Part shown: positions 1 to 64,000 of the stretch, one piece after another
How the letters are laid out: the number at the start of each line of letters is the position of its first letter
Position numbering within the stretch: the stretch's first letter is position 1
Assembly (NCBI GenBank): GCA_015065285.1
Contig: SVQP01000002.1
Location: forward strand, 40,209-104,208
Direction: 5' to 3'
DNA length: 64,000 nucleotides
From: Oscillospiraceae bacterium
Lineage (GTDB): Bacteria > Bacillota > Clostridia > Oscillospirales > CAG-272
The notes under the pieces: generated by a model
The model's input: only the letters and a program-made list of their open reading frames with translations
Told to the model about the DNA's origin: nothing
Databases searched by the model: none
Position numbers and translations under genes: made by a program

Positions 1-2
1 GC

Positions 3-560
3 ATGGGCATGATCGGCTATAAGACCGACGGAGAATGGAGCTACCGCCCCACCTATTATGCATGGGGGCTGCTTTGCAACTATATTCCCAAGGGCTCGAC
101 TGTGTATCCCGTGACGGGAGATAACGGTAATCTGATTGATGCGCTTTGCGTCAAGGCGCCCGACGGCTCGTACAGCCTGATCGCAGTCAACCGCTCCGCA
201 GCCGAGCAGGTGGTCAATATTTCTACCGATATGTTTGATTGCGAGATGGATAGCTACCTGTTCGCGGAAGATAAGCTGCCGAGCGACGGCTCGCAGATCG
301 CGTCCGACGGAAAGGTCAGCCCGACCGACGGTGTGTACAGCATTACGTTGCCTGCATACAGCTTCCGCGTGCTCAACGGCAAGGTGGCAGAGCAGGAAAC
401 AACGGCAGAGCAGGAAACAACGGCAGAGCAGAGCGAGACAGCGGCACAGGATGAGACCGATGCACCCGCAGAAGGTGGTTGCAAATCGCTGGCAGCACCC
501 GTGGCAGCCTTGGCAGTCGCAGCCGCGGCAGCAGTTATCTGCAAAAAGAAAAAGGATTGA
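3..560 (+). CDS. secreted glycoside-hydrolase-like protein, C-terminal fragment (5' end outside window)
   Basis: Frame is open from the window edge to TGA 558-560. The tail ...YSITLPAYSFRVLNGK looks like the beta-sandwich end of GH30/GH39-type enzymes (family unverified). It carries AEQETT repeats and a hydrophobic C-terminus + KKKKD. A terminator follows. Confidence 0.5.
   Translation: MGMIGYKTDGEWSYRPTYYAWGLLCNYIPKGSTVYPVTGDNGNLIDALCVKAPDGSYSLIAVNRSAAEQVVNISTDMFDCEMDSYLFAEDKLPSDGSQIASDGKVSPTDGVYSITLPAYSFRVLNGKVAEQETTAEQETTAEQSETAAQDETDAPAEGGCKSLAAPVAALAVAAAAAVICKKKKD
387..440 (+). repeat. 18-bp in-frame tandem repeat (2 exact copies + 1 diverged)
   Basis: gcagagcaggaaacaacg occurs at 387-404 and 405-422, with a diverged copy at 423-440. 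It encodes AEQETT-AEQETT-AEQSET. Confidence 0.9.
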
Positions 561-568
561 TTTTCCAA

Positions 569-604
569 TAAAAAAATCCTCCGCATGAGCGGAGGATTTT
601 TTTA
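569..604. terminator. bidirectional intrinsic terminator
   Basis: Stem atcctccgc / gcggaggat with loop atga, A-run upstream and T-run downstream. It lies between convergent genes. Confidence 0.85.
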
Positions 605-615
605 TTGGATCCCGG

Positions 616-1047
616 TCAGATTCTGTAAATCTCTGCTGCCTTGGTTTCGTCAAAGCCGTTGGCGCAAAGGACTTCCTCTGCCTTGGCAGGGTCGTCCACG
701 CGCACAATCATGAGTGCTTTGCCCAAGGTCTTGCCCGCGCAGGCGTACATGTATTCGATCTCAATGTGATTGTCAGCCAGAATATTGACCACCTCTGCAG
801 CACCGCCCGGATGGTCGTTCATGACCACAGCCAGCACCTCGGTGACCTTAACGATCACACCGTCCTCGGAGAGGATCTGCTGTGCGAGCTCAACCTGATC
901 CACGATCAGGCGCAGCACGCCAAAATCAGAGGTGTCTGCCAAAGAGAGCGCGCTGATGTCCACACCACCGCGCGAGAGGTGTGTAAGGACGGGGGCAAGA
1001 TTGCCCTTGCGGTTTTCAATAAATACGGAAAGCTGCTTTACCTTCAT
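616..1047 (-). CDS. ACT domain-containing protein
   Basis: 143 aa with two ACT-like halves (MKVKQLSVFIENRKGNL..., VLAVVMNDHPGGAAEV...). It lies 15 nt downstream of paaK, a common pairing. Confidence 0.8.
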   Translation of the reverse strand: MKVKQLSVFIENRKGNLAPVLTHLSRGGVDISALSLADTSDFGVLRLIVDQVELAQQILSEDGVIVKVTEVLAVVMNDHPGGAAEVVNILADNHIEIEYMYACAGKTLGKALMIVRVDDPAKAEEVLCANGFDETKAAEIYRI

Positions 1048-1062
1048 AATTGCGCTCCTTTT

Positions 1063-2367
1063 TTAATATTTTCTGTTGTCGATCACGCGCTTTGCCTTGC
1101 CCTCGCTGCGCGCAATGGTCTTGGGGTTGACCAGATGAACCTTAGCGGAAATGCCAAGCATATCGCGCAGTCCCGAGGTAATGCGCTTTTCCACAGATTC
1201 GATCGAACGAATGTCGTCTGCAAACAGGGTCTCACTCATTTCCACGTTGACGTCAAAGGTGTCAGTGTTGTTGACGCGGTCTACCACGATCTGGTAATTG
1301 GGTGTGATGTCACCGCCGCTGACCTTGAGCAGCACCTCTTCAATCTGAGAGGGGAATACGTTGACACCGCGGATGATCAGCATATCGTCGCTTCTGCCGC
1401 TGGGCTTGCGCATACGCACGTGGGTTCTGCCGCAAGCACATTTTTCGTAGTTGAGCGAGCAGATGTCACGGGTGCGGTAGCGGATCAAGGGGAAGCCCTC
1501 CTTGGTAATGGTGGTGAACACCAGCTCACCGGGCGTGCCCTCGGGAAGCACCTCGCAGGTATCGGGGTCAATGATCTCGGGAATAAAGTGGTCCTCCCAT
1601 ACGTGCATGCCTGCCTGGCATTCGCACTCGCATGCTACACCGGGACCAAGAATTTCGGAAAGACCGTAAATATCGTAAGCCTTCAAGCCAAGCTTTTGCT
1701 CGATCTGTTGTCTCATATCCTCACTCCAGGGCTCGGCACCGAAAATACCTGCCTTGAGCTTGAGGTTTTCCTTCTGCCCCAGTCGCTCGATCTCCTCGCC
1801 AAGATACAGGGCATAGGAGGGCGTGCAGCAAAGGGCGGTGGCACCAAAGTCTACCATGGTCTGAATCTGCAGCGAGGTGTTGCCCGAGGACATGGGAATC
1901 ACGGTAGCCCCCAGTGCCTCACCGCCGCCATGCGCGCCAAGACCGCCTGTGAACAGACCGTAGCCGTAGGAGACCTGAATGATATCACTCTCGTCAAGAC
2001 CCACAGCCTCCATCATTCTTGCCACACAGTCTGCCCAGATCTCAAGGTCATTCTTGGTGTAGCCGACCACGATTCTTTTGCCGGTGGTGCCGGAGGATGC
2101 GTGCACGCGCACGATCTCGGACATGGGCGTTGCGAAAAGGCCGAAGGGGTAATAATCACGGAGGTCACTTTTATAGGAGAAGGGGAGCTTATGCAGATCC
2201 TCTACGCCGTGTACGTCGTCGGGCGTCAAGCCCAGCTCATCCATGCGGCGGCGGAAGCACTCCACCTTTTCATAGCAGCGTCTGACCTGATTGACAAGGC
2301 GCTCGTTTTGCATCGCGACGATCTGCTCGCGAGGCATACATTCGATCTGCGGGTTTCTGATTGCCAT
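1063..2367 (-). CDS. paaK: phenylacetate-CoA ligase
   Basis: 434 aa. N-terminus MPREQIVAMQNERLVNQV..., HASSGTTGK adenylation motif and PaaK-type C-terminus. An SD precedes the ATG. Confidence 0.9.
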   Translation of the reverse strand: MAIRNPQIECMPREQIVAMQNERLVNQVRRCYEKVECFRRRMDELGLTPDDVHGVEDLHKLPFSYKSDLRDYYPFGLFATPMSEIVRVHASSGTTGKRIVVGYTKNDLEIWADCVARMMEAVGLDESDIIQVSYGYGLFTGGLGAHGGGEALGATVIPMSSGNTSLQIQTMVDFGATALCCTPSYALYLGEEIERLGQKENLKLKAGIFGAEPWSEDMRQQIEQKLGLKAYDIYGLSEILGPGVACECECQAGMHVWEDHFIPEIIDPDTCEVLPEGTPGELVFTTITKEGFPLIRYRTRDICSLNYEKCACGRTHVRMRKPSGRSDDMLIIRGVNVFPSQIEEVLLKVSGGDITPNYQIVVDRVNNTDTFDVNVEMSETLFADDIRSIESVEKRITSGLRDMLGISAKVHLVNPKTIARSEGKAKRVIDNRKY

Positions 2368-2385
2368 TGTGGGAATCTCCTTGGT

Positions 2386-3069
2386 TTATGATTTCTTTTT
2401 GCGTTTGAAGTTGAGAATGATGCCCAGCGCCACCGAAAGCGCGGCTGCCATAGCCACCTGATATTCGGCGGGCAGCATAAAGGTGACGGTGTGCGCGGGA
2501 ATCCAGAAAAGCGGAACGGTTTTGAGCAGGGTAAAGGATGCGAACTTTTCCCAGTCTACCTTGTGGATGACGGTGGCAATTGAGATTTTTCTCTTGCCTG
2601 TGGCGCGAATATCGAGATAGGTATCCGAGCATTTGTGCAGTGCCATAAAGGTCGGACCAAAGGAAAGATTCATGGTGGCGCTGATAAAGAATGCCTTGAT
2701 AAAGCTGTTCAGCAGGGCATTTTGTGCGCTTGGCAGCAGTCCTTGCGCCATCAGAGCGTCCACACCTGCGCCGAAAATCTTCATCATGTAGGTGATCCAG
2801 ACGCCAATGACGCCCCAGATCAAAAATCTTGCCCACACGTAAGAGGGGAGCGCCCATTCACCCTTGGCAAGGCGCACTGCAAGCAGCTCGCCTGCAGTTG
2901 CCAGAACGGCAAACTTGACAAAGCCCATCAGGTAAGGGTGCGAGGTGGAGAGCACTTTGAATACTTCACGTGAGGCGGGAATGATCAGAATTGCCGCAAA
3001 GCCGCCAAGAGAGAGCGCGACGTAGGCAATGATCAGAATCTTTTTCCAAATGGGAGAGAGCTGCTTCAT
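2386..3069 (-). CDS. polytopic membrane protein of unknown function (weak Mpv17/PMP22-like C-terminal motif)
   Basis: The track ORF runs to 3111. I prefer ATG 3069 (MKQLSPIWKK...), which abuts the iorB stop at 3071. It has several hydrophobic helices. FWIPAHTVTFMLPAEYQV is reminiscent of Mpv17/PMP22 (tentative). Confidence 0.6.
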   Translation of the reverse strand: MKQLSPIWKKILIIAYVALSLGGFAAILIIPASREVFKVLSTSHPYLMGFVKFAVLATAGELLAVRLAKGEWALPSYVWARFLIWGVIGVWITYMMKIFGAGVDALMAQGLLPSAQNALLNSFIKAFFISATMNLSFGPTFMALHKCSDTYLDIRATGKRKISIATVIHKVDWEKFASFTLLKTVPLFWIPAHTVTFMLPAEYQVAMAAALSVALGIILNFKRKKKS

Positions 3070-3070
3070 A

Positions 3071-3652
3071 TTAAGCCCGTGCTCCATAGTGGTAGCCTGC
3101 ATCAAAGGCACGCAGGTTGGCTTCCAGGAACTTGGCGGGCACGCACTCGCGCACTGCCTGCACCCATGTTTCGTAGGGGATATCGGTGTTCTTTGCCATC
3201 ACGCCCACCAGCACCACGTTCACCGCCTTGGCGTTGCCTGCAGCCTTTGCGATGGAAAGCGCATCCAGCGCGGTCAGGTCAACAGAGGCGCCAATGGTCT
3301 CGAGAATTGCCTCGGGGTATTCTGCTGCGCCCGTAATGACAGGCATGGGGTTGATCTTTTGTGTGTTGGCAATCATCTTGCCACCGATTCTGAGGTAGGG
3401 AAGCGCACGCAGCGCCTCCAACTGCTCAAATGCGAGAATGATGTCTGCCTCGCCCTTGTCAATGATGGGGGAGTAGACCTTTTGACCGTATTTGACGTAG
3501 GTGACAACGCTGCCGCCACGCTGCGACATACCGTGCACCTCGGAAACCTTGACGTCAAAGTTGCAGGAGAGAATGGCGTTACCCAGAATGCGGCTGGCAA
3601 GCAAAGTGCCCTGACCGCCCACGCCAACGATCATAATCTTTACGTTTTCCAT
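3071..3652 (-). CDS. iorB: indolepyruvate:ferredoxin oxidoreductase subunit beta
   Basis: 193 aa with MIVGVGGQGTLLASRILG N-terminus typical of the IorB/2-oxoacid oxidoreductase gamma-like family. It lies 2 nt after iorA. Confidence 0.85.
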   Translation of the reverse strand: MENVKIMIVGVGGQGTLLASRILGNAILSCNFDVKVSEVHGMSQRGGSVVTYVKYGQKVYSPIIDKGEADIILAFEQLEALRALPYLRIGGKMIANTQKINPMPVITGAAEYPEAILETIGASVDLTALDALSIAKAAGNAKAVNVVLVGVMAKNTDIPYETWVQAVRECVPAKFLEANLRAFDAGYHYGARA

Positions 3653-3654
3653 GA

Positions 3655-5400
3655 TCAGTTGCCCTCCTTCTTTTCAATGGCATCAAAGGGGCAAACGCCC
3701 AGACAAAGTCCGCAGCCGTTGCACTGCGTGGGGTCGATCTTGACCGAACCATCCTTGCCAACCGAGATGGCAGGGCAGCCAAGCTTCATGCAAAGCTTGC
3801 ATCTCTTACACTTGTCGCCAATCTCGCAATGCCCCGTGTACTTGACGTACTTGAGCAGTGCGCAAGGACGCTGCGCAATAATGACAGAGGGCTCGTCTGC
3901 CGCGATCTCCTCGCGCACAGCCGCCTCAAAGCCGCGCAGATCAAAGGGGTCTGCCACGCGCACGCGGTCCACGCCAACGGCATGGCACAGCGCGATCAGA
4001 TCCACCGCACGGGTATCCTCACCGCGAATGGTCTTGCCCATGGCGGGATTCTGCTGGTGACCGGTCATGCCGGTGATCGAGTTATCCAGAATGATCACCG
4101 TGTTTGCGCCCTTGTTGTATACGATGTCGATCAAGCCGGTGATACCGGAGTGAATAAAGGTCGAGTCACCGATCACGCTGACCAGCTTTTTGTTGAACTG
4201 CTCACCTCTGACCTTAGCCATGCCGAATGCGGCACTGACAGAGGCACCCATGCAAATGGTGGTGTCCACCGAGGCAAGGGGAGCAACCGCGCCCAGCGTG
4301 TAGCAGCCAATGTCACCCGAAACAGTCAAGCCCAACTTTTTGAGCACGTAGAAGGTGCCTCTGTGAGGGCAGCCTGCGCACATCACGGGCGGACGGTTGG
4401 GAATGGCACCCACCGGTGCTACGTATTCGGGATTGGGTGCGCCAAGCACAGCGGTGCGGATCATAGCGGGGGTGTATTCGCCAAGCAGGGTAAAGAACTC
4501 CTTGCCCTTGACAGTGATGCCAAGGTTGTTGCAGTGCTCCTCGATAAAGGGATCCAGCTCTTCAATCACCCAAAGGGTATCCACCGAAGCGGCAAAATCG
4601 CGGATCTTCTGCTCGGGCAGGGGGTAAACCATGCCAAGCTTTAAGTAGTTGACCGAATTGCCCAGTGCTTCGTGCGCGTACAGGTGTGTGGTGCCGGATA
4701 CGATCACACCAATGCGAGATCCGTTGTCCTCAATCTCATTGAGCGGTGAGGTCTCGGCATATGCTACCAGATCACGGTGACGCTTTTCCACAACCACGTG
4801 CTTGCCGATGGCGTTGGCAGGCATCATCACGTATTTGGCAATATTCTTTTCGTAGGGCTTGATCGGGGTTTCTTGGCGATCGCTGAGCTCTACGGGGTTC
4901 TGCGAGTGGGAAATACGGGTGGAAAGGCGGAGCATGAAGGGGGTGTCAAACTGCTCCGAAAGCTCGAATGCGAGCTTGGTGAAATTCAGGCACTCGGAGG
5001 AATCCGAGGGCTCCAGCATGGGCAGCTTTGCCGCCTTTGCATAGTGACGGGAATCCTGCTCGTTTTGCGAGGAGTGCATGCCGGGGTCATCTGCCACGGC
5101 AATGACAAGACCCGCGTTCACACCCGTGTAGGATGCGGTGAAAAAGGGGTCAGCCATGACGTTCAAGCCCACGTGCTTGCAGCAGGTCATGGCGCGACCG
5201 CCGCCAATGGCGGCACCGATGGCAACCTCTGCAGCCACCTTTTCGTTAGGTGCCCACTCAACGTTGACCTCGGGGTATTGAACAATGCTTTCGGTGATCT
5301 CGGTGCTGGGAGTACCGGGGTAAGAGGATACCACGCGCACGCCTGCCTCGTATGCACCGCGGGCAACGGCTGCGTTACCCAGCATAAGCTTTTTGGACAT
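3655..5400 (-). CDS. iorA: indolepyruvate:ferredoxin oxidoreductase subunit alpha
   Basis: 581 aa with a TPP-binding region (GDSTFIHSG) and two C-terminal 4Fe-4S motifs (CxxCxxCxxxCP). Confidence 0.9.
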   Translation of the reverse strand: MSKKLMLGNAAVARGAYEAGVRVVSSYPGTPSTEITESIVQYPEVNVEWAPNEKVAAEVAIGAAIGGGRAMTCCKHVGLNVMADPFFTASYTGVNAGLVIAVADDPGMHSSQNEQDSRHYAKAAKLPMLEPSDSSECLNFTKLAFELSEQFDTPFMLRLSTRISHSQNPVELSDRQETPIKPYEKNIAKYVMMPANAIGKHVVVEKRHRDLVAYAETSPLNEIEDNGSRIGVIVSGTTHLYAHEALGNSVNYLKLGMVYPLPEQKIRDFAASVDTLWVIEELDPFIEEHCNNLGITVKGKEFFTLLGEYTPAMIRTAVLGAPNPEYVAPVGAIPNRPPVMCAGCPHRGTFYVLKKLGLTVSGDIGCYTLGAVAPLASVDTTICMGASVSAAFGMAKVRGEQFNKKLVSVIGDSTFIHSGITGLIDIVYNKGANTVIILDNSITGMTGHQQNPAMGKTIRGEDTRAVDLIALCHAVGVDRVRVADPFDLRGFEAAVREEIAADEPSVIIAQRPCALLKYVKYTGHCEIGDKCKRCKLCMKLGCPAISVGKDGSVKIDPTQCNGCGLCLGVCPFDAIEKKEGN

Positions 5401-5417
5401 ATGTAATAATCTCCTTA

Positions 5418-7052
5418 TCAGTGCGAAATTTGCTTTTCCACAAGGCTACCGCCGCAATATTGCTCGCGGAGCTTGGGCTTTTCGATCTTGCCTGTGGGGT
5501 TACGGGGAATGGTGGCGAAAATGATCTTGCGCGGACGCTTGTAGCGCGGCAGGGAGGCACAAAAGGCTTCAATTTCCTGCTCGGTTGCGCTGTAGCCCTC
5601 CTTGCATTCAATAATGGCAGCTGCAATCTCGCCAAGTCGCTCGTGCGGCAAGCCGATGACCGCCACGTCCTTGACTGCGGCATGTGCGCGGATGTGGTTT
5701 TCGATCTGCACGGGGTAGAGGTTTTCACCGCCCGTGATAATGACATCCTTCTTGCGGTCCACAAGGTAGATGAATCCGTCGGGATCCTCCATTGCCATGT
5801 CACCGGTCAAAAGCCAGCCGTCGCGCAGCACCTCTGCGCTGGCTTCGGGGTCGTTGTAATAGCAGTTCATCACACCGGGACCCTTGACGCAAAGCTCGCC
5901 CACCTCACCGCGGGCAACCGCTCTGCCGGAGGGGTCAATGATGCGTGTCTTCCAGCCGTAGCCCGCCTTGCCGATCGCGCCCACCTTATCCACGTTTTCC
6001 ACGCCAAGGTGCACGCAGCCGGGGCCGATGGATTCGCTCAGACCGTAGTTGGTATCGTATTGATGCCCGGGGAATACCTCCATCCATCTCTTGATCAGAG
6101 AGGGCGGTACGGGTTGTGCACCAATGTGCATCAAACGCCATGCTGAGAGATCGTAGTCCTCAAGCTTTAGCTCGCCTCTCTCCAGCGCATCCAGAATGTC
6201 CTGCGCCCACGGCACTAAGAGCCAAACGATCGAGCAATGCTCGTCCGAAGCGGCTTTGAGGATCCACTCGGGGTTGACGCCCTTGAGCAGCACCGCCTTG
6301 CCACCTGCGAAAAAGCTGCCCATCCAGTGCATCTTGGCACCCGTGTGGTACAGGGGAGGGATGCAGAGGAACACATCGTCGTGCGTTTGCGCGTGGTGGT
6401 TGTGCTCGGTCAGCATGGCGTGCGTCAGCGAGCGGTGCGCGTGCAAAATCGCCTTGGGGAAGCCTGTTGTGCCGGAGGAGAAATAGATCGCGGCATCGTC
6501 GTCCTCGGTCAGCGAAATGTCGGGCTGGCGCGAGGTGCAGTATGCAATCATTTTGTCATAGCTGTCGGCAAACGCGGGGCAATCCTCGCCCACGTAAAAC
6601 AGATGGCGCACACGCGGGATCTGATCGCTGATGGATTCCAGTCTGCCGATAAATTCGGGACCGAAGATCAGCATGGAGCTGTCGGATTTGTCAAGGCAGT
6701 ACTTGATCTCATCCGCGGTATATCGGTAGTTGAGCGGAACGGCAACTGCGCCCGCCTTGAGAATGCCGAAATAAATGGGCAGCCACTCAATCGAGTTCAT
6801 CATCAGGATCGAAACCTTGTCTCCCTTGCGGCAACCGCGCGAGAGCAAAAGGTTTGCAAAGCGGTTGGCTCTCTTCCAGAATTGCTCCCAGGTAATTTCG
6901 CGGCGGAAGGGCTGACCGGGTTCAGGCTGCATCAGGGCATAATCGCGCCAGGTAATGCGGCTTTGCGGCTCAAACATGGGGTTGATCTCCACCAGCGCCA
7001 CCTCGCCTGCATACAGCTTGGCGTTGTTGTCCAGAATGTCGGTAATAATCAT
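5418..7052 (-). CDS. AMP-dependent acyl-CoA synthetase/ligase
   Basis: AMP-binding signature YFSSGTTGFPKAI. I moved the start to ATG 7052, preceded by aaggag. The longer track ORF (to 7190) runs through the promoter. Confidence 0.85.
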   Translation of the reverse strand: MIITDILDNNAKLYAGEVALVEINPMFEPQSRITWRDYALMQPEPGQPFRREITWEQFWKRANRFANLLLSRGCRKGDKVSILMMNSIEWLPIYFGILKAGAVAVPLNYRYTADEIKYCLDKSDSSMLIFGPEFIGRLESISDQIPRVRHLFYVGEDCPAFADSYDKMIAYCTSRQPDISLTEDDDAAIYFSSGTTGFPKAILHAHRSLTHAMLTEHNHHAQTHDDVFLCIPPLYHTGAKMHWMGSFFAGGKAVLLKGVNPEWILKAASDEHCSIVWLLVPWAQDILDALERGELKLEDYDLSAWRLMHIGAQPVPPSLIKRWMEVFPGHQYDTNYGLSESIGPGCVHLGVENVDKVGAIGKAGYGWKTRIIDPSGRAVARGEVGELCVKGPGVMNCYYNDPEASAEVLRDGWLLTGDMAMEDPDGFIYLVDRKKDVIITGGENLYPVQIENHIRAHAAVKDVAVIGLPHERLGEIAAAIIECKEGYSATEQEIEAFCASLPRYKRPRKIIFATIPRNPTGKIEKPKLREQYCGGSLVEKQISH

Positions 7053-7092
7053 GAAAAAACTCCTTTTCAGGGGTAATAAAAATAGATAATTC

Positions 7093-7121
7093 ATTATATC
7101 ATATATCGCGAAAAATGTCAA
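7093..7121 (-). promoter_or_regulatory. sigma-A type promoter of the acyl-CoA ligase/iorAB/paaK operon
   Basis: The minus strand reads TTGACA-17 nt-TATAAT with TG at the extended -10 position, about 40 nt upstream of ATG 7052. Confidence 0.65.
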
Positions 7122-7260
7122 TGTTTTCAAGGGATAATGACGATATAAATGCGCAATTTGCCAAATTCCGAGCAAAACAATGATTGTCAATCTCTGCCAC
7201 TAATAAAATGTCTCCACACGAGCCAAAATAAGCATGAAAAATCCTTTCGGAGGAACAGAT

Positions 7261-8352
7261 ATGAAGCTTTCAAACAATCTCAAAAGAGCGTGCGCACTGC
7301 TGTGCGTTTGCTTGATCTTAGGCACCTTGGCTGTGGGCTGTGGACAGCGGCAGGTGTACCGCGTGGCGGTGTTCGCCTATAAATTTGACGACAGCTATAT
7401 TGCCACGGTGCGTACCGCACTGGAGAAGCAGTTCAAGGAGTACCGTGACCGCATGGAGGTCACCTTTTATAACGGGGAAAACAACCAGCAAACGCAAAGC
7501 ACGCAGATCGATACCGCCATTACGCGCGGCGCGGATTTACTGATCATCAATGCCGTGGATTTCCAAAGCGCAGGACAGGCGCTGGCGCAAAAGGCGTATG
7601 CAAAGGGTCTGCCGGTCATCTTTTTCAACCGCGAGGTATCGGATGCGGCAATCAAGGTGGCGGACAACGTGTGCTTTGTGGGCACCGATCCGGATGCCCC
7701 CGGCTATATGCAGGGAGAGCTTGTGGCAGAGATGCTTGCGGATAACGAGGCGTTTTCAAAATACGATCTGAACGGTGACGGCAAGATCCAGTATGCCATG
7801 TTCCGTGCCGAGGTGGGCAATGCCGAGGCGGACGGACGCACCAAGTACGCGGTATCCGAGGCGAATCGGCTGCTCTCTGAAAATGATGAGCTGACCGTAG
7901 CCGATAAAAAGGGAGACGTGCTTGTGCGCGTAGGTGCGGATCAGCTTGCCAACTGGGATAGCGCCACTGCCAATAACATGATGGGCTCCTTGTTCCGCGT
8001 GCAGGACGGTGTGCCCAATATCGAGCTTGTGCTGTGCAACAATGACGATATGGCGCTGGGCGTGATCTCGGCACTTGAGGCAAAGGGATATAACACCAAG
8101 GGCAGCCGCGATTCGGACAAGCCTTATATTCCGGTGTTTGGCGTGGATGCGCTGTCAACCGCCATGGATGCGCTGCAAAACGGCAAGATGCAAGGAACGG
8201 TCAAGCAGGACGGTGAGGCAATGGCAGAGGCGATCGTCAAAATTGCGGCAAACGTCATGGAGAACAAGGGCTTATTAGAGGGCACGTCATACGAGTTTGA
8301 CAAGGACGTACGCAAGCTGCGTATTCCGTACACGCCCGTCACCTCCAAGTAA
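7261..8352 (+). CDS. mglB: galactose/methyl-galactoside-type ABC transporter substrate-binding lipoprotein
   Basis: ATG 7261 follows ggagg. Lipobox LAVGC. MglB-like motifs YKFDDSYIATVRTALE and NNDDMALGVISAL. Confidence 0.8.
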   Translation: MKLSNNLKRACALLCVCLILGTLAVGCGQRQVYRVAVFAYKFDDSYIATVRTALEKQFKEYRDRMEVTFYNGENNQQTQSTQIDTAITRGADLLIINAVDFQSAGQALAQKAYAKGLPVIFFNREVSDAAIKVADNVCFVGTDPDAPGYMQGELVAEMLADNEAFSKYDLNGDGKIQYAMFRAEVGNAEADGRTKYAVSEANRLLSENDELTVADKKGDVLVRVGADQLANWDSATANNMMGSLFRVQDGVPNIELVLCNNDDMALGVISALEAKGYNTKGSRDSDKPYIPVFGVDALSTAMDALQNGKMQGTVKQDGEAMAEAIVKIAANVMENKGLLEGTSYEFDKDVRKLRIPYTPVTSK

Positions 8353-8373
8353 AGCAGGAGAGCGAGGCGGAGC

Positions 8374-9858
8374 ATGGAGTACGTGCTGGAAATGCGGGAT
8401 ATTGTCAAGTCCTTTCCCGGTGTCCGCGCGCTGGACGGAGCGCAGCTGTGTGTCCGCCCGGGCAGCGTGCATGCGCTCATGGGGGAAAACGGGGCAGGCA
8501 AATCCACGTTGATGAAGTGCCTGTTCGGCATTTATCAAAAGGATGGCGGCAGCATTCGTGTCATGGGAAAAGAGGTCAATTTCAAAAATCCTGCAGACGC
8601 CATGAAAAACGGGGTTTCTATGGTGCATCAGGAGCTTAATCAGGCTCTGCGGCGCAGCGTGGCGGATAATATCTGGCTTGGTCGCTATCCCACAAGGCTG
8701 GGGCTTGTACGCGCGAGGTATATGGACAAGAGAACCAGAGAGCTTTTTGAGGATCTTGAGGTGGACGTAGACCCTGCGCGCATCATCGGCACCTTGTCGG
8801 TGGCGCAAAGGCAGATGGTGGAGATTGCCAAGGCGGTCTCATACGATGCCAAGATCCTGGTGCTGGATGAGCCTACCTCGTCCTTGGCGGATCGTGAGGT
8901 GGCGCACTTGTTCCGCATTATCAAAAAGCTGCGCGAGCGTGGCTGCGGCATTATTTATATCTCGCATAAAATGGATGAGATCCTTGCTGTATCGGATGAG
9001 GTCAGCGTCATGCGTGACGGCAAATATATCTCCACCGATGCGGCAAGCACGCTGACCACACAAAAAATCATTGCCAAAATGGTGGGCAGAGATCTCTCGC
9101 AGCTCTATCCCGAGCAAAACAGAGAACGTGGCGAGGCGCTTTTGAAGGTCACGGATCTTTGCGGTCCGGGGCTCGAGAAGGTCTCCTTTACCCTGCATCG
9201 CGGTGAGGTGCTGGGGCTTTGCGGATTGGTGGGCGCGGGGAGAACCGAGATTTTGGAAACGCTGTTTGGCATGCGCAAGTGCACGGGCGGCAGCGTGGAG
9301 CTTGACGGCAAGCAAATGCACGTCAAAAAGCCGTCGGATGCCATTGCATCGGGTCTTGCGCTGCTGACCGAGGAGCGGCGTGCCACCGGCATTTTCGGTG
9401 GGCTTTCACTGACCGATAATGCTTGTATTGCAAGGCTTTCGCGCTATCGCGGTGCGCTTGGGCTTTTGCGCACGGGGCGCATGGGTGCGGATACCGACAA
9501 GATCATATCGGATCTGCGCGTCAAGGCACCGGGCAAACACACAAAGATCAAGCTGCTCTCGGGTGGCAACCAGCAAAAGGTGATTCTCGGCAGGTGGCTT
9601 TTGACACAGCCCGAGGTGCTATTGTTGGATGAGCCCTGCCGCGGTGTGGACGTGGGCGCAAAATCCGAGATCTATGCCCTGATCGCAAAGCTGGCGGATG
9701 CGGGAAAGGGCATTGTCATGGTGTCAAGTGAGATGCCCGAGCTGATCGGTATGTGTGATCGCATACTGGTCATTTCGGGTGGCAGAGTGGCAGGCGAGCT
9801 TGTGCGCGGAGAATACAGCGAGCAGGCTCTGATGGCGCTTGCTGCCAAATACGTGTGA
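8374..9858 (+). CDS. mglA: sugar ABC transporter ATP-binding protein (duplicated ATPase)
   Basis: 494 aa. SFPGVRALDGAQLCVRPGSVHALMGENGAGKSTLMKCLFGIYQKDGG is very close to the MglA N-terminus. A second ABC domain is present. Confidence 0.85.
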   Translation: MEYVLEMRDIVKSFPGVRALDGAQLCVRPGSVHALMGENGAGKSTLMKCLFGIYQKDGGSIRVMGKEVNFKNPADAMKNGVSMVHQELNQALRRSVADNIWLGRYPTRLGLVRARYMDKRTRELFEDLEVDVDPARIIGTLSVAQRQMVEIAKAVSYDAKILVLDEPTSSLADREVAHLFRIIKKLRERGCGIIYISHKMDEILAVSDEVSVMRDGKYISTDAASTLTTQKIIAKMVGRDLSQLYPEQNRERGEALLKVTDLCGPGLEKVSFTLHRGEVLGLCGLVGAGRTEILETLFGMRKCTGGSVELDGKQMHVKKPSDAIASGLALLTEERRATGIFGGLSLTDNACIARLSRYRGALGLLRTGRMGADTDKIISDLRVKAPGKHTKIKLLSGGNQQKVILGRWLLTQPEVLLLDEPCRGVDVGAKSEIYALIAKLADAGKGIVMVSSEMPELIGMCDRILVISGGRVAGELVRGEYSEQALMALAAKYV

Positions 9859-9870
9859 TGGAGAGGGATT

Positions 9871-10959
9871 ATGGAGAGAAAAGAAATAGGCGCCTTGGCA
9901 AGGGCGCGGTCAAGTCTTGGCAATTTCAAGGCGCTGCCCGGCAAGGATAAGGCGCGGGTCATCAAAAACGGTGTGCTGGATCACGCCCTGTATATATTGA
10001 TCGCGGTATTTGTCATCGCGGTATTTGCCTATAATCCAAGCTTTCTGTCAGCGGATTCGGTGGTCAATATTCTCATGCAGTCTGCCTCGCGCCTGATCAT
10101 GGCGCTGGGTGTGGCGGGCATCATTGTGCTCACAGGTACAGATCTGTCCGCAGGACGCTGTCTGGGTCTTTGCGCCTGCATCTGCGCGTCTATTTTGCAG
10201 TCGAATGCGGTGGCAAGCAAAATGTTTCCTGCGCTGTCCTATTCGCCGTGGCTGATTCCGTTGGCACTTTTGCTTGTCATGCTGGTGGGCGGCTTGGTGG
10301 GCGCGTTTAACGGGTTTATGGTATCAAAATTCAAGCTGCACCCGTTTATCGTCACGCTGGGCACACAGCTGATCTTGTATGGCGGTGTGATGTGGTACGT
10401 GTCCTTGGGGCAGAACAACAGCGCACCCATTGCGGGGCTGGATCCAAGCTATACGAGCCTTGTCACGGGCGGCATCAATATAGGTGGCGTACAGCTGCCC
10501 AACTATTTGTGGATCGCGGTGGCTGTGACCGTGATTGTGTGGATCGTGTGGAACAAGACCGTGCTTGGCAAAAACATGTTTGCTGTGGGCACCAATCCCG
10601 AGGCGGCTGCCGTTTCGGGTGTCAGCGTGGCAAAAACCATTATCAGCGTGTTTGTGCTGGCTGGGGTTTTGTACGGTGTGTCCGCGTTTGTCGAGTGCGC
10701 CAGAGTGTCCTCCAACTCCACGGCTACGGGCGTCAATTATGAGCTGGATGCCATTGCCGCGTGCGTTATCGGTGGTGTTTCGTTTATGGGCGGTGTGGGC
10801 AAGATCCGCGGAGTGCTGTTGGGTGTATTTTTGCTGCAGTTGGTCAATGCGGGGCTTGTGTTCCTCAATTTCGAGCCCGCCATCATGACGGTGATCAAGG
10901 GTGCGATCATTCTGATCGCTTGCGCGTTGGATATGCGCAAGCATATTGCCAAAACGTAA
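9871..10959 (+). CDS. mglC: sugar ABC transporter permease
   Basis: 362 aa, polytopic, with the LTGGIDLS-like motif (LTGTDLSAG) of the MglC/RbsC family. Confidence 0.8.
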   Translation: MERKEIGALARARSSLGNFKALPGKDKARVIKNGVLDHALYILIAVFVIAVFAYNPSFLSADSVVNILMQSASRLIMALGVAGIIVLTGTDLSAGRCLGLCACICASILQSNAVASKMFPALSYSPWLIPLALLLVMLVGGLVGAFNGFMVSKFKLHPFIVTLGTQLILYGGVMWYVSLGQNNSAPIAGLDPSYTSLVTGGINIGGVQLPNYLWIAVAVTVIVWIVWNKTVLGKNMFAVGTNPEAAAVSGVSVAKTIISVFVLAGVLYGVSAFVECARVSSNSTATGVNYELDAIAACVIGGVSFMGGVGKIRGVLLGVFLLQLVNAGLVFLNFEPAIMTVIKGAIILIACALDMRKHIAKT

Positions 10960-11004
10960 TCATTCTCCGCATCCTTGGAACGAAAGTTTTTGATTGACCT
11001 TTTT
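10950..11004 (+). repeat. 55-bp direct repeat, copy 1 (mglC stop codon + left arm of terminator)
   Basis: caaaacgtaatcattctccgcatccttggaacgaaagtttttgattgaccttttt recurs 306 bp downstream with one mismatch. Confidence 0.9.
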
Positions 11005-11255
11005 TCAGAAAAGCATGGTGGCGTGTGAATGTTGTCATACTTTCGAGTGTTTCTGACGCCACCCTGATGTTGGGCTTCTGCGAAGTCCAACATCTAAAAC
11101 TCAACCGGCAGCGCCCTCGTCGCGCCCGCAGGCGCGAAATATGCTCGGCGTTTTTGGTTCTTTTTGCGCCCGCAGTGCCAAAAAGAACGGAGAGAAATTT
11201 CTCAACGCAAAAAATCAGGAAGCTACTTACAAAAAGCAGCTTCCTTTTTCGTTTG

Positions 11256-11310
11256 CAAAACGTAATCATTCTCCGCACCCTTGGAACGAAAGTTTTTGAT
11301 TGACCTTTTT
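11256..11310 (+). repeat. 55-bp direct repeat, copy 2
   Basis: Same sequence as 10950-11004 except t->c at 11278. Here it continues into the complete hairpin. Confidence 0.9.
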
Positions 11311-11334
11311 GAAAAAAGGTCAATCAAAAACTTT
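11289..11334. terminator. long AT-rich hairpin, bidirectional terminator between mglC and ddh
   Basis: aaagtttttgattgaccttttt / aaaaaggtcaatcaaaaacttt forms a near-perfect stem of about 21 bp. Confidence 0.75.
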
Positions 11335-11350
11335 TATCCTATAAAGATAG

Positions 11351-12322
11351 TTACAAGAGATGCGCGTACAAATCCTCCGGGCTCTCGGGGGAGAGCAGGA
11401 TGGGAGGAATATCAAAGGCTGTCTTGCAGCCAACCTCGCCCATTTGTCCCAGACGGTATGCCGCTCTTGCGAAGGCGACAAGAATACTGCCCGTAAAATC
11501 GGGATTGGACTCCAGATTCAGCTTGTATTCGATGGTATGCGCAGAGCCCGTTGCTGCCTTGCCCGCATGAATGACCGTGCCGCCGTGCGGCAGACCGCCA
11601 TGCTCGCGGTGCAACTGCTCCAAGGAAACGAAGTGCACCGTGGTTTTATAAGGCGCAAAATAGTCGGGCATGGTGATGATGGCTTGCTCGATTGCTGCCT
11701 GATCCGCGCCCTCCTTGATGGCTACGTAGCAAACGCGCTCGTGCATATCTGCCGCGCCGAGCGCAGGCATTTCGCCATGTTTGACGCGCTCCATTGCCGC
11801 TGAGATCGGCACTGTATACTGTCTTGCATCGGCAACGCCTTCGATGCGGCGAATGGCATCCGAGTGTCCTTGGCTGACGCCCGTCCCCCAAAAGGTGTAG
11901 CTCTTGCCTTCAGGCAACATGCTTTGCGCGTAAAGTCTTGTCAGCGAAAACATACCGGGATCCCAGCCAACCGAAATCACTGCCACCTTGCCGCCCTTAC
12001 GTGCCGCTGCATCTACGCACGCGCGGTGCGTAAGGATCTTTGCATGCGTGTCAAAGCTGTCCACCACGTGGAATTGCTCAGCCAGTGCAGGGGTAGAGTG
12101 AGGAAGATCGGTTGCAGATCCTCCGCAGTTGATCACGACGTCAATCTGCTCCGCCATGCTCTGCAAATCGTTCAGGGAGTAAACGAAAATCCCCGTCGCA
12201 CTCTGCACGCTTGCGGGATCGCGACGTGTGAAAATGCCCACAGCCTCCATATCGGGCGCGGCAGTCAGCGCAGCTTCCACACCGCGACCGAGGTTACCGT
12301 ACCCCACAATTGCTATCTTCAT
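11351..12322 (-). CDS. ddh: meso-diaminopimelate D-dehydrogenase
   Basis: 323 aa. VGYGNLGR, GWDPGMFS, FWGTGVSQGHSDA and NPDFT motifs match the Corynebacterium-type Ddh as I recall it. Confidence 0.9.
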   Translation of the reverse strand: MKIAIVGYGNLGRGVEAALTAAPDMEAVGIFTRRDPASVQSATGIFVYSLNDLQSMAEQIDVVINCGGSATDLPHSTPALAEQFHVVDSFDTHAKILTHRACVDAAARKGGKVAVISVGWDPGMFSLTRLYAQSMLPEGKSYTFWGTGVSQGHSDAIRRIEGVADARQYTVPISAAMERVKHGEMPALGAADMHERVCYVAIKEGADQAAIEQAIITMPDYFAPYKTTVHFVSLEQLHREHGGLPHGGTVIHAGKAATGSAHTIEYKLNLESNPDFTGSILVAFARAAYRLGQMGEVGCKTAFDIPPILLSPESPEDLYAHLL

Positions 12323-13070
12323 AATCCTTCTCCTGATTCAGCTCGTCCAGCATGCTCTGCATGCCGTAAAGCCCGGGGGTCTTGCCCCGAATATAAGCCG
12401 CCGCGGTTAAAGCACCCTCGGCAAATAAAGCACGGGTATGCGCCTTGTGCTCCAGCACAAGGGTCTGGCTGTCGGTGCAAATGCAAACCTTGTGCTCACC
12501 CACCACGTTTCCCATGCGAACGGCAGAAATGCCAATGTCCTGCGGCTCTCGCTTGCCCTGACCGCTGCGACCAAGCACCTTGTGTGCGTCGGGGCGCACC
12601 TCGCAAATGGCATCTGCCAGCATCAGTGCCGTGCCGCTGGGCGCATCCACCTTGTGCTTGTGGTGCACCTCAATAATCTCAATATCCGCGTCGGGGAAGG
12701 CGCGCGCTGCCTGCTTTGCCAGCTGCAAAAGCACCGCAATACCTACCGACATATTGCCCGAATGGAATACGGGCACGTGCGCAGCCGCTGCCTTGACGTG
12801 CTCCAGCTGCTCCTTTGTGTGACCCGTTGTGCCAATGACGCAGGGCGTGCCGGTTGCCACGGCATAGTCCAGCACCGCATCGGTTGCGCTCATGTGCGAA
12901 AAATCCACGATCACGTCCACCGCCTCACCGCACTCGGCAGGGGTGTGGGGGAAGAGATCGGAGCACGCATCCACGCCAACGTAAGCGTCAGCGCCCGCGT
13001 AGCCGTTCTGCGTAAGCGTCATGAGCTCCTTTCCCATGCGACCCGCAGCACCGATGATCATAATTTTCAT
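12294..13070 (-). CDS. dapB: 4-hydroxy-tetrahydrodipicolinate reductase
   Basis: 258 aa. GAAGRMG N-terminus and E(V/A)HHxxKxDAPSGTA motif (EVHHKHKVDAPSGTA). Confidence 0.9.
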   Translation of the reverse strand: MKIMIIGAAGRMGKELMTLTQNGYAGADAYVGVDACSDLFPHTPAECGEAVDVIVDFSHMSATDAVLDYAVATGTPCVIGTTGHTKEQLEHVKAAAAHVPVFHSGNMSVGIAVLLQLAKQAARAFPDADIEIIEVHHKHKVDAPSGTALMLADAICEVRPDAHKVLGRSGQGKREPQDIGISAVRMGNVVGEHKVCICTDSQTLVLEHKAHTRALFAEGALTAAAYIRGKTPGLYGMQSMLDELNQEKDYEDSNCGVR

Positions 13071-13960
13071 ACGTCAATTCCTGCCTCTCTCATGCGTGCG
13101 TAAAGGATCTCGGCATGTGCTTCTTCCATCTCGGTCAGGGGCAGACGAATGGCAGGGGAGCAAAGTCCCATCTTTGCCATGGCAGCCTTAACGGGAATGG
13201 GATTTACCTCGGAGAACAGCGCCTTGATCAGGGGCAGCAGCTTGCACTGCAGCGCGGCAGCACCCTTGACGTCACCCTGCTCGAACAGCGTGCAGATCTG
13301 CTTGGTCTCGCGGGGCAGAATGTTGGAGAGCACTGAAATGCAGCCCACACCGCCCATAGACATGACGGGCACGATCTGGTCGTCGTTACCCGAGTAAAGA
13401 TCCATCTTGTCGCCCACCAGCGCAGCGGTTTCCACAATGGCACCGATGTCGCCGTTGGCTTCCTTGATTGCCACAATGTTGGGATGCTCTGCAAGCTTTG
13501 CATAGGTTGCGGGCGCAATTGCGCAGCCGGTTCTGGAGGGCACGTTGTATGCGATGATAGGCTTATCCGAGCTGTCAGCAATGGCGTTGAACATCTTGAC
13601 AAGACCGTTTTGCGTTGCCTTGTTGTAGTAGGGGGTTACAACCAGCATGGCGTCTGCCCCAACCTCTGCGGAAAAGCGGGTCAGATCGCATGCGTATGCG
13701 GTGTCGTTACTGCCCGTGCCCGCAATGATGGGGATGCGATGTGCTGCGCGCTCCACGGAGAAGCGAATCACCTGGCGGTGCTCCTCGTCGGTCAGGGTCG
13801 AGCCCTCGCCCGTAGTGCCTGCAATCACCAAAGCGTCAATGCCGCACGCAATCTGCCAATCGATCAGCTTGCCAAGTGCCTCGTAATCCACGCTGCCGTC
13901 TGCATGCATGGGGGTGATCAGGGCTGTTGCAATGCCCTTGAAAATCGGTGTGTGTGCCAT
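13067..13960 (-). CDS. dapA: 4-hydroxy-tetrahydrodipicolinate synthase
   Basis: 297 aa. GTTGEGSTL and YNVPSRTG motifs. ATG 13960 follows aaaggaag. Confidence 0.9.
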   Translation of the reverse strand: MAHTPIFKGIATALITPMHADGSVDYEALGKLIDWQIACGIDALVIAGTTGEGSTLTDEEHRQVIRFSVERAAHRIPIIAGTGSNDTAYACDLTRFSAEVGADAMLVVTPYYNKATQNGLVKMFNAIADSSDKPIIAYNVPSRTGCAIAPATYAKLAEHPNIVAIKEANGDIGAIVETAALVGDKMDLYSGNDDQIVPVMSMGGVGCISVLSNILPRETKQICTLFEQGDVKGAAALQCKLLPLIKALFSEVNPIPVKAAMAKMGLCSPAIRLPLTEMEEAHAEILYARMREAGIDV

Positions 13961-13991
13961 AATTCAAACTTCCTTTATATCACAAATTTTA

Positions 13992-14036
13992 AAACAAAAT
14001 CAAAGAGTGCTTCCCGTGCACAGGGAAGCACTCTTG
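13992..14036 (-). terminator. riboswitch expression-platform terminator
   Basis: Minus strand: agagtgcttccc-tgtgcac-gggaagcactct followed by ttgattttgtttt. It lies between the L-box aptamer and the dapA SD. Confidence 0.8.
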
Positions 14037-14039
14037 CAT

Positions 14040-14248
14040 ATCTTTTTCCGAAAAGCCCGGATCAAATGCTATGCCAAAGAGAAGCACCCCGCGATTTTTC
14101 GCGACAGTCGAACGGCACTTAGTCCGCTCGCCCAACCAAATCCGCCGCACCTGCGGATGGCTTCGGCACCGCGCCCCTTTCGCTCACCAACGGCTGTGCT
14201 GCCTGTTCCGATGAGGTACTGTTTGCGCCGTGCGCCTCGACTCTTATG
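14040..14248 (-). promoter_or_regulatory. lysine riboswitch (L-box) aptamer
   Basis: The minus strand carries the conserved L-box blocks in order: GAGGCGC, AGTA, GGAA, GAAAGGGGCGCGGTGCCGAAG, TTGG, ACTGTCG, closing ...GGGGTGCTTCTCTT. The genes downstream are for lysine biosynthesis. Confidence 0.85.
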
Positions 14249-14253
14249 TCAAG

Positions 14254-14282
14254 ATTATAAATGATTCTGTCTTGCTTGTCAA
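14254..14282 (-). promoter_or_regulatory. sigma-A type promoter of L-box/dapA-dapB-ddh
   Basis: The minus strand reads TTGACA-17 nt-TATAAT immediately upstream of the riboswitch. Confidence 0.7.
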
Positions 14283-14304
14283 TACCATTTGCAAAACTTG
14301 CAAA

Positions 14305-15063
14305 TTATTTTTGCCCGTAAGCCTCCAGCGCTGCAATATCCTTTTTGTCGGGCGTGCTGCAAAGAATTCTGCGCTCGTTGCCGTACAGATAGATCAGCAG
14401 CGTGCCAAGCGGCTCTTGCTCGTAGTCAATATCCTCGTTGAAGTAAACGTCCACGTAAACGGTCAGGATCTCGGGCTTCATGATGGGATTGCCATGTTCG
14501 TCAAAGCCGTCGCAGATGTCAATGCCGTCAAAGGTCAATCTCTCGTAGTTGTAAAGATTTTTGGTATCCTTGACGCAGGACGTGGGCTGGTAGCGCTCGA
14601 ATCTGACGCACTCGGGATTATTGAGCGCGTTGTCCTCAGTATTCTCGGGTGTCAGGTCGTAGGCAATGGTGAGCGTGACGTCAAACCAATCCTTGCCGCG
14701 CTCCAATGGCTCGGGCTTACCGTAGTCCTCTGCCACGTATTTGAGCGTGCTGTTGTTGTAGCGGAAGGTGATCTGCAGCTGATCTGCCGCAGGGATAAAT
14801 TCGCTTTGTGTGACTGCGAAATAGCCCTTGGAGGGACCCTCGCGAATGATGATGTCATGCTGCTGGTGCAGGATCTGCAGCTGCTCGCCCTGTTCTTGGT
14901 AAGCCTGATAAAGCTGCTCGTTTGGCTGCAGTACGGTCATGGAGGCAGGATCTCCCGAGGAGAGAATGCGCCAGAGCAGCACGCCCACCACAGAGAAGAT
15001 CATCGCACCCACAAGAATGCGGATCGCCCAGCCGATAATACGGGATTGAGTGGATTTTGCCAT
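14305..15063 (-). CDS. hypothetical protein with N-terminal membrane anchor
   Basis: 252 aa with one N-terminal TM (IIGWAIRILVGAMIFSVVGVLLW). Tightly spaced after ruvX. I recognise no family. Confidence 0.7.
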   Translation of the reverse strand: MAKSTQSRIIGWAIRILVGAMIFSVVGVLLWRILSSGDPASMTVLQPNEQLYQAYQEQGEQLQILHQQHDIIIREGPSKGYFAVTQSEFIPAADQLQITFRYNNSTLKYVAEDYGKPEPLERGKDWFDVTLTIAYDLTPENTEDNALNNPECVRFERYQPTSCVKDTKNLYNYERLTFDGIDICDGFDEHGNPIMKPEILTVYVDVYFNEDIDYEQEPLGTLLIYLYGNERRILCSTPDKKDIAALEAYGQK

Positions 15064-15075
15064 GATTTGATTCCT

Positions 15076-15525
15076 TTAATTCATATATTTCAGTTTATCC
15101 AGCGCGTTTTGGAGAATGATCTCGGCAGAGAGCGTGTCAATCACCTGCTTTCTCTTTTGCCCGCGCGTGTCTGTTTCGTTTAAATAGCGGGAGGCAGCCA
15201 TGGTGGTCATGCGCTCATCCAGCATTGCCACGTGGATCCCTTCGCCAAGCTTGAATTGCAGAATAGAGGCGAATTTCTGCGCGTGCTGCGCACGGGGGCC
15301 AAACGAGCCGTCCATATTGACCGGCACGCCCACCACCACGCCAACCACACCAAGCTCGCGCGCGATCTCGGCAGTGCGCTCTGCGGTCTTTTCCATACCG
15401 CCCACGGAAATGGTCTGTCTGCCGGATGCCATGGAGCGCATGCTGTCACACACGGCAATGCCGGTGCGCTTATCGCCAAAGTCCACGCCCAGCAGTTTCC
15501 CCTTGGTTTGCTTGAGTATCTGCAT
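15076..15525 (-). CDS. ruvX: Holliday junction resolvase-like nuclease RuvX/YqgF
   Basis: 149 aa with the LGVDFGDKRTGIAV motif. Confidence 0.9.
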   Translation of the reverse strand: MQILKQTKGKLLGVDFGDKRTGIAVCDSMRSMASGRQTISVGGMEKTAERTAEIARELGVVGVVVGVPVNMDGSFGPRAQHAQKFASILQFKLGEGIHVAMLDERMTTMAASRYLNETDTRGQKRKQVIDTLSAEIILQNALDKLKYMN

Positions 15526-15529
15526 GGTC

Positions 15530-16462
15530 TTACCTCTTGATCATGCGGCGTATGACGTTGCACACGCACAAGTAGAAGTTGTCATTATCGGTTTCGTTGT
15601 GCGGCTCGTGTCTCATGCCCTCAAGGTACATAGAGGAAAGCTCGGTAGCGCCTGCTTCGCGCAATCTTGCCTCCACGTGGCGCACGCCCTTGCCAAAGTT
15701 GCCAACGGGGTCGTTTTCACCCGAAACGATCAGCATGGGGAGATCCGGCGGCATCTTTTTTGCCCAGCTTTTGTCCGAAACGTAGCCGAGCAGGGTAAAG
15801 AGCGTCAGGTAGCCGTTGACCGTGAAGCGATAGCTGCAGAAAGGATCTGCGTTGTATTTTTCGATGACCGCGCGGTCCCGGGTCAGCCATGCATTCTTGA
15901 TGCCCTCGCTTTCAAAGGGCTTGTCGTAAGAGCCAAAGGCAATGTTGTAAAGCAGATTCGAGCGGTTGTGCTTGCCAAAAAGTCCAAGCACGCGACAAAG
16001 CAGCTTGCCTGCTCCCGTGGGAGCCTCGGGACCTGCAGTGCCGGAAATCACGGCTGCATTCCATGCGTCCTTGTATTCGGTCAGTGCCCAGCGTGCGATA
16101 AAGGAGCCCATGCTGTGACCGTACAGAATGACGGGCAGGGAGGGGAAGGTCTTTTTGATCCAGCCGTTGACGGCATATACGTCCTTGACTAAGCACAGTG
16201 CGGGGTTTTTGGCATCGGTAATGTAGCCAAGCTCGTCGGAAGAGCGCGCGGTGTGACCGTGACCGAGGTGGTCGTGTCCCACTACGGCAAAGCCCGCATC
16301 GCACATGCGATAGGCAAATGTTTCATAGCGCAGCACGTATTCGCACATACCGTGCGAGAGTTGGATCACGCCAATCGGCTGCTCGGGTGTCCAGCACCAA
16401 GCGGCAAGCGTATGAGAGCCATCCGAGGAGGGCAGGGTAAAGGCGGTTGCTGTATAAGTCAT
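15530..16462 (-). CDS. alpha/beta hydrolase (lysophospholipase/monoacylglycerol lipase-like)
   Basis: 310 aa with nucleophile elbow GHSMGS and an HGMCEY-type oxyanion region. Confidence 0.8.
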   Translation of the reverse strand: MTYTATAFTLPSSDGSHTLAAWCWTPEQPIGVIQLSHGMCEYVLRYETFAYRMCDAGFAVVGHDHLGHGHTARSSDELGYITDAKNPALCLVKDVYAVNGWIKKTFPSLPVILYGHSMGSFIARWALTEYKDAWNAAVISGTAGPEAPTGAGKLLCRVLGLFGKHNRSNLLYNIAFGSYDKPFESEGIKNAWLTRDRAVIEKYNADPFCSYRFTVNGYLTLFTLLGYVSDKSWAKKMPPDLPMLIVSGENDPVGNFGKGVRHVEARLREAGATELSSMYLEGMRHEPHNETDNDNFYLCVCNVIRRMIKR

Positions 16463-16476
16463 AGCGCGCTCCTTTC

Positions 16477-16803
16477 TTATCTTCCCGCAGTCAGCGAGAT
16501 CAAAAGCTTGAGATTGTCGGGTTGAACCTTGGCTTCGTGTGCTGCCTTGTTGCGGTGCAGCTCACCGCACCTCTGGCAGCGGTGCACGATCACATAGCCC
16601 TTTTTGGGGTCGGGCTCTACGCGCACAGGCTCCATCTGACCGCCGCAATCGCTTGCGCGGTCCCCGGGAAAAACGTCAAGGTGCATCGACCACAGGCAAA
16701 AGGGGCAGTGATTGCGTGAGGTATAGCCCAGCGGCTTGACCTCGCGTCCACAGTGGGCACAGATAAAGCCGTCGTCGTTTTTGGTAAATCGCTTTTGCTC
16801 CAT
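16477..16803 (-). CDS. RNHCP domain-containing zinc-ribbon protein
   Basis: 108 aa. It has the literal RNHCPFC motif plus CAHC and CQRC pairs. Confidence 0.8.
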   Translation of the reverse strand: MEQKRFTKNDDGFICAHCGREVKPLGYTSRNHCPFCLWSMHLDVFPGDRASDCGGQMEPVRVEPDPKKGYVIVHRCQRCGELHRNKAAHEAKVQPDNLKLLISLTAGR

Positions 16804-16899
16804 GGCAGCCTCCTTTGAGATATATTTAATATTATTTTAGTATATTTATATATCTTTGTCAAGATACAGATTGTGAACAAAGAAATCTGTTTGCGCTCC

Positions 16900-16929
16900 T
16901 TGACAAGCGGCGTGGGCGAATGGTATAAT
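16900..16929 (+). promoter_or_regulatory. candidate sigma-A promoter of split transketolase operon
   Basis: TTGACA-18 nt-TATAAT with TG upstream of the -10, 38 nt before ATG 16967. Confidence 0.55.
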
Positions 16930-16966
16930 AAAATGACAAAACGTTGCAACGAAAGGGGAATGTCCC

Positions 16967-17797
16967 ATGAACACACAAAAGCTGCAAATGCTCAAGGAAA
17001 AGGCAAAAGCGATCCGCCTTGGCGTACTGGAAGGAACGCATGCCGCAAAATCGGGTCACCCGGGTGGATCTATGTCCATTGCCGATCTGCTCGCATACCT
17101 GTATTTTGACCACATGAACGTTGATCCCGCGAACCCCAAGGATCCCGACCGTGACAGACTGGTGCTGTCCAAGGGTCACTGCGCGCCCGCTTTGTATGCG
17201 GCACTGGCAGAGAAGGGGTTCTTTGATAAGGCGCTGCTTTCTACGCTGCGCCAGCACGATTCGATTCTGCAGGGACATCCCGATATGAAGCACATTCCCG
17301 GCGTGGATATGTCCACGGGCTCGTTAGGACTCGGCTTCTCCGCTGCCTGCGGCATGGCACTGGCTGCCAAGCTGGACGGCAAGGATTACCGCACCTATGC
17401 CATCGTGGGTGACGGTGAGAGCGAAGAGGGTCAGATCTGGGAGGCTTGCATGTTTGCAGCCCACTACGCGCTGGATAACCTCTGCCTGATCATTGACTCT
17501 AACGGCTTGCAGATCGACGGTCCGGTTGCCGAGGTCATCGGCCCCGCGCCCTTTGAATCCAAGCTGGAGGCATTCGGATTTTTCGTACAGACCATCGACG
17601 GTCACGATTTTGACCAGATTGAGGAGGCTTTGGAAAAAGCCAAGGCGGTCAAGGGCGCACCCAGTGCCATCGTGATGAACACGACCAAGGGCAAGGGCGT
17701 TTCCTTTATGGAAAATCAGGTCAAGTGGCACGGCTCTGCTCCCAATGACGAGCAGTATGAGACTGCCGTGGCAGAATTGACTGCAAAGGAGGACTGA
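16967..17797 (+). CDS. transketolase, N-terminal subunit
   Basis: 276 aa with GHPGGSMS and VGDGESEEGQIWEA TPP-binding motifs. The split form is typical of Clostridia. Confidence 0.9.
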   Translation: MNTQKLQMLKEKAKAIRLGVLEGTHAAKSGHPGGSMSIADLLAYLYFDHMNVDPANPKDPDRDRLVLSKGHCAPALYAALAEKGFFDKALLSTLRQHDSILQGHPDMKHIPGVDMSTGSLGLGFSAACGMALAAKLDGKDYRTYAIVGDGESEEGQIWEACMFAAHYALDNLCLIIDSNGLQIDGPVAEVIGPAPFESKLEAFGFFVQTIDGHDFDQIEEALEKAKAVKGAPSAIVMNTTKGKGVSFMENQVKWHGSAPNDEQYETAVAELTAKED

Positions 17798-17801
17798 GCA
17801 G

Positions 17802-18752
17802 ATGTACAAGATTGGTGATAAGGTAGCCACCAGAGATGCGTACGGTAAGGCGCTGGTGGAATTTGCAGAGCAATATGATTTTGTGGTGCTGGACGCTGAC
17901 CTTGCAGAGGCGACCAAAACCGTAACCTTCAAAAAGGCTTACCCCGAAAGATTCTTTGATTGCGGCATTGCCGAGGGCAATATGATCTGCGTAGCTGCAG
18001 GACTTGCAGCGGCAGGCAAGACTGCATTTGCATCTTCCTTTGCCATGTTTGCGGCAGGCAGAGCATTCGAGCAGGTCAGAAACGCAGTGGGATACCCCCA
18101 CCTGAACGTCAAGATCGGTGCTACGCACGCGGGTCTGGCGGTTGGCGAGGACGGTGCCACTCACCAGTGCCTGGAGGATCTGGCGCTCATGCGCACCATT
18201 CCCGGCATGACGGTCATCAACCCTGCTGACGCAGTGGAGGCAAGACTGGCAGTCAAGTGCGCACTTGAAACCAACGGACCGTTCTACATCCGTTTCAGCA
18301 GAAACGCACTGCCCGTGATCAACGATGAAGAGTCCTATACCTTTGAGCTTGGCAAGGGTGTGACCTTGCGCAACGGCAAGGACGTAACCTTGGTAGCAAC
18401 CGGCTATATGGTATCCATGGCGCTGGAGGCAGCAGAGCTGCTGGCAGGCGAGGGGATTGATGCAAGAGTGATCAATATCCACACGCTCAAGCCGCTGGAT
18501 GCAGAGTTGATTTGCAAGGCAGCAGCCGAGACCGGTGCAATCGTGACCGCTGAGGAGCATAACGTCATAGGCGGACTTGGCGCAGCAGTTGCACAGGCTG
18601 TGTGCGAAGGCTGCCCCGTGCCCGTGCTCAGTGTGGGCACCGAGGATGCATTTGGCAGATCGGGCAAGGTACCCCCTCTGCTTGAAATGTACGGCTTGAC
18701 CCCTGCAAACATTGCAGAAAAGGCAAAGAAAGCGATTGCGCTGAAGAAGTGA
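17802..18752 (+). CDS. transketolase, C-terminal subunit
   Basis: 316 aa pyrimidine-binding/C-terminal domain (GIAEGNM, EDGATHQ). Confidence 0.9.
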   Translation: MYKIGDKVATRDAYGKALVEFAEQYDFVVLDADLAEATKTVTFKKAYPERFFDCGIAEGNMICVAAGLAAAGKTAFASSFAMFAAGRAFEQVRNAVGYPHLNVKIGATHAGLAVGEDGATHQCLEDLALMRTIPGMTVINPADAVEARLAVKCALETNGPFYIRFSRNALPVINDEESYTFELGKGVTLRNGKDVTLVATGYMVSMALEAAELLAGEGIDARVINIHTLKPLDAELICKAAAETGAIVTAEEHNVIGGLGAAVAQAVCEGCPVPVLSVGTEDAFGRSGKVPPLLEMYGLTPANIAEKAKKAIALKK

Positions 18753-18763
18753 AAATAAACGAT

Positions 18764-18797
18764 AAAACCGCAGGCAGATGCCTGCGGTTTTCTTTTG
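18764..18797 (+). terminator. intrinsic terminator after tkt
   Basis: accgcaggc-agat-gcctgcggt followed by tttcttttg. Confidence 0.85.
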
Positions 18798-18889
18798 GGC
18801 TACGAAACGTCTGCTTAGCCGGAGTAATATTCTTTACTTGCCCTAACCGATTACGCAGCGGGCGATCAATGATCGCCCCTACAGGCGCG

Positions 18890-18997
18890 TCATAAACCGT
18901 TTCCTAGATCCCGCGCTGCGCGCGCCCTTCGGGTTCGACTGCGCGCGGACACCACAACGCGGTGTCCGCGCTCCGCTCAGGATGACACAAAAGGGGG
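18890..18997 (+). repeat. module X, copy 1 (about 107 bp)
   Basis: It matches 22874-22980 with 3 substitutions and 1 indel (aligned by eye). Confidence 0.85.
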
Positions 18998-19085
18998 AGG
19001 CGAGTCCTCGCGTCTTCGCTCAGAAGCACACCACTATGTGTCATCCTGAGCGGAGAGAGAATGCCGCTGCGCGGCATTCGAACGC

Positions 19086-19199
19086 AGTCGAACTTTTGCG
19101 GGTCGAACATTTCGCGGCAGAGCCGCGAAATTGAGCGAGCAAAAGCGCAAGTGCGGTAGCGCGCAGCGGGATCTGCGAGGGGTTTACAAGACGTCTGCT
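19086..19199 (+). repeat. module Y, copy 1 (114 bp)
   Basis: It matches 22495-22608 with 5 substitutions and no indel (aligned by eye). Confidence 0.85.
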
Positions 19200-19437
19200 C
19201 GACCAAAGTAATATTTTTTACTTGCCCCAACCGCTTGCGTATCGGACCGCCGAGGACGTCGGTCCCTACAAGGGAATCATAAACCGTTTCCTGGATCCTC
19301 AAAGCGCAATCCTTGCGCTTTGACTTTCAAAAATCAGCAATTTTTTGCAGATTTTTGAAAGTTCGACTCGAAAACATCCGCACAGGGATGTTTTCTCGCT
19401 CAGGATGACACAAGGGGGGAAGCTCTGCCATCAGACC

Positions 19438-19466
19438 TTGACCTTTCAAGTGAATTGTGATATAAT
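19438..19466 (+). promoter_or_regulatory. sigma-A type promoter in front of RHS fragment 1
   Basis: TTGACC (19438-43), 17-nt spacer, TATAAT (19461-66), with TG at the extended -10 position. Confidence 0.6.
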
Positions 19467-19493
19467 AACATTGACCCGTTAAGGGGCTTAATC

Positions 19494-19523
19494 ATGCAAC
19501 CCAAACCGGCATCATCGGCATGA
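19494..19523 (+). CDS. 9-codon upstream ORF (MQPKPASSA) overlapping the RHS-fragment start
   Basis: aagggg SD 7-8 nt upstream. The stop TGA 19521-23 overlaps ATG 19520 (ATGA). Confidence 0.3.
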   Translation: MQPKPASSA

Positions 19524-19887
19524 TGTATACCGGCACTAACGGCACGACAGCTACCTACTACTTCCGCCGCAATCTGCTTGGTGACGTCATTGGTATTTAT
19601 GATACCAATGGTGCCAAGGTTGGCGGCTATGCTTATGATGCTTGGGGTAATTGCACGATTACGCTCAATACCAACGGTATTGCAACCAAGAATCCCATCA
19701 GATATCGCGGTTACTATTACGACCAAGATACCGGCTTGTACTATCTCAATGCGCGTTACTATAGCCCCGAATGGAGAAGATTCATCTCGCCTGATGATAC
19801 GGCTTATCTCGATCCCGACAGCTTCAATGGGCTGAATCTGTATTGCTATTGTAATAATGATCCCGTCAACTATGCCGATCCAAGTGG
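19508..19887 (+). repeat. 380-bp RHS core-tail repeat, copy 1
   Basis: Colinear with 20952-21331 at a constant offset of 1444 nt. The first 250 bp or so are near-identical; the last 120 bp or so are more diverged. Confidence 0.9.
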
Positions 19888-20473
19888 GCATATGCCAGAA
19901 TGGGCACAGAGGGTTGTTTGTGGTTTGGCAATATCAGGACTTGTAGTTGCTACTGTCTTGACTTGCGGCGTGGCTGGAGCTGGAGCAGCGATTGTTGGAG
20001 CAGCCATGTTAGCTGGTGGATTGATATCTGGAGGAATCACCGCTATAGACCAGTTGCGTGACACTGGTACGATTGATTTGACTTCGGTTGCTATTTCCAT
20101 ACTTTCCGGAACCGCATATGGATTGGTAATAGGCTTGACTGGAGGCGCTGGCACCTGGGCTATTGCAGGGAAATTGGCTGTTGCTGGAGGCACATCATTA
20201 CTTAATAGCTGGAATGAATGGGATGAGAATTCAAGTTTTGGAGGAATGATGGTCTCGTTAGGGTTTTCTTTAGCTGCGTCTGGAATTGCTCATGGCGCCG
20301 GATACTTGGCAGGTAAATTCGGAGCGCAAATATTGCCCAGAATTCTACCAAGAAATCCGAAGCACATAATAACCATGGGGGATATTGGATCTGCATTATG
20401 GAGTATTCCTGCTGTAAAGGTGGGAAGTATTAGGTTTATTAGTGGGATATTTGGATCTATTATTAGTGACTAA
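19520..20473 (+). CDS. orphan RHS core tail + C-terminal glycine-rich hydrophobic toxin domain (N-terminally truncated)
   Basis: YD-type repeats (YAYDAWGN) and RHS core end RYYSPEWRRFISPDD...LNLYCYCNNDPVNYADPSG. A variable CT of about 194 aa rich in GxxxG/AxxxG follows. Confidence 0.75.
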   Translation: MMYTGTNGTTATYYFRRNLLGDVIGIYDTNGAKVGGYAYDAWGNCTITLNTNGIATKNPIRYRGYYYDQDTGLYYLNARYYSPEWRRFISPDDTAYLDPDSFNGLNLYCYCNNDPVNYADPSGHMPEWAQRVVCGLAISGLVVATVLTCGVAGAGAAIVGAAMLAGGLISGGITAIDQLRDTGTIDLTSVAISILSGTAYGLVIGLTGGAGTWAIAGKLAVAGGTSLLNSWNEWDENSSFGGMMVSLGFSLAASGIAHGAGYLAGKFGAQILPRILPRNPKHIITMGDIGSALWSIPAVKVGSIRFISGIFGSIISD

Positions 20474-20489
20474 GAGGAGGTAAGCCAAT

Positions 20490-20672
20490 TTGGAGTTTCT
20501 TAAATATTGTTTGTATTGTCTTGGTATTGTAATAAGTGGCGCTTTTGGAAATAATCCAGAGGGTATGTCGCTAAAAACAATAATTGTTGGCAGTGTTACG
20601 ATGTTCGTTTTGCTGGGATTGGCATTAGGCATCCTATGGTTAATTGCAATAATAGTGAATAAAATTAGGTGA
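20490..20672 (+). CDS. putative immunity protein 1 (60 aa, two TM helices)
   Basis: TTG start 6 nt after gaggagg, 17 nt after the toxin stop. Two hydrophobic helices. AT-rich. Confidence 0.6.
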   Translation: MEFLKYCLYCLGIVISGAFGNNPEGMSLKTIIVGSVTMFVLLGLALGILWLIAIIVNKIR

Positions 20673-20738
20673 AATATGTGAAAATCATAGGCGCCAAGTG
20701 CCTAGGACACAGGGGGCGGTTAGCGTGAAAGCAAGCTG

Positions 20739-21935
20739 TTGAACTACAACGCATACGGTCAGAGAATAGGTGTTCGGTATACGTTCAGGCTCAGCGCACC
20801 GTCCTCTGCAATTGCCATGGGCACGCTGATGGGATATACCAAAGCATTCTGTTACGACCAATCCGGCAGACTGATCTGTGAGCGCAAGATCGGCAATTAT
20901 TACGGAGAAGGCACTGCGAGCGAGCAAACTGTATTTCTGTATGACGAGAGCGGTATCGTCGGCATGATGTATACCGGCACTAACGGTGAAACAGCTACCT
21001 ACTACTTCCGCCGCAATCTGCTTGGTGACGTCATTGGTATTTATAATACCAATGGTGCCAAGGTTGGTGGCTATGCTTATGATGCTTGGGGTAATTGCAC
21101 GATTACGCTCAATACCAATGGTATTGCAACCAAGAATCCCATCAGATACAGAGGTTATTACTACGACCAAGATACCGGCTTGTACTATCTCAATGCGCGG
21201 TACTACTCCCCCACTTGGCGTAGATTCATCAGCCCCGATGATACGAGCTATCTTGACCCGGAAATCGAAAGCGGACTGAATCTGTATTGCTATTGTAATG
21301 ATGATCCCGTCAACTATGCTGATCCGAGTGGATATATTGCAATTTCAACAATAATAATTGGTTGTTTGGCGGCTTTTGCTGTTGGTTCAGCAATAAGTGC
21401 AGTTTCACAAGGATTTCAATATGGATGGGATGAAATAAGTGTAGGACAGGTTTTGATTGATGGTGCATTTGCCGCAGCATCTGTTGCTTTAGCCGCAACA
21501 GGGATGCCTTTTATTGCTTCTGTTGCTGTAGGCGCGGCAATGGGATTGGGGCAATATGCTATAAGCACTAAGTTTCATAATGAACCCATGACACTTCAAG
21601 GGGTCATTATTTCGACTGTTTTAGGTGGAATCGGTGGTGCTGTCAGTGGAGCAGGAGCTAAAAACCTTAGTACTATTGCGTCTATTTATGATGATATGAC
21701 AGGAAGAGCGGCACAAGGGGTTAAAGCATTGATCACCGCAGCGCAAAGATATGGCTTTGGTAGTAAGCAATTTGCACTTGTAAACAACCTATATGGCAAA
21801 GCTATACAGTCAGCTGTGAACCAAGGAATAAAAAAGGCTTTTGTAGGCGCTACAATTAAGATTACCGCTACTACAATTGCCAATCCGTTTGTCGGTATGG
21901 GGATTAATAGCATAGTTGAATTCCTTATAAATTAA
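20739..21935 (+). CDS. orphan RHS core tail + second C-terminal hydrophobic toxin domain (fragment; may be silent)
   Basis: TTG-initiated ORF with no good SD. YD repeats (FCYDQSGRL, FLYDESG) and core end ...NDDPVNYADPSG. A different CT of about 200 aa follows. Confidence 0.65.
   Translation: MNYNAYGQRIGVRYTFRLSAPSSAIAMGTLMGYTKAFCYDQSGRLICERKIGNYYGEGTASEQTVFLYDESGIVGMMYTGTNGETATYYFRRNLLGDVIGIYNTNGAKVGGYAYDAWGNCTITLNTNGIATKNPIRYRGYYYDQDTGLYYLNARYYSPTWRRFISPDDTSYLDPEIESGLNLYCYCNDDPVNYADPSGYIAISTIIIGCLAAFAVGSAISAVSQGFQYGWDEISVGQVLIDGAFAAASVALAATGMPFIASVAVGAAMGLGQYAISTKFHNEPMTLQGVIISTVLGGIGGAVSGAGAKNLSTIASIYDDMTGRAAQGVKALITAAQRYGFGSKQFALVNNLYGKAIQSAVNQGIKKAFVGATIKITATTIANPFVGMGINSIVEFLIN
20952..21331 (+). 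repeat. 380-bp RHS core-tail repeat, copy 2
   Basis: See 19508-19887. Confidence 0.9.
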
Positions 21936-21951
21936 TCTTAGGAGCGTTGAT

Positions 21952-22329
21952 ATGACTAGATATCTTTTATTGCTGATTGTTACGGTAACTCTTGTGGTCA
22001 CGTGGGTTTTTGCAACTCAAAGTCAAGGGGGCTTGAGATTCGCTGAAAATGAAAAATTGGTTGTGCGATCCAATTCAATTTTGAGGAAACTTTTGTTAAA
22101 AAAGGATAATCAAGATTTTCCATTGAGAATATACAAAGTCATTCCATGGGTTATTAATATGGTTTTGTTTTTCAGTGTATTATTAGCTTATACGGTATAT
22201 GCAATTTTGTATCATAATCCAACGGGACTAATGATAAAAAGCTTTTTAGAAAGTGCTAGTGTGCAGATTTTCAGTTTGGCATGGTGTTTATTGAATTTCC
22301 TTTATATAGGAATCATTAATGCTCTGTAG
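21952..22329 (+). CDS. putative immunity protein 2 (125 aa, polytopic membrane)
   Basis: ATG follows aggag, 17 nt after the toxin stop. 3-4 hydrophobic helices. AT-rich. Confidence 0.6.
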   Translation: MTRYLLLLIVTVTLVVTWVFATQSQGGLRFAENEKLVVRSNSILRKLLLKKDNQDFPLRIYKVIPWVINMVLFFSVLLAYTVYAILYHNPTGLMIKSFLESASVQIFSLAWCLLNFLYIGIINAL

Positions 22330-22413
22330 CCCAGTTTTTTAAATTCTTCACCGTAACAGAAAACGGTTCTCTGTTCCATAAATAATCAAAATCCAAGTAT
22401 GATAACTCTGTTG

Positions 22414-22449
22414 AGAGTGCCGCTTCGGCGGCACTCTTTTTTGATTTTT
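22414..22449 (+). terminator. intrinsic terminator closing the RHS island
   Basis: agagtgccgc-ttcg-gcggcactct followed by ttttttgattttt. Confidence 0.85.
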
Positions 22450-22494
22450 CGTACTCTCTTTTGTGTCATCCTGAGCGAGGTCGCAGAGCGACCG

Positions 22495-22608
22495 AGTCGA
22501 ACTTTTGCGGGTCGAATATTTCGCGGCAGAGCCGCGAAATTGAGCGAGCAAAAGCGCAAGTGCGATAGCGCGCAGCGGGATCTGCGATGGGTTTGCAAGA
22601 TGTCTGCT
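22495..22608 (+). repeat. module Y, copy 2
   Basis: Direct repeat of 19086-19199. Confidence 0.85.
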
Positions 22609-22625
22609 TAGCCGGAGTAACTAAG

Positions 22626-22861
22626 CCTCTCCCGCCGGGTAGAGGGGGACCGCAGTGAGCGTAAGCGAACAGCGGTGGAGTGGGTCACCGTATGGACGCT
22701 CTTTCATCAATTAATCGATCCCACATGATAGGAAAAGAGAACCCTTCGGCAAATGCCGCAGCATTTGCCACCTCCCTTAAAAGGGAGGCAACCCCTCCAC
22801 CGCAATCGCGAAGCGGCACGCTGCGCCGCTTCACTGCGGTCCCCCTCCCCTAAAGGGGAGG
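22626..22861. mobile_element. MITE-like element with imperfect terminal inverted repeats of about 55-65 bp, no ORF
   Basis: The left end cctctcccgccgggtagagggggaccgcagtgagcg...gcggtggag is the imperfect reverse complement of the right end ctccaccgc...cactgcggtccccctcccctaaaggggagg. Confidence 0.5.
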
Positions 22862-22873
22862 CTCTTTCGCGTG

Positions 22874-22980
22874 TCATAAACCGTTTACTAGATCCCGCGC
22901 TGCGCGCGCCCTACGGGTTCGACTGCGCGCGAACACCACAACGCGGTGTCCGCGCTCCGCTCAGGATGACACAAAGGGGG
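22874..22980 (+). repeat. module X, copy 2
   Basis: Direct repeat of 18890-18997. Confidence 0.85.
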
Positions 22981-23245
22981 GGCACCGCCAAAGTAACTTT
23001 GTGTAGGGGAGCATATTATGCTCCCGCACGCGATGATAACGGATCAGCGTTCGGGTAAAAAAATCATAAACCGTTTGCAAGACGGGTCGTCAAGGTGCCG
23101 ACCCCTACCGGGGTTGTTGCCGCAGGCAGGATGACACGAAAGGGGTGTTCTGCTCAGGATGACACAAAGGGGATGCGTGTGTATAGATTTGTTAAATGGT
23201 TTTCATGTAGCTTTCAAGCATGACCGATTTTTCGCACCGGGGTTA

Positions 23246-23273
23246 TTGCAAAAACCGTATTTTATGGTATAAT
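23246..23273 (+). promoter_or_regulatory. candidate sigma-A promoter of SDR/alkylation-repair operon
   Basis: TTGCAA-16 nt-TATAAT with TG at the extended -10, 33 nt before ATG 23306. Confidence 0.55.
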
Positions 23274-23305
23274 GAAGGAAAGTAACGAAAAGGGAAGCGT
23301 GTATC

Positions 23306-24205
23306 ATGAAACGTTATCTGCACAAGCACACGGAATCACTCAAAGGAAAAACGGTTGCCATCTCGGGCTCAACGGGCGGGCTTGGCAAGGCGCTTTGCGA
23401 GCATATTGCCGCTCTTGGGGCGGATCTGATCCTGCTTGATCGCAGCGCGCAAAAAATGCAGGCACGTGCCGAGGAGATCGTACAGCGCCATCCGCAAACA
23501 AGCGTGGATTGCATTGTCATGGATCTTGCGGACATTGCATCGGTGGACGCAGCGGCAGAGACGCTGGCAAGACGCGTGCCCGACGTGCTGATCTGCAATG
23601 CGGGCGCGTATGCCGTGCCGCGCTTTCTTACCTCGTCAGGGCTTGATAACGTGTTCCAGATCAATTTTGCTGCGCCCTATTATCTCATTCGCCGCCTGAT
23701 GCCGCACATGGCAGAAAAGCGAGGCAGAGTTGTGGTGGTGGGCAGCGTGGCGCACAACTATTCCAAAATCGACCCTTGCGACGTGGATTTCCGCACAAGA
23801 ACCAAAGCTTCGTTGGTGTACGGAAACGCAAAGCGGTACCTGATGTTTTCGATGTACGCTCTGTTTGAAGGGCGAGAGGATGTCACGGTCAGCGTCACGC
23901 ACCCCGGCATTGCGGTCACGGGCATCACCGCCCATTATCCCAAGTGGCTGTATGCGCTGATCAAATATCCCATGAAGGTCATCTTTATGAAGCCGCGTCG
24001 CGCCTCACTCTCTATTCTGCGCGGCATTTTTGAAGCAACCGACTCTTGCGAGTGGATCGGACCGCGCGTCTTTGACGTATGGGGCATGCCGCACAAACGT
24101 CGCCTTACTACCTGTGATGCGAAAGAAAGAGCGCATATCTGTAAAGAGGCGGAGCGCATTTACCGCGAGCTTTGTGCGCAAATGGGAAAAGAGGAACAGG
24201 CATGA
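23306..24205 (+). CDS. SDR family oxidoreductase
   Basis: 299 aa. GSTGGLGKA dinucleotide motif, NAG, and a YGNAK catalytic region. Confidence 0.8.
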   Translation: MKRYLHKHTESLKGKTVAISGSTGGLGKALCEHIAALGADLILLDRSAQKMQARAEEIVQRHPQTSVDCIVMDLADIASVDAAAETLARRVPDVLICNAGAYAVPRFLTSSGLDNVFQINFAAPYYLIRRLMPHMAEKRGRVVVVGSVAHNYSKIDPCDVDFRTRTKASLVYGNAKRYLMFSMYALFEGREDVTVSVTHPGIAVTGITAHYPKWLYALIKYPMKVIFMKPRRASLSILRGIFEATDSCEWIGPRVFDVWGMPHKRRLTTCDAKERAHICKEAERIYRELCAQMGKEEQA

Positions 24206-24879
24206 CCGAGATTCAAGACCGCTTGCATGCCATGCAAGACCTCGCTTACGGGGATTTTTCCGCAGCCCTTTTGCCAACGGTTGCGCGGGAGCGCGTGATC
24301 GGTGTGCGATTGCCGCTGCTGCGCAGATTTGCCAAGCAGCTGGATCGGGATACGGCAGCGTGTTTTTTAAAGGAACTGCCGCATACGTATCTGGAAGAGG
24401 ATCACCTGCATTCTTTTCTGATCGGGCAGATGCGCGACGCGGACGAGTGCTATGCGGCACTGGATGCGTTTTTGCCTTACGTGGATAACTGGGCTGTGTG
24501 CGATTCGCTGCGCCCCAAAGCCATTCTGGCGGACAGGGAACGACTGCTTGAAAAGATTGAATCCTATCTGCAAAGCGCGCATCCGTATACAATCCGCTTT
24601 GGCATTGAGCTGCTCATGCTGCATTTTCTGGACGAGCATTTTGACCCTGCGCACCTTTTTCGTGTTGCAAATATTCAAAGCCGGGAATACTACGTCAATA
24701 TGATGATCGCGTGGTATTTTGCTACCGCGCTTGCCAAGCAATGGGATGCTGCGATCCCGTATCTGGAGCAGCACCGCCTTTTAGATGCAGTGCACGGAAA
24801 AACGGTGCAGAAGGCGATCGAGAGCAATCGCATCACCCCCGCGCAAAAGGCGTATTTGCGTACCCTGAAAACGATATAA
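24202..24879 (+). CDS. DNA alkylation repair protein (AlkD/HEAT-like, COG4912-type)
   Basis: ATG 24202 overlaps the SDR stop (ATGA). The pattern ...DNWAVCDSL...YYVNMMIAWYFATAL... is typical of this family as I recall it. Confidence 0.7.
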   Translation: MTEIQDRLHAMQDLAYGDFSAALLPTVARERVIGVRLPLLRRFAKQLDRDTAACFLKELPHTYLEEDHLHSFLIGQMRDADECYAALDAFLPYVDNWAVCDSLRPKAILADRERLLEKIESYLQSAHPYTIRFGIELLMLHFLDEHFDPAHLFRVANIQSREYYVNMMIAWYFATALAKQWDAAIPYLEQHRLLDAVHGKTVQKAIESNRITPAQKAYLRTLKTI

Positions 24880-24883
24880 AAAA

Positions 24884-24911
24884 CAAAAAAAGGGCGAAAG
24901 CCCTTTTTTTG
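24884..24911. terminator. bidirectional intrinsic terminator
   Basis: aaaaaaagggc-gaaa-gcccttttttt between convergent transcription units. Confidence 0.8.
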
Positions 24912-24919
24912 TTGCCTAT

Positions 24920-25021
24920 TTAAGCAGCCAGCAGATACATAATGGTCATGGTGATCGTACCTATAACCATCAGTGCAGCAAGCACGCCCGCAAGAATTCT
25001 TGCAAGTAATTTCTTTGTCAT
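24920..25021 (-). CDS. 33-aa hydrophobic micro-protein (not in ORF track)
   Basis: Minus strand: aaagga-7 nt-ATG, encoding MTKKLLARILAGVLAALMVIGTITMTIMYLLAA*. It starts 30 nt after the topoisomerase stop and ends at the terminator. Confidence 0.4.
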   Translation of the reverse strand: MTKKLLARILAGVLAALMVIGTITMTIMYLLAA

Positions 25022-25051
25022 GAGGTTATCCTTTCAGCCACTCTCGGCGCA

Positions 25052-27265
25052 TTAATCAATTTTGAGCTGCTCGCCGACAAGCGGAGTGCCGGTTGCAGGA
25101 ATCTTTGTCTTTTTGTAGCCCTTGCTGTCCTCCACGTCAAGCTGCACGGCTGTCACGGTCTGACCCTTCTTGAGCGTCATCAGCGTCACGCCCGAGGAGG
25201 TTCTCGTGTTCTTTTGCGGGATCAGCGAGGTCTTGATCACGATCGCACGGTTATCCGAGGAGATCAGCATAATATCGCGCGGCTTCTTTTCGGAGTCGTC
25301 CAGAATGGCAACCACGGGAGAAGCATCCGAGTAAGCGCTGGTTAGCTTGCGACGCACCGCCTTGGTTTCGTAAGCCGTGACGGGAATGCGCACGCCCTTG
25401 CCGTTTTCGAAAATGAATACCATGTTCGCACCGGCAGGGAAGCCCGTTTGTGTGGTCACGTACATGGGCTTTTCACCGGGATCCATACCAAGCTTGGCGG
25501 GAATAAAGTCACCCAAAAGCGATGCCTTGGTGTTTTCCACGTCGTCCACCTTGCACTTGAACACCTTGCATTTGTCGGTAAAGAAGGTCAACTCGTCCGC
25601 ATTATCGGCATTAAATGCGGCAAGCAGGCTGTCTCCGTCTTTGAATTTCTGCTCGTCGTTGCCCTGCAGGGAGCGCATGGTGATCTTTTTGAGGTAGCCC
25701 TCGCGCGAAAGTACCATGTAAACGGGGTAGGATTCCACACGGGGCTCCTCGAATACGGGCACGTTGTCGATCTGAATGATCTGCGATTTTCTGGGCTGAC
25801 CGTACTTTTTCTTGATGTCGTTGAGCTGGTTGGCAATATAAGCCTTGATCTTGAATTCGTCACCCAGCAGCTCCTCCAAGTGCTCGATCTCGCGCTTGAG
25901 ATCCTCGATCTCGGCAATCTTGTTCAAAATATACTGTCTGTTGAGGTTGCGCAGCTTGATGTTGGCAATATATTCCGCCTGAATCTCGTCGATGGTAAAG
26001 CCCTCCATCAAATTGGGGATAACCTGCTCCTCCTTCTCGGTGCGGCGGATGATGCGAATGGCTTTGTCAATGTCCAAAAGGATCTTGCCAAGCGCCAGCA
26101 AAAGGTGCAGCTGATCCTTCTTTTCGCCCAGCTCATACGTCAGTTCGCGGCGCACGCAAACGGTACGGAACTTGATCCACTCTGTCAGCAGTTCGGCAAT
26201 GCCCAGCGTTCTGGGAGAGCCGTTGATCAGCACGTTGAAGTTGCACTTGAAGCTGTCCTCAAGGGGAGTGAGCTTAAAAAGGCGCGCCATGAGCTTATCG
26301 GGGTCGGTGCCCTTGCGGATATCAATGGTCAGCTTGAAGCCCGAGAGGTCGATCTCATCGCGGAAATCGGTGATCTCCTTGACCTTGCCCGACTTGACAA
26401 GCTCGGCAATCTTATCCATGATCTGCTCAATGGTGGTGGAGTAGGGGATCTGCAGAATATCAATGCAGTTGTTGGCTTTGTCGTAGGTGTAGCGCGAGCG
26501 GATGCGGAAGGAGCCCTGACCCGTGGTGTAGATGCTCTTGAACTGCTCGGCATCGTAAATGATCTGACCGCCACCCGAGAAATCGGGCGCCTTGATGATC
26601 TCCATCAGCTTCTCGACGGGCAGATTGGGCTTTTTGAGCAGCGCAATGGTGCCGTCGCAGATCTCTGCTAAGTTGAAGGAGCAGATGTTGGATGCCATAC
26701 CGACCGCAATACCCATGTTGGGTGTGACAAGCACGTTGGGGAAGGTGGTGGGGAACAGCACAGGCTCTTTGAGCGTGCCGTCATAGTTATCCACCATATC
26801 CACGGCATCCTTGTTGATACCGGTGAAAAGCTCGGTACAAAAGCTGTCCAGCTTGACCTCGGTATAACGCGATGCCGCGTATTTCATATCCGAGGAATAC
26901 TGCTTACCAAACGAGCCCTTGGAGTCAATAAAGGGGTGCAGCAGTGCCTCGTAACCGCGCGTCAGACGCACCATGGTCTCGTAAACCGCTGCGTCGCCGT
27001 GAGGGTTGAGCGTCAGGGTACGACCCACAACGTTGGTGCTCTTGGTTCTGCCACCGGTCAGAAGTCCCATCTTGTACATGGTGTAGAGCAGCTTGCGGTG
27101 CGCAGGCTTGAAGCCGTCTATCTCGGGAATTGCACGCGAGATGATAACGCTCATCACGTAGGGCATGTAGTTTTTCTCAATGGTGTCGGTAATCAGCTGC
27201 GGACGTATGGGCGCATATTCGATTTTTTCGACCGCCTTTTTGTCTTTGGTTGTCTTTTTTGCCAT
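25052..27265 (-). CDS. type IIA DNA topoisomerase subunit A (GyrA/ParC family)
   Basis: 737 aa. GFKPAHRKLLY, NPHGDAAVYETMVRL and active-site region AASRYTE. C-terminal beta-pinwheel-like region. Confidence 0.85.
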   Translation of the reverse strand: MAKKTTKDKKAVEKIEYAPIRPQLITDTIEKNYMPYVMSVIISRAIPEIDGFKPAHRKLLYTMYKMGLLTGGRTKSTNVVGRTLTLNPHGDAAVYETMVRLTRGYEALLHPFIDSKGSFGKQYSSDMKYAASRYTEVKLDSFCTELFTGINKDAVDMVDNYDGTLKEPVLFPTTFPNVLVTPNMGIAVGMASNICSFNLAEICDGTIALLKKPNLPVEKLMEIIKAPDFSGGGQIIYDAEQFKSIYTTGQGSFRIRSRYTYDKANNCIDILQIPYSTTIEQIMDKIAELVKSGKVKEITDFRDEIDLSGFKLTIDIRKGTDPDKLMARLFKLTPLEDSFKCNFNVLINGSPRTLGIAELLTEWIKFRTVCVRRELTYELGEKKDQLHLLLALGKILLDIDKAIRIIRRTEKEEQVIPNLMEGFTIDEIQAEYIANIKLRNLNRQYILNKIAEIEDLKREIEHLEELLGDEFKIKAYIANQLNDIKKKYGQPRKSQIIQIDNVPVFEEPRVESYPVYMVLSREGYLKKITMRSLQGNDEQKFKDGDSLLAAFNADNADELTFFTDKCKVFKCKVDDVENTKASLLGDFIPAKLGMDPGEKPMYVTTQTGFPAGANMVFIFENGKGVRIPVTAYETKAVRRKLTSAYSDASPVVAILDDSEKKPRDIMLISSDNRAIVIKTSLIPQKNTRTSSGVTLMTLKKGQTVTAVQLDVEDSKGYKKTKIPATGTPLVGEQLKID

Positions 27266-27283
27266 GAATCTATATTCCTTACT

Positions 27284-28333
27284 TTATATTTTCAAAACCG
27301 TATGTGCAGCGGCACGGATCATGCGGTTATACAGTGCAAGACCCAGACCCTGCATGGGGGGGAGGTGCGCGTAAATGATTTGTGCATCGGTAGCATCCGC
27401 CTCGCGCAGTGCGGCAAACAAGCGATTTGCCTGCCGTGCAAGATCGGATTTGCTGCCAACGGGGATGATTTTACCTTGCGCAAGGTGGTCAACCTCCTCG
27501 TCGTAGCAAAGCACGGTGCAACGCGTCGTGCGCTGCTCGCGCTGCAAAAAGGCAAGCACGTCCGCATCGTCTCCGTCCAAAAGAATCAGCGGAGCAGAAG
27601 GGGCGTAATGCCTGTATTTCATACCGGGGGAGAGAGGACGCTCGTTCTCGGCAAGCTTTTCTGCCACGGCAGGCGCAATATCCACGCGCGGACATACGCA
27701 GCAAAGCGCGTCGTGCGTCACAGCACCCGGGCGCAGAAGGAGCAAATAGGGCTGACCCTGCTCGTCTGCCTGAATTTTTACTATGGTGGATTCCAGTCCG
27801 ATCTCACAAGCACCACCATCAATAATGGCATCCACCTTGCCCATCAGATCCTGCACCACGTGCGAAGCCTCTGTAGGAGACGGCTTACCCGAAAGATTGG
27901 CGCTGGGTGCTGCTATGCAGGTGCCCGATGCGCGGATGAGCGCGTTTGCCACGGGATGAGAGGGGCAGCGCACTGCCACCGAATCAAGCCCTCCCGTCAC
28001 CGAATCCGGCACGTTATCACGCTTGGGCATGATCACGGTCAAGGGACCCGGCATAAATGCCTTGGCAAGCGCAAAATAAAGCGGCGTCGTATAGGCATAG
28101 CGCGAGGCATCCTCGGGGTCTGCTATATGAATGATCAGGGGATTGTCCGAGGGGCGCCCCTTGGCGGCATAGATCTTGGCGGCAGCATCCCGGTTGGTGC
28201 CGTCACCGCCAAGTCCGTATACCGTCTCGGTGGGAAATACCACCAAGCCGCCTGCGCGGATGATCTTTCCCGCTTCTTCAAGCTGCTTTTGTGCAGCCGC
28301 GGGCTCACAAACCAAAAAAATCTGTGTGTTCAA
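27284..28333 (-). CDS. tsaC: L-threonylcarbamoyladenylate synthase (Sua5/YwlC type)
   Basis: VFPTETVYGLGGDG motif plus a C-terminal Sua5 domain. I prefer TTG 28333 after aagagg; the ATG 28372 alternative would overlap prfA. Confidence 0.85.
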   Translation of the reverse strand: MNTQIFLVCEPAAAQKQLEEAGKIIRAGGLVVFPTETVYGLGGDGTNRDAAAKIYAAKGRPSDNPLIIHIADPEDASRYAYTTPLYFALAKAFMPGPLTVIMPKRDNVPDSVTGGLDSVAVRCPSHPVANALIRASGTCIAAPSANLSGKPSPTEASHVVQDLMGKVDAIIDGGACEIGLESTIVKIQADEQGQPYLLLLRPGAVTHDALCCVCPRVDIAPAVAEKLAENERPLSPGMKYRHYAPSAPLILLDGDDADVLAFLQREQRTTRCTVLCYDEEVDHLAQGKIIPVGSKSDLARQANRLFAALREADATDAQIIYAHLPPMQGLGLALYNRMIRAAAHTVLKI

Positions 28334-28346
28334 AAGAAAACCTCTT

Positions 28347-29414
28347 TTATTCGTTGCTGTTTTGCAGGTCAAGTGCAGCCTGCGCTGCCATGAGCGGCTG
28401 AATGATGGGGGTCATGTCACCGTCCACGAATGCGTCAATGTTGAAAACGGAAACACCGATGCGGTGATCCGTGACGCGGGATTGGGGATAGTTATAGGTG
28501 CGGATTTTTTCGCTGCGGTCGCCCGAGCCGACCTGACATTTGCGGTCAGCGGCAATTTTTTCGTTTTGCTCTCGGCATTTCTGATCGTAGAGCATGGTGC
28601 GCAGCAGCATCAGTGCCTTTGCCTTGTTCTGGAATTGCGAGCGCTCCTGGTCGCACTCGATCACAATGCCCGAGGGCTTGTGCGTCAGCCGCACGGCAGA
28701 CTCGGTCTTGTTAATATGCTGACCGCCCGCACCACTGGATTTGCAGGATTCAAAGACCAGATCGCTGTCCTTGATCTCCACCTCCACCTCGTCCGCCTCG
28801 GTCAGCACCGCAACCGATGCGGTTGAGGTCTGAATACGACCCTGCGACTCGGTTTCGGGCACGCGCTGCACGCGGTGCACACCCGATTCAAATCGGAAAT
28901 GCGACCAAGCCTCGTCCCCCTTGACCATAAAGGTGATCTCGCGGTAGCCGCCAAGATCTGTGGGATTGGAGTGAATGGGGGAGAGATCAAAGCCCTGCTT
29001 TGCACAGTACATACAATACATGCGGTAAAGCACGCCTGCAAACAAAGCAGCCTCCTCGCCGCCCGCACAAGCGCGGATCTCCACGATCAGATTTTTGCCC
29101 TCGTTGGGATTGCGCGGACGCAGCATCAGCCCAAGCTCTTGCTCAAGTCTCGCCTTTTCCTGCTTGGCATCCGCCAGCTCCTCTTGCGCCAGTGCCTTCA
29201 TCTCGGCATCTCCCGAGTCAATCAGCTCCAGCGCATCGGCAAGATCACGCTCAGCGCGCAGATAAGCGACATAGGCTTCCATGATAGGCGTCAGCTTTTT
29301 ATATTCGCGCATCAGCGCGGAATATGCGGTGGGATCGGAGAGCACGGAAGGATCTGCCATCCGCGCCTCCATCGCCAGATATTTATCCTGTAATTGTTGC
29401 AGCTTGGAAAGCAT
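28347..29414 (-). CDS. prfA: peptide chain release factor 1
   Basis: 355 aa with GGQHINKTESAVR (GGQ) and PET tripeptide motifs (RVPETESQGRIQTS). Confidence 0.95.
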   Translation of the reverse strand: MLSKLQQLQDKYLAMEARMADPSVLSDPTAYSALMREYKKLTPIMEAYVAYLRAERDLADALELIDSGDAEMKALAQEELADAKQEKARLEQELGLMLRPRNPNEGKNLIVEIRACAGGEEAALFAGVLYRMYCMYCAKQGFDLSPIHSNPTDLGGYREITFMVKGDEAWSHFRFESGVHRVQRVPETESQGRIQTSTASVAVLTEADEVEVEIKDSDLVFESCKSSGAGGQHINKTESAVRLTHKPSGIVIECDQERSQFQNKAKALMLLRTMLYDQKCREQNEKIAADRKCQVGSGDRSEKIRTYNYPQSRVTDHRIGVSVFNIDAFVDGDMTPIIQPLMAAQAALDLQNSNE

Positions 29415-30799
29415 CAGTCAAGCGTGTAGAAGGCAGCAAATGCCTTGTGCGCGGTGTAAACGTCAGCCTTGGAAACGATTTCAAAGGGGGAGTGCATTGC
29501 GATAACGGGCACGCCTATGTCAACCGTGGGAATGTTGTGCTTGGAGATGTACTTGGCAACCGTGCCACCACCGCCAAGATCGTTCTTACCCATGTCGCCT
29601 GCCTGCCATACAACCTCACCCTTTGCCATAATGCGACGGATGAATGCAACCAGCTCAGCGCTTGCATCGTTGGTAGCAACCTTGCCGCCATGACCGGTGT
29701 ACTTGCACATTGCCACACCGCAGTTGATGCGGGAAACGTTCTTGCCGTCAAATACCTCTGCAAAGTTGGGGTCAAAGCAAGCGGTTACGTCTGCAGAAAG
29801 GCAGATCGAATTTGCCTTCATCTGACCAAAGTTTGCGTCAAACGCCTTGGCAATTTCGTAAAGCAGATCAAGCAGCAGCTCACACTGCATACCGGTATCA
29901 CCGTCCGAGCCGATCTCTTCCTTGTCGGCAAGAATGACCATGGTGGAGCGAGCGGCATCGGGGTTTTCAAACAGCGCGGTCATTGCGGGATATGCGCAAA
30001 CTCTGTCATCGTGACCGTAAGAGCCGATCAGCGAGCGGTCAAGACCTACGTCACGCGCCTTTGCAGCGGGAACCAGAGAAAGGTCTGCGGAAAGGAAATC
30101 CTCTTCCACAATGCCGTATTTTTGGTTGAGCAGATTGAGAATATTCATCTTGATCTTGTCGGATTCCTCACCCTCAAGAGGTCTGGAGCCCAGCAGGATG
30201 TTCAGGTTTTCTGCAGGGATTGCAGTGCCCAAGGGCTGGGAGTTCTGATTCTGCCCCAGGTGGGGGAGCAGGTCGTTGATGTAAAGCACGGGATCTGCAT
30301 CATCCTCACCGATGGTAATGCTCACGCTCTCACCGCTTTGCTTGATCACCACACCGTGCAGTGCCAAAGGGGTGGCAACCCACTGGTACTTGCGGATACC
30401 GCCGTAGTAACGGGTCTTGAAGAAGCCAAAGCCGCCATCCTCGTACAGAGGAGACTGCTTGAGGTCAAGTCTGGGGGAATCGATATGCGCAGCACAGATG
30501 CGAATGCCCTCTGCTACGGGAGCGGAGCCGATGCGGAACAAGAACAGGGATCTGCCGCGGTTGTTATAGTAATACTTGCCACCCTGCGCAAGTGCCATGC
30601 CAAAGGTGTAGGGAACGTAGCCCTGTGCCTCTGCCATTGCAATCGAGGTAGCAACAGCCTCTCTTTCGGTCTTGGAAGCGTCAAGGTACTTCATGTAGTC
30701 CTTGGCATAGTCGTAAGCAGCGTCAATCTGCTCAGGGGTAGCTACTTCGTAGAAATTGGTCTTCTTGTAGCAAAGAAGGTCTTTTTTGGATTCAGACAT
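29414..30799 (-). CDS. M18-family aminopeptidase
   Basis: 461 aa. AAHIDSPRLDLK, GHDDRVC and IAMHSP motifs are typical of aspartyl/M18 aminopeptidases. Confidence 0.8.
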   Translation of the reverse strand: MSESKKDLLCYKKTNFYEVATPEQIDAAYDYAKDYMKYLDASKTEREAVATSIAMAEAQGYVPYTFGMALAQGGKYYYNNRGRSLFLFRIGSAPVAEGIRICAAHIDSPRLDLKQSPLYEDGGFGFFKTRYYGGIRKYQWVATPLALHGVVIKQSGESVSITIGEDDADPVLYINDLLPHLGQNQNSQPLGTAIPAENLNILLGSRPLEGEESDKIKMNILNLLNQKYGIVEEDFLSADLSLVPAAKARDVGLDRSLIGSYGHDDRVCAYPAMTALFENPDAARSTMVILADKEEIGSDGDTGMQCELLLDLLYEIAKAFDANFGQMKANSICLSADVTACFDPNFAEVFDGKNVSRINCGVAMCKYTGHGGKVATNDASAELVAFIRRIMAKGEVVWQAGDMGKNDLGGGGTVAKYISKHNIPTVDIGVPVIAMHSPFEIVSKADVYTAHKAFAAFYTLD

Positions 30800-30811
30800 G
30801 GTAATCCTCCT

Positions 30812-31390
30812 TTATTTTGCGTAATATAGTTTTTCGTAAATCTCTTGCGCTTTGACCGTTTTCTTGACAGCCTTGGCAATTTTTTTGTCGGGGATTTTGA
30901 TCAGCGTGCCATAATCGGGATCAATCAGATCCGGATTCTGCAGCCATGCATCCACCGTCTCCTCGCCTGCATACCAGGCAGCGTATACCGTGCTCCACAT
31001 GCCGTATTTCTGATACAGACGTGCAAGATACATGGTGCCGTAGTGCAGATTGGTGTTAGGATCGTACAGCGCCGCTGCATTGATCTCCTTGTCGTGCTCC
31101 TCATTTGCAAGCTTGAGGTAAAGCGCAGGGGAGAGCTGCAAAAGCCCGATTTTGCCGTCGTCACTTACCTTGGTGCTGTCAAAATCGCTCACGGTCTTGA
31201 TCATGGCGTACACCACGTATTCGGGCACACCGTACTGTACCGACCAGCCCGAAACAATGCCGTCAAAATCGCGTGGGTGCGTCAGTCTCTCAGCCCCCAG
31301 GCATACAAGCTCAAACACAAAGCCAAGCAGCACCGAGCAGATCAGTATGATGATAATGGGCAACGCGTGCCCCTTTTGCTGATTCTTCAT
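30812..31390 (-). CDS. lytic transglycosylase (SLT) domain protein, N-terminally anchored
   Basis: 192 aa with an N-terminal TM. GLLQLSP and AAWYAGEETV resemble the SLT catalytic and AYNAG motifs. Confidence 0.75.
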   Translation of the reverse strand: MKNQQKGHALPIIIILICSVLLGFVFELVCLGAERLTHPRDFDGIVSGWSVQYGVPEYVVYAMIKTVSDFDSTKVSDDGKIGLLQLSPALYLKLANEEHDKEINAAALYDPNTNLHYGTMYLARLYQKYGMWSTVYAAWYAGEETVDAWLQNPDLIDPDYGTLIKIPDKKIAKAVKKTVKAQEIYEKLYYAK

Positions 31391-31989
31391 AGCAGCTCCT
31401 TGGCAAGCGCATCTGCATATGCATGCACCGCCTGCACGTCACCGTTATTCTCTATGATAAAATCAGCTCTCTTTCGGTAAAAAGCATCCGGCTTTTGCGC
31501 GTCGATTCTTGCCTGTGCCTGCTCGCTTGATAAGCCGTCGCGCGCCGTGATGCGCATAAGACGCGTCTGCCTGTTTGCAAGAACTGCCAGCGTGTGCGTG
31601 CAGGATTGATGCGCGCCCGATTCAAACAGCAACGGAGCGTCAATGATCGCGCCCGCAGCGCCGCTTTTTTGTGCTGCCTGGATTCTTTCGTGTGTCACCG
31701 CCAGCACGTGCTTGTGCGTAATACGGTTGAGCAGCTCCAACTGATCCTTGGCATCCGGAGCAAACACGATAGATGCGAGCGCCTTGCGGTCAAGCGCACC
31801 GTCCTTGATGATGCCCGTGCCAAATGCCTTTTCCAACTCGTCAAGACAAGGGGAGGGGGAGCTCGTCAGCACGTGGTACACGGCATCGGTGTCGATCCAC
31901 GCAAAGCCGTGTGCGTCCTGCAGTCTTGCTGCCACCACACCTTTTCCGGCACCGCTGGGACCCGTCAGTCCGAGAATGGGGAAGCTCAT
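31387..31989 (-). CDS. coaE: dephospho-CoA kinase
   Basis: 200 aa with the GLTGPSGAGKG P-loop and IIDAPLLFE motif. Confidence 0.9.
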   Translation of the reverse strand: MSFPILGLTGPSGAGKGVVAARLQDAHGFAWIDTDAVYHVLTSSPSPCLDELEKAFGTGIIKDGALDRKALASIVFAPDAKDQLELLNRITHKHVLAVTHERIQAAQKSGAAGAIIDAPLLFESGAHQSCTHTLAVLANRQTRLMRITARDGLSSEQAQARIDAQKPDAFYRKRADFIIENNGDVQAVHAYADALAKELL

Positions 31990-33122
31990 ACGCGCACTTC
32001 CTTTCCGCCCTTTGTATCACTTTGCACAGCGCATGCCATGACGTGCTGAATATATGCTCCGTCCGAAAAATCGGGAGAAAAATGCGTACCGCCTGCCACA
32101 GCGTTCAGATACAGATACATGCCGTGAATGTGTCCGCGCAGCCAGCCCTGAGGAGCCTTGACTGCAGGAAATTTTCCACCGGGAGCGGGGTATCTGCCCG
32201 AGGCGGGAATGGCGGTAAAGCCCGAAGTGCCGCCAAGCGGCAGCTTAGGTTGTTGCGCGTCCATATAGTAAAGAATATCGGATTGGGCAAGTGTGAAACG
32301 AATCGCACCGCCCGTGCCGTAAATCGAAAATTCCAGACCGTCCTCCGATCCGTGCGAGAGCTTGGAAACGCTGATCTGTCCCACAGCGCCCGAGGTAAGC
32401 GTGGCGGTCATGTAAAACGCCTCGTCTGCATTGGTCTGCCAAAGAGAGCCGTCCGCGTTCTTGTGCGTGTCAAATGCGATCTGCGATTTGCCGCCAATGC
32501 TTGCAAATTCTCCGCAGAGATAATAGCAAAGATCCAGCGCGTGCGAGCCAAGATCAAACAGCGTACCCGCGCCGCAGATTGTCGCATCCTGCTTCCAGCC
32601 CACCGTGCGTGCAGGATCAATGTCGCTGTCGTGCCTGTAGTGGAAGGAGAAGGAAAGAATTCTGCCCAAAGCCCCCTCTTCGATCAGCTGTTTTGCACGC
32701 ATGATAGCGGCAAGATGGCGGTTGTTGTAAACCACACCGCACACAAGCCCCTTTTCTGTTGCCTTTTGCGCCAGTGTCGCCGCCTCTGCTTGATTGAAGC
32801 AAAACGGCTTTTCGCAAAGCACACTCTTGCCTGCGTCAAGTGCTGCGTTTGCAATGGCGTAGTGCGCGTTGTTTGGGGTACAGACGTCGATGATATCAAT
32901 TTCGGGATCTGCAATCATAGCATACGCATCGGCATAAGCCTTTTCAAAGCCCAATTCATCGCAAATGCGCGTGCTTTTCTCCAACCTGGTGGTGCAAATG
33001 CCGCGAACGGACGCGAAAAAGGGAAGATCCTCATAGAAATACGGCAGGGAAGCGACGCTGTAAGCATGGGTCTTTCCCATTGCTCCAAAGCCCGCAATGC
33101 CGATGCGCAAATGCTTTTTCAT
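31986..33122 (-). CDS. Gfo/Idh/MocA family oxidoreductase
   Basis: ATG 33122 follows aggagg (MKKHLRIGIAGFGAMGKTH). Rossmann N-terminus and an EKP motif (LCEKPF). Confidence 0.85.
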   Translation of the reverse strand: MKKHLRIGIAGFGAMGKTHAYSVASLPYFYEDLPFFASVRGICTTRLEKSTRICDELGFEKAYADAYAMIADPEIDIIDVCTPNNAHYAIANAALDAGKSVLCEKPFCFNQAEAATLAQKATEKGLVCGVVYNNRHLAAIMRAKQLIEEGALGRILSFSFHYRHDSDIDPARTVGWKQDATICGAGTLFDLGSHALDLCYYLCGEFASIGGKSQIAFDTHKNADGSLWQTNADEAFYMTATLTSGAVGQISVSKLSHGSEDGLEFSIYGTGGAIRFTLAQSDILYYMDAQQPKLPLGGTSGFTAIPASGRYPAPGGKFPAVKAPQGWLRGHIHGMYLYLNAVAGGTHFSPDFSDGAYIQHVMACAVQSDTKGGKEVRV

Positions 33123-33257
33123 GATTCTCCTCCTTGCTTTTTCGTATGTTTTCAATAAATATATAACACCAACTTACATTATACCGCAAATCGCAAAACA
33201 ATGCAAGTGTTTTTTGAATATTTTATCAGTGAGCAAATTTTGTGAGATTTTGTGAAT

Positions 33258-33294
33258 AAAACAAAACTGAGTCAGTGTGATCCGACTCAGTTTT
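33258..33294 (-). terminator. intrinsic terminator after the 618-aa gene
   Basis: aaaactgagtc(a)g-tgtgatc-c(c)gactcagtttt. The minus strand continues with ttttgtttt. Confidence 0.7.
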
Positions 33295-33301
33295 GATAGC
33301 G

Positions 33302-35158
33302 TTATTCGTGCAGAGCCTGTGAAAACCTCAAAATGCCGCATAGATTAATGGCGCTCTCCCATGGCCTGTATGGGCAGCAGGTCGCACTCGGCTCACCGCC
33401 CTGATAGTATTCTGTCCACACAGCGCCGGGTACGCGATCCTTAAGCAGCGCGTGCAACAGATCGCGGTATGCGTCAAGCTGTTCCTTGGGCAGGTGCTTG
33501 GCCAAGGTGTAAAGGATGACACCGTATTCGTATCCTACCGTATTTTCGGGATTCGTTTTGCCGAAATCGCTTTGACGGATGGCGGAAATGCTACGATCCA
33601 AAGCGGCGCGTACCACACGCTTGGGCAACAGGTCGCTGCCAACGAATTCGGTCATCCACACAGCGCAGTCGGTGCTGTAACGCCCTGTACAGGGCTGTAC
33701 GACAACCTTGCCGTAACAATTGGAGCATAGGAAGGCTCCTTGCCCGTCACGCAGCAGATTGGTCATACGCGCGCAACCAAGGCATACGCCATGCCTGTGC
33801 AAGGGCAGCTCTGCGACGGCAGCGCGGGCGGGGTTGTTGATATATACCGTTTTGTTGTCAATAAAGTGACAGGGGAATCTCCAAGCCGCCAGCTCTGCCA
33901 TGGCGACGTGTTTATCCAACTCGTCATCTGCCAGCAGACCGTGCTGCCTGCACAGAGCCGTCATGCCGCGCACGCTTTTGATATACAGGGCTGTTGCCTC
34001 CATAGAGCCGTGGTCAATGCCGTTTCTTGGAAAGATACCGCCCGCAATGTATGTCTCATCTCCGTTGAAGGGAAGCATGCCGTCCACAAGATACTTTGCC
34101 TGTGCGTGCATCAGATATCGCACGTAATCCATGCGTTCTGCCAGAAAGGCGACATCGCCTGTTACAAGCACGTATTCCAGCACCTCCAGTAAATTGTATC
34201 CGGTCTGCTCCACCTCGTCGTTTTCATGCCTGTGCGAGCAGGACATGCCAAGTCCGGATGCGTTGGGAAGGTAGCCCTTTTGGCGAAAAACCTCGGTCAG
34301 ATAACAGATCATGCGTCGTGCATGATCATAAAGCCCCAGCACCATAAAGCCGCGGAATACTCCGTACATATCTCTGCCGTAGGCAAGATGATAGAACGAT
34401 CCCGCGATCACACCGCCCTGTGCAGAGGTTTGCGTGACAAGCGCAACGCAGACCGCCTCGATCAGCTCATCCGCATTTGGAATCTCTTGAAAAACGCTTG
34501 TATTTACACGGATTTTGGAAAGGATCCCACGCCAAGATTCAAGCGATGCTTTCAGGATACTATCGGGGGAGATTTGGGATATCTGCTGCGCCAGGCTGAT
34601 GCAGCTTGCAAAGCTTTGCGTGCCAAGTGAGCCGTAATCACCGCCAACAAAGGTCATGTGCGATTTGCCCGCAGGGAAGGTGATCTGTCGATCTTCAAGT
34701 GTACAGTTGGGGCAGAGCATCAGTGCGCACCATGTCTCCTTGTCGGTTTTGGACTTGGAGAAAACGGGTGTCCCTTCCGGAATTTCAAATAAACACAGTG
34801 ACATGCCGTTGCATGTTATGGGGGCATCCGCCGCGACAAAGACGGATTCCATTGAGAAGGTCAGCGGAAGATCCAGCGAAAAGCAACGCATGAAAACGGG
34901 CAGCTCAGGGTGCGCAAAATCGGTGATCCGACCGATCACTTTACCGTCCTTTTCCAGATCTGTTACGTAACATGCCGATCCCTTGATACGATTGTTGTGA
35001 GCAACAATTGTCCGATCAAGAATGCGTAAGCTCATTACGCTCGGCAGCGAATAGCAGGGAGCAAACAGCTGTTCAACGTCCGCGCCAAGTCCTCCCATGG
35101 CAATCTTTCCGTTTCCGACGAAATAGAATCCCTTGGTGGGAATACTGGAAAATTCCAT
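33302..35158 (-). CDS. uncharacterised 618-aa protein, possibly (alpha/alpha)6-barrel glycoside-hydrolase-like, with embedded Cys4 zinc ribbon
   Basis: ATG 35158 follows aggagg. The track ORF to 35419 overlaps the divergent HAD gene. Coding status is strong. The GH15-like guess rests only on motifs such as YGRDMYG and YRPWESA. Confidence 0.5.
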   Translation of the reverse strand: MEFSSIPTKGFYFVGNGKIAMGGLGADVEQLFAPCYSLPSVMSLRILDRTIVAHNNRIKGSACYVTDLEKDGKVIGRITDFAHPELPVFMRCFSLDLPLTFSMESVFVAADAPITCNGMSLCLFEIPEGTPVFSKSKTDKETWCALMLCPNCTLEDRQITFPAGKSHMTFVGGDYGSLGTQSFASCISLAQQISQISPDSILKASLESWRGILSKIRVNTSVFQEIPNADELIEAVCVALVTQTSAQGGVIAGSFYHLAYGRDMYGVFRGFMVLGLYDHARRMICYLTEVFRQKGYLPNASGLGMSCSHRHENDEVEQTGYNLLEVLEYVLVTGDVAFLAERMDYVRYLMHAQAKYLVDGMLPFNGDETYIAGGIFPRNGIDHGSMEATALYIKSVRGMTALCRQHGLLADDELDKHVAMAELAAWRFPCHFIDNKTVYINNPARAAVAELPLHRHGVCLGCARMTNLLRDGQGAFLCSNCYGKVVVQPCTGRYSTDCAVWMTEFVGSDLLPKRVVRAALDRSISAIRQSDFGKTNPENTVGYEYGVILYTLAKHLPKEQLDAYRDLLHALLKDRVPGAVWTEYYQGGEPSATCCPYRPWESAINLCGILRFSQALHE

Positions 35159-35182
35159 CGCGCACACCTCCTTTTTACAGTC

Positions 35183-35211
35183 ATTATAGCATCCGGGTGC
35201 AAAAAAGTCAA
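35183..35211 (-). promoter_or_regulatory. sigma-A type promoter of the 618-aa gene
   Basis: The minus strand reads TTGACT-17 nt-TATAAT. Confidence 0.6.
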
Positions 35212-35230
35212 TCACGGACGGAAAAATGTA

Positions 35231-35259
35231 TTGCATTATGAAATTTCTTATAGTATAAT
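35231..35259 (+). promoter_or_regulatory. sigma-A type promoter of HAD-murB-whiA-dnaE cluster
   Basis: TTGCAT-17 nt-TATAAT, 33 nt before the TTG start at 35292. Confidence 0.6.
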
Positions 35260-35291
35260 ATAAAGGAGTATACAATACGGAGGACTGCGAC

Positions 35292-35987
35292 TTGAGATAT
35301 ATCACCCTGTTAATGGATGCAGATAACACGCTGCTGGACTTTACGAGATCCGAGCATGATGCCATTGCCGAAACCTTTGCACATTTCGGGCTGCCCAATG
35401 ACGACGCGACCATTGCCATTTATTCCGAGGTCAACGACGCACACTGGAAGATGCTGGAGCGCGGAGAGATTGAGAAAAAGGTGCTGATGTGGAAGAGATT
35501 CGAGGCATTTTGCGCTCGCACGGGTCTTGAGGCTGACCCCAAGGCTTTGGCTGCTGATTATCTGAAAACGCTTTCTACCAAGTCCTATATGATCGAAGGT
35601 GCACTCGAGGTGTGTGCCGAGCTTGCCAAGAGCTGCCGCATGTATATCATTACAAACGGAGATAAGCGCGTGCAACAGGGCAGATTCAACCCCAGCCCCT
35701 TGGCAAAGTATTTTGAAAAGTGCTATATTTCGGAAGAGGTCGGCTTTGAAAAGCCGGACATCCGTTATTTTGATGCCGTTATGCAGGATATCCCGGAGTT
35801 TGATCCTGCCACCACGTTGGTCGTGGGCGACTCGCTGACCTCGGATATCAAGGGCGGAATCAATGCAGGGATTGATACCTGCTGGTATAACCCCAAGGGT
35901 AAGCCGCTGCCTGCGGAAATTCCGGTTACTTACGTCATAAATGATCTTGCCAATCTGCCCGCATTGGTAGAGAAGGGGTGCTTATGA
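35292..35987 (+). CDS. HAD family hydrolase (YjjG-like nucleotidase)
   Basis: TTG start after ggagga. The DADNTLLDF motif I must lie inside the protein. GDSLTSDIKGG is motif IV. Confidence 0.75.
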   Translation: MRYITLLMDADNTLLDFTRSEHDAIAETFAHFGLPNDDATIAIYSEVNDAHWKMLERGEIEKKVLMWKRFEAFCARTGLEADPKALAADYLKTLSTKSYMIEGALEVCAELAKSCRMYIITNGDKRVQQGRFNPSPLAKYFEKCYISEEVGFEKPDIRYFDAVMQDIPEFDPATTLVVGDSLTSDIKGGINAGIDTCWYNPKGKPLPAEIPVTYVINDLANLPALVEKGCL

Positions 35988-36886
35988 AAGCCTTTTTAGC
36001 ACAGTGCAAGGGTGCGCGCATTCCCGTCAAAGCCGATCTTTCTTTGTGTGATTATTCCACCTTTCGCATTGGCGGCAAAGCTGATCTTGCGCTGTTTCCC
36101 ACCACGACCGAGCAGCTATGTCTGCAGCTTGCCATGCTGGAGCAAAGCGGACTGCGCTACTGTGTGGTCGGCAACGGCTCCAACGTGCTGTTCTCGGATG
36201 CGGGATATCGCGGTGTGGTGATTTTCACCACCGAGATGAACACGTATCGCTTTGATCGCGATTCGCTGCATGCGCAGAGCGGTGCGAGCTTGGCGCGCGT
36301 TTGCCAAGATGCCTGCAAGCAGGGCTATGAGGGCTTTGCATTCGGCTGCGGTATTCCGGGTACGGTGGGCGGTGGCGTTTACATGAACGCAGGCGCGTAT
36401 GGCGGTCAGGTCTCGGACGTGCTGCTTTGCACCGAGTACTATGATTGCGCACAAAACAAGGTTTGCACCATTGACAGCGCAGCGCACGAATTTGATTACC
36501 GCCACAGCATTTTTGCCGATCATCCCGAGTACGTCATTCTCTCGTCCACCTTTGCGCTCAGGCAGGGAAACACCGAGGAGATTCGGGAGCGCGTGCACGC
36601 GCAGCTTGCGTCCAGACGCGAAAAGCAGCCGCTCAATTATCCCAGCGTGGGCAGCACCTTCAAGCGCCCCGAGGGGCATTTTGCAGGCAAGCTGATCGAG
36701 GATGCGGGACTGAAGGGCATGCGCGTGGGCGGTGCGGTCGTATCCGAAAAGCACGCGGGATTTGTAGTCAATACGGGCGCTGCCACCGCTGCGGACGTGC
36801 TTGCACTGGTAGAGATCATCAAGCAGCGCGTGCTTGAGCAGTTTGGCGTGGCGCTGGAATGTGAATTCAAATATATAGGGGATTGA
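35984..36886 (+). CDS. murB: UDP-N-acetylenolpyruvoylglucosamine reductase
   Basis: About 300 aa with FRIGG, GNGSN and GSTFKRP motifs. ATG 35984 overlaps the HAD stop. Confidence 0.9.
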   Translation: MKAFLAQCKGARIPVKADLSLCDYSTFRIGGKADLALFPTTTEQLCLQLAMLEQSGLRYCVVGNGSNVLFSDAGYRGVVIFTTEMNTYRFDRDSLHAQSGASLARVCQDACKQGYEGFAFGCGIPGTVGGGVYMNAGAYGGQVSDVLLCTEYYDCAQNKVCTIDSAAHEFDYRHSIFADHPEYVILSSTFALRQGNTEEIRERVHAQLASRREKQPLNYPSVGSTFKRPEGHFAGKLIEDAGLKGMRVGGAVVSEKHAGFVVNTGAATAADVLALVEIIKQRVLEQFGVALECEFKYIGD

Positions 36887-36888
36887 GC

Positions 36889-37773
36889 ATGTCGTTTTCC
36901 GAACAGGTCAAATCAGAGCTGATTGCGCTGCAAATCAAGCCCATGTGTTGCCGTAAGGCATTTTTGGTGGGGCTTTTGTTTGGCGCAGCAGCCGAATATA
37001 ATACGGTTACGGCAAGAGTGCCTTGCGAGCTTTGCGAGCATGCCGTATCTGAGATCAAGCGCCACTTTGGACGCGATGCTGCGGCAAAGCCTTACGTGCG
37101 AGGCAAGCAAAGAGGCATGGAGATCAGCTTCGAATCTCCCAAATGTGCCTCCATGATCCGCGCGTGGGATGCTGCGGACGTAGCTGATCCCTCGTCGATC
37201 TTCAAATGCGACGGGTGCCTTGCGGCATTTTTGCGCGGTGCATTCTGCGCGACGGGCACCGTGTCCGATCCTGCCACCGGCTCGCATCTTGAAATCAAAT
37301 GTACAAGCCCCTTGCGCGCTCGCGGCATGCAGGCGTTGCTTGCGGGAGAGGACATAGCCATGGGACTTGTGCAAAGAGACAAATCCTTTGGCGTATATAT
37401 CAAAAACAGCCAGGGCGTGGAGGACGTGCTGACCTTGCTTGGCAGCAGCACCATGGTCTTTGAGCTGCTCAATAAAAAGATCGAACGCGAGATCCGCAAC
37501 AACGAAAATCGCGTGACCAATTGCGATACGGGCAACATCAGCAAATACGTGTCCGCATCGCGCAAGCACATTGCCGCCATTGAAAAGCTGGATCGGCTGG
37601 GCGAGCTGGAAAAGCTGCCCGATGCCATTTATGAAACGGCAATGCTGCGCCTGCGCCATCAGAACGTTTCGCTTGGCGAGCTTGCCGAGCTGCATATGCC
37701 CCCCATTTCCAAATCGGGGCTCAACCACCGCTTACAAAAGCTGATCGATCTGGCAGACGCACTGCCCGATTGA
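36889..37773 (+). CDS. whiA: DNA-binding protein WhiA
   Basis: MSFSEQVKSEL... N-terminus, LAGLIDADG-derived middle and C-terminal HTH (ISKSGLNHRLQKL). Confidence 0.9.
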   Translation: MSFSEQVKSELIALQIKPMCCRKAFLVGLLFGAAAEYNTVTARVPCELCEHAVSEIKRHFGRDAAAKPYVRGKQRGMEISFESPKCASMIRAWDAADVADPSSIFKCDGCLAAFLRGAFCATGTVSDPATGSHLEIKCTSPLRARGMQALLAGEDIAMGLVQRDKSFGVYIKNSQGVEDVLTLLGSSTMVFELLNKKIEREIRNNENRVTNCDTGNISKYVSASRKHIAAIEKLDRLGELEKLPDAIYETAMLRLRHQNVSLGELAELHMPPISKSGLNHRLQKLIDLADALPD

Positions 37774-37793
37774 TAAGGGAAAGGAGGTGCCGC

Positions 37794-40700
37794 ATGGCAC
37801 ACAATGAATTTGTGCACCTGCATTTGCACAGTGAATACAGTCTGCTGGACGGCGCCTGCCGTATTGCGGATATTCCGGCAAGAGCCGCAGAGTGCGGACA
37901 TCATGCCGTTGCCATTACCGACCATGGCGCCATGTACGGTGTGGTTGAGTTTTATAAGGCTTGCAAAAAAGCCGGGATCAAGCCGATCATCGGCTGCGAG
38001 GTCTACGTAGCGTCCGGCTCGCGCTTTGAAAAGTTCAAGAGTGCCGAGGCATCTGCCAATCACCTTGTGCTTTTGTGCGAAAATCAAAAGGGATATGAAA
38101 ATCTGATCGCCCTTGTTTCCAAGGGCTTTACCGAGGGCTTTTACGGCAAGCCGCGCGTGGATGCAGAGCTGCTCCGCGCCCATCATGAAGGGCTGATTGC
38201 GCTCTCGGCATGCCTTGCAGGCAAAATTCCGCGTCAGCTTTCGGCAGGGGACTTTGCCGCTGCCAAGCAAACGGCACTGGAATATGCCGCACTGTTTGGC
38301 AAGAATAATTTCTTTATCGAGCTGCAAAACCACGGCATGGTGGAGCAAAAGCAGATCCTGCCGCAGCTTTACCGCTTGGCACAGGAATGCGGCATTGGCG
38401 TGGTTGCTACCAACGATTGCCACTATCTGCGCCGCCGCGATGCCGCAACGCAAGCGATTCTGATGTGCATTCAGACCAACTCGTCCATTGAGGATGGCAG
38501 ACCCATCGGCTTTGAAACCGATGAGTTTTATTACAAAGACACCGGCGAGATGCGCATGCTGTTCGGCTCTTACGAGGGCGCTTTGGAAAACACGGTCAAA
38601 ATCGCGGATCGCTGTCATGTCGAGTTTGATTTCAATACGCTGTATCTGCCCAAATTCCCGTGCCCGGACGGCAAGGATTCGGTCACTTATCTGTACGAGC
38701 TTTGCGAAAAGGGATTTTCCGCGCGCATCAATAAAGGGCAAATTTCCTTTGATACGCACAGCGAGCAGACCTACCGCGAGCGCATTGCTTACGAGCTTTC
38801 TGTGATTGAGCAGATGGGCTATGCCGATTATTTTCTGATCGTGCAGGACTACGTCAACTTTGCCAAGAGCCGCGGTATTCCCGTAGGACCGGGCAGAGGC
38901 TCGGGCGCAGGCTCATTGGTCGCGTTTGCACTGGGCATAACCGACGTGGATTCCATCCGCTATGATCTGCTGTTTGAGCGATTCCTCAACCCGGAGCGCG
39001 TCAGCATGCCCGATATTGATATTGACTTTTGTTATAACCGTCGCGACGAGGTCATTGCCTACGTAGCAGAGCGCTACGGACGCGATCACGTCTCGCAGAT
39101 CATCACCTTCGGTACGCTTGCAGCCCGTGCAGCCATTCGCGATTGCGGACGCGCCATGGGCATGCCGTATGCCGACGTAGACGTCATTGCCAAGGCAGTG
39201 CCTGCAGAGCTGAATATCACGCTTGAGCACGCGCTCAAAATGCCCGAGCTCAAGCAGCTTTACAATGCTTCCGAAAAGAACCGCGAGCTGATCGATACCG
39301 CCATGGCGCTTGAGGGCATGCCAAGGAACGTTTCGGTGCATGCCGCAGGCATTGTCATCACCGATAAGCCCGTGAGCAAATACGTGCCGCTGGCACACAG
39401 CAACAGCACCGTGGTCACCCAGTTTGATATGGATACCATTGCGGGACTGGGACTTTTGAAATTTGACTTTTTGGGCTTGCGATATCTGACCATTATAAAC
39501 GACGCGCAAATGCAGATCCGAGAGAGCAATCCCGAATTTGATATTGAGCGCATTCCGTATGACGATCCCGATACCTTTGCCCTGATCGCTAAGGGAAATA
39601 CCTCGGGTATATTCCAGCTGGAATCCGCAGGCATCAAGCAGGTGCTGATGCAGCTGCGCCCCAGCTGCTTTGAGGACGTGATCGCAGTCATCGCGCTGTA
39701 CCGTCCCGGACCCATGGATTCGATTCCGCGCTATATCGAGTGCAGACACGACCCCTCCAAGATCGTGTATGACACGCCGCTGCTCGAGCCGATCCTCAAG
39801 CAGACCTACGGTTGTGCGGTGTATCAGGAGCAGGTCATGCAGATCTTCCGCGAGGTGGCAGGGTATAGCTTCGGACACGCGGATATTGTGCGCCGCGCCA
39901 TGTCCAAGAAAAAGGCGGACGTGCTGGAATCCGAACGCGAGAGCTTTATTTCGGGAGCCGCACAGCGCGGTGTGGATGCTCAAACTGCAACGAAGCTGTT
40001 TGACGACCTTGCAAATTTTGCAAACTATGCGTTCAATAAATCTCACGCGGCAGCCTATGCGGTGCTGTCCTATCGCACCGCATATCTCAAGGCGCATTAC
40101 CCGTGTGAGTATTTCTCGGCACTCTTGACCAGTGTGCTCGGAAACCAGACAAAAATTGCGGAGTACATCGGGGAGTGCAATAAGCGCGGCATCTCGGTGC
40201 TGCCCCCCGATATCAACCATAGCCGTGCCGATTTTTACGGCAAGGATCACACGATCCGATTCGGACTTCTGGCGCTCAAGAACGTGGGCGGTCAGTTTGT
40301 GGAATCACTCTGCCGCGAGCGTGCAGGCAAGGATTTTGCCTCTTTTGAGGACTTTGTCGAGAGAATGTCGGGAAAAGACATGAATAAGCGCATGATCGAA
40401 GCCTTGATAAAGGCAGGCGCGTTTGATTCGCTTGGCACCTATCGCTCCAAGCTGCTCTCGGCTTACGAGCAGATCATTGATACCGTTTCGCAGAAAAACC
40501 GCGACAATATCGCAGGTCAGCTGGATATGTTCAGCATGGTGCCGGAGGTCAAAGCCAAGACATCGTTTGCGTATCCCAATATTCCCGAGTATTCAAAAAG
40601 GGAAAAGCTGATGCTGGAAAAGGATGCCTCCGGCATGTATTTTTCAGGGCATTTGCTGGATGGATATGACAAGTGCATATCCGAGCTTGGCGGTGTGAAT

Positions 40701-41300
40701 ATTTCAGAATTGGCAGATGAAACGGGGGCGCTCTTGCCGGATCGCGCACGCGTTCGCATTGCGGGCATGATCACGTCTGTTACCATTAAAACCACCAAGA
40801 ACGACCAGAGAATGGCGTTCTTTACCGTGGAGGATCGCACGGGTGAGATCGAGTGCATCATGTTTGCCAAGACCTATGAAACGCTGGGGCATCTGGTCCG
40901 CGTGGATAATGCTGTCTTTGTAGAGGGCAATATTTCGGTGCGTGAGGAGGAGGCACCCAAGGTGCTGGTCAGCCTTGCGCAGGAGCTGGTGGACGACGAG
41001 CATTTCACCCCCAAAAAGACTCCTGAGCAACCCAAAGCGCCCGTCAATACGCAGGCGCAGCCAAAGCCTGCTCCCAAGATCAAAAAGCTTTATCTGCGTG
41101 TGCCCGACTTAAAGGGAACCCCTTATCGCAAGGCGCTCAATTTAGCAGAGATCTTTGACGAGGGCATTACCGTGCCGCTTGTATTCTATGACAGCGCAAG
41201 CAAGGCTTACGTGCCGCACCCCAAGGGAATTGCGCTTTCTCCCTTCGTCATGCAGCAGCTGATCCTGCTTTTGGGCAAGGAAAACGTGATCTATCAGTAA
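37794..41300 (+). CDS. dnaE: DNA polymerase III subunit alpha
   Basis: ATG 37794 follows aggagg. PHP N-terminus FVHLHLHSEYSLLDG, polymerase core and OB fold. Confidence 0.95.
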   Translation: MAHNEFVHLHLHSEYSLLDGACRIADIPARAAECGHHAVAITDHGAMYGVVEFYKACKKAGIKPIIGCEVYVASGSRFEKFKSAEASANHLVLLCENQKGYENLIALVSKGFTEGFYGKPRVDAELLRAHHEGLIALSACLAGKIPRQLSAGDFAAAKQTALEYAALFGKNNFFIELQNHGMVEQKQILPQLYRLAQECGIGVVATNDCHYLRRRDAATQAILMCIQTNSSIEDGRPIGFETDEFYYKDTGEMRMLFGSYEGALENTVKIADRCHVEFDFNTLYLPKFPCPDGKDSVTYLYELCEKGFSARINKGQISFDTHSEQTYRERIAYELSVIEQMGYADYFLIVQDYVNFAKSRGIPVGPGRGSGAGSLVAFALGITDVDSIRYDLLFERFLNPERVSMPDIDIDFCYNRRDEVIAYVAERYGRDHVSQIITFGTLAARAAIRDCGRAMGMPYADVDVIAKAVPAELNITLEHALKMPELKQLYNASEKNRELIDTAMALEGMPRNVSVHAAGIVITDKPVSKYVPLAHSNSTVVTQFDMDTIAGLGLLKFDFLGLRYLTIINDAQMQIRESNPEFDIERIPYDDPDTFALIAKGNTSGIFQLESAGIKQVLMQLRPSCFEDVIAVIALYRPGPMDSIPRYIECRHDPSKIVYDTPLLEPILKQTYGCAVYQEQVMQIFREVAGYSFGHADIVRRAMSKKKADVLESERESFISGAAQRGVDAQTATKLFDDLANFANYAFNKSHAAAYAVLSYRTAYLKAHYPCEYFSALLTSVLGNQTKIAEYIGECNKRGISVLPPDINHSRADFYGKDHTIRFGLLALKNVGGQFVESLCRERAGKDFASFEDFVERMSGKDMNKRMIEALIKAGAFDSLGTYRSKLLSAYEQIIDTVSQKNRDNIAGQLDMFSMVPEVKAKTSFAYPNIPEYSKREKLMLEKDASGMYFSGHLLDGYDKCISELGGVNISELADETGALLPDRARVRIAGMITSVTIKTTKNDQRMAFFTVEDRTGEIECIMFAKTYETLGHLVRVDNAVFVEGNISVREEEAPKVLVSLAQELVDDEHFTPKKTPEQPKAPVNTQAQPKPAPKIKKLYLRVPDLKGTPYRKALNLAEIFDEGITVPLVFYDSASKAYVPHPKGIALSPFVMQQLILLLGKENVIYQ

Positions 41301-41305
41301 GATTT

Positions 41306-41339
41306 GCGGTGAACGCGATCGCGTTCACCGCTTTTTTTG
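41306..41339 (+). terminator. intrinsic terminator after dnaE
   Basis: Palindrome gcggtgaacgcga/tcgcgttcaccgc followed by ttttttt. Confidence 0.9.
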
Positions 41340-41462
41340 AATTCGGGCGAATTTTTTATCCCGTGAATTGTTAATCTAATAAGTCTAAAAAATTTATCAA
41401 AACATGTCAGAAAATCATCCAAAGGTTGTGTGTATAAGTAGAAGCAACCTTTGGAGGAAACC

Positions 41463-42047
41463 ATGCAAGACAAAAAAACGGTCGCAAAGCCGCTGCCCGA
41501 TGCGCAGCAGGCGGCGCTGACCTTGATCTATGAGCTTTATTATAAGCAGATGTACCAAAAGGCATATGACATTCTGCGCAATCCGCAGGACGCGGAGGAT
41601 GCCGTGCAGGAGGCGTTCTATCGGGTGTGCCTGAATGCTAAGGATTTTTCGCAGCCGCACTCCCAATCCACCGCTGCACTGATCCATACCTATACCAAAA
41701 ACGTGGCGATCAACCACTATCACAAAAAGAAAAGGCAGCTCTCTTTGATTGCAGAGCAGGAGCAGATGGATGACGTGCCCGAATCCAAGGAAAGTGACCC
41801 CGCAGAGCAGATGGAAAGGCAAGAGATTGCCGTGCGCCTTGATGCGGCGGTGGACGCACTGGAACAGAGATACCGCGAGGTCATCAGACTCAAATATTAC
41901 GAGCACAAGCATAACAAAGAAATTGCAGAGATGCTGGGGCTTTCGCAAAGCGTGGTCAACGGACGCGTATTCAGAGCCAAGCGTGCACTGCGCAAAATTC
42001 TGGAAAGCAGGGAAGGAGGAAAGACGTGCAGGACAATCAGATCATAG
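41463..42047 (+). CDS. ECF-type sigma-70 family sigma factor (first of tandem pair)
   Basis: 194 aa with region 2 (DAEDAVQEAFYRV) and region 4 HTH (NKEIAEMLGLSQSVVNGRVFRAKRAL). ATG follows ggagga. Confidence 0.85.
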   Translation: MQDKKTVAKPLPDAQQAALTLIYELYYKQMYQKAYDILRNPQDAEDAVQEAFYRVCLNAKDFSQPHSQSTAALIHTYTKNVAINHYHKKKRQLSLIAEQEQMDDVPESKESDPAEQMERQEIAVRLDAAVDALEQRYREVIRLKYYEHKHNKEIAEMLGLSQSVVNGRVFRAKRALRKILESREGGKTCRTIRS

Positions 42048-42586
42048 AGCTTTATAATGCCCGCGATGAGCGCGCGATTGCAGAGACCGCGCAAAAATAC
42101 GGCAGCTATTGCCAAAGCATCGCGCAGAATATTCTGCGAAATATGCAGGATAGCGAGGAGTGCGTGAATGATACCTGGCTGCAAACCTGGAATTCCATTC
42201 CGCCCGCATGCCCGACCGTGCTCAAAACCTACGTAGGTCGCATTACGCGAAATCTTTCGCTCAACCGCTATAAAGCCAACCATCGCCAAAAGCGCGGTGG
42301 CGGTGAGGTTGTGCTTGCGCTGGAGGAGCTTGGCGAGGTATCAGCGCAGGAAAACGACGTGCAATCGCAGATGGAAAGGCTGATGTTTGCGGATGCTCTG
42401 AACCATTTTCTCTGGTCACTGCCCGAGCGCGAGTGCAATATTTTTATCCGCCGCTATTATCATCTGGATGAGGTGGATGCCATTGCCAAGCGATATTCCT
42501 TAAGCCGCGCCAACGTGTTCAAAATACTGTCGCGCACAAGGCAATCTCTCAAAGCATTCCTGGAAAAGGAGGGCTTTGCGTTATGA
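42026..42586 (+). CDS. ECF-type sigma-70 family sigma factor (second of tandem pair)
   Basis: GTG start after ggaaggagg, overlapping the first sigma gene by 22 nt. Region 2 (SEECVNDTWLQTW) and region 4 (VDAIAKRYSLSRANVFKILSRTR). Confidence 0.8.
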   Translation: MQDNQIIELYNARDERAIAETAQKYGSYCQSIAQNILRNMQDSEECVNDTWLQTWNSIPPACPTVLKTYVGRITRNLSLNRYKANHRQKRGGGEVVLALEELGEVSAQENDVQSQMERLMFADALNHFLWSLPERECNIFIRRYYHLDEVDAIAKRYSLSRANVFKILSRTRQSLKAFLEKEGFAL

Positions 42587-44295
42587 TGAATGAGTTTTTG
42601 CTGGATATGATGAGCGAGATCGATTCGGAGCTGATCGAGCGCGCGGAAAAGCCGGTTCGTCCTTCAAAAAAGCCGATCCTTCGCATCGCGCTGATCGCAG
42701 CGGCACTTGCGCTGGTGATTGTATTGGGTGTGGCAGGCGCAGGCTTTGCCGGTATAGCGGCAAGTGTGGAATATGAAAAATACGTGCAGCAGAATTATCC
42801 CGAATATGACGGTACCGTGCTGCATCTTGCACAGATCTTTTTGACCGAGGACGAAAACGTCGTCTCTGCGCTGCTGGACGAGCAGACCAAGCAAACGCTG
42901 GGAAGCCTGTTTGAGGTGCTCAGAGGCGGATCGGGTACGCCCACACCCACGCCCGATGACCAAACAGAGGATACCGAAAACGGCTCCGAGGGGGAAGGAC
43001 AGGGTGATCCCGATCCGGAGGATACCACACAAGACGAGCAAACGACGCAACAGGATACCAAGCCATCCGATGAGGATCCGGGCATCTTTGTGCACAGCTC
43101 GTACGATAGCCTTTCCATGGTCGCAGGGGAGCAGGAGACCGACGTATTCACAGCCGACACCCTTGCCCAATGGAGAAAAACGGTTGACGTGGATGACCCT
43201 GCCGTCACCCATCTGAAATTCCGCGGCTGGCTGGCATTCAAGCAGAGCACGCCCGGGACGTACGGTTATTCGATCGATGATCAAGACCCTATCTTTGACA
43301 AGGCGTTTTCCAAAGAGCCCGAGGATATGGTGCACGTCGTATCAAGCTATATGGGCGGCAAATCCTGCTCGCGAATGGAAATTCTGATTCCTCTTGAAAA
43401 CCTTGATCCGGGTGAGCACAAGGTCAAGATCTGCGTCAGATCCGTCAACGGATATGAAAGCAATCTGATGATCTTTACCGTGGTCATTTACGAGCACGTA
43501 AAGGAGACGCAGCGCGATGAGCCGCCCGAGCAGGGCTGGAGCGAGGGACTGGAATTTGCCGTTGAAGAGCGGGATGGCGAAACCGTATGCACGCTGGTCA
43601 GCATCGGCACCTGCAAGGATACCGAGCTGTATATTCCTCCCACCTATCAGGGCTATCCCGTGGTTGAAATCGCGAACTACGCGTTTTTCCTGAATACCAA
43701 AATCGAATCGGTTATCATGCCATCCACCATAACCGCGGTTGGCATGTATGCCTTTTCCGGTAACGTAAAGCTTCGGTACGTAGAGCTGTCGGAGAATTTG
43801 GTCACCTTGGAAAACGGCGTGTTTGAGGAGTGCGGTGTGCTGGAGGGGATTACGTTGCCCCGTGGAATTACCTACGTTGCCCCCGGGCTGTTCCAGGGCT
43901 GCAGCGCCTTGCACTCGGTCACGTTCATGGGAGAGGTCGATTGGATCGGGGACAATGCCTTTTACGCTTGCTTTGCGCTTACCGAGCTTGTTTTGCCCGA
44001 TACGGTGCAAACGCTCGAAGGTGCTGTTCTGCAGGAGAGCGGCATTACCCACTTTACCGTTCCTGCCGCACTGACCAACCTGCCGCTTTACACGTTTTAC
44101 AGATGTCAGAATCTGCAGACCGTGACTCTGCATGCAGGTGTTACCGACATCGGATATGATGCCCTTGGCGACTGCATTTCGCTAAAGGCGATCTATTATT
44201 ACGGCACCCCCGAAGAGTGGGAGGCGATTCGGATGTCAAACGATAACAGAGCACTGCTGACCCCGTACGTGGTGTACGTTGAGCAAACGGAATAA
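42583..44295 (+). CDS. single-pass membrane protein with acidic linker, beta-sandwich-like domain and BspA-type leucine-rich repeats (possible anti-sigma/sensor)
   Basis: ATGA overlap with the sigma gene. About 32 cytoplasmic aa, then a TM (ILRIALIAAALALVIVLGVAG). The C-terminal repeats (IANYAF...ITAVGMYAF...IGDNAF...IGYDAL) are typical of the LRR_5/BspA type. Confidence 0.75.
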   Translation: MMNEFLLDMMSEIDSELIERAEKPVRPSKKPILRIALIAAALALVIVLGVAGAGFAGIAASVEYEKYVQQNYPEYDGTVLHLAQIFLTEDENVVSALLDEQTKQTLGSLFEVLRGGSGTPTPTPDDQTEDTENGSEGEGQGDPDPEDTTQDEQTTQQDTKPSDEDPGIFVHSSYDSLSMVAGEQETDVFTADTLAQWRKTVDVDDPAVTHLKFRGWLAFKQSTPGTYGYSIDDQDPIFDKAFSKEPEDMVHVVSSYMGGKSCSRMEILIPLENLDPGEHKVKICVRSVNGYESNLMIFTVVIYEHVKETQRDEPPEQGWSEGLEFAVEERDGETVCTLVSIGTCKDTELYIPPTYQGYPVVEIANYAFFLNTKIESVIMPSTITAVGMYAFSGNVKLRYVELSENLVTLENGVFEECGVLEGITLPRGITYVAPGLFQGCSALHSVTFMGEVDWIGDNAFYACFALTELVLPDTVQTLEGAVLQESGITHFTVPAALTNLPLYTFYRCQNLQTVTLHAGVTDIGYDALGDCISLKAIYYYGTPEEWEAIRMSNDNRALLTPYVVYVEQTE

Positions 44296-44305
44296 AGGAG
44301 CATTG

Positions 44306-44809
44306 ATGAAAAACGAATATCAGATCACAAAAAAACTGATCATGTCGTGGGCAAGAGAATACCATTTGTTCGGAGCTGCCAATATCTTTTTATTTGTGCT
44401 GTGGTGCGCAATAGGGCTTTTTGGCTTGCTTTTGGTGGCGTTGATGCTTATTGTAGGCGGGCATTGGCTGTATTGGTATTGCGCGAGCCTGATGATCCTG
44501 ATCACGGTATATAAGCTGTTTTTAGCCAGATTTGTCGTCTGGTCACGCAGATATAAAATGATGGCAAGCATGTACGGTGTGTCCGAATGGATCAGAAGCA
44601 TCGAATTTACACCCGAAGAGATTGTGTTGACCGATCATACGACAGTGCAAAGGTTTAAATATGAAAGCATCCGCAAAATCAAGAAAAAGGGAAACGTGAT
44701 CATGATCTATCTGGATCACGGCCTAGCTCTCAGGCTTTATGAGGATGCCTTTATCACCGGCAGCTGGGCGGAGTGCAAGCAGCTGCTTGAACAAAACACA
44801 AAACAATAA
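44306..44809 (+). CDS. membrane protein, YcxB-like (two TM + C-terminal PH-like domain; tentative)
   Basis: ATG 44306 follows aaaggag. Two adjacent TM helices, then a soluble domain. Last gene of the sigma operon. Confidence 0.55.
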   Translation: MKNEYQITKKLIMSWAREYHLFGAANIFLFVLWCAIGLFGLLLVALMLIVGGHWLYWYCASLMILITVYKLFLARFVVWSRRYKMMASMYGVSEWIRSIEFTPEEIVLTDHTTVQRFKYESIRKIKKKGNVIMIYLDHGLALRLYEDAFITGSWAECKQLLEQNTKQ

Positions 44810-45203
44810 AAAAAGGCTGAGTCAAGCAATGGGTGATGTCCTTATCGGAGAAATTTTATAAGGGGTATGGGCATAGCCCTGCGCATTTGTTAAACAAATG
44901 CGAAACTGGCAATAAAAGCAGAAGAGAGAGTAACGCGGTTACAAATTTCCGCGAAGCTCTCTCTTTTTCTGCTTTTTTAGTGATATTCTTTGCTTTCGCA
45001 AAGAGTGATATTATTGCTACCGCAATAGTGATATTGAAGCCTTGCGGCTTCAGTGGTATTTTATTCGCCTTCCAAAACTTGCGTAGCAAATATCACTCGG
45101 CATAAGCCGAATATCACTGCGTAGCAATATCACTCGCCGAGAGGCGAATAAAACTGGCGTGATACTCCGCTTGGAGTATTACGCCAATTTGACTCAGCCT
45201 TTT
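44810..45203. repeat. terminator stem split by a 363-bp hairpin-rich insert
   Basis: aaaaaggctgagtcaa (44810-25) and ttgactcagcctttt (45189-203) are perfect complements separated by 363 bp of nested repeats. Confidence 0.7.
44979..45155. repeat. imperfect palindrome built from 4 forward AGTGATATT and 4 reverse AATATCACT 9-mers alternating with mini-hairpins
   Basis: Forward copies at 44979, 45004, 45027 and 45052 (the last degenerate). Reverse copies at 45089, 45110, 45126 and 45147 (the last degenerate). Confidence 0.8.
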
Positions 45204-45205
45204 GT

Positions 45206-45745
45206 TTAGCCCGAAAAGTCCTCGATCAGGTCGCAGAGCTCCTGCTCGGAATACAGCACAATGCCTGCGGCAAGCTGTTCGCGATCAGCGCGCGGCAGGG
45301 TCGCAACCGAGACGTTGATCGTGCGTAAAAGCGTACCGTCCGCCCCGTATACGCCAATGCGTCCGTCAAGCTTGCGCACCGTGTAAAGCGCCTCGCGGTC
45401 TTCGGGCTGCACGGCGGGCGGGGTATTGTTCTGCATTGCCTGCGTGCTGTCCTGCTCGGTCGTCTGATTTTCTGTGTCGGGCGCGGGCAGCGTTTCGGTT
45501 GCAGCGTCTTGCTTTGTTTCTTGCTCCTGTGTGCTGCCGTCCAGATATTGCATGGCATCCGCAAAGGCTTGCTTGGAGCTGTTGAGCTGGGCGTGCAGGG
45601 AGCTTAATACAGTGATGACAGAAGAACGGTAATCGCGGAAGGATTCGGCTGTGTTACCGGCAATCACCGCGCATACAACCGATGCTCCCACCGAAAGAAT
45701 AGTAACGCATAGCAAAATGGCAAAGGCAATTTTCAAAGATTTCAT
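45206..45745 (-). CDS. hypothetical N-terminally anchored protein
   Basis: 179 aa with signal/anchor LLCVTILSVGASVVCAVIAG, a T/Q/E-rich linker and a small C-terminal domain. Divergent from the PBP gene. Confidence 0.65.
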   Translation of the reverse strand: MKSLKIAFAILLCVTILSVGASVVCAVIAGNTAESFRDYRSSVITVLSSLHAQLNSSKQAFADAMQYLDGSTQEQETKQDAATETLPAPDTENQTTEQDSTQAMQNNTPPAVQPEDREALYTVRKLDGRIGVYGADGTLLRTINVSVATLPRADREQLAAGIVLYSEQELCDLIEDFSG

Positions 45746-45833
45746 ACTTGCACCTCACAAAAATTATTGCATGATTATTTTTGCCCGAATTGACAGGTCT
45801 ATGCAAATACGACTCAAAAAAGAGGATTTGTGT

Positions 45834-48161
45834 ATGAAAAGGCTGATAAGAGTTGCAGCGATTGCACTGGTGGCAATCATGCTGATCGGTACTGCGGGCT
45901 GCGCGGGAATCGGGCTTGCGCTCGCACCCTATAAGGACAGCCGATTGGATGAGGAACTGCTGCATATTGCGCGCACGGGCGGCACCTCGCGCTTGTATGC
46001 CTATGCGTTTTCAAATCGCGCTGCCAGAGAGGGAGAGGCTTATGAGATAGGACCCTTGTGCGGTGGCAGTACCTATTATGAATTCGCCTCCTATGATCAG
46101 ATTCCGCGTGCCTTGGTGGATGCCTTTGTTGCAGTGGAGGATAAGCGCTTCTGGGAGCACCCGGGCGTGGACTTTTTGCGCACGGCAGAGGCAGCGCTTT
46201 CGTATGCGCAGATCAAGCTTTTCGGCAAGGGCGGCAAGCCGTTCGGTGCCTCCACCATTACCCAGCAGCTGGTCAAAAACCTGACGGGAGACGACCGCAT
46301 CAGCCTTGAGCGCAAGCTATCTGAAATGTTTTCGGCACTGGATCTGGAAAAGCAACTTGATAAGCGCGGGATTATGGAAACCTACCTAAACGTCATTAAT
46401 CTGGCAGACGGCTGCCGCGGTGTGGGAGCGGCTGCCAAGCATTATTTTTCAAAGGAGGTAAACGAGCTGAGCATTGGTGAATGCGCCTGTATTGCCGCTA
46501 TCACCAACAATCCCGCGCGCTACAATCCCATCACGCACCCCGAGCAGAACGAGCACCGCAGACAGCTGATTCTTTCCTGCATGCTTGCGCAGGGGTATCT
46601 GAATGAGCAAGATTATCAGCGCGCCGCGCAGCCCATTGCGCTTGCGCCCGAGGTGCAGAGCGGTGAGCGCATTGCCTCGTGGTATGAGGATATGGTGGTC
46701 TCGGACGTCATCAACGATCTGTGCAGCACCTACGGCTATAGCCGTGCGGTGGCAGGCACTATGGTGTATTCGGGCGGCTTGCGCATTTATGCCGCTATGG
46801 ATGAGAGAGTGCAGCGCGTTGTGGAGCAGTATTATGCCAATGCAGATCTGTTCACACCGGAAGAGCGCTCCTGTATGATGATCATCGACCCTGAAACGGG
46901 GGATATCCTTGGCGTGGCGGGTGCTGTGGGCAAAAAGACTGCCAACCGCTTACAGAATTATGCCACGGACAGATGCCTGCCACCCGGCTCTGCCATCAAG
47001 CCGCTTTCGGTGTACGCGCCCGCGCTGGAGCAAGGGATTATCAACTGGGCAAGCGTGTACGATGATGTGCCGCTGCGCTTTGAGGGAGGCAAGCCCTGGC
47101 CAAGAAACGCGCATTATGCCTATCACGGCTTGACAAGCGTGGCAGATGCGCTTTCCGAATCGGTCAATACGGTAGCTGTGGAGATCCTGGAGGAGCTTGG
47201 CAGGCAAACGTCGCTGTCGTTTTTGCAAGAGCAGCTGGATATGCACTCGCTTGGAAAGCGCGATACCACGCAGGCAGGGCTTGCACTGGGGCAATTTGAG
47301 CACGGTGTGACGCTGCGTGAGCTGACCTGTGCCTATACCGTGTTTGATTCGGGGCAATATCTGCCATGGCGCTCATATTTTTACGTGACCGATGCGGACG
47401 GTGTGCCGCTGCTGAGTCATACTGTGCAGCCAAGAGAGGTGCTGCGGGAGCAGAACGCTGCGATCATGACCAAAATGCTGCAGGCGGTGGTGCAGAGCGG
47501 CACGGCAAGGGGAAAGGTTTCGCTTGCAAATACCGTGGAGGTTGCGGGCAAAACGGGCACAACACAGCGCGGTGTGGATCGGTGGTTCGTGGGCTACACA
47601 CCGGCAGCACTGGGCGGTGTGTGGACGGGATACGATTATCCTGCAAGGCAGGGAAGCATTGAAGGCAACGTCAGCATCACGGTGTGGGATGAAGTCATGA
47701 CGCTCTTGTATGACGCAGGAATTTTTGAAGGTGCTCCTACTGAATTTTCTGTGCCGCAGGGCGTGCAGAGATGCCATTATTGTGCCGATTCGGGCAGGCT
47801 GCCGGGATATGCCTGCAGCTGTGATCTGCGCGGCTCGCGCAGCCGCACGGGGTATTTTACGGCAGATAATCTGCCCTTGGGGGAGTGCGATACGCACGTG
47901 CTGGTTTCGTATGACGCAGTGTTTGGCGGCGTGGCAGGCGCACTTTGTCCGCTTGATGCAATCAAGGATGCAGGACTGCTCAGGCGTCACCGCAGCTTCG
48001 GGCAAGAGGTGTATATCAGAGATGCACCGTATTTTCTTTGGGAAACGCCGCCTGCCGAAGGGGAGTGGCGCGGCACGTGGTTTGCCACTCCGAGTAAAAC
48101 GCTGCAGTGTCCGGCGCACGTGCAAGAGCAAGAGGAGTCGGACACGGAACCGATCGAATAA
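45834..48161 (+). CDS. class A penicillin-binding protein (glycosyltransferase + transpeptidase)
   Basis: ATG 45834 (MKRLIRVAAIALVAIML). GT51 motifs EDKRFWEHPG and GASTITQQL. Transpeptidase motifs PGSAIKP and KTGTT. Confidence 0.9.
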   Translation: MKRLIRVAAIALVAIMLIGTAGCAGIGLALAPYKDSRLDEELLHIARTGGTSRLYAYAFSNRAAREGEAYEIGPLCGGSTYYEFASYDQIPRALVDAFVAVEDKRFWEHPGVDFLRTAEAALSYAQIKLFGKGGKPFGASTITQQLVKNLTGDDRISLERKLSEMFSALDLEKQLDKRGIMETYLNVINLADGCRGVGAAAKHYFSKEVNELSIGECACIAAITNNPARYNPITHPEQNEHRRQLILSCMLAQGYLNEQDYQRAAQPIALAPEVQSGERIASWYEDMVVSDVINDLCSTYGYSRAVAGTMVYSGGLRIYAAMDERVQRVVEQYYANADLFTPEERSCMMIIDPETGDILGVAGAVGKKTANRLQNYATDRCLPPGSAIKPLSVYAPALEQGIINWASVYDDVPLRFEGGKPWPRNAHYAYHGLTSVADALSESVNTVAVEILEELGRQTSLSFLQEQLDMHSLGKRDTTQAGLALGQFEHGVTLRELTCAYTVFDSGQYLPWRSYFYVTDADGVPLLSHTVQPREVLREQNAAIMTKMLQAVVQSGTARGKVSLANTVEVAGKTGTTQRGVDRWFVGYTPAALGGVWTGYDYPARQGSIEGNVSITVWDEVMTLLYDAGIFEGAPTEFSVPQGVQRCHYCADSGRLPGYACSCDLRGSRSRTGYFTADNLPLGECDTHVLVSYDAVFGGVAGALCPLDAIKDAGLLRRHRSFGQEVYIRDAPYFLWETPPAEGEWRGTWFATPSKTLQCPAHVQEQEESDTEPIE

Positions 48162-48199
48162 AAATATCACCCCATGCATAGTTTGTATGGGGTGATGTT

Positions 48200-48688
48200 A
48201 TGAGACGAGAAAAGAGCAGTGCCGCATTGACCTATGCATTGGTGTTCGGCGCGTTGCTTTCGCTTTGCGCAATGGGAGTCAGATTCTGGTGGGGCGCACC
48301 CAATGCAACCATTGCGCAGATGGGGATCAGAGAGCTGATCCCACCCGTCTGGCTGCTCAGCCTTTTGTGGCTGATCTGGTATTTTTTGCTGGGAGCGGCA
48401 CTGGGGTACGTGCTTTGCAACTTTGGCGCTTCGTGTATCGGGGCATGGCGCGGTGCGTTTTTCTTCTTGCTGATGATTTTCGTTGGCTTTTTGTGGTATC
48501 CCTTGTTTTTCGTCAAGCAGAATATTTTTCTTTCTTTGCCCATCATATTCGCGGTATTGCTTCTGTGCTGTGTGTGCGCCTTGCATTGGCAAAGCCTTTC
48601 TCTTGCGGTGGGCGCGGTTTTTTGGTTACATGCGCTGTGGCTGTTGTATATGCTTATTTTGCAGATCATCTGCCTTTTAGGTGTATAA
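48200..48688 (+). CDS. TspO/MBR-like tryptophan-rich membrane protein (tentative)
   Basis: 162 aa with 5 hydrophobic helices. PPVWLLSLLWLIWYFLLGAALG resembles the TspO PPxW...W..LY...G motif. Confidence 0.55.
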   Translation: MRREKSSAALTYALVFGALLSLCAMGVRFWWGAPNATIAQMGIRELIPPVWLLSLLWLIWYFLLGAALGYVLCNFGASCIGAWRGAFFFLLMIFVGFLWYPLFFVKQNIFLSLPIIFAVLLLCCVCALHWQSLSLAVGAVFWLHALWLLYMLILQIICLLGV

Positions 48689-48770
48689 AATGTGCAAAAA
48701 AGCAGTTGACAAATAAGAAAAAATGCAGTATAATAAACATGACAATAAAATCCAAAAGGAGAATAATGCA

Positions 48771-49202
48771 ATGAAACTTTACAGAGTATTGGCGCTGGCA
48801 CTTGCGATTGTCATGATTGGATGCGTTGTAATCGCTTGTGACCAAAAGGAGCCTGAGGTCACCAAGAAGAGCATCAAGGTTGCTTTCACCATCAAGGATG
48901 GTCCCGATAAGAACAGTGAGATTCTTGCACAGGATGCTGCTTACGAGTATACTTACACCGGCGATAAAGAGCCTACCGTAATCGACGTTTTGATCGACGT
49001 ATGCGAGTTGGAAGAGCTGACCATTGAGTTCGAGGACGAAACTCAGGAAAGAGTTAAGAAGATCGGCAGCAAGAGCGCAGGCAAGGGCGAATACTGGACT
49101 TACGCACTCAACGGTGAAAACGACAAGGATAACCCCATGTACGTTCAGACCGTTAAGGAAGGCGACATTATCGTTGTTTATCTTGCTTCCTTGAGCGATT
49201 GA
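48771..49202 (+). CDS. lipoprotein, DUF4430-like (tentative)
   Basis: ATG 48771 follows aaggag. It has a signal peptide with Cys. The C-terminal ...YWTYALNGENDKDNPMYVQTVKEGDIIVVY pattern is typical of DUF4430. Confidence 0.55.
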   Translation: MKLYRVLALALAIVMIGCVVIACDQKEPEVTKKSIKVAFTIKDGPDKNSEILAQDAAYEYTYTGDKEPTVIDVLIDVCELEELTIEFEDETQERVKKIGSKSAGKGEYWTYALNGENDKDNPMYVQTVKEGDIIVVYLASLSD

Positions 49203-49213
49203 TTTAAAAAAGC

Positions 49214-49244
49214 AAAAAAGAACGGGCTTGCCCGTTCTTTTTTA
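49214..49244. terminator. bidirectional intrinsic terminator
   Basis: aaaaagaacgggc-tt-gcccgttctttttt between convergent genes. Confidence 0.85.
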
Positions 49245-50327
49245 TCTGATAATGCCGCCGCCTATGACGGTATCTCCATCGTAAATGACCACCGATTGAC
49301 CCGGGGCTATGGCACGCTGCGGCGTATCAAACACCACGTGCAGCGAGTCGTCACCCGTCTGTGTGACGGTTGCGGGGGCAGGTGCGTGCTGATAGCGGAT
49401 TTTGACTTGTGCGCGTACAGGCGCGCTCAGTCTTTCCTGCGCGATCAGATTGATGCGATCGGCATCCAGCTCGCTTGTAAAAAGCGCCTCATTGCGGCAT
49501 AGTGTGACAGTGTTATCCGCTGCGTTCTTGCTTTTGACGTACATGGGCTCGCCAAGCGCAATGCCCAGACCCTTTCGCTGACCCACCGTATAATGAATGA
49601 TGCCCGCGTGCTTGCCAAGCACCAGACCGTCCTCATCCACAAAATTGCCGCAGGGGTAAGTTGCCCCTGCTTTTTTTGTAATAAACGCAGCGTAATCTCC
49701 GTCCGGCACAAAGCAGATGTCCTGACTGTCGCTCTTGTGCGCGTTACAAAGTCCGTGCTGTGCGGCAATCTCGCGTGCCTGCACCTTGGTCATCTCGCCA
49801 AGCGGAAAGAGCGTGTGCGAGAGCTGGTGCTGCGAGAGCTGCCAGAGAAAATAGGTCTGATCCTTACTTGGATCAAGTGCGCGCTTGAGCAGGTATCTGC
49901 CATTTTCACCTTGCTCGATTTGCGCATAGTGTCCTGTAGCGATCTTGTCGTAGCCCATTTGCAGTGCCGCATCCAGCAAGGCACCGAATTTCATATGCTT
50001 GTTGCAAACAATACAAGGGTTGGGCGTTCTGCAGCACTGATATTCGCTGATGAAATCTTCAATCACCGTATCTTCAAATTGCTTGCCGAAATCCAGCACC
50101 GTATGCGAAATACCCAGCAGATCACACACAGCGCGCGCGTCGCGCACGTCGTTGTCCGAGCCGCAAACGCGCCCCTCGGTCTGATCCGGCGCGGGTCTGT
50201 AAAGCTTCATGGTGCAGCCGCCCGCATCGTAGCCCGCCTTTTGGCAAAGCAGGGCAGTCACGGCACTGTCTACCCCACCGCTCATGGCAACGCAGACCTT
50301 CAATTGCTTGGTAGATTGTGCACTCAC
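49242..50327 (-). CDS. mnmA: tRNA 2-thiouridine(34) synthase
   Basis: 361 aa with the PP-loop AMSGGVDSAV and MnmA C-terminal domains. Confidence 0.9.
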   Translation of the reverse strand: MSAQSTKQLKVCVAMSGGVDSAVTALLCQKAGYDAGGCTMKLYRPAPDQTEGRVCGSDNDVRDARAVCDLLGISHTVLDFGKQFEDTVIEDFISEYQCCRTPNPCIVCNKHMKFGALLDAALQMGYDKIATGHYAQIEQGENGRYLLKRALDPSKDQTYFLWQLSQHQLSHTLFPLGEMTKVQAREIAAQHGLCNAHKSDSQDICFVPDGDYAAFITKKAGATYPCGNFVDEDGLVLGKHAGIIHYTVGQRKGLGIALGEPMYVKSKNAADNTVTLCRNEALFTSELDADRINLIAQERLSAPVRAQVKIRYQHAPAPATVTQTGDDSLHVVFDTPQRAIAPGQSVVIYDGDTVIGGGIIR

Positions 50328-50833
50328 GGCAGGTCCTCCCAGTTATATTCGGTCAGCGCCCCTTCGGTCTGCAGCTGTGCAAAGTCATCCTGGCGCAGCA
50401 CCTCGTAAACCGCAATGGCTACCGAGTTGGAAAGGTTGAGCGAACGCAGGGTGGGGCGCATGGGAATGCGCACGCAATCATCGGGATGAGCGGCAAGCAG
50501 CTCCTCGGGCAGTCCTCGTGTTTCCTTGCCGAACATGAGATACACCTCGTCGGGGTAGGTCACCTCGGCATAATTGTACTTTGCCTTGGTGGAGAAATAA
50601 TAGATCTTGGCGTCGGGGTGCTTTTGATAAAAATCATCAAGCCCGTCGTAGTAGGTAATATCCAGCTTGTCCCAATAGTCAAGACCTGCGCGCTTGAGGT
50701 GTTTGTCGGTTACGGTAAAGCCCATGGGGCGAATGAGGTGCAAAGATGCACCGGTTGCAGCACAGGTGCGAGCAATGTTGCCCGTGTTCTGAGGGATCTC
50801 GGGCTGGTGCAGAACAATGTTTATATGCTTCAT
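50324..50833 (-). CDS. trmL: tRNA (cytidine/uridine-2'-O-)-methyltransferase TrmL
   Basis: 169 aa SpoU/TrmL type with IPQNTGNIARTC and LNLSNSVAIAVYE motifs. Confidence 0.85.
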   Translation of the reverse strand: MKHINIVLHQPEIPQNTGNIARTCAATGASLHLIRPMGFTVTDKHLKRAGLDYWDKLDITYYDGLDDFYQKHPDAKIYYFSTKAKYNYAEVTYPDEVYLMFGKETRGLPEELLAAHPDDCVRIPMRPTLRSLNLSNSVAIAVYEVLRQDDFAQLQTEGALTEYNWEDLP

Positions 50834-50989
50834 AAGGGAAAATCCTTTCGTGAACTGTCTTTATTATAGCGTTTCGTGCCCGTGTTTTCAAGTATTCTCC
50901 GAAAATTTACAAATATTTTATGTATTACAGTAATTTATGGTATATAATATGGGGTATATAATGCGACATAGTGTTTTTTGGAGGAATAT

Positions 50990-53743
50990 ATGAGTCTTTT
51001 TACCAAGATCTTTGGCACCTATAGTGAGCGTCAGCTCAAGGCGATCAGAAAAACTGCAGATATCATCGAGGGTCTGGCTCCCAAGTATGCGGCTATGAGC
51101 GACGAGGAGCTTCGGGGCACGACCGCGATTTTGAAAAACAGACTGGCACAGGGTGAAACGCTGGATGACATTCTGCCCGACGCGTTTGCCGCCATCCGCG
51201 AGGCGGATGACCGCGTGCTTGGCAAGCGCCCCTTTTACGTGCAGCTGCTTGGCGGTATTGTGCTGCATCAGGGCAGAATTGCCGAGATGAAAACGGGTGA
51301 GGGTAAAACGCTGGTAGCCACCATGCCCGCATACCTCAACGCGCTCAACGGCAAGGGTGTGCATATCGTCACGGTCAACGACTACCTGGCACGCTACGGC
51401 TGCGAGGAAATGAGTCGTGTGTACGGCTTTATGGGCTTGACGACCGGACTTGTGGTGCATGGCATTACCAACGCGCAAAAAAGAGAGGCGTATGCTGCGG
51501 ATATCACCTACGGTACCAATAACGAATACGGCTTTGACTACCTGCGTGACAACATGGTGGTTTATAAGGAAAACATGGTGCAGCGCGGACACGCCTTTGC
51601 CATTGTGGACGAGGTGGACTCGATCCTGATCGATGAGGCGCGTACCCCTCTGATCATTTCGGGTGCCGGCGATAAGCCCACCGATATGTATGAAAAGGCA
51701 AATGCGTTTGTCAAAACGCTGACCAAGCACGTTGTCAAGGAGCTGGACTCCAAGGAGCAGCATGACGACGTTGAGGCTGACTATATCGTGGACGAGAAGG
51801 CAAACAATGCCATCCTGACCCCCAGAGGCGCCAAGAAGGCAGAGCGATTCTTCGGACTGGAAAACTATTCGGATCAGGAAAACGCGACTGTTGCGCACCA
51901 CGTCAATCAGGCAATTCGTGCACACGGCTGCATGCACCGTGACGAGGACTATATCGTCAACGACAAGGGCGTTATCATTGTCGATACCTTTACAGGCAGA
52001 CTGATGTACGGTCGTCGCTATTCGGACGGCTTGCATCAGGCGATCGAGGCAAAAGAGGGCGTTGTCATCGAAAAGGAAAACAAAACGCTGGCAACCATCA
52101 CCTTCCAGAACTATTTCCGTATGTACGGCAAGCTCTCGGGCATGACCGGTACAGCACTGACCGAGGAAGAGGAATTCCGCGAGATCTATTCGCTGGACGT
52201 TGTGGAGATTCCCACCAATATGCCCATGATCAGAGAAGACCACAGCGACGTGGTTTATAAGAACGTTGAGGGCAAATACAGAGCCATTATTAACCAGATC
52301 AAGGAGTGCCACGAAAAGGGACAGCCCGTGCTGGTGGGTACCGTTTCGGTTGAAAAATCCGAAATGCTCTCCGCAAGGCTCAAAAAGGAAAAAATCCCGC
52401 ACCACGTGCTCAATGCAAAGTACCATGATAAGGAAGCCGAGATCGTAGCGCAGGCAGGTAAGTACGGTGCCGTTACCATCTCCACCAACATGGCAGGCCG
52501 TGGTACCGATATTATGCTGGGCGGTAACCCCGAGTTCATGGCAAAGGCAGAGCTGCGCGCGCAGGGCGTGGACGAAGCGCTTATTGCAGAGGCAAACGGT
52601 CCCTCGCAGACCGATGATGCATCCATCCTCTCGGTCAGAGCCATGTACGACGAGCTGTACAAGAGCTTCAAGGAGCAGATCGCGCCCGAGGCACAAAAGG
52701 TCAGAGAAGCAGGTGGCTTGTTCATTGTGGGCACTGAGCGCCACGAGAGCCGTCGAATCGATAACCAGCTGCGCGGTCGTTCGGGCAGACAGGGTGACCC
52801 GGGTGAATCCCGTTTCTTCCTCTCTCTTGAGGATGATCTGATGCGTCTGTTCGGCTCTGAGCGTATCACCGGCGTGGTGGACCGCATCGGTATGACCGAT
52901 GATACCCCCATCGATGCCAAGATTCTTTCCGGCAGCATTCAGACTGCTCAGCAGAGAATCGAGGATCAGAACTTCAAGCGCAGAAAGTACGTGCTGAGCT
53001 TTGACGACGTCATGAATCAGCAGAGAAATATTATTTATTCGCAAAGACATGAGGTGCTGGAGGGCAACGATATCTCCAACCGCATTTTGCACATGATCGG
53101 TGAATCGATCAAGGACAACGTGGCAGCCTTTACCGGTGACGAGGGACCCGAGACCTGGAATCTGGACGGCTTGCGCGCAGCATATATGGGATACCTTTGC
53201 GACGAGGATGATTTCAGATATGATGAAAAGGCGCTCTCCAAGCTGACCAAAAAGGAGCTGGAGCACTACCTGATGGAAAAGGCTGAGGCAAAGTACAACG
53301 AAAAGGAAGAGCTGTTCGGCGAGCAGACCTTCCGCGAGGTCGAGCGTGCCGTACTGCTTCGTAACGTTGATACCGCGTGGATGGATCATATCGACGCCAT
53401 GGATGATCTCAAGGGCAGCATCGGCTTGCAGGCATATGCGCAAAGAGATCCCATTACCGAATACAGAATCGTGGGCGGTGACGCGTTTGACGCCATGGTC
53501 AACGATATCCGTGAAAAAACCATCCGCACCCTGCTTTCCATCGTGCCCAAGCCTCGCGAGGAGGTGCAGCGCGTGCAGGTAGCGAACCCTTTGCAGGATG
53601 GCTTTGAGGGTCAGGGGAAAAAGATTGTCAAAAAAGTGACCATCGTGCGCCGCGAAGCGCCCAAGATCGGCAGAAACGATCCTTGCCCCTGCGGTTCCGG
53701 CAAGAAATACAAGAATTGCTGCGGCAACGAAAACAAGGGCTGA
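50990..53743 (+). CDS. secA: preprotein translocase ATPase SecA
   Basis: ATG 50990 follows ggagg. MKTGEGKTL Walker A and the C-terminal zinc motif CPCGSGKKYKNCCG. Confidence 0.95.
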   Translation: MSLFTKIFGTYSERQLKAIRKTADIIEGLAPKYAAMSDEELRGTTAILKNRLAQGETLDDILPDAFAAIREADDRVLGKRPFYVQLLGGIVLHQGRIAEMKTGEGKTLVATMPAYLNALNGKGVHIVTVNDYLARYGCEEMSRVYGFMGLTTGLVVHGITNAQKREAYAADITYGTNNEYGFDYLRDNMVVYKENMVQRGHAFAIVDEVDSILIDEARTPLIISGAGDKPTDMYEKANAFVKTLTKHVVKELDSKEQHDDVEADYIVDEKANNAILTPRGAKKAERFFGLENYSDQENATVAHHVNQAIRAHGCMHRDEDYIVNDKGVIIVDTFTGRLMYGRRYSDGLHQAIEAKEGVVIEKENKTLATITFQNYFRMYGKLSGMTGTALTEEEEFREIYSLDVVEIPTNMPMIREDHSDVVYKNVEGKYRAIINQIKECHEKGQPVLVGTVSVEKSEMLSARLKKEKIPHHVLNAKYHDKEAEIVAQAGKYGAVTISTNMAGRGTDIMLGGNPEFMAKAELRAQGVDEALIAEANGPSQTDDASILSVRAMYDELYKSFKEQIAPEAQKVREAGGLFIVGTERHESRRIDNQLRGRSGRQGDPGESRFFLSLEDDLMRLFGSERITGVVDRIGMTDDTPIDAKILSGSIQTAQQRIEDQNFKRRKYVLSFDDVMNQQRNIIYSQRHEVLEGNDISNRILHMIGESIKDNVAAFTGDEGPETWNLDGLRAAYMGYLCDEDDFRYDEKALSKLTKKELEHYLMEKAEAKYNEKEELFGEQTFREVERAVLLRNVDTAWMDHIDAMDDLKGSIGLQAYAQRDPITEYRIVGGDAFDAMVNDIREKTIRTLLSIVPKPREEVQRVQVANPLQDGFEGQGKKIVKKVTIVRREAPKIGRNDPCPCGSGKKYKNCCGNENKG

Positions 53744-53745
53744 TC

Positions 53746-54438
53746 ATGGGCTGGGGAATTTTATTTATCGGATATTTTCTGGCATTCTTTGTGCCCGTGC
53801 CGCCGCTTGCACTGGCAGGGCTTGCGCTGGTTGCCTTTGCGATCTGGAAGCTGATGGATTACCGAGCGGAATTTCGCGCGGCAATGTATTGGCTGATTCC
53901 CATAGCAGCCTGCTCCTTGGCGGAAAGCCTTGTGTTTGCTTCAAAGATCTTGCCGTATCTGGGCATCGCCTTGCCCGAAATGCCGTGGCTGAGCATTGCC
54001 ACTGCCATTGTTTCCATGGTCAAGTGCGCTTTTGTGCTGTGCTTTCACGCAGCCTTTATGCGCCAGGTGCGCGCGTTTGCCTTTGAGCTTGAGCTGTCCG
54101 CCATTGCAAAAAGAGCGGATTGGGGGCTTTGGCTTGTGGGCGTGCAGAGCAGCTGCTATATCGTAGCCATGCTGCTGGAGCTTGTGGGCTGGGGACTTGA
54201 TTTGTTCTCGGCACTGGCATACCTTTTGCAGTTCGTATGGGCGATCTTCAACCTGATCAACCTGTTTACCTGCTATATGTATATCTGTCCCGAAGGGGAC
54301 GAAGCCATGGAGCGCAAGCCCTCCCGCTTTGCCTTTGTCAACGAGTTCCGTGAGAAAATGGACGAGCGTGACAGAATGGCAAGAGAGCGCGAGGCAGAGC
54401 GTATCAAGCAAAAGAAGAATCACAAAAAACATAAATAA
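53746..54438 (+). CDS. uncharacterised polytopic membrane protein (230 aa) with basic/acidic C-terminal tail
   Basis: ATG is 2 nt after the secA stop. About 6 hydrophobic helices. Tail ...ERDRMAREREAERIKQKKNHKKHK. Confidence 0.65.
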   Translation: MGWGILFIGYFLAFFVPVPPLALAGLALVAFAIWKLMDYRAEFRAAMYWLIPIAACSLAESLVFASKILPYLGIALPEMPWLSIATAIVSMVKCAFVLCFHAAFMRQVRAFAFELELSAIAKRADWGLWLVGVQSSCYIVAMLLELVGWGLDLFSALAYLLQFVWAIFNLINLFTCYMYICPEGDEAMERKPSRFAFVNEFREKMDERDRMAREREAERIKQKKNHKKHK

Positions 54439-54459
54439 TCCAAGAGAGGAGAGAGACTG

Positions 54460-55863
54460 ATGCAAAATAAACCGAGAAAGCATATGGGCATTGGACTGAT
54501 TGCTGTGTCCATGCTGTTTTTGTGGAATCCGGACGCACTGGCGGTATTTGATCTGCTGCCGGACGTGATCGGCTATATTCTGCTGTCGCTTGGAATGTCC
54601 TCTCTGTCCTATCTCAATCATCACTTCGATCAAAGCGCCAAGTATTTCAACCGCATGATCGCGCTGAGCGCGGCAAGGCTGGTGTTTGTGCTGGTATTGT
54701 TCGGATTGGTCAGCCATTTTGAGCGTCCCACCACCATTCTGCTTGGCAATTTTGTGTTCGGTGTACTGGAGCTCATGGCTCTGCTGCCCGGATATAAGCA
54801 TATGTTCGAGGGCTTTTTGTATGCAGGCTCGCGCAGCGGAAACGGCAAGAGCGTATATCTGATGCGCGTCATCTCGCCCCTGACAAGAATCTTTGTTATT
54901 ACCAAGGTGGTGCTTAGCGTTCTGCCCGAATTGACTGTGCTTGCCGAAACCGAGGGCGGCTATGCAAGCATTTATGATTTCGTCAATCTGTTCAGAGCGG
55001 CATCCATGCTGCTGGGCGGTGTGATCGGTCTTGTCTGGCTTGTGTTGGTGCTTGTATACTTCATCGGAATTCTGAAGGACAAGCCCTACGTGCAGGCATT
55101 GCATGACCACTATATGCGCGAGATCTATCCCAATACCGATCTGTTTGTGGCAAAGAGATATAAGCTGGGCTCGTTTTTCCTGCTGCTTGGCGTGCTGTTG
55201 ACCTTGGATCTTCCTATGGAAAACGTCAACGTGCTGCCCGACGTGCTCAGTGCCATTTGCCTGATCGCAGGCATCCTTGTGCTGCGGCATTACGTAACCT
55301 CTTATAAACCCTGCGTGCTGGTGCTGTGCGCCTATGGCGCGGTTTCGGTGCTGGATACCTTTTGGCAGTACCGCTATTTCAACGTAGAAAAATTTACTGC
55401 TCAGGCTGCCTTGCGAGGCGGTGAGGCAACCGGTGCTTACGTGGTTTCCATTGTCATCAGCGTGGTTTGCGCCATCGTGTTTGTTATGGCAATGGTCGGC
55501 GTGCTTTCCTGTCTGAAGAGCATGATTCGCTCGCATACGGGATACACGGTCAGCCACGTGGATATGCAAAGCTACGGCAAGCTGAATGCGCTGCACAAGC
55601 AGCTGATCCGCGGCTTGACTCCCGTGCTTGTTATGACGGTGGTGTGCGCACTGGGCAGCATTGTCTATACCCTGACGCTGCCGCTTGCCGGAAAGGGCGG
55701 GGAATGGTACACCATTTTCGCGTCAGTCGTGTGGCTGATCAATCTGGTGCTTGGCACCGTGCTTGTTATTTTGTTTGTTGAAAAGAACGGCGATATCATG
55801 GAACAGATCAACAACCGTTATCTGCTCACCACCCCCGCAGCACCAAAAGAGGATGCTGAATAA
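54460..55863 (+). CDS. uncharacterised polytopic membrane protein (467 aa) with internal duplication
   Basis: Strong SD gaggagag. The LLPDVIGYILLSLG / VLPDVLSAICLIAG motif begins each half. 10 or more hydrophobic helices. Confidence 0.7.
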   Translation: MQNKPRKHMGIGLIAVSMLFLWNPDALAVFDLLPDVIGYILLSLGMSSLSYLNHHFDQSAKYFNRMIALSAARLVFVLVLFGLVSHFERPTTILLGNFVFGVLELMALLPGYKHMFEGFLYAGSRSGNGKSVYLMRVISPLTRIFVITKVVLSVLPELTVLAETEGGYASIYDFVNLFRAASMLLGGVIGLVWLVLVLVYFIGILKDKPYVQALHDHYMREIYPNTDLFVAKRYKLGSFFLLLGVLLTLDLPMENVNVLPDVLSAICLIAGILVLRHYVTSYKPCVLVLCAYGAVSVLDTFWQYRYFNVEKFTAQAALRGGEATGAYVVSIVISVVCAIVFVMAMVGVLSCLKSMIRSHTGYTVSHVDMQSYGKLNALHKQLIRGLTPVLVMTVVCALGSIVYTLTLPLAGKGGEWYTIFASVVWLINLVLGTVLVILFVEKNGDIMEQINNRYLLTTPAAPKEDAE

Positions 55864-55937
55864 AATCTTTCCAATCGGTGCATACTGTACCTGACCCTTT
55901 CAAAAAGGGAAAAGATACAAACAGAGGAGATTTCAGT

Positions 55938-56048
55938 ATGCAGAAGGAACAGAACAAGAACCAGAGTCAGAACCAAAGTCAGAACCAGAGTCAGAACCAG
56001 AACAACAATCAGAACAAGAATCAGAGTCAGAATCAGAAGAGCAATTGA
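55938..56048 (+). CDS. 36-aa Gln/Asn/Ser-repeat micro-ORF (not in ORF track)
   Basis: gaggag SD 8 nt upstream. Encodes MQKEQNKNQSQNQSQNQSQNQNNNQNKNQSQNQKSN*. Built from cagagtcagaac-type repeats. Confidence 0.4.
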   Translation: MQKEQNKNQSQNQSQNQSQNQNNNQNKNQSQNQKSN

Positions 56049-56099
56049 GATTGCAGAATGAAAAGCCGCACGGTGTGCGGCTACATAAGAAAGGACATC

Positions 56100-58535
56100 A
56101 TGCAGGACATTTACGATAGATATCAACGTGCCAAAAGGGCACTGTTCGATAAGTATTACCAAAGCCTGAACCCCATGCAGCGTAAGGCGATCTACAGCGT
56201 CAACGGACCGCTTTTGATCCTGGCAGGCGCAGGAAGCGGAAAGACCACCGTGCTTGTCAAAAGAATTGCGCATATCATCCGCTACGGTGATGCATACCAT
56301 ACCGACCGTGTACCGGGCGGTGTGGACAGCGCTTACGTAGAAAGCCTGGAGCGCGCGATCTCGCTGCCCGCAGAGCAGATCGGGGATATTCTCTCTGAGC
56401 TTGCCGAGCAGCCCTGCCCACCCTACCGCATCCTGACCTTCACCTTTACCAACAAGGCAGCCAACGAAATGAAGGAAAGACTTGCCCGCACCTTTGACGA
56501 CCCCGACGTTGCCAAGGATATCTGGGCAGGCACCTTCCACTCAATCTGCCTGCGCATTCTGCGCATTTTCGGTGAGAGATTGGGATATGCCAAGGAATTC
56601 ACCATCTATGACGCGGACGATACCAAAAAAGCAATCGGCTCTGCCATGAAGGCATGTAACGTGGATGAAAAGCAGTTTCCCATCAAGAGCGTCATCGCTG
56701 CCATCAGCGCTGCCAAGGAAAAGCTGCAAACGCCCGAAATGTATGCCACGGTCGCAGGTGGGGATTTCAGACAGTCGCGCATTGCCAAGATCTATCAGAA
56801 ATATCAGGATCAGCTGCGCGCCTCCAACGCCATGGACTTTGACGATATTATCATGAATACCGTTACGCTGCTGCGTGAGCATGAGGACGTGCGTCTTTCC
56901 TATCAGCGCAGATTTTTGTACGTTTGCGTGGACGAGTATCAGGATACCAATACAGCGCAGTTTGCACTGTGCGCACTCTTGTCGGGCGGCTACCGCAATA
57001 TCATGGTGGTAGGCGACGATGACCAGAGTATTTACCGCTTCCGCGGTGCAACCATTGAGAATATTCTCAATTTTGACCGCGTGTATGCCGATGCCAACGT
57101 CATCAGACTTGAGCAGAATTATCGTTCTACCCAAACCATTCTGGATGCTGCCAACGAGGTCATCTCGCACAATACGGGCAGAAAAGGCAAAACGCTTTGG
57201 ACAGCAGGGGATAAGGGCGATAAGATTTACTTAAAACAGCTTGAAACACAGGACTATGAGGCAAGAGAGATCATTTCGGTGGTCAACCGCGGCGTTGCCT
57301 CGGGCGAATATCACTACCGTGATTTTGCCGTGCTGTACCGTACCAACGCGCAGGCAAGCAGCATTGAGCGTGCCTTTGCCAAAAGCGCGCTGCCTTACCG
57401 CATTTTGGGCGGCGTCCGCTTCTCGGACCGCAAGGAAATCCGCGATATCGTGGCATACCTGCAGCTGCTGGTCAACCACAACGACCGTGAGCGACTTTTG
57501 CGCGTGATCAACGAGCCTCGGCGCAAGATCGGAGATCGCACCCTTGAGGCAGTGGAAATGATTGCCGAGGAGCAGGGCTGCTCCATGTTCGACGTCATGC
57601 AGCAAGCCAACCGCTATGCGGCGCTTTCCCGCTCGGCGGTTGCACTGATGAACTTTACTGCTGTGATCAATGAGCTCAGTGCCTTGGTCGGGCACATGCC
57701 GCTTGGCGAGCTGTTTGATCAGGTGGCGGATCGCACCGGCTACCGTCAGATGCTGATCGACGGCGGTGAGCAGGAAAAGGATCGCCTTGATAACCTCAAT
57801 GAATTCAAATCCGCCATGGTGGAATACGAATCCCGTACCGAAGAGGACATCGAACCCACCCTGACAGGCTTCTTGGAAGAAAACGCACTGGTTGCGGACG
57901 TGGACAGATACGATGAGAGTGCCGATGCGGTGGTCATGATGACCATCCATAGCGCAAAGGGACTTGAGTTTCCCATCGTGTTCCTGCCCGGCATGGAGGA
58001 CGGATTGTTCCCGGGCATGCAGACCATCACCGCGGGAAATGACGAAATGGAAGAGGAGAGAAGACTTGCTTACGTTGCCCTGACGCGCGCAAAGCAAAAG
58101 ATCTATATCTACCACACCAAATCGCGCCTGCTTTACGGTCGCACCACCTATAATCCGCTCTCGCGCTTTGTATCCGAGATCCCCTCGGCACTGATTGAAA
58201 AGTTCGAGGAATTCCCAAGATCGCGCAATCCCTACAGTCAGCAGCCCACCTTCAAGACCTATTATTCCGAATCGCAGAACAAAGCGCCCGCAACCGCGCG
58301 GCAAACCAACAATGCAGCAACCCCATATCCCGTGCGCAAAGCGCAGCCCACACCCGCGCAGGGTGGTAAGCGCGAGGTATTTGCACCGGGAGATCGCGTC
58401 TGCCACATGACGTTTGGCGAGGGCGAGATCTTGTCTGTCAAGAACATGGGCGCAGATATTCTGTATGAGGTCATGTTTGATAAGGTTGGCACCAAAAAGC
58501 TGATGGCAACCTACGCAAAGCTCAAAAAAATCTGA
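56100..58535 (+). CDS. pcrA: ATP-dependent DNA helicase PcrA (UvrD family)
   Basis: ATG 56100 (MQDIYDRYQ...LNPMQRKAI). AGAGSGKTT Walker A and the DEYQDTN motif. Confidence 0.9.
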   Translation: MQDIYDRYQRAKRALFDKYYQSLNPMQRKAIYSVNGPLLILAGAGSGKTTVLVKRIAHIIRYGDAYHTDRVPGGVDSAYVESLERAISLPAEQIGDILSELAEQPCPPYRILTFTFTNKAANEMKERLARTFDDPDVAKDIWAGTFHSICLRILRIFGERLGYAKEFTIYDADDTKKAIGSAMKACNVDEKQFPIKSVIAAISAAKEKLQTPEMYATVAGGDFRQSRIAKIYQKYQDQLRASNAMDFDDIIMNTVTLLREHEDVRLSYQRRFLYVCVDEYQDTNTAQFALCALLSGGYRNIMVVGDDDQSIYRFRGATIENILNFDRVYADANVIRLEQNYRSTQTILDAANEVISHNTGRKGKTLWTAGDKGDKIYLKQLETQDYEAREIISVVNRGVASGEYHYRDFAVLYRTNAQASSIERAFAKSALPYRILGGVRFSDRKEIRDIVAYLQLLVNHNDRERLLRVINEPRRKIGDRTLEAVEMIAEEQGCSMFDVMQQANRYAALSRSAVALMNFTAVINELSALVGHMPLGELFDQVADRTGYRQMLIDGGEQEKDRLDNLNEFKSAMVEYESRTEEDIEPTLTGFLEENALVADVDRYDESADAVVMMTIHSAKGLEFPIVFLPGMEDGLFPGMQTITAGNDEMEEERRLAYVALTRAKQKIYIYHTKSRLLYGRTTYNPLSRFVSEIPSALIEKFEEFPRSRNPYSQQPTFKTYYSESQNKAPATARQTNNAATPYPVRKAQPTPAQGGKREVFAPGDRVCHMTFGEGEILSVKNMGADILYEVMFDKVGTKKLMATYAKLKKI

Positions 58536-58559
58536 AATCAATCATCATCGGAGGCATAT

Positions 58560-59141
58560 ATGTTAATTTCCATCACAGGCAAGCTCGGCAGCGGCAAGTC
58601 CACCGTCTGCAATCTGCTCAAGGACCGCTATGGCTTTGAGATTTACAGCACAGGCGCATTCCAAAGAGAAGTGGCAAGAAGCATGGGCATCACCACGCTG
58701 GAGCTGAACAAGAGACTGCGCGAGGATCCCTCGCTGGACTACGTCATTGACGATAAGGTCAAGCAGCTGTCGATTGAAAAGGCAGAGGAAAAACTGATCT
58801 TCGATTCGCGCATGGCATGGCATTTTGCAGTCAAATCCTTCAAGATCTTTTTGACCATCGACCCCTGCGAGGCAGCAAGACGCGTGATGAAGAATCAGCG
58901 TGGCTGTGAGGAATTTTATGCCGATGAGAAAGAGGCTTGCGATAAGCTGATCGAGCGCAGCCAGGTCGAGCAGGCAAGATTTATGCAGATCTACGGCGTG
59001 GACTACTACGATTTCAACAACTACGACCTGATCGTCAACACCACCAGCCGCACCCCCGATGAGATCATTGAGATCATTATGAATGCCTACGAAAGCTATG
59101 TAAACGATGAGGCTTCCTACTCCCGCAAAATTTTTAATTAA
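58560..59141 (+). CDS. cytidylate kinase-like P-loop protein
   Basis: 193 aa. ITGKLGSGKSTV P-loop. Resembles the cytidylate kinase-like family of Clostridia. Confidence 0.7.
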   Translation: MLISITGKLGSGKSTVCNLLKDRYGFEIYSTGAFQREVARSMGITTLELNKRLREDPSLDYVIDDKVKQLSIEKAEEKLIFDSRMAWHFAVKSFKIFLTIDPCEAARRVMKNQRGCEEFYADEKEACDKLIERSQVEQARFMQIYGVDYYDFNNYDLIVNTTSRTPDEIIEIIMNAYESYVNDEASYSRKIFN

Positions 59142-59224
59142 TTTTTCAAAGTAGGCGAATTTTTTATAAAAATCGGTTGTTATATCGGGTAAAAGACCTT
59201 GCGCTATGAAGGAGAATGACGAAT

Positions 59225-59794
59225 ATGGATGAGAGAACCGAGCTGACACTTGATTTTGTGATCGAACAGATGAAAAAAGATCTCAAAAGACTGTTTTTGG
59301 GATTGCTTGGCCCTTATTTGGCAATATGTATCCTTGGGTTGATTCCGTCTGTCTTATTTGCCTTGATTTCGGGGGACGTACTGTTTTCCTTTCTTGGCAA
59401 CCCTATCTATCTGTGCATGCTGCCGTTTGCAATCGTGCATGCGTGTCAGCTTGTGAGCAAGCTGATCATGATCAAAAAAGCTGACTTTTCAATCTCCACG
59501 CAAGAGCTTAGCCGAATCGAGGAAAAATTCAGCCTTTGGTACTATCTGTTTTCGGTGGAGCGCTTTGTGTATCCTGCGTTTCTTTTTTTCTTGACACTTA
59601 TGCAGCCCAGAATGGACTTTGAACGGCACGATCATGTGTTTGTGGATAAAAAGCTCGCAGCGTACTCCAAGGTAGGGGACAAAATGCACCTGATTTTATA
59701 TAAAGGGAAGGTGGTCGCAGTCTATAACGCACATCTTTACCGCCGCATGGATGAGGCGCAGAGCCAAGCATCGGCGAGCGATCACCGTGAGTAA
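59225..59794 (+). CDS. hypothetical membrane protein
   Basis: ATG 59225 lies 10 nt after aaggag. Two or three TM helices. AT-richer than its surroundings. I recognise no family. Confidence 0.6.
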   Translation: MDERTELTLDFVIEQMKKDLKRLFLGLLGPYLAICILGLIPSVLFALISGDVLFSFLGNPIYLCMLPFAIVHACQLVSKLIMIKKADFSISTQELSRIEEKFSLWYYLFSVERFVYPAFLFFLTLMQPRMDFERHDHVFVDKKLAAYSKVGDKMHLILYKGKVVAVYNAHLYRRMDEAQSQASASDHRE

Positions 59795-59840
59795 AGCGTA
59801 TCAAAACACCGACGGACAACCGAATATGATTGTTTACGTA

Positions 59841-59880
59841 AAAAACCGTGTGTCCAAGGACACACGGTTTTCTTTTATTT
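59841..59880. terminator. bidirectional intrinsic terminator
   Basis: aaaaaccgtgtgtcc-aa-ggacacacggttttctttt between convergent genes. Confidence 0.85.
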
Positions 59881-60813
59881 TGCAGGCTTTTTCTCGCCAA
59901 GCTTTGCCCAGAATTTAAAGGTAAAGGTCCAGCCGGTCGCTGCCAGAACCACCAAGAAATAGCGCACGGCACGCGCGGCTAAGTGACCGTTGAAAATAGC
60001 ATCCAGAATCGGCTTTGTACCTTCCTTGACCAACATGACGATGCCAAGTCCAATGGCAAGCTTGAGAATTTGCGCCCACCAGACCGCCTTGGTGTCATAA
60101 TGCGTGACCTTATCATCCACAATGCGGAACACCAGCACGCCAAGCACGCAGCCAAGCATGGTGTAGGCATTTTTGAGCGCGGACTCGTAGTTGCCGATAT
60201 TTTCCTCAAAGAAAACGTCCTCGGGGAAGGGATATGCGTAAAGGAAGATCAAGAATCCAACGATCATGCAGAACATGGCACCGATCACGATATAGATCAC
60301 GTAGGGGTGCTTTTCATTCAGCCGCAGCAAAAAGTCAAACAGCACGATCAGCACAAGCGCGACCGCCATGGAAACCAGCACGTCCTGCGGTGTGTGCACG
60401 CCAAGATACATGCGCGAGAAGGGGACCAATATCACGCCTGCGATGCAAAGGATCTTGACCCAAAGCTGCTTTGAGGTAGTTCCCAGAGCGCCAAGCATCC
60501 CCACGCTGTTTTGCGTGTGACCGCTGGGGAAGGAATAACCGCTCGCACCCTCGCGCGCGGATTCGACTATGGTAAAATTCGGATCCTTGACCCACGGACG
60601 GGGCACACGGAACACCATTTTGAGAAACTGATTGATCACAATGCCCGAAAAGCTGACCAGCAGCACAAGATAGCCGTCGCGCTTGTTGCAGCACCAGATC
60701 AAAAACAGACCAAGAGCCAAGAAAAAGGTCTCCTCACCCACAAACGTGATCGCCTGAACCACAAAATCCAGTACGGGATTGCGGATGGATTCCAGAAAAT
60801 ACAAAATTTCCAT
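59875..60813 (-). CDS. PAP2 family phosphatase with C-terminal membrane extension
   Basis: ATG 60813 (MEILYFLESIRNP...). PAP2 motifs KxxxxxxRP (KMVFRVPRP), PSGH and SRxxxxxH (SRMYLGVH). Confidence 0.8.
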   Translation of the reverse strand: MEILYFLESIRNPVLDFVVQAITFVGEETFFLALGLFLIWCCNKRDGYLVLLVSFSGIVINQFLKMVFRVPRPWVKDPNFTIVESAREGASGYSFPSGHTQNSVGMLGALGTTSKQLWVKILCIAGVILVPFSRMYLGVHTPQDVLVSMAVALVLIVLFDFLLRLNEKHPYVIYIVIGAMFCMIVGFLIFLYAYPFPEDVFFEENIGNYESALKNAYTMLGCVLGVLVFRIVDDKVTHYDTKAVWWAQILKLAIGLGIVMLVKEGTKPILDAIFNGHLAARAVRYFLVVLAATGWTFTFKFWAKLGEKKPAK

Positions 60814-60841
60814 ATCAAAGCACCTTTCAAGTATTGGGTTT

Positions 60842-60870
60842 ATTATAGCATAAGGTACTTGTGCTGTCAA
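60842..60870 (-). promoter_or_regulatory. sigma-A type promoter of PAP2 gene
   Basis: The minus strand reads TTGACA-17 nt-TATAAT. Confidence 0.65.
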
Positions 60871-60902
60871 GCAAAAATCAAAGGCAAGAGGGCATAAAAC
60901 TC

Positions 60903-60931
60903 TTGACATTGGCTTACGTAAAAGTTATAAT
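60903..60931 (+). promoter_or_regulatory. sigma-A type promoter of the TIM-barrel/PHP operon
   Basis: TTGACA-17 nt-TATAAT, 31 nt before ATG 60962. Confidence 0.65.
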
Positions 60932-60961
60932 AAGTATATATACTTTATGGAGGTACATACC

Positions 60962-61816
60962 ATGAGAAAATTCCCGATCGGCGTCATCGTCGAATCCTTC
61001 AGAACCGATACAGCCACCGCTATCAAGACCGCGGCAGAGATGGGCGTTCAGGGTCTGCAGATGTACTGCACCTACGGTGAGCACGCACCCGAAAATATGA
61101 GCAAGCAGCAAAGACGCGAGCTCTTGGATATGGTCAAGTCCTACGGTCTTTGCTTCTCCGCAATCTGCGGTGACCTTGGCATGGGCTTTGGCAATCCCGA
61201 AAAGAACCCTGAGTGCATTGAAAAGTCCAAGAGAATCCTGGAGCTTGCCAAGGAGCTGGAGACCGATATTGTGACCACGCACATCGGTGTTGTTCCCGAG
61301 GATCCCAACCATCCCAGATATGCCATCATGCAGGCAGCTTGCTCTGAGCTTGCAGCATTTGCTGATAGCATGGGCTCTCATTTCGCCATTGAGACCGGTC
61401 CCGAGACCAGTGCAGTGCTCAAGAGATTCCTGGATTCTCTGGGCTCTCGCGGCGTAGCCGTTAACCTTGACCCTGCAAACCTTGTCATGGTATCTGCAGA
61501 CGATCCCGTCGAGGCTGTGCACAACCTCAAGGATTATATCGTACATACCCACGCCAAGGACGGCATCATGCTGCACCGCGGCAACCCCGAGTACATTTAC
61601 GGTGTCGTACATCCCGTTCCTCAGGAATTTGCAGGCATCCAGTATTTTGAAGAGGTACCTCTTGGCACGGGCGGTGTGCATTTCGAGACCTATCTGCAGG
61701 CATTGGATAACATTGGATACAAGGGCTTTTTGACCATTGAGCGCGAGTGCGGTGATAATCCCAGAGGCGATATTCAGACCGCAATCGATCACCTGACCGG
61801 TATCATGGGCAAATAA
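60962..61816 (+). CDS. sugar phosphate isomerase/epimerase (xylose isomerase-like TIM barrel)
   Basis: About 284 aa with the pattern ...THIGVVPED...FAIETGPE...HAKDG...TIERECG typical of the AP endonuclease 2/XI-like TIM barrel family. Confidence 0.75.
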   Translation: MRKFPIGVIVESFRTDTATAIKTAAEMGVQGLQMYCTYGEHAPENMSKQQRRELLDMVKSYGLCFSAICGDLGMGFGNPEKNPECIEKSKRILELAKELETDIVTTHIGVVPEDPNHPRYAIMQAACSELAAFADSMGSHFAIETGPETSAVLKRFLDSLGSRGVAVNLDPANLVMVSADDPVEAVHNLKDYIVHTHAKDGIMLHRGNPEYIYGVVHPVPQEFAGIQYFEEVPLGTGGVHFETYLQALDNIGYKGFLTIERECGDNPRGDIQTAIDHLTGIMGK

Positions 61817-61827
61817 GGAGAAGAGAC

Positions 61828-62679
61828 ATGAAAATTTCGGTCAGCTCCTATTCCTTTTATCAAGCCATTCGCGACGGTCGCCTGACGCTGGAGCAAACCA
61901 TTGATAAGGCGCACGAAATGGGCTTTGACGCCATTGAATTTTTGGATATGCCGGGGCAGACGCAGGCAGACAGACTTGCCTTTGCAAAGGCGCTCAAAGA
62001 AAGAGCCGATGCGCATGGCATGACCATCAACGCATACACCATCGGTGCAAATCTGTACCACGATACCGCTGCTGCCAATCAAGCAGAGGTGGACCGCCTT
62101 AAGGCGCAGGTGGACGTGGCGGTGGAGCTGGGCTGCTCGGTTATGCGCCATGACGTTTGCTATTCCACAAGCAAGCAGGGCAATGGCAGAAGCTTTGGGC
62201 TGATGCTGCCCACCATTGCGGACAATGCACGCAAGATCACCGAGTACGGTGCGCAGTGCGGCATTATCACCTGTACCGAAAACCACGGCTATATTGCGCA
62301 GGATTCCTATCGCGTTGAACAGCTGTTCAACGCAGTAGCGCACGATAACTACGGTCTGCTTGTCGACGTGGGCAACTTTGTCTGTGCCGATGAGGATAAC
62401 GTCACTGCCGTTTCTCGCGTCGCTCCTTATGCCGTGCACGTGCATGCCAAGGATATGTACAAATCCTGCGAGCCTAAGCCCGGTTACGGCAAAACCCGCG
62501 CCTGCAACTATTTTGCAGGGGCTGCTGTGGGTGAAGGGGACTGCAACGTAGGCAAGTGCATCGAGATTATCAAAAACACCGGTTACGACGGCTATTATTC
62601 TATCGAATTTGAGGGCGCAGAGGACTGCTATGCAGCCATTGCAAGAGGCTATGAAAACCTCAAGCGCTTCCTTTCTTAA
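61828..62679 (+). CDS. sugar phosphate isomerase/epimerase (xylose isomerase-like TIM barrel), paralog
   Basis: 283 aa with ...CTENHG...HVHAKD...YSIEFEG... motifs. An SD (aaggag) precedes it. Confidence 0.75.
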   Translation: MKISVSSYSFYQAIRDGRLTLEQTIDKAHEMGFDAIEFLDMPGQTQADRLAFAKALKERADAHGMTINAYTIGANLYHDTAAANQAEVDRLKAQVDVAVELGCSVMRHDVCYSTSKQGNGRSFGLMLPTIADNARKITEYGAQCGIITCTENHGYIAQDSYRVEQLFNAVAHDNYGLLVDVGNFVCADEDNVTAVSRVAPYAVHVHAKDMYKSCEPKPGYGKTRACNYFAGAAVGEGDCNVGKCIEIIKNTGYDGYYSIEFEGAEDCYAAIARGYENLKRFLS

Positions 62680-63477
62680 ATGATGAGCAAGTTTATCATT
62701 GACCACGATCTGCATCTGCATTCGCAGCTCTCGCTGTGCTCGAATGATCCCGAGCAAACCGCCAAGGCGCTGCTTGCTTACGGTGAGCGCGAGAACCTAT
62801 CGCATCTTTGCGTGACCGACCACTATTGGGACGAGAACGTGCCGGGTGCGAGCGGCTGGTATGCCGCGCAGGATTTTGCGCACGTAACGCAGATCTTGCC
62901 GCTGCCGCAATCTGAGCGCTGCCGACTGCATTTCGGCTGCGAGATCGATATGGATCAATTTCTGACGCTGGGCATCTCGGAAAAAATGCTCAATGCATTT
63001 GAGTTTGTCATCGTACCCACCAGCCATTTGCACATGACGGGCTTTACCATCACGCCCGAGGATACCTCGCCTGCGCGCAGGGCAGAGCTGTATATGCAGC
63101 GCAATCACGCACTGCTTGATATGGATCTGCCGTTTGAGCGCATTGGGCTTGCGCATTTTACCTGCAGCTTACTGGCTAAGGGCTGCACCGGCAGTCGCGA
63201 TGATATTCTGAATGCCATACCCGATGCGGATTTTGCCGAGCTGTTTGCGCGCATTGCAAAATCAGGTATGGGTTTGGAGCTCAATATGTCCTTGACCGAT
63301 CCGCAGAGTGCGGACACCATGCGCCCTTATCGCATTGCCAAGAGCCAAGGGTGCAAGTTTTATCTCGGCTCGGATGCGCACCATCCCAAAGCGCTGGATG
63401 CCGCGCGCGCCCGCTTTGAAGCCGTGATCGATGCACTTGAGCTTTCCGAGGACGACAAGTTCAATCCGTTCGTATAA
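62680..63477 (+). CDS. PHP-domain (histidinol-phosphatase-like) metal-dependent phosphoesterase
   Basis: The N-terminal DHDLHLHS and later TDHYW, GCEID and GSDAH motifs fit the PHP fold. Confidence 0.7.
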   Translation: MMSKFIIDHDLHLHSQLSLCSNDPEQTAKALLAYGERENLSHLCVTDHYWDENVPGASGWYAAQDFAHVTQILPLPQSERCRLHFGCEIDMDQFLTLGISEKMLNAFEFVIVPTSHLHMTGFTITPEDTSPARRAELYMQRNHALLDMDLPFERIGLAHFTCSLLAKGCTGSRDDILNAIPDADFAELFARIAKSGMGLELNMSLTDPQSADTMRPYRIAKSQGCKFYLGSDAHHPKALDAARARFEAVIDALELSEDDKFNPFV

Positions 63478-63478
63478 T

Positions 63479-63513
63479 CAAAAAGAACAGCCCATCGGGC
63501 TGTTCTTTTTTTA
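63479..63513. terminator. bidirectional intrinsic terminator
   Basis: aaaaagaacagccc-atcg-gggctgttcttttttt between convergent genes. Confidence 0.85.
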
Positions 63514-64000
63514 TAAGTCCTTTCGTAGCAACTCGCGCATGATATTCTCACTGCGATGTGCGTCGATGCGCGAATAACTGCCGGCATTCCCGATTTCCAG
63601 CAGCGCTCCCACGTGTGTGTAGCCAAGCACCCTTGGCGGCAGATGCGTGATAAGATCATCAAGATTGCGCACAAGCGTTAATTTCTCCCATCGTTGCCGC
63701 ACCACAGGGGAAAGCACGCCCCACAGCACGCGCGGTGCACCGAATGCAAAGCTTTCAATTTGCTTGCGCAAATCGGGTCTGTGATAGTACACGTATTCAT
63801 GGCACAGCACCGCCAACGCGCCTCCGTGTGAATACCCCACAGTCACCACGCCTTGCAGCCTTGGGTCTGCTATGGCATTGGCTACGTAAGGCTCAAGTGC
63901 TTTCCATACCCGAACAAAGCCGCGGTGCGCCATCCAACTGCCACCGTGATACGGTCGGGCAGGGAAGTCAAGGTTGTTTTTCCAGTCCTCGATACCGTTT
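63511..64000 (-). CDS. class 3 lipase-like alpha/beta hydrolase (N-terminus outside window)
   Basis: The frame stays open upstream of the track ATG to the window edge (...NGIEDWKNNLDFPARPYHGGSWMAHRGF...). Nucleophile elbow GYSHGG. Confidence 0.7.
   Translation of the reverse strand, partial: NGIEDWKNNLDFPARPYHGGSWMAHRGFVRVWKALEPYVANAIADPRLQGVVTVGYSHGGALAVLCHEYVYYHRPDLRKQIESFAFGAPRVLWGVLSPVVRQRWEKLTLVRNLDDLITHLPPRVLGYTHVGALLEIGNAGSYSRIDAHRSENIMRELLRKDL

Follow-up and report, generated by a model that had tools for sequence, protein, structure and literature searches.

The locus lies downstream of two transketolase subunit genes (16967–18752) in the window, as we term the whole 64-kb stretch of DNA that was analysed. 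These genes are followed by a strong palindromic terminator (18764–18791) and then by about 630 nt of intergenic repeats, beyond which sits an island carrying a unit of about 3 kb. The unit comprises, in order, a leader with a short upstream open reading frame (uORF), the fragment rhs′-CT1, candidate immunity gene 1, the fragment rhs′-CT2, candidate immunity gene 2 and a terminator. The left edge of the island is formed by a 143-nt copy of the intergenic repeat (19281–19423), which ends in GCTCAGGATGACACAAGGGG, and the right edge by the GCTCAGGATGACACAA repeat motif in inverted orientation (22455–22476, minus strand). The flanks share direct repeats of 113–126 nt, and the CAGGATGACAC motifs, seven in the window, all cluster at these flanks, at 18978–19411 and 22463–23165. 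Across the island the GC content drops from about 56% to 30–48%.

The island is an accessory, strain-variable element within a rearrangement-prone repeat cluster. Among contigs that encode an identical Tkt-C protein, three carry it (L114, L117 and L118) and two lack it (L115 and L116); in these last two the tkt genes are followed instead by a GH106 gene (L115) or by an ABC transporter operon (L116). To the right of the island the next gene varies as well: L002 and L006 have SpoIVA there, and the window and L003 have a short-chain dehydrogenase. In L002 and L007 the 143-nt repeat is found again, at 95% identity, flanking the island on its right. No recombinase ORF was found beside the island, and the island gave no plasmid, phage or viral match.

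The first Rhs fragment, orphan 1, is an ORF of 317 amino acids on the plus strand (19520–20473), made up of the last 124 or so residues of the Rhs core and a hydrophobic CT1 of 192 residues. It contains a complete Rhs_assc_core domain (TIGR03696, residues 39–124, E = 1.9e-23), and the DPxG cleavage motif, here DPSGH, occupies residues 121–125. Full-length RHS proteins align in tblastn with the last approximately 124 core residues of orphan 1 only. A reading made earlier from the letters of the DNA (the sequence-only reading) put the retained core at the last 120 or so residues; it comes to 124 residues up to DPSGH. Orphan 2 (20724–21935, plus strand), which has neither a promoter nor a Shine–Dalgarno (SD) sequence of its own, consists of about 198 core residues and a CT2 of 200 residues that is likewise hydrophobic and differs from CT1. 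Neither CT1 nor CT2 had a match in Pfam, NCBIfam or the PDB. At the DNA level the two cassettes are 90% identical over 300 nt (19507–19806 and 20951–21250), with homology starting at 19507/19508. The dN/dS ratio between the two core fragments is 0.24, which shows past purifying selection and is uninformative on present translation.

Both fragments are followed by a small ORF encoding a membrane protein. The first, of 60 residues (20490–20672, plus strand), begins with TTG and is preceded by the SD sequence AAGAGGAGGT (20472–20481), with an energy of −13.7 kcal/mol; the second, of 125 residues (21952–22329, plus strand), is preceded by AGGAG (21940–21944), with an energy of −7.6 kcal/mol. The corresponding values for the Rhs fragments, −1.7 kcal/mol for orphan 1 and −4.1 kcal/mol for orphan 2, amount to no SD, and strong translation signals within the unit are confined to the two small membrane ORFs. 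In L012 and L013 this type of toxin is followed by a 61-residue ORF homologous to the 60-residue protein, and in P0020 toxin and small ORF form one fusion. We regard the 60- and 125-residue ORFs as candidate immunity genes, judging by where they lie, their small size, their membrane character and the conservation of their linkage. The unit is closed by a strong intrinsic terminator (22413–22445, plus strand) with an 11-bp stem, seven G–C pairs and a T-run; between the promoter and this terminator there are weak hairpins only, no more than shuffled sequences give. No full-length rhs gene was found in the 64-kb window or on contigs of up to 86 kb with the same locus, and no delivery gene was found in the window. 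In two protein searches for a full-length partner the hits did not exceed about 1.75 times the length of the query, a ceiling that appears to come from the search tool and carries no weight here.

A SigA/sigma-70-type promoter sequence is located ahead of orphan 1 on the plus strand (19438–19466). It is composed of a −35 hexamer TTGACC (19438–19443), a 17-nt spacer, within the 16–18 nt typical of such promoters, and the −10 element TGaTATAAT, with the extended −10 TG at 19458–19459 and TATAAT at 19461–19466, and is base for base the element proposed in the sequence-only reading. In a consensus scan of both strands of the window the site scored 11/12 with TG present, the scan being a consensus match and not a calibrated model. 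Ten sites scoring at least 11/12 were observed in the window against 0.34 expected for both strands under a first-order Markov model, an enrichment over chance of about 30-fold, and the same model predicts only 0.05 such sites with TG. One of the ten lies at 16900, upstream of the transketolase genes, another (14282–14254, minus strand) directly 5′ of a lysine riboswitch (14074–14248), and a further one 5′ of an ABC transporter gene. Because such sites exceed expectation to this extent and stand at places fitting promoters, the 19438–19466 sequence is beyond chance; as judged from its sequence, it is probably a functional promoter of the housekeeping type.

Transcription is predicted, purely from geometry, to start on the plus strand at 19473–19474, where purines lie 7–8 nt past the −10 hexamer. 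The promoter is embedded in non-RHS DNA, 41 nt 5′ of the RHS homology and about 430 nt 5′ of DPSGH, and the equivalent core region of cassette 2 contained no promoter of at least 10/12 in the consensus scan. Orphan 1 is preceded by an 11/12 promoter of its own, a departure from orphan cassettes that have none.

The promoter, the SD-like site and the start of the uORF are all held within 84 nt of unique DNA of non-RHS, non-repeat character (19424–19507, plus strand). This segment is bounded by the end of the repeat, at about 19423, and by the start of the RHS homology at 19507/19508, where alignment with cassette 2 confirms the boundary previously put at about 19508 and the non-RHS nature of the promoter DNA. 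No homolog of the segment was found in the rest of the 64-kb window, blastn gave no match in plasmid or phage collections, and blastn-short against 110 other loci returned chance 12–16-mers only. There were 0 matches in an exact and degenerate pattern scan of metagenome contigs, and 0 in a scan of viral contigs. The locus is present in JGI and ENA contigs according to a protein look-up, despite the 0 pattern-scan matches for the 84 nt. Two candidate origins were considered for this DNA and set aside. That the promoter was borrowed from the gene next to tkt in strains without the island was rejected, as the promoter of the L116 ABC transporter differs; a remnant of the 5′ end of a full-length rhs gene after deletion was unsupported, the upstream region of the one full-length gene compared (L013) being unrelated.

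Downstream of the promoter, an SD-like AAGGGG (19481–19486, plus strand) is positioned 7 nt 5′ of the ATG at 19494, which opens a nine-codon uORF, MQPKPASSA (19494–19523, plus strand), terminated by TGA at 19521–19523. The TGA overlaps the ATG at 19520 (ATGA, 19520–19523) and abuts a second ATG at 19523 (TGATG, 19521–19525), both ATGs being in the frame of the 317-residue ORF; the start, peptide and overlapping stop had been reported at these same positions, with the SD ahead of them, in the sequence-only reading. Both the stop of the uORF and the ATGATG belong to the native codons of the core, GGC ATG ATG (G-M-M), and the same bases occur in mid-fragment in cassette 2, the junction DNA supplying only ATG 19494 and its frame. 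The energy with which the SD-like site pairs with the 16S tail, −6.5 kcal/mol, is marginal relative to the gene median of −7.75 kcal/mol (26 genes) and is equalled by 13–15% of random positions. The leader folds like its shuffles (z = −0.04) and contains nothing significant in Rfam.

The uORF is invariant in all contigs of the same lineage, which are near-identical copies without evolutionary depth; the same-locus contigs examined, L001–L011, are all 98.8–100% identical over the part shared with positions 18750–19600 of the window. The locus therefore offers no measure of how well promoter and uORF are conserved. Genes in bacterial operons can be coupled in translation where a stop codon overlaps a start codon (AUGA, UGAUG); the upstream ORF of the classical examples is a genuine gene, which usually contains the SD for the downstream gene. 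The uORF shares the stop–start geometry of such pairs, but has only nine codons, a marginal SD and no internal SD. Translational coupling through the uORF is possible but unsupported, and the marginal SD together with the native stop and start codons leaves room for a chance origin.

Promoters at other orphan junctions were surveyed in 100 further loci, 20 from species genomes and 80 from metagenomes. In these, 184 RHS C-termini were mapped by tblastn with four full-length references, and 94 of them are truncated with the 5′ junction visible; junctions were called from tblastn boundaries and in-frame stops, and the junction zones are roughly 300 nt long. A sense-strand promoter scoring at least 10/12 is present in 25 of the 94 junctions, as against one antisense site in the same zones, a control that covers composition, though not every strand-specific bias. 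At a score of at least 11/12 the corresponding numbers are 13 sense and 1 antisense (n = 94), and a comparable site occurs in 8% of random 290-nt windows from the initial 15 loci and the window. When related junctions were clustered into families, between which some non-independence by descent persists, 13 of 63 families had a promoter, with the −10 ending at most 100 nt from the start of RHS homology. Such a promoter is missing from about 80% of orphan junction families and is consequently not a general requirement. It was found in 6 of 17 orphans at the head of an array and in 9 of 60 internal ones, a difference that is not significant (p = 0.08). The statement in the sequence-only reading that orphan cassettes are usually promoterless and lack translation starts agrees with what is described for the usual orphans (PMC3150448), but does not extend to Salmonella, where promoters lie in the core (PMC7043789), or to the promoter-bearing families counted here.

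The promoter-bearing junctions include two styles. In the first, each cassette is preceded by TTGACT-17-TGgTAAAAT directly adjoining a terminator hairpin with a T-run (L019, L026, L027 and L126), the spacer being conserved across genomes and the preceding hairpins differing; a related TTGACA...TGgTATACT unit is present in L013. Promoter and spacer are conserved before different cassettes, which suggests a promoter that moves together with the fragment downstream of it, as a part of the cassette. In the second style a perfect or near-perfect TTGACA-17-TATAAT heads an island, as in L014 (next to hprK), L030, L049, L051 and the window, and in these islands no full-length rhs was found in the 3.5–10 kb of upstream sequence available. 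The truncation point of L042 (…LLGMIYTADG) is within a few codons of that in the window (GIIGMMYTGTNG), and an unrelated 12/12 promoter lies 16 nt upstream of it.

In most promoter-bearing orphans RHS sequence is reached 5–60 nt past the −10, and the fragment has neither an SD nor a start codon; in L030 an in-frame ATG with an SD-like site is fused to the Rhs fragment. The uORF is unique to the lineage of the window: at the other 24 orphan junctions with a promoter, no comparable SD and uORF ending on the fragment start were found. A common start at a conserved Met (MVYT, MLYT), annotated in many database orphans, was also considered and was rejected as a product of gene-caller choices, since at the DNA level these starts are GTG or ATG codons inside longer fragments.

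The 25:1 strand bias, seen in unrelated genomes and at varied truncation points, points to selection or to inheritance with the cassette. The 19438–19466 promoter is very probably functional, and it is one of a recurrent, hitherto under-appreciated group in gut Clostridia in which orphan Rhs cassettes and islands are headed by a promoter. Within the papers covered by a full-text search, no description of promoters fused to orphan truncation points was found, although such absence is not proof of novelty.

On balance we favour, with some reserve, the reading that 19438–19466 is a functional promoter heading a self-contained orphan Rhs unit, chiefly for the benefit of the two membrane immunity proteins. 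Transcription would start near 19473 and run for about 3 kb to the terminator. With the tkt operon closed by a terminator and no full-length rhs upstream to supply read-through, the island would need a promoter of its own. The immunity proteins would be the selected output, guarding the cell against Rhs toxins delivered by relatives, and the core-plus-toxin segments would be passengers on the transcript, either remnants or recombination arms, that are poorly translated if at all. This emphasis on immunity is favoured by the canonical SDs on both immunity candidates and on neither Rhs fragment, by the lack of a convincing internal terminator before the strong one at 22413–22438, and by the absence of an SD or start in most other promoter-bearing orphan fragments. 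The sequence-only reading had left a choice between a stand-alone core-tail and toxin protein and a promoter that keeps the downstream immunity genes transcribed; the SDs and the limits of the unit favour the second, and the first is without comparative support.

Expression of the toxin on its own is nevertheless worth weighing, though we regard it as unlikely. The uORF would be translated up to the TGA at 19521–19523, and reinitiation at the ATG at 19520 or 19523 would yield a low level of the 317-residue protein, which could self-cleave at DPSGH and act within the cell as the toxin of a TA-like addiction or growth-control module. The AUGA and UGAUG overlaps are both present and provide an ideal geometry for reinitiation, but the stop and ATGATG that create them are native core codons common to cassette 2, and the SD that would load the uORF is the marginal one that 13–15% of random positions reach. 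The 317-residue ORF is unbroken, with the self-cleavage domain (Rhs_assc_core) preserved in full, and the SD of immunity gene 1 predicts very strong translation, as expected if some toxin is made; against this, the product has no export signal and the leader no special structure. Precedents are provided by Salmonella (PMC7043789) and by the L030 fragment with its in-frame ATG and SD-like site, whereas the other 24 promoter-bearing orphans lack a comparable uORF and most of them lack any start.

It is quite improbable, in our view, that the 84 nt are a fortuitous relic, namely the 5′ end of another or ancestral gene that was joined to the fragment by rearrangement and whose promoter may fire without being selected for the island. 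The repeat cluster, the variation between strains in what follows tkt (island, ABC transporter or GH106) and the uORF being out of frame with the fragment, as in an accidental fusion, are all in keeping with such an origin. However, neither the 110 loci nor the rest of the window nor the collections of plasmids, phages and viruses yielded a source of the 84 nt; in L116 the ABC transporter behind tkt has a different promoter; and the type of junction recurs, with its strand bias, in unrelated genomes at different truncation points. We give very little credence to a start codon silenced by frameshift, in which ATG 19494 and its SD were once in frame until a 1-nt deletion or 2-nt insertion: the uORF and Rhs frames do differ by a single-base shift, and L030 shows an in-frame SD and ATG on a fragment, but no in-frame variant was seen, all copies being identical here, and the peptide read in frame upstream, PVKGLNHATQT, does not resemble RHS.

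Beyond the favoured reading of a promoter serving chiefly the immunity genes, a broader and more speculative proposal is that a sizeable subclass of the Rhs orphans of gut Clostridia might be autonomous cassettes, each with a promoter, a truncated core, a toxin, an immunity gene and a terminator. Equally tentatively, the core in these cassettes might act as a homology arm in cassette exchange and the promoter might ensure expression of immunity wherever the cassette lands, with the uORF in the present case trickling out self-cleaving toxin and so making the island addictive. If this were true, stand-alone immunity islands unlinked to any full-length rhs would be possible.

Orphan toxin–immunity cassettes are usually treated as silent spares that rely on a full-length gene for transcription and use. 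The main new result, that promoter-to-fragment junctions recur in other gut Clostridia, in about a fifth of families, bears on this view: a dedicated, near-consensus promoter at the truncation point, recurrent, strand-biased and also present in islands that lack a full-length rhs in their vicinity, suggests that many orphans are defence units with expression of their own. In that case, the idea of acquired immunity would extend from the T6SS of Bacteroidales to the Rhs systems of Gram-positive-type gut anaerobes, such fragments would be annotated as operons and not as pseudogenes, and simple constructs would be at hand with which to test whether orphan toxins are ever made.

The island resembles the rhs-CT/rhsI and cdiA-CT/cdiI orphans of Proteobacteria (Poole et al. 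2011, PMC3150448; Koskiniemi et al. 2014, PMC3967940) in its 5′-truncated core, with a motif before a variable toxin, in its small immunity genes with their own SD, and in its tandem pairs. As a rule the orphan CTs of those systems have no signals for translation initiation and share a transcript that begins upstream (PMC3150448), and orphan 2 fits fully with such a toxin fragment. In the orphan module of E. coli the region is transcribed and the orphan immunity protein is made, the orphan CT was not detected, and transcription comes from the upstream full-length gene (PMC3150448). The Proteobacterial orphans are thus situated downstream of a full-length gene and use its promoter, whereas the window island has no full-length rhs nearby, and at its truncation point the Rhs fragment directly adjoins non-RHS DNA that carries a near-consensus promoter. 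The present host differs as well, being a Gram-positive-type gut Clostridium (Oscillospiraceae/Ruminococcaceae-like MAGs).

In Salmonella, both orphan and main rhs-CT/immunity pairs have promoters inside the core, P2 being located 89 nt upstream of PxxxxDPxGL, and the CT and immunity protein act as a type II TA-like module (PMC7043789). The likeness to the present unit lies in an orphan pair transcribed independently of the full-length gene, with low-level translation from a poor start being possible. The Salmonella promoter is part of the conserved rhs coding sequence, and so is found in main and orphan copies alike (PMC7043789), whereas the window promoter is outside RHS DNA. Among Gram-positive orphans, wapA-ct2 of S. 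suis has been reported to be transcribed, from a promoter that is unmapped (PMC12704120).

Orphan immunity islands exist in gut Bacteroidales (bioRxiv 10.1101/471110), and the AID and rAID islands of these bacteria (bioRxiv 10.1101/471110; PMC12247911) resemble the window island in being strain-variable, in belonging to a gut community and in their likely benefit, immunity to toxins that are not self-delivered. The AID islands counter T6SS effectors and are often carried on mobile elements or placed beside an XerD-like recombinase, with integron-like intergenic repeats. The window island, in contrast, has no recombinase nearby, is of Rhs type and keeps its toxin remnants intact.

The approximately 3-kb island, which carries the two Rhs orphans and their candidate immunity genes, is flanked by an intergenic repeat cluster at 18800–19423 and 22455–23240. 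The repeat units are 35–143 nt long, occur in both orientations and terminate in GCTCAGGATGACACAA(A/G)GGGG; the 64-kb window holds seven exact copies of the motif CAGGATGACAC, all of them inside this cluster. Comparison of strain contigs showed that the genome segments joined at the cluster vary between strains; the cluster resembles a recombination hot spot of the REP/MITE-like kind. A 132-aa ORF on the minus strand (18904–19302), which metagenome annotations list as a gene, consists almost wholly of repeat units (peptide motifs CHPER and LRMT) and is probably spurious.

The core fragments of the two orphans, residing at 19520–19894 and 20964–21338, differ with a dN/dS of 0.24 (dS 0.34, dN 0.08), indicating that they diverged mostly under protein-level constraint, which presumably acted while they were parts of full-length genes. 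In the homologue P0020 (396 aa), the toxin ORF continues into a part homologous to the 60-aa candidate immunity protein encoded downstream of orphan 1 at 20490–20672 (…MLEFIKYCLICL…). Judged from this arrangement, P0020 is a toxin–immunity read-through or fusion, confirming the linkage of the toxin and the 60-aa immunity genes. The matches listed in the two protein searches reached approximately 1.75 times the query length at most (555 aa for the 317-aa query and 354 aa for the 202-aa query), and the 398-aa parent of the 202-aa query, P0046, is itself missing from the matches listed in the second search; the absence of full-length Rhs proteins among the matches listed is no evidence, because these extend only to that length.

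Within the leader of orphan 1, a second TTGACC hexamer (19472–19477) is positioned exactly at the predicted transcription start and lacks a matching −10 element downstream. A lysine riboswitch (RF00168; 14074–14248, minus strand, 72.8 bits), with dapA/dapB downstream and a promoter matching all 12 consensus positions directly upstream (14254–14282, minus strand), provided an internal positive control of the promoter scan. The window also contains a Gut-1 RNA (RF01706; 45085–45156, minus strand) with a score of 57.3 bits, the gathering score being 50; gut metagenomes are the known source of this sRNA family.

Promoters also precede Rhs orphans at other loci. A conserved terminator–promoter unit, hairpin-CTTTTTC-TTGACTGCGGGCGnGGAnGATGGTAAAAT, lies upstream of Rhs orphans in several genera (L019, minus strand; L026:5035–5102; L027:1326–1393; L126:3838–3905). 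The promoter spacer is kept across these loci and the upstream hairpins vary, which suggests that the promoter is passed on together with the downstream cassette. In L126, a solitary Rhs orphan cassette with a promoter is followed, after approximately 2.6 kb, by a 93-aa ORF with weak Phage_integrase-like character (7587–7868); this ORF may hint at mobility or be there by coincidence. The orphan at L042:926–1040 (…LLGMIYTADG…) is cut within a few codons of the truncation point of the window's orphan, and is preceded by a 12/12 consensus promoter, unrelated to that of the window, which ends 16 nt before the RHS homology and 22 nt before an in-frame ATG. Together, the two truncations may mark a preferred truncation or selection point approximately 125–132 residues before the DPxG motif that closes the Rhs core.

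Follow-up and report, generated by a model that had tools for sequence, protein, structure and literature searches.

An orphan rhs island with two C-terminal toxin domains and putative membrane immunity genes in a gut Clostridia genome

Introduction

Why would a genome keep the 3' ends of two rhs genes, each followed by a small membrane protein gene, next to no rhs gene of full length? The question is raised by positions 19475-22329 of a 64-kb stretch of DNA (hereafter the window), in which two 5'-truncated rhs 3' ends lie in tandem and whose largest open reading frames (ORFs) encode DnaE, SecA, a PBP and PcrA. To our knowledge, hardly any work has been devoted to the RHS toxins of Gram-positive gut anaerobes. 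Orphan arrays have reportedly been found in E. coli, Dickeya and Serratia by Poole (2011) and Koskiniemi (2014). Main and orphan rhs genes are described in Salmonella Typhimurium (PMC7043789) and orphan rhs-CT/rhsI modules in enterobacteria in general (PMC7043789, PMC10539506), where CT denotes the C-terminal toxin domain. Orphan rhs-CT/immunity arrays are already known, as are membrane-acting polymorphic toxins with membrane immunity, and the locus described here is an extension of this knowledge rather than a surprise. It is a well-known type of bacterial-warfare remnant, and its downstream genes probably protect against the respective toxins. We read the whole, with a probability of roughly 0.65, as a horizontally acquired orphan rhs-CT/immunity island with cognate membrane immunity and membrane-acting toxins; its main role is best read as immunity against membrane-acting RHS toxins.

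Results and discussion

Two rhs fragments without an rhs gene

An earlier reading of the sequence alone (the sequence-only reading) had described two tandem orphan rhs-CT modules with downstream membrane ORFs, and its main elements recurred in our analysis at the same positions with minor corrections (Table 1). The model TIGR03696 (Rhs_assc_core, cut-off 32.5 bits) matched fragment 1 with 82.7 bits (E 2e-23) and fragment 2 with 78.9 bits (E 3e-22). Both core tails end in ...YCYCN(N/D)DPVNYADPSG, which contains the PxxxxDPxG motif, and they show 90% identity along 300 nt (19507-19806 versus 20951-21250). Directly past DPSG the identity is lost, as the sequence-only reading had described.

Table 1 Features of the island and its borders. 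Positions refer to the window.
Feature	Position	Strand	Basis
Left nest of short intergenic repeats D2-D6, CTCAGGATGACACAA motifs	18877-19417		repeat comparison
Left edge of island-specific DNA and sigma-70-like promoter	19418-19474	+	allele comparison, motif match
Orphan rhs fragment 1: core tail and CT1	19475-20473	+	TIGR03696 E 2e-23, hydropathy, family matches
9-codon leader ORF MQPKPASSA	19494-19523	+	direct sequence reading
imm1, putative CT1 immunity, 60 aa, two-TM hairpin	20490-20672	+	synteny, homologues, TM segments
Orphan rhs fragment 2: longer truncated core and CT2	20724-21935	+	TIGR03696 E 3e-22
imm2, putative CT2 immunity, 125 aa, about 3 TM segments	21952-22329	+	synteny, homologues
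Intrinsic terminator closing the four-gene unit	22413-22447	+	11-bp GC-rich stem and T-run
Right nest, same repeats as left	22445-23173		repeat comparison

Fragment 1 has an open frame from 19475 on; its homology to fragment 2 sets in at about 19505-19508, its first start codon is the ATG at 19520 and its stop codon ends at 20473. Position 19508, given before as the left end of the region, therefore holds as the edge of homology and not as a start codon. Fragment 2 begins directly behind imm1, like the orphan arrays in related genomes; its frame is open from 20724, its first start codon is the TTG at 20739 and its stop ends at 21935. The division into two diverging CTs stands, with their spans corrected: the core of fragment 1 reaches to 19885 and CT1 comprises 19886-20470 (195 aa), while the core of fragment 2 reaches to 21326 and CT2 comprises 21327-21932 (202 aa).

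Both frames are closed upstream by stop codons (19472-19474 and, as TAG, 20721-20723), only 125-200 core residues are left, and neither ORF contains a YD-repeat shell or an N-terminal secretion or trafficking domain. A tblastn search of the 64 kb with five full-length RHS proteins as queries matched the two fragments and detected no further RHS sequence, in agreement with the previously claimed absence of a full-length rhs gene; a main rhs is missing over the 19 kb upstream and the 41 kb downstream. Together, these findings indicate that both ORFs are fragments and not RHS proteins. The four ORFs are syntenic and conserved in other genomes, show purifying selection with dN/dS values of 0.10-0.33 (0.10-0.17 for fragment 1) and hence do not occur by chance. 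What would be left of each rhs gene after loss of its shell of YD repeats and its secretion domain are the last ~125-200 core codons and a polymorphic C-terminal toxin domain, followed by the putative cognate membrane immunity gene.

Toxin and immunity families in related genomes

The small ORFs travel with the toxin domains. Homologues of imm1 with 75-85% identity are located directly behind CT1 homologues in L085 and L086, and one with 51% identity follows a full-length RHS gene in L095. Homologues or analogues of imm2 are found behind CT2 in L089, L024 and L032. An orphan homologue of the CT2 fragment, P0051 (89% identical), is widespread, with entries in 204 blocks of the contig collection, and is followed at the identical 17-nt spacing by an imm2 homologue (86% identical). 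Distant CT2-like domains in L024 and L032 are followed by multi-TM ORFs of 135-137 aa, of which the one in L024 is 28% identical to imm2; BLASTP gave no alignment between imm2 and the 135-aa ORF of L032. Identities of toxin and immunity drop in parallel, with 65/85, 70/75 and 53/51% for CT1/imm1 and 89/86 and 37/28% for CT2/imm2.

If the fragments are orphans, full-length carriers with the same small ORFs are to be expected, and such carriers exist for both CT families. The CT1 family (53% identity) forms the C-terminal end of P0078, a 2190-aa RHS protein that carries RHS repeats behind a Sec signal peptide and whose gene has an imm1 homologue (51%) next to its 3' end; the family also terminates the RHS proteins P0107, P0115, P0131 and P0160. 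CT2-like domains terminate full-length RHS proteins in L032 (1471 aa) and in L099 (1570 aa), the latter with a core tail of 84% identity over the last 130 residues and with a downstream ORF known from a crude scan with naive ORF calling. A survey of the ORFs 3' of 189 CTs relied on the same naive calling and was too crude for use. The idea that the families are confined to orphans, raised by homologues that seemed to be at most 347 aa long, was rejected after an exhaustive HMM search had found the full-length carriers; the word-index search returned no protein longer than ~1.75 times the query and missed even the exact 398-aa ORF2 of fragment 2.

In related Clostridia, between 1 and 9 such fragments are arrayed behind a full-length rhs gene. 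Solitary cassettes without a nearby rhs gene recur as well (L085, L086, L089-L094), and the 5' truncation points vary among the orphan homologues. In the search for a parent rhs gene with the core tail as query, neither the GTDB genome scan nor the metagenome scan contained this species' locus; the best core-tail relatives in these scans were 72-84% identical and the best scan matches 74-75%. Recombination via the shared core tail could transfer the fragments onto a full-length rhs gene.

The architecture of P0078 resembles that of WapA of Bacillus subtilis, a Sec-dependent YD/RHS-repeat protein of a Gram-positive bacterium whose CT is polymorphic and whose immunity gene lies downstream. The WapA CTs known so far act as tRNases and are countered by cytosolic immunity proteins, whereas the CTs of the island are hydrophobic and the immunity candidates are membrane proteins. 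With the enterobacterial orphan rhs-CT/rhsI modules the island shares the 5'-truncated rhs 3' ends, the core tail kept up to the DPxG motif and usable as a recombination handle, the polymorphic CT with an immunity gene directly behind it and the tandem layout. Unlike these modules, it resides in Gram-positive-type Clostridia, its full-length relative P0078 has a Sec signal peptide instead of a PAAR/T6SS domain, it is not placed beside a main rhs gene within the flanks given above, it has its own promoter-like site, and its CT and immunity families are different ones. The island brings in two further CT/immunity families, which are uncharacterised and occur widely in gut metagenomes.

Nature of the toxin domains

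Runs of [GAS]xxx[GAS] abound in both CTs, and each CT contains 2-3 TM-like hydrophobic segments. Overlapping triple (G/A/S)xxx(G/A/S) motifs, which characterise glycine zippers, number 20 in ORF1 (fragment 1) and 21 in ORF2, mostly within the CTs; none of the Pfam Gly-zipper models matched. CT1 is predicted to be helical, hydrophobic and Gly/Ala/Ser-zipper-rich, and glycines G28, G31, G38, G44 and G45 are invariant in its family. An alignment of the CT1 and CT2 alignments with hhalign covered the shared core tail alone, indicating that the two domains are unrelated.

The sequence-only reading could not place either CT family, and the searches led to the same result. Pfam and NCBIfam, applied to the CTs and the small ORFs on their own and to each family member in turn, yielded no family and no enzymatic family, and profile searches of PDB sequences returned two chance-level matches for each CT (E >= 0.38), none of them Tse5. 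Weak matches to SseC, VID and IncD were rejected as compositional. AlphaFold2 models built with the family alignments were all-helical for CT1 and CT2 with a pLDDT of only 53-54, and Foldseek found no match to these low-confidence models in the PDB at E <= 0.001; given the poor quality of the models (pLDDT ~53), the fold searches are uninformative.

Among known systems, the depolarising Rhs toxin Tse5 is one point of reference. The CT of Tse5 (RhsP1) of Pseudomonas aeruginosa is likewise Rhs-borne, has no predicted enzymatic function and contains predicted TM and amphipathic helices (PMC9637101, PMC10684867). It depolarises cells, and two TM regions are predicted in its small immunity protein Tsi5 (PMC9637101), as in the immunity candidate imm1. 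By analogy, membrane insertion and depolarisation may be proposed for CT1 and CT2. In the PDB profile searches, however, they showed no detectable similarity to Tse5-CT, and Tse5 is delivered by the T6SS, unlike the Sec-type relative P0078. CDI ionophores of the CdiA-CT(EC93) type are polymorphic C-terminal toxins with predicted membrane-spanning helix bundles and a modularity of entry and effector parts, and the CdiI immunity proteins that match them are highly polymorphic as well (PMC11630599); here the carrier is CdiA and no homology to the island CTs was found. A third likeness concerns the Bacillota, whose T7SS also delivers glycine-zipper toxins. These share with the island the zipper-rich C-terminal domains, the Gram-positive host and the membrane immunity proteins; they differ in the LXG N-terminal carrier and in delivery by the T7SS instead of RHS, and Pfam models revealed no homology. 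Membrane-depolarising examples are TspA and TelE. EsxX is another (PMC12744356).

The composition of the CTs and the membrane-embedded partners would fit a pore or ion-channel activity; by analogy with Tse5/Tsi5, pore formation is plausible. The toxins would insert into the membrane as helical, glycine-zipper-rich proteins and dissipate its potential in the manner of Tse5-CT and the CDI ionophores, and they would be blocked within the membrane by the 2-TM imm1 or the 3-TM imm2. If the CTs depolarise membranes, the Tse5-type Rhs pore-former would be extended to Sec-dependent RHS proteins of Clostridia.

The hydrophobic segments of CT1 may not all serve this purpose. The stretch GVAGAGAAIVGAAMLAGGLISGG, quoted by the sequence-only reading, is part of an N-terminal module of ~60 aa consisting of a TM helix and a glycine zipper, which also occurs on CTs with very different tails, some of them soluble. 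These ~60 residues may therefore mediate membrane entry or anchoring without being what makes CT1 toxic, and part of the hydrophobicity may serve delivery, not killing. Taken further, both CTs could be bipartite, with the hydrophobic, zipper-rich N-terminus as an entry or anchoring module common to many RHS toxins of the clade and a toxic activity other than pore formation in the C-terminal part (about residues 60-195 of CT1 and the amphipathic helical region at about 110-202 of CT2), which could, for example, disturb a membrane-bound process. We regard this as unlikely, albeit the most serious of the alternatives. Profile matches confined to positions 1-60 of CT1 were obtained in the RHS tails P0133, P0135-P0137 and P0141, whose other continuations appear soluble as judged from their sequences, and P0216 combines a similar start (PEWWQW, TM, Gly-zipper) with a sub-threshold match to DUF6883 (26.5 bits versus a cut-off of 27). 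When 206 CTs were clustered in a crude way, the N-terminal cluster of CT1 (42 members) was joined to 13 tail clusters and that of CT2 (9 members) to 5, numbers that may be inflated by composition in such low-complexity Gly/Ala-rich sequences. CdiA-CTs consist of an entry and a toxin domain (PMC11630599), and translocation of the T6SS effector Tde1 is reported to require a glycine zipper (PMC10240207). The order in CDI ionophores is entry and then ionophore, whereas in CT1 the module found on other CTs as well is hydrophobic and sits at the N-terminus. On the other hand, the remainder of CT1 is likewise hydrophobic and Gly-rich and has only ~40 residues to spare, and imm1 and imm2 are both predicted to be small integral membrane proteins, which fits a toxin acting inside the bilayer.

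A broader and equally doubtful generalisation would be that RHS CTs of gut Clostridia share a few modules of TM helix and glycine zipper (PxWxxW-TM-GxxxG in CT1) for insertion or translocation of their payload, while solitary promoter-bearing cassettes spread independently. If so, the modules would be a general device that moves diverse payloads across the target membrane after release from the RHS shell, and the cassettes would persist as selfish toxin-immunity or immunity islets that insert at repeat nests or inside genes and do not need the parent rhs gene.

Expression signals

Upstream of fragment 1, a promoter-like site (TTGACC-17 nt-TATAAT with a TG-extended -10, 19438-19466) agrees with the consensus at 11 of 12 positions; no better site lies between 18700 and 23400. 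It is followed by the leader ORF, which has AAGGGG 7 nt upstream of its ATG and whose TGA shares bases with the start codon of fragment 1 (ATGA), which makes translational coupling to fragment 1 possible. The terminator at the other end is strong, with a folding energy of -21.9 kcal/mol (z = -6.2 versus shuffles). As proposed earlier, an SD-led membrane ORF starts 17 nt past the stop codon of each CT: imm1 with a TTG, the SD GAGGAGG (20474-20480) and about 2 TM-like segments, imm2 with an ATG, the SD AGGAG (21940-21944) and about 3. No SD precedes the toxin fragments; fragment 1 has an ATG without an SD of its own, and the 5' end of fragment 2 has neither SD nor ATG.

Under the preferred reading as an immunity island, the unit would be transcribed from its own promoter, and the SD-led imm1 and imm2 would be translated, inserted into the membrane and neutralise incoming toxins of the CT1 or CT2 type that neighbouring bacteria deliver by their RHS proteins. 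Given their start regions, the toxin fragments would be translated poorly or not at all. Fragment 1 may nevertheless not be silent, in view of the near-consensus promoter and the possibly coupled leader. It may be speculated that the promoter, which lies in island-specific DNA, drives fragment 1 from its ATG together with imm1 as a selfish, internally expressed module similar to a toxin-antitoxin system, with fragment 1 perhaps coupled to the leader and the module kept by addiction or growth modulation independently of RHS delivery. The recurrence of solitary cassettes without rhs and the purifying selection on CT coding sequences in orphan copies would be in line with such a module, which we nonetheless consider rather improbable: fragment 2 lacks the signals for translation, the variable 5' truncation points mean that the N-terminus is not conserved, and the purifying selection may stem from an earlier period on full-length genes. 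Solitary, self-promoted cassettes bear on the spread of immunity genes in the gut.

Borders and strain variation

The GC content is 0.42-0.45 at 20-22 kb and ~0.54 in the flanks, so that the region is indeed AT-richer, as had been noticed before. An allele without the island (L178) encodes the same transketolase protein; it matches the window at 99.6% identity as far as position 19417 and diverges beyond. The island itself occurs without differences in at least 18 metagenome contigs and is missing from this sister allele, and the exact fragment 1 protein (P0001) is encoded on at least 18 contigs. Low GC content and the island-less allele indicate acquired DNA: an AT-rich island of ~3 kb (about 19418-22447) would have been taken up horizontally by the genome of a spore-forming gut member of the Clostridia.

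That the fragments are chance ORFs or the 3' end of an intact rhs gene broken by misassembly, the case that the sequence-only reading had named against itself, is effectively refuted: metagenome assemblies could break at the repeat nests that bound the island, but the at least 18 island-carrying contigs were assembled independently from several samples, long contigs (several without mismatch to the window) join the four ORFs to the transketolase gene on the left, the sister allele lacks the island, in-frame stops and ~90 nt of non-RHS sequence with the promoter-like site precede fragment 1, fragment 2 follows imm1 as in the arrays of related genomes, and the HMM E-values are ~1e-22.

The flanking repeats matched no known RNA family in an Rfam search of the whole window. 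Strain-to-strain break points fall into the right nest, at about 22620 and about 22896.

Organisation of the island

Two 5'-truncated rhs 3' ends (fragments 1 and 2), each followed by a small membrane ORF (imm1 and imm2), occupy an island at 19.4-22.5 kb, in which all four ORFs share the same orientation and the GC content is 0.42-0.45, compared to ~0.54 in the surroundings. Both fragments match the RHS repeat-associated core TIGR03696 over its full length (E 2e-23 and 3e-22, well over the cut-off), finish this domain with NDPVNYADPSG and continue into the putative C-terminal toxin domains CT1 and CT2, respectively. The core tails are 90% identical across 300 nt, and the similarity breaks off sharply past the DPSG codons; in a profile-profile comparison CT1 and CT2 aligned in the core tail only, the sequences beyond being wholly different. 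imm1 and imm2 each start 17 nt after the preceding stop codon and possess a canonical Shine-Dalgarno sequence (SD). A tblastn search with five full-length RHS proteins revealed no further RHS-like sequence in the 64-kb window, the biggest ORFs of which encode DnaE, SecA, a class A PBP and PcrA. The ORFs, TIGR03696 matches, SDs, GC content and tblastn search on the window thus bear out the sequence-only reading of orphan RHS-CT/membrane-ORF cassettes without a full-length rhs gene. Position 19508, proposed there as the limit of fragment 1, marks the edge of the homology between the fragments and is not a start codon.

Features of the island and its flanking repeats, in window positions.
Feature	Position	Strand	Description
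Repeat D3	18885-18997 / 22869-22981		96% identity
Repeat D2	19086-19211 / 22495-22620		92% identity
Promoter-like site	19438-19466		TTGACC-17-TATAAT
Leader ORF MQPKPASSA	19494-19523	+	9 codons; AAGGGG 7 nt upstream; just downstream of the promoter-like site
Fragment 1	frame open from 19475, first ATG 19520, stop 20473	+	core tail and CT1
imm1	20490-20672	+	60-aa ORF, SD GAGGAGG
Fragment 2	frame open from 20724, TTG 20739, stop 21935	+	core tail and CT2
imm2	21952-22329	+	125-aa ORF, SD AGGAG
Intrinsic terminator	22413-22447		3' of imm2

Since the top-scoring promoter-like site of the region (11/12 matches, with a TG extension) stands in front of the four ORFs and a strong terminator (-21.9 kcal/mol, z = -6.2) follows imm2, the ORFs look like a single transcription unit. 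Fragment 1 has an ATG and no SD of its own; the TGA of the leader ORF overlaps this ATG (ATGA), and translation of the orphan fragment may be coupled to that of the leader. Fragment 2 has neither an SD nor an ATG and is probably silent. The two core tails (19507-19806 and 20951-21250), which share long perfect runs and are offset by 1444 nt, are also direct repeats through which recombination would remove CT1 together with imm1; this deletion variant was not seen among the contigs read.

Distribution of the CTs and their partner ORFs

RHS proteins of 1400-2300 aa from related Clostridia (Christensenellaceae, Oscillospiraceae and 'Eubacteriales' MAGs) close with a core tail of this type, and their genes typically precede an array in which one to nine 5'-truncated fragments are lined up, every tail being different. 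This is the classical layout of a main rhs gene with orphans. In the two collections scanned, from both of which the source species is absent, the best core-tail relatives showed 72-84% identity.

When a profile of CT1 alone was used in an exhaustive HMM search, the CT1 family was detected as the C-terminus of the full-length RHS proteins P0078 (2190 aa, E 2e-77), P0107, P0115, P0131 and P0160, and RHS repeats are present in all CT1 carriers scanned. P0078 has a Sec-type signal peptide at its N-terminus, its C-terminal domain is 53% identical to CT1, and a ~62-aa ORF 3' of its gene has 51% identity to imm1. Full-length RHS proteins of the loci L032 (1471 aa) and L099 (1570 aa) end in CT2-like domains (35-37% identity), followed in L032 by a multi-TM ORF of 135 aa; an RHS ORF in L024, the 5' end of which is lost at the contig start, precedes a 136-aa ORF that is likewise multi-TM. 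These carriers overturn the notion that the CTs exist only as orphans, which was an artefact of word-index searches. Three such searches yielded no protein longer than ~1.75x the query and missed the exact 398-aa fragment 2 protein although it is in the collection, and the lack of long homologues in their output is therefore not evidence.

Among the orphans, 61-62-aa ORFs with 75-85% identity to imm1 come after the CT1 homologues of L085 and L086, and P0051, a widespread CT2 orphan (89% identity), precedes a 125-aa ORF that is 86% identical to imm2, again with a 17-nt spacing. Toxin and partner identity drop in parallel across the homologues, and dN/dS values of 0.10-0.33 for all four ORF types indicate purifying selection.

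In L089-L094 (about 9800-12431), a single CT2/imm2 cassette (P0051 and its 125-aa ORF) lies within the gene of a Na+/Ca2+ exchanger. Upstream, a piece matching Na_Ca_ex at profile positions 3-70 continues into the RHS fragment, and a 193-aa Na_Ca_ex remainder lies past the cassette; with exchanger pieces on both sides, the cassette appears to have inserted into the gene and split it. Another orphan-only islet, L085 5075-10072, is located between rpsF-ssb-rpsR and spoVS and contains the CT1 and imm1 homologues and five more ORFs (318, 130, 132, 241 and 155 aa), for which no Pfam match was found.

Putative mode of action

CT1 (195 aa) and CT2 (202 aa) contain ~12-13% charged residues, are very rich in Gly, Ala and Ser, with [GAS]xxx[GAS] runs in abundance, and two to three segments of each pass the Kyte-Doolittle TM threshold. 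imm1 is predicted to form a two-TM hairpin and imm2 about three TM segments. Neither CT matched Pfam, NCBIfam or PDB sequences, and by every sequence test run they fall outside the families of Tse5-CT, the CDI ionophores and the Pfam glycine zippers. AlphaFold models of both are all-helical with a pLDDT of only 53-54, and Foldseek with these models gave no match at E <= 0.001. Given the missing family match, the all-helical prediction and the small intramembrane partners, toxins that insert into the bilayer and dissipate the membrane potential would fit best. This model is drawn by analogy: experiments on the Rhs effector Tse5 showed membrane insertion and potential dissipation, and two TM regions are predicted in its immunity protein Tsi5 (PMC9637101; structure PMC10684867); CDI ionophores, which have highly polymorphic cognate immunity proteins as partners, were also shown to dissipate membrane potential (PMC11630599).

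The glycine-zipper run of CT1 had been taken as a sign of a pore. The zipper is present, but this argument is weakened, as the run lies in a module of ~60 residues (HMPEWAQ..., then a TM helix, then GVAGAGAAIVGAAMLAGGLISGG) that also occurs on RHS tails with quite different continuations. For P0133, P0135-P0137 and P0141, profile matches are confined to CT1 positions 1-60, and the continuations look soluble on reading; P0216 pairs a similar start with a DUF6883 match that falls below the cut-off (26.5 versus 27 bits). When 206 CTs of the fetched loci were clustered crudely, the CT1 N-terminal cluster (42 members) combined with 13 tail clusters and the CT2 N-terminal cluster (9 members) with five, numbers that composition may inflate. 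In an earlier pass, about 44% of 189 of these CTs had a strongly hydrophobic first stretch. Because the CT1 module recurs on differing tails, the hydrophobic, glycine-zipper character may in part reflect a device for membrane entry or anchoring that these tails have in common. Similar examples are the CdiA-CTs, which possess entry domains (PMC11630599), and Tde1, whose translocation requires a glycine zipper (PMC10240207).

A bipartite toxin, with a killing activity other than a pore, is in our view unlikely, though the strongest of the alternatives. Past its first ~60 residues CT1 is hydrophobic as well, and the last ~90 residues of CT2 are predicted to be an amphipathic helical region. The idea that Clostridial RHS toxins have a general entry module of the TM/glycine-zipper type, combined with self-sufficient orphan islets, seems to us unlikely. 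Many RHS tails of the clade (P0133, P0135-P0137, P0141, P0216 and P0190; L023) begin with a TM helix and a Gly/Ala-rich helix, with starts such as G-H-M-P-x-W-A-K-W-V-I-G-G..., and then continue into differing tails, some of them soluble-looking.

In the reading that we consider most likely, the island's own promoter would drive its transcription, the SD-led immunity genes would be translated and their products placed in the membrane, where imm1 and imm2 would guard the cell from CT1-type and CT2-type toxins sent by the RHS proteins of neighbours. The island is built, and would work, like enterobacterial orphan rhs-CT/rhsI modules. Unlike them, it resides in a Clostridia host, lacks an adjacent main rhs gene in the 64-kb window and possesses a promoter-like site of its own. 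Further differences are the Sec signal peptide of P0078, the full-length relative that was examined, and the unplaced status of both CT/immunity families. The island could instead be a selfish, internally expressed TA-like module: its promoter and SD-led leader would permit a 317-aa product, and solitary cassettes without an rhs gene within reach recur elsewhere (L085, L086, L089-L094). We consider this quite improbable.

Borders and strain differences

At least 18 contigs, assembled independently and drawn from several JGI and ENA samples, encode the exact fragment 1 protein, with the four ORFs in the same order and several contigs matching the window base for base; together with the L178 allele, this refutes misassembly or chance ORFs, to which we give almost no credence. 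Transketolase is the left neighbour in the long contigs. L178, which carries an identical transketolase and no island, shares 99.6% identity with the window as far as 19417, beyond which the sequences part; this fixes the left edge of the island there and assigns ~90 nt of non-RHS DNA before fragment 1 to it.

Among strains with an identical transketolase protein, the right neighbour of the island is adh_short (window, L002) or SpoIVA (L001, L005), and on island-less contigs transketolase is followed by an ABC transporter (L178) or GH106 (L177). The break points (window 19417; 22620-22896) are located in repeats, and in L001 the 19281-19423 repeat recurs on the right-hand side of the island, a pattern suggestive of rearrangement through the repeats or of acquisition and loss of the island. 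Two short intergenic repeat nests, which include palindromic units, flank the island (18877-19423 and 22445-23173), and CTCAGGATGACACAA, with six copies in the whole 64 kb (expected 0.12), occurs nowhere outside them. Rfam matched no family on these repeats, on which gene callers placed a spurious 132-aa ORF (18904-19302, minus strand). Elsewhere in the window, a lysine riboswitch (14074-14248, minus strand, 72.8 bits) lies upstream of dapA-dapB-DAPDH genes, and a Gut-1 RNA is located at 45085-45156 (minus strand, 57.3 bits).
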